Shown piece after piece: positions 1 to 14,431 of a stretch of 14,431 bases of DNA (the first letter of the stretch is position 1; every line of letters begins with the position of its first letter). The notes below the pieces were generated by a model that was not told where the DNA came from, searched no databases, and was given only the letters and a program-made list of their open reading frames with translations. The DNA is from Candidatus Nanohaloarchaea archaeon (GTDB lineage: Archaea > Nanohalarchaeota > Nanosalinia > Nanosalinales > Nanosalinaceae): positions 1 through 14,431 of the forward strand of contig JAWOFP010000054.1 in NCBI GenBank assembly GCA_046497485.1, in the 5' to 3' direction. A program made the position numbers and the translations under genes.

Positions 1-53
1 TAGATCGAGAGGCTGAATGTGTGAAGCTTGATGTGATTGATATTGATGCCTGA
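1..53 (+). CDS. pus10: 3' end of probable tRNA pseudouridine(54/55) synthase Pus10 (partial)
   Basis: Frame from nt 3 reads DREAECVKLDVIDIDA-stop (TGA 51-53). An LDV-hydrophobic C-terminus is typical of Pus10, and pus10 commonly precedes rpl21e in archaea. Only 16 codons are visible. Confidence 0.6.
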   Translation, partial: DREAECVKLDVIDIDA

Positions 54-108
54 GGTCTGTATTTAAAAGATTTGCAGGCCTTTATTTTGTTATAAGAGTT
101 GATATAAA

Positions 109-399
109 ATGGCAGAGAAATCCAGGGGATCACAGCACGGAGCACGTCACAAGCTTTCTTCAGGACCTAGAGATAAGCTTACAGTAAATGAGCAGATGAA
201 AGAGTTTGAAGAAGGAGAAAAAGCAAGAATTCATATTAACGCACAGGTTCAGGAAGGAAGGCCTCACCATCGTTTCCACGGTAGAACTGTAGATGTTACA
301 GGTAAGAGAGGAGATGCCTACGAAGTAGAGTTTATGGACGGCGGAATTTCTAAGACTCTTCAGTTGAAACCTGCACATCTTGAAAAGGTGAACGAGTAA
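109..399 (+). CDS. rpl21e: 50S ribosomal protein L21e
   Basis: 96 aa; KSRGSQHGARHKL N-terminus, GRPHHRFHGRT and KPAHL motifs of eL21; directly upstream of rpoF. Confidence 0.96.
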   Translation: MAEKSRGSQHGARHKLSSGPRDKLTVNEQMKEFEEGEKARIHINAQVQEGRPHHRFHGRTVDVTGKRGDAYEVEFMDGGISKTLQLKPAHLEKVNE

Positions 400-732
400 A
401 TGGAAGTTCAGGATGAAGAGTATGTCTATCCTGTTGAAGTGCTTGAAGTCCTAGATGAGAGAGATGAAGATGATCTCTCGCATGAACAGGCGATTGCTCT
501 TGAAAATCTGACACGTCATACAAAAATCACTGATGTTGATACGCTTAAAGAGCTTTACTCTGAGTTTGAGGAGATTGAGGCCTTGAAGGATAAGCATATT
601 TTCAAGCTTCTTGAAGTAGTACCTCAGTTTGAGTCTACTGTTAGATCGATTTTCTCCAAGGAGCGAGTTAAGCTTGATGACTCTGATGTAGAACAGATTT
701 TGGAGATCTGTGAGTCGATTGAAGTAGAATAA
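400..732 (+). CDS. rpoF: DNA-directed RNA polymerase subunit Rpo4 (RpoF)
   Basis: 110 aa; EVLEVL...LSHEQAIALENL...KLLEVVP...VRSIFSKE pattern; ATG abuts the rpl21e TAA; conserved rpl21e-rpoF-DUF655-rsmA order. Confidence 0.92.
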   Translation: MEVQDEEYVYPVEVLEVLDERDEDDLSHEQAIALENLTRHTKITDVDTLKELYSEFEEIEALKDKHIFKLLEVVPQFESTVRSIFSKERVKLDDSDVEQILEICESIEVE

Positions 733-783
733 ACTCTTAAAACATTTCTAACAAGTTATTATTTCAAAGGTGTAGATGTAACA

Positions 784-1317
784 ATGGGAAAAGATGAATA
801 CGTAAAGGTACTGGACTTTTTAGAACACGGAAAAAGCAATGAAAGAGAGGAGCGTGTAGCTCAGACTATAGGCACAGAACACTACACCTTATTGGAAGTC
901 GTTATGAGAGAAGATAAAAGGCCTAAAGGCGGCGAAGAACTGTACATTGGAGAAGGAGACAGAGACAAAGTAGAGTTCATCAAATCTAGGATAAATTACG
1001 ATGATCTTACAGGAAATGCTAAGAACGAGCTGAAATATGTGCTTGACGCAATGATCAACGAAAACGAAGATCAATTTGTGGAGTTCTTCAATACTGCTAC
1101 TCCTGTAACTCCTAGAAGACATGCATTTGAGCTTCTTCCAGGAATCGGGAGCAAGCACATGCAGAAGCTTCTAGATGAGAGAGACGAGGAAGAGTTTGAG
1201 TCATTCGAGGATATTAATGACAGAGTTCCTTCGATGCCGAATTCTAAAGAGACGGTCAGGAAAAGGATAATTCAAGAACTGAAAGGCGAAGACATCAGAA
1301 CCAGACTATTCACATGA
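784..1317 (+). CDS. DUF655 family putative RNA-binding protein (OB-fold plus HhH)
   Basis: EYVKVLDFL, AQTIGTEHYTLLEV, LYIGEGDRDKV, FVEFFN, RRHAFELLPGIG, FESFEDI motifs; conserved synteny. Confidence 0.92.
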   Translation: MGKDEYVKVLDFLEHGKSNEREERVAQTIGTEHYTLLEVVMREDKRPKGGEELYIGEGDRDKVEFIKSRINYDDLTGNAKNELKYVLDAMINENEDQFVEFFNTATPVTPRRHAFELLPGIGSKHMQKLLDERDEEEFESFEDINDRVPSMPNSKETVRKRIIQELKGEDIRTRLFT

Positions 1318-2102
1318 ATCCTCGTCAAAAGCTTGCGAAGCTAGGCCTCGACCCTAAAGAAGGTCAGAATTTTCTAATACATGAACCAACTATACAGGCC
1401 TTAGTAGAAGCTGGAGAAGTAGAAGACCACAAGACTCTGGAAATTGGTGGAGGCCTCGGAGCCATAACTGAGAAGCTTCAGAAAAAGACTGATTACTTAA
1501 CTGTAATTGAAAATGACTCCAGTCTTGCCAACCATCTGAAAGAAGAGTTCCCAGAAATTGAAGTCAGGAAAGAAGATATTCTAGATTCAGATATCTCAGA
1601 TTTTGAGAGATGTGTATCAAATATCCCATTTAACTTGAGTTCAGATATAATCACAAAACTAGGAGAGAACCAGGTTCAGTCCTCTCTAATAGTTCAGGAG
1701 GCCTTAGCCGATAAAGTAGTATCTGATCCAGGCGACTCTAACTACGGGCATTTCTCCGCTTTAATCGATTACTATTTTTTACCCGTAAAGTTGAGAACTG
1801 TAAATTCCTCGGCATTCCATCCGTCTCCGGAAGTAAACGCAGCTATAATCAAGTTATATCCAGGGAAAGACAGGCATGGAATTGAAGACGAAGAATTTTT
1901 CCTCTCAACGATTAAGGCCTTGTTCACTCATAAGAGGAAGAAATTGAGGAATGCATTAGTTGATTCGAGAAATATGTTAGACTTAGAAAAAGATGAGATT
2001 AAAGAAGTCAGAGATGAAGCACCTCACTCTGAAGAGAGAGTCGTGAATCTTGATGTGAAGAAATTGGGAGAAGTCAGTGAATGGCTTCAGTCAGAATTTT
2101 AG
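1314..2102 (+). CDS. rsmA: 16S rRNA (adenine-N6,N6)-dimethyltransferase RsmA/KsgA/Dim1
   Basis: GQNFL, LEIGGGLGAIT (SAM motif I), IEND, SNIPFNLSS, FHPSPEVNAAII, FTHKRKKLRNAL; ATGA overlap with the DUF655 stop. Confidence 0.95.
   Translation: MNPRQKLAKLGLDPKEGQNFLIHEPTIQALVEAGEVEDHKTLEIGGGLGAITEKLQKKTDYLTVIENDSSLANHLKEEFPEIEVRKEDILDSDISDFERCVSNIPFNLSSDIITKLGENQVQSSLIVQEALADKVVSDPGDSNYGHFSALIDYYFLPVKLRTVNSSAFHPSPEVNAAIIKLYPGKDRHGIEDEEFFLSTIKALFTHKRKKLRNALVDSRNMLDLEKDEIKEVRDEAPHSEERVVNLDVKKLGEVSEWLQSEF
2087..2101 (+). repeat. 15-bp direct repeat, left copy (TCAGTCAGAATTTTA)
   Basis: Identical to 3237-3251; forms the last codons of rsmA. Confidence 0.9.
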
Positions 2103-2247
2103 GTATTAAAAATGAGAAATCGTAGTAGTTGAATATTTAAAGAAATAATCGGTTTAGGCAGCCAACCTTTGTTCGTTTATTATTTTACAGTAAAAGCATT
2201 TATTTTAGGAATATTGTTGGACTTGAAGGAACAGAACAATCTGCTGA

Positions 2248-3111
2248 TTATCTCAATTCCTTCCTGCCGCTAAGATTTCTCCAATTATCTGCACCTCTTG
2301 AGCTTCTGTTATCCTCCACCAAGTTACCATTTATATCTACTAATTGGCCTGCAGGAGAACCGCCATTAATGAATACTCCTTTACTTTGAACAACTATTCC
2401 ATAACGGTAGGAAATTCTCGTGTTCTTATATCGGACATCTGTTGGAGGTATACTGCCTCCATTTAATGACACAGAGGATTGCTTTAACGCTTTCTCAATA
2501 TTTTTTATTACTGCTTCAGTGCTTCTGTAGTTCGCATTTACTGAAACCTCGTTTAAATCACTTCTTGAACCCTGAGTAAATCTCTGTTTCCCATTTTTGA
2601 GGACTTTCTCTTCTGACACTTCTGGATATACTGTGATGAATTTACCTTCTTGTGAACCATCTTGCATACCTTGAAGTTTTTCTACATTAGGAACTACTTT
2701 GTGGAATTCTCCCATCTGTCTGAGCGGGTCTAATACTGCTTCAGCCACTGCTCTCGCTTCTTTTGGTTGAGCAGTAATCCGTAATTTGTAGCCTTGATAA
2801 GGGAGTGTCGTTCTTTGTTTTGACGGTTTATGCTCAAGATAGAAGTCTTTGCTGTCAGGCTCATAACCAAATCTTTCGCTCACTACATCGAACCATTCCG
2901 TTTTCAATACTTCCTCATAAGCATTTCTTATGTCGCCTCTCGGGAAATACTTTACAGTTTCTTTTGCACTTTTCTCTCCGCTTTCAAGCTCATTGATCGC
3001 TTTTCGCAATCTCTTTTCAAGTTCCTGAGATGAATAAGTATTGCCAGAACCACTTGAAACAAATTGTTTTTTAGACCTTAGTTTGTTCTCAAATGCTTCT
3101 AAAGTTAACAT
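2248..3111 (-). CDS. Stand-alone phosphothreonine-lyase-like protein (OspF / LanL-LanKC N-terminal lyase domain-like)
   Basis: Ordered motifs LPYQGYKLRITA (cf. LPxQGWKxHVSA), FHKVV, GKFITVYP, PTDVRY...ISYRYG, LVDINGNLVEDNR (cf. xxxxxGxLVxDxR), recognised by eye. No kinase or cyclase domain. Confidence 0.72.
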   Translation of the reverse strand: MLTLEAFENKLRSKKQFVSSGSGNTYSSQELEKRLRKAINELESGEKSAKETVKYFPRGDIRNAYEEVLKTEWFDVVSERFGYEPDSKDFYLEHKPSKQRTTLPYQGYKLRITAQPKEARAVAEAVLDPLRQMGEFHKVVPNVEKLQGMQDGSQEGKFITVYPEVSEEKVLKNGKQRFTQGSRSDLNEVSVNANYRSTEAVIKNIEKALKQSSVSLNGGSIPPTDVRYKNTRISYRYGIVVQSKGVFINGGSPAGQLVDINGNLVEDNRSSRGADNWRNLSGRKELR

Positions 3112-3130
3112 ATAGATATGATTTAGAGCT

Positions 3131-3140
3131 ATTAAATAAA
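3131..3140 (-). promoter_or_regulatory. Putative TATA box for the lyase-like gene (leaderless)
   Basis: Minus strand TTTATTTAAT, 20-29 nt upstream of the ATG at 3111. Confidence 0.4.
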
Positions 3141-3236
3141 AGGTTACAGATAAGCTAATTTATCTAATTTTCATCCGTATTCGAAGAATGTCTAGAATAG
3201 CCAGAGAATTATTTTTGGATTATTAACAGCGTAGTA

Positions 3237-3251
3237 TCAGTCAGAATTTTA
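3237..3251 (+). repeat. 15-bp direct repeat, right copy (TCAGTCAGAATTTTA)
   Basis: Identical to 2087-2101; overlaps the putative pyrG TATA box. Confidence 0.9.
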
Positions 3252-3254
3252 AAT
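3247..3254 (+). promoter_or_regulatory. Putative TATA box for pyrG (leaderless)
   Basis: TTTTAAAT at -28 to -21 from the ATG at 3275; no Shine-Dalgarno sequence. Confidence 0.5.
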
Positions 3255-3274
3255 CTGAACTTCTCAACTATTTT

Positions 3275-4804
3275 ATGCAGGATAAATATATTTTCGTGAC
3301 TGGGGGAGTTCTTTCAGGCCTGGGTAAAGGCTTGGTAGCGGCTTCTGTATCGAAGTTTCTCAAAAACCAAGGCCTGGATGTTTATCCGGTGAAGTGTGAT
3401 GGATATCTCAATGTGGATCCAGGGACCATGAATCCAAATGAGCATGGTGAAGTCTTCGTATTGAAGGATGGAACTGAAGTGGATATGGATTTCGGCCATT
3501 ACGAGAGATTTCTTGGAGAAGAAATGACCGGGAATCAGAACCTGACATCTGGGAAAATCTTCCAGCAAGTAATCAATAAAGAAAGAGAAGGAGACTATCT
3601 TGGAGAAACCGTACAGATGATCCCGCATGTCACAGATCAGATCAAGGATAAGTTCTCGGGTGAAGGAGTAAAAGTAATTGAAGTTGGTGGAACAGTTGGC
3701 GATATTGAAAATATGCTTTATTTGGAGGCCTTGAGACAGTTGAGGAAGGAGAATAATGTCTGTCATATTCATGTAACTTTAGTTCCTTATCTAGATACTA
3801 CCGGCGAATTAAAGACTAAACCGACTCAGCACTCAGTTAAGGAACTGCGTGAAGCAGGCCTTCAACCCGATATAATTGTAGGTAGAAGCGAGAAAGAACT
3901 AGATGAAGAGACTAAGGAAAAAATCGCCTTGTTCTGCGATGTCGAGAAAAGAGAGGTTATCTCTAATCCTGACCTTGATAGCGTCTACAAAATCCCATTA
4001 AAGTTCCAAGAGCAGAATGTCGCGGAGATTGTTCAGGAAAAGTTAGGCCTTGAAAGAGAAAGTATCGAACTTGAAAACTGGAGGAACCTAGTTGAGAATA
4101 TGCGGAACGGTCCTGTGGCCAGGATTGCGATCTGTGGAAAATACACTGGCATGGATGATACCTATGCATCCGTCGAAGAAGCCTTAAAACATGCAGCCGC
4201 CCACCATGGAGGAGCAGTTGCGATAGAGTACAGAAGTACAGAAGATGTCGATGTAAATGAGTTAGAAGACTTTGATGGAGTTATTATACCCGGAGGATTC
4301 GGGAGTAGAGGGATTCAGGGAAAGATAGATGTCGCAAATTACTGTAGAGAAAACAATCTGCCATTGTTAGGCCTATGTCTTGGAATGCAGATAATGACAA
4401 TTGAATACGCCCGGCAACTAGGGATTAACGCAACTTCCGAAGAATTTGAGATTGAAGGTGAAGACGTCATAGGTTTAATGCCGGATCAAGACGGTAAGAA
4501 AGGCGGGACAATGAGATTAGGAGCTTATAATGCTGAGCTTTCAGATCAAGTAAAGAAAATTTACGGTGAAAAAGATGTTCAAGAGCGTCACAGGCATCGT
4601 TACGAGTTCAAACCCGACTACTATGAAAAACTCCAAGATGGAAACTTTACTATTTCAGGATTTAACCCTGATTCAGGCCTAGCAGAGTTCATTGAGTTAG
4701 AGGATCATGATTTCTATGTAGGTACTCAGGCTCATCCGGAGTTTAAGTCTCAGGTTGAAAAACCAGCTCCATTATTTTATTCTTTCATTGAGGCAGCTAA
4801 ATGA
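3275..4804 (+). CDS. pyrG: CTP synthase (glutamine-hydrolysing)
   Basis: KYIFVTGGVLSGLGKG, YLNVDPGTMNP.EHGEVFV, DFGHYERF, GGTVGDIE, KTKPTQHSV, PGGFG.RG, GLCLGMQ (catalytic Cys), RHRHRYE, QAHPEF. Confidence 0.98.
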   Translation: MQDKYIFVTGGVLSGLGKGLVAASVSKFLKNQGLDVYPVKCDGYLNVDPGTMNPNEHGEVFVLKDGTEVDMDFGHYERFLGEEMTGNQNLTSGKIFQQVINKEREGDYLGETVQMIPHVTDQIKDKFSGEGVKVIEVGGTVGDIENMLYLEALRQLRKENNVCHIHVTLVPYLDTTGELKTKPTQHSVKELREAGLQPDIIVGRSEKELDEETKEKIALFCDVEKREVISNPDLDSVYKIPLKFQEQNVAEIVQEKLGLERESIELENWRNLVENMRNGPVARIAICGKYTGMDDTYASVEEALKHAAAHHGGAVAIEYRSTEDVDVNELEDFDGVIIPGGFGSRGIQGKIDVANYCRENNLPLLGLCLGMQIMTIEYARQLGINATSEEFEIEGEDVIGLMPDQDGKKGGTMRLGAYNAELSDQVKKIYGEKDVQERHRHRYEFKPDYYEKLQDGNFTISGFNPDSGLAEFIELEDHDFYVGTQAHPEFKSQVEKPAPLFYSFIEAAK

Positions 4805-5301
4805 TCTACGAACCTCGAGAAGATAGCTACATGTTCAAGGAACACCTAGAAGGCATGGATTTGGAAGGTAAGAAAGTCTTAGATATGGGGACAGGTTCAG
4901 GCATTCTAGCTAAGACAATGTTGGATCAAGGAGCTGAAGTAACAGCTGTCGATATAAATTCTGAGGCCTCGGATCAAGTTCCTGAAGAAATCCGGTTTAT
5001 TGAATCTGATCTGTTTGAGAATGTGGAAGGAAAGTTTGATTTAATCGTGTTTAATCCGCCATACTTGCCTGGAGAGGAAGAAATTGAAGGTTCAGAGACC
5101 TGGAAAGGCGGGAAAAAAGGGATTGAAGTTACCGAAAGATTCCTGGAAGAGGCCTCGAATTACCTAAATAGAGACGGAAAGGTTCTTACAATGGTGAGCT
5201 CCCTGGCAGATCACAGCGATTTAATGAAAAAATATGATTTAGATATTGTTGAGTCGAAAAAGCTTCCTTTTGAGGAGGTTTATCTGGTCCTAAAAGAGTA
5301 A
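4801..5301 (+). CDS. HemK2/MTQ2-family protein methyltransferase (release factor Gln methyltransferase-like)
   Basis: IYEPREDSY N-terminus, LDMGTGSG, FNPPYLP, W.GG..G motifs; ATGA overlap with the pyrG stop. Confidence 0.9.
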   Translation: MIYEPREDSYMFKEHLEGMDLEGKKVLDMGTGSGILAKTMLDQGAEVTAVDINSEASDQVPEEIRFIESDLFENVEGKFDLIVFNPPYLPGEEEIEGSETWKGGKKGIEVTERFLEEASNYLNRDGKVLTMVSSLADHSDLMKKYDLDIVESKKLPFEEVYLVLKE

Positions 5302-5302
5302 G

Positions 5303-5309
5303 TTTTTAA
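5303..5309 (+). promoter_or_regulatory. Putative TATA box for the 899-aa surface protein
   Basis: TTTTTAA at -31 to -25 from the ATG at 5334. Confidence 0.4.
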
Positions 5310-5333
5310 CGCGCGGGTTACACCTATTATTAC

Positions 5334-8033
5334 ATGGATACTATAGGAAGGAAGATAGGCCTAATTTTAATTATGCTATCTGTTTTCACATTAACTGTTT
5401 CAGCCGCTAACTGGAGCTTTGAACAGTCCAATGGCACAGTGCAAAATATTTCAAATGAAAGTAATTCGGTTTATACTGCAAAACTTTACACTGATGACGG
5501 GGATGAATTAACTCCTGATAGGCTTACTTTCTATCCTGATGAGTTCAATGAAGATAACTACATTAACGCGACCACTTTAGATTCCGAAGGTAATGAGTCT
5601 AGCAAAAGGCTTCAGTACCATGAAGGCCTAGATGTTTGGTACGCGCTTTACGATATTGCGCCACAGGAAATTAACTTTACTGCGCAAGGAGTTTCTGGCG
5701 GAGAATACCAAGATTCTAACGGTGTAGAGACTTCCCAATTTAATGTAACAGTAGGCGACTATGTTCTTGATATGGAGTCAGGTTTCAGTGATGCTGTTAG
5801 GCCTGGATCCAATGAAAGAGCAGAAGTTAATGTATCTGTGGACGGAGGTTTTGATGAAAACGCCGATATAACCGCTTACTTCAATAATCATACAAACAAG
5901 ACTTCAGAACAGGATCTTACAGAAGTAGATACAGGCGAGGAAGTTCACTACGGAGATATTTCTGTACCAGATAACCCTGACTCGGACTATGTACTGAGAG
6001 TAATTGCTGAAAACCCAGATACAGGAGAGATTGGCTCCTACTCTAGATTTGTAGAGGTTTTACCTAGATTACAGTTCGATATCAATGAGTTTACCTCTTT
6101 GAACTGTGACAGTTCAGGTATAGCTTCAAACTGTGAGCCTGAAACGGATCTATCAGCAGAAGTAGAAATTACAGAAGACGAAGCAGACTCCGTAAACGTG
6201 TCAACATGGTTGAGAAACAGTACAAGTTCAGAACTGGAAAGAGTAGAAAATAATTCTCTATCATCTGAAAATAATATCTTCACGGGAAGTATGGAGATGC
6301 CTGATATTAACAAATCAAGTTATGAGCCTTACGCAATCTTCAGATTCAATGCATCAAACCAGTATTACTCAGTGACAGAAGACGTACAGATAGGCCTAGA
6401 ATCTTACGGTCTAGGATTTGAAGGAAATAATAACGCATTTATAAATTCAGATTATCAGCTAGCTTTCGAAGCTGAGAAGGCCTATTCTGGCGATAACTAT
6501 AATTTAACTAGATTTAATGAAATCAATGGTACAGTTAGTCGTTCTGGCTCATTTGAATTAGATTTCACAGATGAGGATTTCTCATATGATGAGTCTTCAG
6601 ATTTGATAGTAGCTGACTTCACAGTTCCAGAGGATGCATCGACCGGAATTCATGATGTCGAGTTTAACTTTACAGATATATACAATGAAACCAAGTCGGT
6701 TTCCGATAACTTCAGAGTTAATGAATTTGATCAGAACTTTGAGGTGATGGAAGGCCTAGAAGTTGAAGTAGGTAAGCTTCATGAAGTAAATAGAAGCCTT
6801 GAAATCCAGAACAATGGCGGGGCATCACTTGAAGTAAATGTTAATCTATCGGAGGAGTTTGATGGAGTAGTTAATATGACAGATAGCTTCGATCTGGATC
6901 CGGATGAAACCAGGATGATTAATTACACCGTTAATTTGACCGAACCAGAAGATGTCGAAGGAGAGATTAATTTGACAGAGTCATCTGGTTACTCCGTTGA
7001 AGAGGACTTTGAAATCGATGCACCTGACTGCGAAGTCCGTAATGGAAGTTTATGTGCCGATCATGGAGAGATAGACTTCGGAACAGTTGAAGGAAATACT
7101 ACGGAAGATTTAGAGGTTTTCAATCTTTATGAACCGGAAATGGATTTGAATATTTCAGCTGAAGGAAATATAAGCGATCACCTAGATTTCACAAACTCTA
7201 CAGATTTCAATGATTCAGAAACTATCCCAATAGTATTCGAACCGAACTCTCGAGGAAACTTCATAGGTACACTAAATCTAATTACAGCTACGGAGACCGT
7301 CTCTGTAAATCTGACTGCAGTCTCTAATATTACAGAAGCAGGAGACTCAGACCTCTCAATTTCGCCTTCAGAAACAACAGTGTCAGTTCCAGAGGAAGAA
7401 ACTGGTACAGCAGAGTTCACCGTTGAAAACCCTGGTGAAATAGAAATCACTGATTTAAATGCAGAACTTGAGAACGGTGAAGCCAATATTGATTCGTTTG
7501 ATCTTTCTAGTGGAGGAACTAATGAAATAGAGGTGGAAGTCAATCAGTCCGATACATTAACTATCACGGGTCAATCCGCTGATGGAGAAGTCACAGCAGA
7601 GGCCTCAATAACCGTCAATGAGATGGATAACTACGAGGAAAGAGCATCAGAGATCGAAGATAGGGTAAGAGAGCTCAGAACTGACAATGAAGATCCTTCA
7701 CTTGATGGAGATCTTACAGATCTGACTTTACAGGCAGAAAATGTCAGGACACAATGGAACAATGGTAACTATGAACAGGCTCAGGAAACTTTTGAAGAGA
7801 CTCAGTCAACGTTAGATGAATTAGCGACAGAGATTGAAAGTCAACAGACAGATACCGGAGGAACTCCTGATCAAAACCAGACCGACCCTAATCCTGATGA
7901 AGAAGAAAGTGGAGGCCTACCAATACTCCCAATTATTGCAATTGTAGCAATATTATTGATTGTAGGAGGATTTATCTTCTTTGAAAGCTATATTCCTGAA
8001 GAAGGAGATCCACTTTACGGAGTGTTTAACTAA
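5334..8033 (+). CDS. Large acidic secreted, C-terminally anchored surface glycoprotein (probable Ig-like beta domains)
   Basis: Signal peptide (RKIGLILIMLSVFTLTVSA|A); more than 30 NxS/T sequons; beta-rich repeats such as LEIQNNG, LEVFN, FTVENPG; helical segment; T/P/D linker; TM helix ILPIIAIVAILLIVGGFIFF; short tail. Confidence 0.8.
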   Translation: MDTIGRKIGLILIMLSVFTLTVSAANWSFEQSNGTVQNISNESNSVYTAKLYTDDGDELTPDRLTFYPDEFNEDNYINATTLDSEGNESSKRLQYHEGLDVWYALYDIAPQEINFTAQGVSGGEYQDSNGVETSQFNVTVGDYVLDMESGFSDAVRPGSNERAEVNVSVDGGFDENADITAYFNNHTNKTSEQDLTEVDTGEEVHYGDISVPDNPDSDYVLRVIAENPDTGEIGSYSRFVEVLPRLQFDINEFTSLNCDSSGIASNCEPETDLSAEVEITEDEADSVNVSTWLRNSTSSELERVENNSLSSENNIFTGSMEMPDINKSSYEPYAIFRFNASNQYYSVTEDVQIGLESYGLGFEGNNNAFINSDYQLAFEAEKAYSGDNYNLTRFNEINGTVSRSGSFELDFTDEDFSYDESSDLIVADFTVPEDASTGIHDVEFNFTDIYNETKSVSDNFRVNEFDQNFEVMEGLEVEVGKLHEVNRSLEIQNNGGASLEVNVNLSEEFDGVVNMTDSFDLDPDETRMINYTVNLTEPEDVEGEINLTESSGYSVEEDFEIDAPDCEVRNGSLCADHGEIDFGTVEGNTTEDLEVFNLYEPEMDLNISAEGNISDHLDFTNSTDFNDSETIPIVFEPNSRGNFIGTLNLITATETVSVNLTAVSNITEAGDSDLSISPSETTVSVPEEETGTAEFTVENPGEIEITDLNAELENGEANIDSFDLSSGGTNEIEVEVNQSDTLTITGQSADGEVTAEASITVNEMDNYEERASEIEDRVRELRTDNEDPSLDGDLTDLTLQAENVRTQWNNGNYEQAQETFEETQSTLDELATEIESQQTDTGGTPDQNQTDPNPDEEESGGLPILPIIAIVAILLIVGGFIFFESYIPEEGDPLYGVFN

Positions 8034-8479
8034 TGAGCTTACTCGAAACCATTTTAGGATTGCCAGAAGGAGTAGTCACAGCAATTCTTCTAGTTTCAAT
8101 TATACTAGCTGTAATGCTAGCATTCAAAGTCATGGAAATGGTGTTCGAAACTGTTACAATAGCAGCATTATCCGGAGCATTCTATGCAGCAATGATATAC
8201 TTATTCGGAGGCTCTTTCGCTTTCAACGACTTACTGCTTTTCTCATTCCTAGGAGCCTCACTCTACATGCTATACGGTTTCCTTATCACAGCTTTTACAG
8301 CGGCAGAGACTATTTTGAAGATTCCTTACAAGATTTTCATGGGGGTTTTCAGGCCTACTAAAAAGTACTCTAAGAAAGGTTACAGAGAGCTTAAAAAGAA
8401 AATTGAGAGAAGAAATGAGGAAGAAGTAGAGGAAAAGAAGAATAAGTCCACCAAAGAAGTTGTCCTGAACGATGACTGA
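8033..8479 (+). CDS. Hypothetical integral membrane protein (about 3 TM helices, charged C-terminal tail)
   Basis: Hydrophobic segments across residues ~13-95; K/E-rich tail; TAATG overlap with the upstream gene. Confidence 0.8.
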   Translation: MSLLETILGLPEGVVTAILLVSIILAVMLAFKVMEMVFETVTIAALSGAFYAAMIYLFGGSFAFNDLLLFSFLGASLYMLYGFLITAFTAAETILKIPYKIFMGVFRPTKKYSKKGYRELKKKIERRNEEEVEEKKNKSTKEVVLNDD

Positions 8480-8483
8480 AAAC

Positions 8484-9032
8484 TTATTTTAATTCTCCAA
8501 TTAAACGATCTATTTCTTCTTTTGTCGGGTTTGCCCGGCTAATCATTTGTTTGAGAATCGGTCCAAATTCTTCTTTAATGAAATTTAGTCTCAAACTATC
8601 AACTCCGCTTTCTTTTGATTTATAGGCCTCATACATTAAAACGGATGCAGCATGACTGAGATTTAACGATTCATAATCTGCGTCAATATGAACTACGGTA
8701 TCACATATTTCTAGTTCTTCCTTGGTGAGACCTGAACTTTCCCTACCCAGCATTATTGAGGTATTTTCCCTGAACTCAAACTCTTTGGAACTTATACCTT
8801 TTCCTGGTTTGGTGCCTATCACAAAGTCTAAGCCTTCTATTGCTTTTTCAAGATCATCAAATATTTTAGCGTCCCTAAGCTTTTCTTGAGCGTTATTTGC
8901 TGTGGTCCTGGATTCTTTCAAGTTAAACTGAGGCCTTACTAACCTTATACCGAAATCGAAGTTTTCAGATAGTCTTGCGATAAAACCTATGTTCTCAGCG
9001 CTTTCCGGCTCTACAACTATAACCGCTCTCAC
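8484..9032 (-). CDS. trmJ: SPOUT (TrmH/TrmJ family) tRNA 2'-O-methyltransferase
   Basis: VEPESAENIGFIARL, GRESSGLTKEELEICD, YESLNLSHAA motifs; GTG start. The subfamily assignment is inferred. Confidence 0.85.
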   Translation of the reverse strand: MRAVIVVEPESAENIGFIARLSENFDFGIRLVRPQFNLKESRTTANNAQEKLRDAKIFDDLEKAIEGLDFVIGTKPGKGISSKEFEFRENTSIMLGRESSGLTKEELEICDTVVHIDADYESLNLSHAASVLMYEAYKSKESGVDSLRLNFIKEEFGPILKQMISRANPTKEEIDRLIGELK

Positions 9033-9055
9033 ATATAACGAAGGATATCAAACGG

Positions 9056-9063
9056 TTTTATAT
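9056..9063. promoter_or_regulatory. Central TATA element of a 54-bp divergent promoter
   Basis: TTTTATAT / ATATAAAA lies 23 nt from each of the two divergent start codons (9032 and 9087). Confidence 0.5.
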
Positions 9064-9086
9064 GAACCTCTATCCAATATAGGGTT

Positions 9087-9752
9087 ATGGAAGGGAAAAT
9101 CGTTGCCGCAGTTTTTACAACTCTGGCAGTAGTATTTGCTGGAGTATCAGGCGGTAGCTCAGTAAATACTGAAGTTGATGAAGTATTACCTGAAGAAGAC
9201 TCTCCACTGAATAAAATCTCTTCCTCTTTCGGAATAATGGATAGCCTATTTGCTTTACCTGAGCCGGAGCATGAAGCAGTTATAGAGGTTAGACTGGATG
9301 AAACAACTGAGATAAACTTGAACGCTGATAGACTAGAGGTGGAAGGCCTTAGAGAGTTGAAAGGAGGTACAGGTATAAACTCTCAAAGTGATATAGGCCT
9401 GAGAGAGTTTGATGGCAATATATTAATGGGAGATCCGACTGAGATTATGGGTTCAGCCACAGGATTCTACACTGAAAACATGAATGTTTCCACAACAGTG
9501 CCTTTGAACCAAGAAGTAAATACTTCAAGCGTTCAAGCATACAACGTGTCAAACAATGCATACACTCTTTCCGCTACAGAAGTTGATATTGAAGCAGTCG
9601 GAAACGAGACAACCATCAGCAGAAGCAACACTGAATTAGAGATTACGGCCTTCGAAGGAGATATAGAGTTCAGGCCTGAGAACTTGACAATGATCTTTGA
9701 AGGAGAAGTCGCAGAAGCCAACGCAGGAAGTGCATCTTTCGGCGGGAACTGA
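9087..9752 (+). CDS. Hypothetical secreted or N-terminally anchored acidic beta-rich protein
   Basis: 221 aa; N-terminal hydrophobic segment KIVAAVFTTLAVVFAGVSGG; several NxS/T sequons; composition matches neighbours. Confidence 0.75.
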   Translation: MEGKIVAAVFTTLAVVFAGVSGGSSVNTEVDEVLPEEDSPLNKISSSFGIMDSLFALPEPEHEAVIEVRLDETTEINLNADRLEVEGLRELKGGTGINSQSDIGLREFDGNILMGDPTEIMGSATGFYTENMNVSTTVPLNQEVNTSSVQAYNVSNNAYTLSATEVDIEAVGNETTISRSNTELEITAFEGDIEFRPENLTMIFEGEVAEANAGSASFGGN

Positions 9753-9767
9753 TAATCTAAACTTTTT

Positions 9768-10553
9768 TTAGCTAATTTTTGAATCAATATCTCTGATAAT
9801 CCTTAAGGCCTTGAGATACTCGCCATTTAAAGCTTTTTCATCGGCATCAAGTAAATCTTTCAAAGATTCATTCCTTAATTTAGGGTCTTTCAGTTTTGTA
9901 GCCTTCTTCATTACGTTGTTGTTCTTCCTAATAACGATTTTTTCCAAAATGAAGGGAATGATATAGTAAATAGTAGCTAATAATATTAGTAAACCTAAAA
10001 CCAGGTTTATGAGTATGTTATCGGAGAATTTATCCAAATTATATTTTATGTTGTTGATAACAGTATTTTCACAGCTTTCAACTTTATAATCGGAGCTATC
10101 TGGTGATAGAACGATTTTACATTTTCCATTACTTCTGTAAAAATCCCAGGTAGAAGTCGATTCTAAACCGATAAGATAATACTTTCCTGGTTCATCAACA
10201 ATTATCTCAAATGAATCATTATTTGTGAATGTGTTTGTCGATTCTACTTTTTCTCCTTTAAATCCTGATACTGAACTTCTTGATATATTTTCATACCAGG
10301 ATCTATTGTCATCTATCTTAACAGTTATGGCCTGATTTTCTGACAAACCTTCTACATCAGCTTTGAATGAAAAAAATATTTCATTACCATTATCTTCAAT
10401 TTCAGGATTCTCTGCTGGAGAAATATTATAGGTTCCTTCAAAACTTCTTGGTTCTATCACTGAATACTCTGTATTAAAATCATTCTGGCCTAACACTGGG
10501 GAAATAAGCAAAACCAGCAATAATACTGATAGACAGATTTTTGATATATTCAT
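9768..10553 (-). CDS. Hypothetical single-pass membrane protein with signal peptide
   Basis: 261 aa; signal peptide (KICLSVLLLVLLISPVLG|Q); TM ILINLVLGLLILLATIYYIIPFIL; basic helical C-terminus; noticeably AT-rich DNA. Confidence 0.75.
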   Translation of the reverse strand: MNISKICLSVLLLVLLISPVLGQNDFNTEYSVIEPRSFEGTYNISPAENPEIEDNGNEIFFSFKADVEGLSENQAITVKIDDNRSWYENISRSSVSGFKGEKVESTNTFTNNDSFEIIVDEPGKYYLIGLESTSTWDFYRSNGKCKIVLSPDSSDYKVESCENTVINNIKYNLDKFSDNILINLVLGLLILLATIYYIIPFILEKIVIRKNNNVMKKATKLKDPKLRNESLKDLLDADEKALNGEYLKALRIIRDIDSKIS

Positions 10554-10612
10554 ATATTAACTTACTATTTGCTGAAAGATAAGATTTTCACTTCATCAAT
10601 TAATTAAAAAAG

Positions 10613-11887
10613 ATGGAGACCTCTTCAATTTCTATGATTAACACAATACTAAACATGGATTTCTCACAGATATTTGTAGCACTGCAAGTGCTTTCATTCC
10701 TACTGTTTTTCGTGATGATATTCTTCCTGCCCAAACTAATGGTATGGCAGGCGAATAGGAGGATTACTTCAGTCCTTACAGAGCTGAAGGCCTATCACAA
10801 TGATTCTGAGGAGTACTTCCTGCAGAATATGAAGCCTATAGATGGTTTTGAAGAGCGCTACAGATCCATGAAGAACTTCCAGTTCAGTCAGCCGACAGGC
10901 CTTGACCCTGCCGGAATGGTTGGAAGACTAGAGAATGTACTTGATGCTTCAGAAGGAAAGTTCAAGCGTTTTGTAAAGAAAAACGCAGAGACAGAAGATG
11001 AGGAAGAACTTGCTGATTTGAACATGGCGTTCAAAGGAGTTATGGGAACTCATCAGATTCACAAAGTTGTAGAGCATTTCCAGCAGTTGATTAAGAAGAC
11101 TAGAAATTTCCAGGTTGTTACACTGGTTCAGATGATGCTTCCGATCTACACAGAGTTAGCAGAATCTCAGAAGGGAGCAACTCGTGCATTTGCAGACAAT
11201 GCTCCGATTGGCGATACGATCGGACCATTAGTTGCAGCAAAGATGATTGAAGAAGAACCAGAAGAAATTTCAGAAAACATTGTACACAGTGAAGAAGAGA
11301 TCTCAGGTCAAAATGTTCACGTCGTAAAAAGTAAAGGTCCTGGTGCAAGACTTGGAAAGTATGGTGATGCACTAGAACAGATTTCGGAAGAAAACGATTT
11401 AGAAGCAATAATTACAGTAGACGCAGCCTCAAAGTTTGAGTCTGAAGAAACAGGAACAGTCAATGAAGGTATCGGCGTTATGATGGGAGGTCCCGGCGTA
11501 GAGAAATCAAAGATTGAAGAAGTAGCAACTGAACACAATATCCCTCTTGAAGGAGTAGTAATCAAGCAGTCCGCTCCTGAGGCCTCAAAGCCAATGAAAA
11601 AAGAGATCTTCAATGCTTGGAAACCTGCTATGAAGAAAGCAAAGGTTATCGCTTCAGAATTTGATGGAGATGTAGCAATTGTAGGAGTTGGAAACACTTG
11701 TGGAGTCGGAAACACCCGCAAATCGACAAATGGAGTCCACAATAAGCTCAGAAAATACTGGAAAGAATATGAAGAGCAGGAAGATGAGGATGTCTCTTAC
11801 ATGGGCTTGATGAGTATTATGGGAGGCCCGGACCAGTCACAGCAGAGAGATATGATCAACTCGGTGATCTGGAAAGGCCTGAGATGA
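10613..11887 (+). CDS. DUF1512 family membrane-anchored protein
   Basis: N-terminal TM; P..LDPAGMV.RLE, PIGDTIGPLVA, VVKS.GPG..LG, IITVDAA.K.E.E.TG...EG.GV.MGGPGVEK..IE, IVGVGNT.GVG motifs. True start may be the ATG at 10634, since an AT box lies at 10600-10610. Confidence 0.85.
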   Translation: METSSISMINTILNMDFSQIFVALQVLSFLLFFVMIFFLPKLMVWQANRRITSVLTELKAYHNDSEEYFLQNMKPIDGFEERYRSMKNFQFSQPTGLDPAGMVGRLENVLDASEGKFKRFVKKNAETEDEEELADLNMAFKGVMGTHQIHKVVEHFQQLIKKTRNFQVVTLVQMMLPIYTELAESQKGATRAFADNAPIGDTIGPLVAAKMIEEEPEEISENIVHSEEEISGQNVHVVKSKGPGARLGKYGDALEQISEENDLEAIITVDAASKFESEETGTVNEGIGVMMGGPGVEKSKIEEVATEHNIPLEGVVIKQSAPEASKPMKKEIFNAWKPAMKKAKVIASEFDGDVAIVGVGNTCGVGNTRKSTNGVHNKLRKYWKEYEEQEDEDVSYMGLMSIMGGPDQSQQRDMINSVIWKGLR

Positions 11888-11900
11888 TTCCTTAGGAAAT

Positions 11901-11908
11901 ATTTATAT
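11901..11908 (+). promoter_or_regulatory. Putative TATA box for the large secreted protein
   Basis: ATTTATAT at -33 to -26 from the ATG at 11934. Confidence 0.5.
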
Positions 11909-11933
11909 CCAGGGAGAGTAATATTAGTGTATT

Positions 11934-14431
11934 ATGAGTAAACGTCACTATCTTTCTCTGCTGTTTTTGTTAGTTCTTTTACCAATCGCTTCTGCTCAAG
12001 ATGACTTAGGATGGAGTGTTTCAATGGAACCATTCGATTCTGGAGAAAATACATACACTGAAAGATCTACAGTTCATGTTTGGTGTGATCCTAATGATCC
12101 TAGTTCCGAAGAATGTTCTACTTGGGATACAGCAGAGATTAATATGTGTGGTGAAGATTATCAAAAAGTTACAATAGAGGAGAGGACTTCTGCTAATACC
12201 CCATTTAATTACTCAGGTTCTATGCTTTTGGAACTGCCTGAAACATACACATGTGATACTGAAGAAATTACTATTGAAGCCTATGGCAGTGGAGGAGGAT
12301 CAGTATTTTTAGGCAGTACTACCTTCGAACTAAATCCAAAAGGAAATATAAATCCCCATATGGGGAAATATCTAATGGCTTCTTTAAACAAAGATGATGA
12401 AATGGAGTATTTCCATCTAACTAATGATAAAAACGAACTTGAAAACCTTGGTGATATAGATAACATTGAACCTGGAGATGTAATAGCTCTTAATAAGGAG
12501 TGTGGGAGCACACTACCTATTTGTGGTGGTGTTGATAGCTATTGGGAGACATTCAATGCAGATCTTGGCGCTACAGTCTCTGACGATGAAACTCTAAATT
12601 CATTTACATCGAATGATATCGATCATAAAACTGTAAATAGAGGATTTGATAGTAATATAGATGTTAGTTACAATTTCTTTGAAGATTTAAGTACTATAGC
12701 GCCAGTTAATGAAGATAGGTCTTATGTGCCTAAAGGAGATATCAAAGTAGGCACATTACCTATACATTATGACTCAAATGGCAACGAAATAGGAGGAGAT
12801 ACTGAGTATTTCTTTGTTTGTGAAGAAGATGCTAGAATGAAAAACGGTTTCGACGATGATGTGCCATTAGTAGTGAACACATCAGCTTCAGCTAATAATG
12901 AACTTTACAGATGCTCTCCAGATACAGGTGAATGGAATTCTGTAGACAGCTGTAACGACGGGCTCGATAATGATGATGACCAAGGAATAGATTCAGGTAA
13001 TTCTTATTATAATGGGAATTACAATACTGGATCTGACGAAGAATCCTGTGGAAACTCTATCAATAACAATGAATATGTCAGTAATGACTACGATGACTCG
13101 TGTGAAGAAGGGGTAAAATATGAAACAGTAAATGACCCTACTGGGGGGAGTTATAAGGCCTTAGTAGCGCAATATGAACAAGATGAGGGTTGCAGTACGG
13201 AAGGAACTATTGAAACAGGTGACGATATAATATATGACGCTTGGAAAGACTCGGTATCTTTCGAACCTCAAACTTACATGTGTGAAAATGATGAAGATAC
13301 AATTAATCCTGGACAATGCGCACGTGCTGAAGAAGATGATCCTGATATCTACGGAGTAAACGATATCTACGGAGTAAACGATAACGAATACGATGAAGTA
13401 GGAGTTGTAGAATACTACCCCGAAAGAGCTTATTTCAATCAGTATGAAGGAAGACTTAGTGATGGAGAAGTAATAGAAACAGGTTTTGTAGGAGATGAAG
13501 GATGGAAACCAAAATACGAGTCCTTATTCGAATCAAAGGATAAATATGCAGATTCTACTGTGTCAGTAGGAGGAGAGAACAACCTCTTCAGATATGAAAC
13601 ATGGGATGACAGGATTAGAAGCCCGGAAGTAGAAGAAGCATACAACAATACTGCTAACACATTTGGAAACCATAGTAAGGCCTGGAACTTTGCTAATGCA
13701 GGAGTAACTAACTCCAACGTCAGTTCAGCTGGTACTCCTTTCTCAGGCGGTTATTACGGGCTTTGTGAAGAACAAGAGGCCTGGCAAGATGCAAACAATG
13801 ACCCAAGTGACCCCGATTGGAGATGTAGTGGTGAGATTGAATGGGATCAAGCCGTTCATCTTCCAGAGTTTGAAGGCCCTGATCAAGACTCTCAGATGGA
13901 TGTAGGCCTAATTGTAATGGGATACAATAACCAAGATGAATGGAATGACTATGTTGATTACCCTGATAATGAAGATAGAACGCTTGGTTTTGACTCTGGT
14001 GAGGAGTTAAGACAGAACAATTTCAAAGGATGGATGAGTTATCCAATTGCCACAGAAGCTGCTTCACATAGGAATGAAGATACTCTGGATTACATGAATG
14101 CGACTTGCTGGGCTGGAGGACCTGATAACAGGCCTAATAGCTCTATTGAAAATGGCAACAATGAGGGAAGCCGTTACCTTGAATGGAACTTTGTAGATGT
14201 AAAGGAAGGAGTTCCTTACGGTGTAACAGGAAGGCTAGACAGTAGCTCTGATCAAGGATTTGATTTAGCTGAGTATGATGGTTACACATGTAACTGGGAG
14301 TATCAAACTGATTCAAGTGGAGCAGTCAATGTTTCAGGGGAAGTAAGAGAATTACATGCAATTTCAAGCGACTCAGGAACTTCCAATTTAAGCATTGCGG
14401 ACTGGTCCGCAGCAACCAGTATTGACCCTGA
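11934..14431 (+). CDS. Large secreted Asp/Asn/Cys-rich extracellular protein (partial, at least 832 aa, runs off the window)
   Basis: Manual translation from ATG 11934 (MSKRHYLSLLFLLVLLPIASA|QDDLGW...) stays open to the window end (...DWSAATSIDP). Signal peptide, scattered Cys and a CNDGLDNDDDQGID motif. Probably absent from the ORF track because it has no stop in the window. Confidence 0.88.
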   Translation, partial: MSKRHYLSLLFLLVLLPIASAQDDLGWSVSMEPFDSGENTYTERSTVHVWCDPNDPSSEECSTWDTAEINMCGEDYQKVTIEERTSANTPFNYSGSMLLELPETYTCDTEEITIEAYGSGGGSVFLGSTTFELNPKGNINPHMGKYLMASLNKDDEMEYFHLTNDKNELENLGDIDNIEPGDVIALNKECGSTLPICGGVDSYWETFNADLGATVSDDETLNSFTSNDIDHKTVNRGFDSNIDVSYNFFEDLSTIAPVNEDRSYVPKGDIKVGTLPIHYDSNGNEIGGDTEYFFVCEEDARMKNGFDDDVPLVVNTSASANNELYRCSPDTGEWNSVDSCNDGLDNDDDQGIDSGNSYYNGNYNTGSDEESCGNSINNNEYVSNDYDDSCEEGVKYETVNDPTGGSYKALVAQYEQDEGCSTEGTIETGDDIIYDAWKDSVSFEPQTYMCENDEDTINPGQCARAEEDDPDIYGVNDIYGVNDNEYDEVGVVEYYPERAYFNQYEGRLSDGEVIETGFVGDEGWKPKYESLFESKDKYADSTVSVGGENNLFRYETWDDRIRSPEVEEAYNNTANTFGNHSKAWNFANAGVTNSNVSSAGTPFSGGYYGLCEEQEAWQDANNDPSDPDWRCSGEIEWDQAVHLPEFEGPDQDSQMDVGLIVMGYNNQDEWNDYVDYPDNEDRTLGFDSGEELRQNNFKGWMSYPIATEAASHRNEDTLDYMNATCWAGGPDNRPNSSIENGNNEGSRYLEWNFVDVKEGVPYGVTGRLDSSSDQGFDLAEYDGYTCNWEYQTDSSGAVNVSGEVRELHAISSDSGTSNLSIADWSAATSIDP
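13344..13383 (+). repeat. Perfect 18-bp in-frame tandem duplication (GATATCTACGGAGTAAAC x2 + GATA)
   Basis: Copies at 13344-13361 and 13362-13379; encodes DIYGVN-DIYGVN-D. Confidence 0.95.

What the first reader, a model, noticed from the sequence alone, without database searches (positions are those of the whole stretch)
76..14135. AGGCCT is a HIP1-like highly iterated palindrome, about 20-fold over-represented
Seen: 42 copies by hand count, about one per 340 bp. A rough base-composition estimate (GC near 38%, estimated by eye) predicts about 2. About 42 of the roughly 50 GGCC tetramers sit inside AGGCCT. The motif occurs in all three codon phases (AGG-CCT Arg-Pro at 259, GAG-GCC Glu-Ala at 578, GGC-CTC Gly-Leu at 1343), in genes on both strands, in conserved housekeeping genes and between genes (76), so it is a DNA-level signal rather than a protein or codon effect. 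Established: prokaryotes usually avoid 6-bp palindromes; the best-known exception is cyanobacterial HIP1 (GCGATCGC), which is linked to DNA methyltransferases. Inference: this archaeon has a genome-wide system that creates or maintains AGGCCT, such as methylation-coupled repair, a chromatin or segregation protein site, a self-versus-host/virus mark, or an uptake or recombination signal. I do not know of a description of this in archaea but cannot search.
Basis: partly seen in the sequence, partly recalled or inferred. Interest (0 to 1): 0.85.

Follow-up and report, generated by a model that had tools for sequence, protein, structure and literature searches.

The report
AGGCCT: candidate archaeal Chi site
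This tiny salt-loving symbiotic archaeon has written the six-letter palindrome AGGCCT into its genes and spacers about once every 300 bases, even changing its proteins, and the word is likely a "stop chewing, repair here" signal for a bacterial-type DNA-end-processing enzyme pair that every AGGCCT-rich relative carries, which would be the first such signal in archaea.

Summary
Confirmed: 42 AGGCCT in the window against 2.3 expected; 3,249 genome-wide (3.4/kb). The word fills 65-78% of the places the proteins allow, is 36-fold enriched in spacers and shifts peptide usage. The trait is switch-like: 12 of 70 Nanohaloarchaeota genomes have it and one is losing it. The scan noted this word before, on other DNA and in this genome; the candidate cause is new here.

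No C5 or N4/N6 DNA methyltransferase tracks the trait, and single-route repair ratchets cannot reach the enrichment, so the HIP1 methylation model fails. An AddAB-like helicase-nuclease pair is intact in 12 of 12 rich genomes, while AddA occurs in 25 of 58 others; in genus g2 only the two rich genomes of six have it. Sites shield each other over about 50 bp and are scarce in integrated elements.

Against: intact pairs occur in several poor genomes, directional shielding appears in 1 of 3 genomes, known Chi sites are not palindromic, and a predicted alternative word failed its test.

Verdict: a real archaeal HIP-like word with no cognate methyltransferase found; Chi-like role about 0.42.

The parts
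76..14135 (.). 42 dispersed copies of the palindrome AGGCCT (41 in coding DNA, all three phases and both strands; 1 in a spacer)
   Evidence: 40 of 49 synonymous opportunities are filled in the 12 genes that have an ortholog in G024
76..81 (.). Intergenic copy upstream of rpl21e (109-399)
1921..3315 (.). Longest site-free stretch of the window; it covers a non-core gene (2248-3111, - strand, RamC_N-like) with 0 of 2 opportunities filled
   Evidence: no reciprocal best hit in G022 or G024
9768..10553 (-). Non-core membrane-protein gene with 1 of 5 opportunities filled, consistent with recent acquisition
3275..4804 (+). CTP synthase gene, a housekeeping example with 7 of 10 opportunities filled; also used to place the organism among Nanohaloarchaeota

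Best explanation
AGGCCT is written into this nanohaloarchaeal genome about once per 300 bases, in genes and spacers alike, and is likely the Chi-like stop signal of an AddAB-like helicase-nuclease pair that all 12 AGGCCT-rich genomes encode intact. Shown: the enrichment and its uniform strength across frames and spacers, its effect on peptides, the scarcity in integrated elements, mutual shielding of sites over about 50 bp, decay in G004, and co-occurrence with the gene pair (G000:C62:17323-19833 and 19830-22499, outside this window). Inferred: the two proteins form one complex that loads on broken DNA ends and degrades until it reads AGGCC(T), then leaves a tail for RadA. A palindrome works from either direction, so it counts twice. 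Every added site shortens what is chewed (selection) and/or survives repair better than a site-less allele (biased conversion), so all 18 one-base departures are opposed alike and a site next to another gains less. Incoming DNA without the word would be degraded further. Selection and drive are not separated here.
For: (1) AddA-like gene in 12 of 12 rich genomes against 25 of 58 others (Fisher p 2e-4, overstated by kinship). The AddB-like gene lies beside it in all 12 (in G003 split at contig ends). In genus g2 the pair is in exactly the 2 rich genomes of 6. Within the clade of 26 genomes, 10 of 14 poor ones lack AddA (6) or carry a 758-774 aa form without the nuclease end (4; checked by alignment for G024 only). 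(2) AddA-like has Walker A, DEFQD, EERRL and a RecB-type nuclease motif and hits AddA, AdnB and RecB models and structures. AddB-like has a PD-(D/E)XK domain and an AddB-family look-alike at 0.96. (3) NurA was found in 0 of 5 genomes and an Mre11-like query found nothing in G000, G010 or G024, so the usual archaeal resection route seems missing. (4) Enrichment is higher in core genes (0.68-0.75) than in genome-specific genes (0.57) and near zero in a 28-kb integrated element of G022, a Chi property (PMC8022716). (5) In G022 the unit is the 5-mer AGGCC: 3.2-3.6x on one strand, 12.2x on both, i.e. multiplicative. (6) Two-sided neighbour models fit G000 better than a nearest-neighbour footprint (nll 1394.6 vs 1404.7; no-neighbour model 1488.1). 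(7) In G000 half-sites are depleted when a full site lies 9-24 bp on their 3' side but not their 5' side (14 vs 43, p 1.6e-4; same direction for all three half-sites; not for control words). (8) One-off words are not emptied, which excludes single-route ratchets.
Against: Full-length adjacent pairs occur in AGGCCT-poor G007, G017 and G069, in G014 (1.6 kb apart) and in most of family f3, and AddA is full length in decaying G004: the pair is at best necessary, not sufficient. The AddB tree follows the species tree and the rich genomes are not one clade. The 12 genomes are about four lineages, and the pair was picked by eye after 12 other candidates failed. No directional shielding in G022 (74 vs 75) or G005 (62 vs 66); no replichore skew of half-sites. 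The shielding range (17-60 bp) is short for a processive enzyme, and opposite-orientation half-sites in G022 repel more than same-orientation ones, which suits a footprint or hairpin effect. A predicted alternative word (AACCGG) did not separate g11 genomes with and without the pair. The AddB-like protein matches no solved structure by sequence or profile and no curated AddB model; no fold model was obtained. Known Chi sites are not palindromic, and deleting addAB did not remove the HIP1 effect in Synechococcus PCC 7002 (10.1101/2024.09.10.611283, passages).
Confidence: 0.42

Rival explanations
1. AGGCCT is the preferred site of a dimeric chromatin or architectural DNA-binding protein of the core gene set whose specificity changed in these lineages; a 30-100 bp footprint makes close sites redundant.
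For: Palindromic, strand-symmetric word; lineage-specific flank preferences; symmetric shielding in G022 and G005, where a nearest-neighbour model fits as well as the two-sided one; several small histone-fold and winged-helix genes are in the core set.
Against: No 10.5-bp or other short periodicity; all-or-none specificity in G000; no such protein tracks the trait among those tested; it does not explain the g2 split that matches the AddAB-like pair.
Confidence: 0.2
2. The word is a DNA-uptake or homologous-integration enhancer read by an unidentified protein (like Neisseria/Haemophilus uptake sequences, or HIP1 in cyanobacterial transformation) and spreads by molecular drive.
For: Position-independent filling with turnover: only 29-37% of G000 sites lie at the same aligned place in G022 or G005; peptide distortion; HIP1 raises transformation in PCC 7002 (10.1101/2024.09.10.611283, passages; PMC13756078, part 1).
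Against: Density of 3-5/kb with shielding only below 100 bp and no long-range evenness is not what kilobase fragments would give (inference). Competence genes were not surveyed.
Confidence: 0.15
3. Methylation-coupled repair (Elhai's model for HIPs), with the methyltransferase unrecognised here or supplied by the haloarchaeal host.
For: Alternate HIPs in cyanobacteria have cognate methyltransferases (PMC4390886, parts 1, 2, 5). AGGCCT-specific methylation exists in Alcanivorax (PMC12128166, passages). Methyltransferase transfer between a nanohaloarchaeon and its host has been proposed (PMC11001535, passages). G000 does have one C5 methyltransferase.
Against: PF00145 in 1 of 7 rich genomes of the first 41 and absent from single-contig G005, G010 and G022. 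PF01555 passes its cut-off in only 1 of those 7, a Type III Mod gene. The G000 enzyme sits beside an AAA_5 gene on the contig poorest in sites. An outer-base ratchet caps at about 6x and would empty NGGCCT, which is not seen. Dam/D12, Eco57I and MT-A70 families were not searched genome-wide.
Confidence: 0.08
4. A context-specific mismatch repair bias (Vsr- or Mig-like T:G repair) creates the word with no function.
For: AGACCT/AGGTCT and AGCCCT/AGGGCT are depleted to 0.4-0.7 in G005; NucS and HhH-GPD glycosylases are present.
Against: A 4,096-state model caps such routes at 5-25x and drives the feeder words to zero, whereas G000 spacers show 36x with AGACCT 25/21 and AAGCCT 32/21. HhH-GPD genes are in 41 of 41 genomes. 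It does not explain neighbour shielding.
Confidence: 0.04
5. Codon, amino-acid or assembly artefact.
For: None found.
Against: 12x over a synonymous-codon null, 36x in spacers, all frames, 12 assemblies, and absent from relatives of similar GC.
Confidence: 0.01

Closest known systems
HIP1 (GCGATCGC) and alternate HIPs of cyanobacteria, including CAGGCCTG of Synechococcus PCC 6312 and GGCGCC of Calothrix PCC 7103 (PMC4390886; PMC5861425)
   Same: Dispersed palindrome made by substitution, in all frames and spacers, patchy among close relatives, conserved beyond codons. CAGGCCTG contains the same six bases.
   Different: Archaeal; 3,358 per Mb, above HIP1's 300-2,700; no cognate methyltransferase found; a 6-mer with weak, lineage-specific flanks; shielding below 100 bp.
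Chi sites of RecBCD/AddAB, e.g. B. subtilis 5'-AGCGG-3' (PMC8022716; PMC7326373)
   Same: Short over-represented word, richer in core than in acquired DNA, co-occurring with a UvrD-helicase/RecB-nuclease pair; in G022 the unit behaves as a 5-mer, AGGCC.
   Different: Palindromic; no replication polarity seen; far stronger enrichment (odds ratio 31-44 in genes); the partner subunit is only a distant AddB look-alike; a 2026 preprint states that Chi sites have not been identified in archaea (10.64898/2026.05.08.723854, passages).
DNA uptake sequences of Neisseria and Haemophilus (PMC2397512, search listing only; otherwise recalled)
   Same: Thousands of copies, proteome distortion, possible molecular drive.
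   Different: Those are 9-12 bp, non-palindromic and about one per kb (recalled); no uptake receptor was identified here.
AGGCCT restriction-modification system of Alcanivorax borkumensis (PMC12128166, passages)
   Same: Same word.
   Different: There it is a methylated restriction target (1,674 sites); no such methyltransferase tracks the trait here.

Membership tests
Highly iterated palindromes (HIP1 / alternate HIPs) | Palindrome at several hundred to thousands per Mb, O/E above about 15 | tested here: met
   3,358/Mb; O/E 21 (order 0), 14.8 (order 1)
Highly iterated palindromes (HIP1 / alternate HIPs) | Enriched in all reading frames and in non-coding DNA | tested here: met
   Occupancy 0.78/0.65/0.65 against 0.05-0.08 expected; spacers 398 vs 11
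Highly iterated palindromes (HIP1 / alternate HIPs) | Sites conserved between genomes beyond codon conservation | tested here: met
   At shared opportunities P(site | site in G000) is 0.65 vs 0.48 (G022) and 0.80 vs 0.57 (G005); 9 of 12 kept between G000 and G001 at 82% identity
Highly iterated palindromes (HIP1 / alternate HIPs) | Cognate orphan DNA methyltransferase | tested here: not met
   PF00145 and PF01555 do not track the trait and are absent from single-contig G005 and G010; other methyltransferase families only checked by motif regex in four gene sets
Highly iterated palindromes (HIP1 / alternate HIPs) | Kilobase-scale periodicity | not tested
   Only periods of 5-120 bp were scanned, none found
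Chi sites | Genome encodes a RecBCD/AddAB/AdnAB-type helicase-nuclease | tested here: inconclusive
   AddA-like subunit clear; partner has the nuclease domain but no curated AddB or PDB match; Atlas look-alike 0.96
Chi sites | Over-represented in core, poor in acquired DNA | tested here: met
   0.68-0.75 vs 0.57 in G000; near-empty integrated element in G022; weak difference in G005 (0.74 vs 0.72)
Chi sites | Oriented with replication | tested here: not met
   Half-site occupancy shows no consistent strand switch along G022 or G005; origins were not mapped, and a palindrome has no orientation
Chi sites | Read from one direction on one strand | tested here: inconclusive
   3'-side shielding in G000 (14 vs 43), none in G022 or G005; multiplicative half-sites in G022
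Chi sites | Attenuates the nuclease and yields a 3' tail | not testable with these tools
   Needs purified enzyme or break-mapping
AddAB (B. subtilis type) | AddA: SF1A helicase plus C-terminal RecB-type nuclease | tested here: met
   PF00580, PF13361, PF12705; motifs AGAGTGKT, DEFQD, EERRL, G.AD...D.K; below curated AddA cut-offs
AddAB (B. subtilis type) | AddB: inactive helicase fold plus nuclease with four Fe-S cysteines (feature recalled) | tested here: not met
   Nuclease residues are invariant but no conserved cysteine set appears in 76 homologs; no profile likeness to AddA; the fold was not modelled
DNA uptake sequences | Sequence-specific uptake receptor and natural competence | not tested
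   Competence families were not searched

The most novel reading that the evidence does not exclude
Several nanohaloarchaeal lineages, lacking NurA and mostly Mre11, resect broken DNA with a bacterial-type AddAB-like machine whose Chi signal is the palindrome AGGCCT. The signal promotes its own spread through biased repair until it fills three quarters of all possible places and rewrites the proteome. This would be the first archaeal Chi site, the first palindromic one, and a methylation-free route to a highly iterated palindrome.
Probability: 0.35. Interest if true: 0.92.

Novelty: new variant of a known kind. Interest (0 to 1): 0.76.

Why it matters
HIP1 has been unexplained for 30 years, and Chi sites and AddAB are stated to be absent from archaea. 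Here a denser HIP-like word switches on and off among close relatives in 1-Mb genomes, with natural losses (G004; four of six g2 genomes) and one named enzyme pair to test in vitro. A positive result would give archaea a Chi system and show how a repair enzyme's sequence preference can reshape a genome and its proteins. A negative one still leaves the best natural contrast set for finding what makes HIPs.

Tried and rejected
Candidate drivers that did not track the trait:
- C5 methyltransferase and N4/N6 methyltransferase.
- Archaeal DnaG (25 of 41 genomes, many of them poor).
- A 146-aa ART-like protein (not found in G005 or G010; that search had no positive genome).
- An Orc1/Cdc6 paralog, an HD-domain protein, and unknown proteins of 376, 408, 242 and 474 aa.
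- HhH-GPD glycosylases (41 of 41).
- A 202-aa SAM methyltransferase (24 of 70, 7 of 12 rich).

Limits of that screen: 9 of 58 genes shared by G000 and G022 and weak or absent in G024 were tested further. About a third of the 508-gene core list was cut from view. My ORF caller missed some membrane and short genes. 29% of G005 was not read.

An apparent sense-strand bias of half-sites vanished once competing opportunities were removed, so an RNA-level role was rejected; divergent spacers carry the word too. No 10.5-bp periodicity.

A codon-shuffle scan of 31 locus sets of 5-80 kb found AGGCC/AGGCCT strongly in the four rich sets, weakly in G004 (z 4.6), and no comparable alternative word in the rest. 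The one lead, AACCGG, failed in genus g11: 0.79 and 1.09 per kb with the pair, 0.91, 0.60 and 1.01 without.

Residues separating rich from poor AddB-like proteins: only 3 columns from 5 vs 3 sequences, not interpretable.

A virus search with a primase-helicase of an integrated element found nothing, so the mobilome outside chromosomes is untested. Strain contigs showed only 40 of 1,918 differences, none inside a site; anecdotal only. No structure model of the AddB-like protein was obtained.
Full report
1. Observation. The window holds 42 AGGCCT at the stated places; dinucleotide shuffles give 2.31 (0 of 200 reach 42), and a codon-preserving shuffle of its genes gives 3.35 against 41 coding sites. 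The window carries archaeal housekeeping genes (rpl21e, rpo4, DUF655, ksgA, pyrG, DUF1512), and its CTP synthase is closest (57-63%) to records titled Candidatus Nanohaloarchaea. In the whole assembly (G000, 967,558 bp, 97% complete) there are 3,249 sites, 3.36/kb, on all 66 contigs; no other six-base palindrome exceeds 1.93x under an order-1 model, and all 18 one-base variants lie at 0.65-1.4x.

2. Strength and reach. With codon usage learnt outside the sites, the word fills 492 of 629, 931 of 1,425 and 1,296 of 1,999 places where the peptide allows it; the expected counts are 48, 65 and 112 (odds ratios 44, 39, 31). Spacers show 398 against 11 (both strands), divergent spacers included. It has changed proteins: Arg-Pro is 1.59x against Pro-Arg 0.82x, Gly-Leu 1.43x against Leu-Gly 1.04x, and [EKQ]A[SLFYWC] 1.74x against the reverse 0.90x; the AGGCCT-poor relative G024 shows none of this. 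Filling is 0.68-0.75 in core genes of every conservation class and 0.57 in genome-specific genes, and it is almost nil in a 28-kb integrated element of G022; G005 shows little core/accessory difference. Sites turn over (29-37% of G000 sites at the same place in G022/G005) yet are shared more than chance.

3. Distribution. Of 70 genomes of the phylum, 12 have 2.0-4.8 sites/kb (g1 four of five, g7 3 of 3, g19 3 of 3, g2 2 of 6), G004 has 0.95, and 57 have 0.7 or less (sizes rounded). A quick RpoA1 tree of 29 genomes puts the rich ones in one 12-genome clade together with poor G007, G017, G023 and G024. G004 has lost 11 of 14 sites held by its sister G003 at 83.5% identity, mostly by single changes, while G001 keeps 9 of 12 of G000's at 81.7%: an active force that can be switched off. 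Among 67 of 80 named loci long enough to count, 3 nanohaloarchaeal ones show 8.8-21x and all others 3.9x or less. Specificity differs by lineage: strict AGGCCT in G000, AGGCCC tolerated in G005 (3.1x), and a multiplicative 5-mer in G022 (AGGCCN 3.2-3.6x, AGGCCT 12.2x); flanks differ too. Half-sites are equally enriched on sense and antisense strands once competing opportunities are removed, so the signal is in DNA.

4. What kind of force. A 4,096-state substitution model shows that repair favouring only some routes caps at 5x (inner C), 13-16x (both C-to-T), 17-25x (all transitions) or 6x (outer bases, Elhai-type) and empties the feeder words. The data show 36x with unemptied feeders, so all single departures must be opposed alike, by selection or by conversion. 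Sites shield each other: filling is 0.23 with a neighbour within 20 bp, 0.53 at 20-40, 0.61 at 40-80 and 0.73-0.75 at 80-400 bp; five control words show no consistent effect (AATATT shows a mild one). In G000 both neighbours count: two-sided models reach nll 1392.8-1397.1, against 1404.0-1404.7 for the nearest neighbour only and 1488.1 for none, with a range of about 50 bp; in G022 and G005 the models cannot be told apart and the range is 17-25 bp. There is no 10.5-bp periodicity.

5. Search for the gene. Methyltransferases do not track the trait: PF00145 is in G000 but not in single-contig G005, G010 or G022, and PF01555 is absent from G005 and G010. A subtraction of G000, G022 and 71% of G005 against G024 gave 58 genes; 9 were tested and failed. 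G024 is an imperfect control: it and G020 carry an NgoPII-family GGCC nuclease beside a C5 methyltransferase. Reading the shared core list (about two thirds visible) showed a UvrD-helicase/PD-(D/E)XK gene behind an 850-aa PD-(D/E)XK gene. The helicase is in 12 of 12 rich genomes, full length, and in 25 of 58 others; its partner is adjacent in all 12. In g2 exactly the two rich genomes have both; the four poor ones are 77-89% complete, so their lack is 'not found'. Within the clade, 10 of 14 poor genomes lack the helicase or have it cut before the nuclease domain. These are about four rich lineages and about three losses, so the Fisher values (2e-4) overstate the case. NurA was found in 0 of 5 genomes and an Mre11-like query in 2 of 5, not in G000.

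6. Mechanism. In bacteria AddAB degrades from a broken end until a Chi word and leaves a 3' tail; B. subtilis Chi is AGCGG (PMC7326373, passages), and Chi words are richer in core than in acquired DNA (PMC8022716, part 1 of 4). I infer the same role here. It accounts for the co-occurrence, the 5-mer behaviour in G022, the doubling by a palindrome, the flat one-offs, the neighbour shielding and the empty islands. G000 shows the expected polarity: half-sites with a full site 9-24 bp on their 3' side number 14, against 43 on the 5' side. The results against are as plain: no polarity in G022 or G005, no replichore skew, stronger repulsion between opposite-facing half-sites in G022, intact pairs in poor G007, G017, G014, G069 and family f3 with no other word found, vertical inheritance of the partner, and no match of the partner to solved or curated AddB. 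I give 0.42 to the Chi-like reading, 0.20 to an architectural binder, 0.15 to uptake drive and 0.08 to methylation-coupled repair.

7. Comparison with the literature. It works like a cyanobacterial HIP (PMC4390886, parts 1, 2 and 5 of 8; PMC5861425, passages, which report CAGGCCTG at 0.37/kb in one Synechococcus; PMC13756078, part 1 of 6) but fails the methyltransferase feature, so it is not filed as HIP1. A Chi-like role was proposed for HIP1, but deleting addAB did not remove its effect (10.1101/2024.09.10.611283, passages). A 2026 preprint says AddAB is absent from archaea and Chi sites unidentified there (10.64898/2026.05.08.723854, passages); UvrD-Cas4-like fusions in mesophilic archaea are noted without function (PMC5704561, section 8). 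Nanohaloarchaeal methylome papers do not contain 'GGCC' (PMC11001535, PMC10266531; term searches, passages). Nine library searches listed no paper describing AGGCCT enrichment in nanohaloarchaea or a Chi site in archaea; 'nanohaloarchae' with 'AGGCCT' gave one paper, on Alcanivorax. Only the top rows of most searches were listed, subscription journals are missing, and no supplements were read. Earlier notes of this scan report the same word in this and other genomes; none held the AddAB/Chi words.

8. Verdict. The feature is real, genome-wide and actively kept: an archaeal variant of the highly iterated palindromes with no cognate methyltransferase found and one specific, testable candidate reader. 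Interest 0.76.

Noticed in passing
G024:C1:840533-842380 (L004, L086) and G020:C1:267321-269169: NgoPII-family GGCC restriction nuclease beside a C5 methyltransferase in 2 of 70 genomes, both among the lowest in AGGCCT within the family (0.07-0.10/kb); G021 is as low without it.
   Followed up: partly
G000 genome-wide: GGCC words without an outer A or T are avoided (0.23-0.74x) even in the rich genome; ACGT (0.15x, order 0) and CTTAAG (0.26x, order 1) are strongly avoided.
   Followed up: no
G000:C53:98-2728 (L001): C5 DNA methyltransferase divergent from an McrB-like AAA_5 gene on the contig with the fewest AGGCCT; probably a defence island.
   Followed up: partly
G000:C17:11966-12406 and L113:12708-13148: 146-aa protein with an ADP-ribosyltransferase-like motif pattern (judged by eye, recalled motif), no Pfam hit, 66% identical between G000 and G022, not found in five other genomes.
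   Followed up: partly
G000:C8:6417-6581 and 6778-6942: Two adjacent 55-aa histone-fold-like paralogs (recognised by eye) missed by the gene caller; homologs in G022, G005 and G024.
   Followed up: no
G024, G051, G053, G055, G018: AddA-like helicase ends at 758-774 aa, before the nuclease domain, in several genera; in G024 a toxin-antitoxin-like pair sits between the two genes.
   Followed up: partly
G004:C16 and C5: Two overlapping N-terminal pieces of the AddB-like gene in the genome that is losing the word: a second copy or strain mixing.
   Followed up: no
L189: ATCGAT 8.4x and GATATC 7.7x by base composition in one Nanohalarchaeota locus; not supported as top words after codon shuffling.
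   Followed up: partly
L188: A contig filed under Colwellia carries a CTP synthase 64% identical to the window's and is probably a mis-binned nanohaloarchaeal contig; L184, filed under Haloplanus, is a weaker case.
   Followed up: no
G000:C7:29824-31515: The EF-1alpha gene lies in a 1.7-kb site-free stretch although highly conserved genes as a class are filled normally.
   Followed up: no
G000 and G005, near start codons: Sites are scarce from -10 to +10 of start codons and mildly raised at -20 to -11 (47 vs about 30; 61 vs about 27).
   Followed up: partly
window 2248-3111 (-): Stand-alone RamC_N-like gene without orthologs in G022 or G024, in a low-depth stretch of the laid run; likely a variable, acquired gene.
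   Followed up: partly
AACCGG is rarer in rich than in poor genomes of genus g2 (0.21-0.26 vs 0.33-0.70 per kb), perhaps a by-product of shifted Pro and Arg codon use.
   Followed up: no
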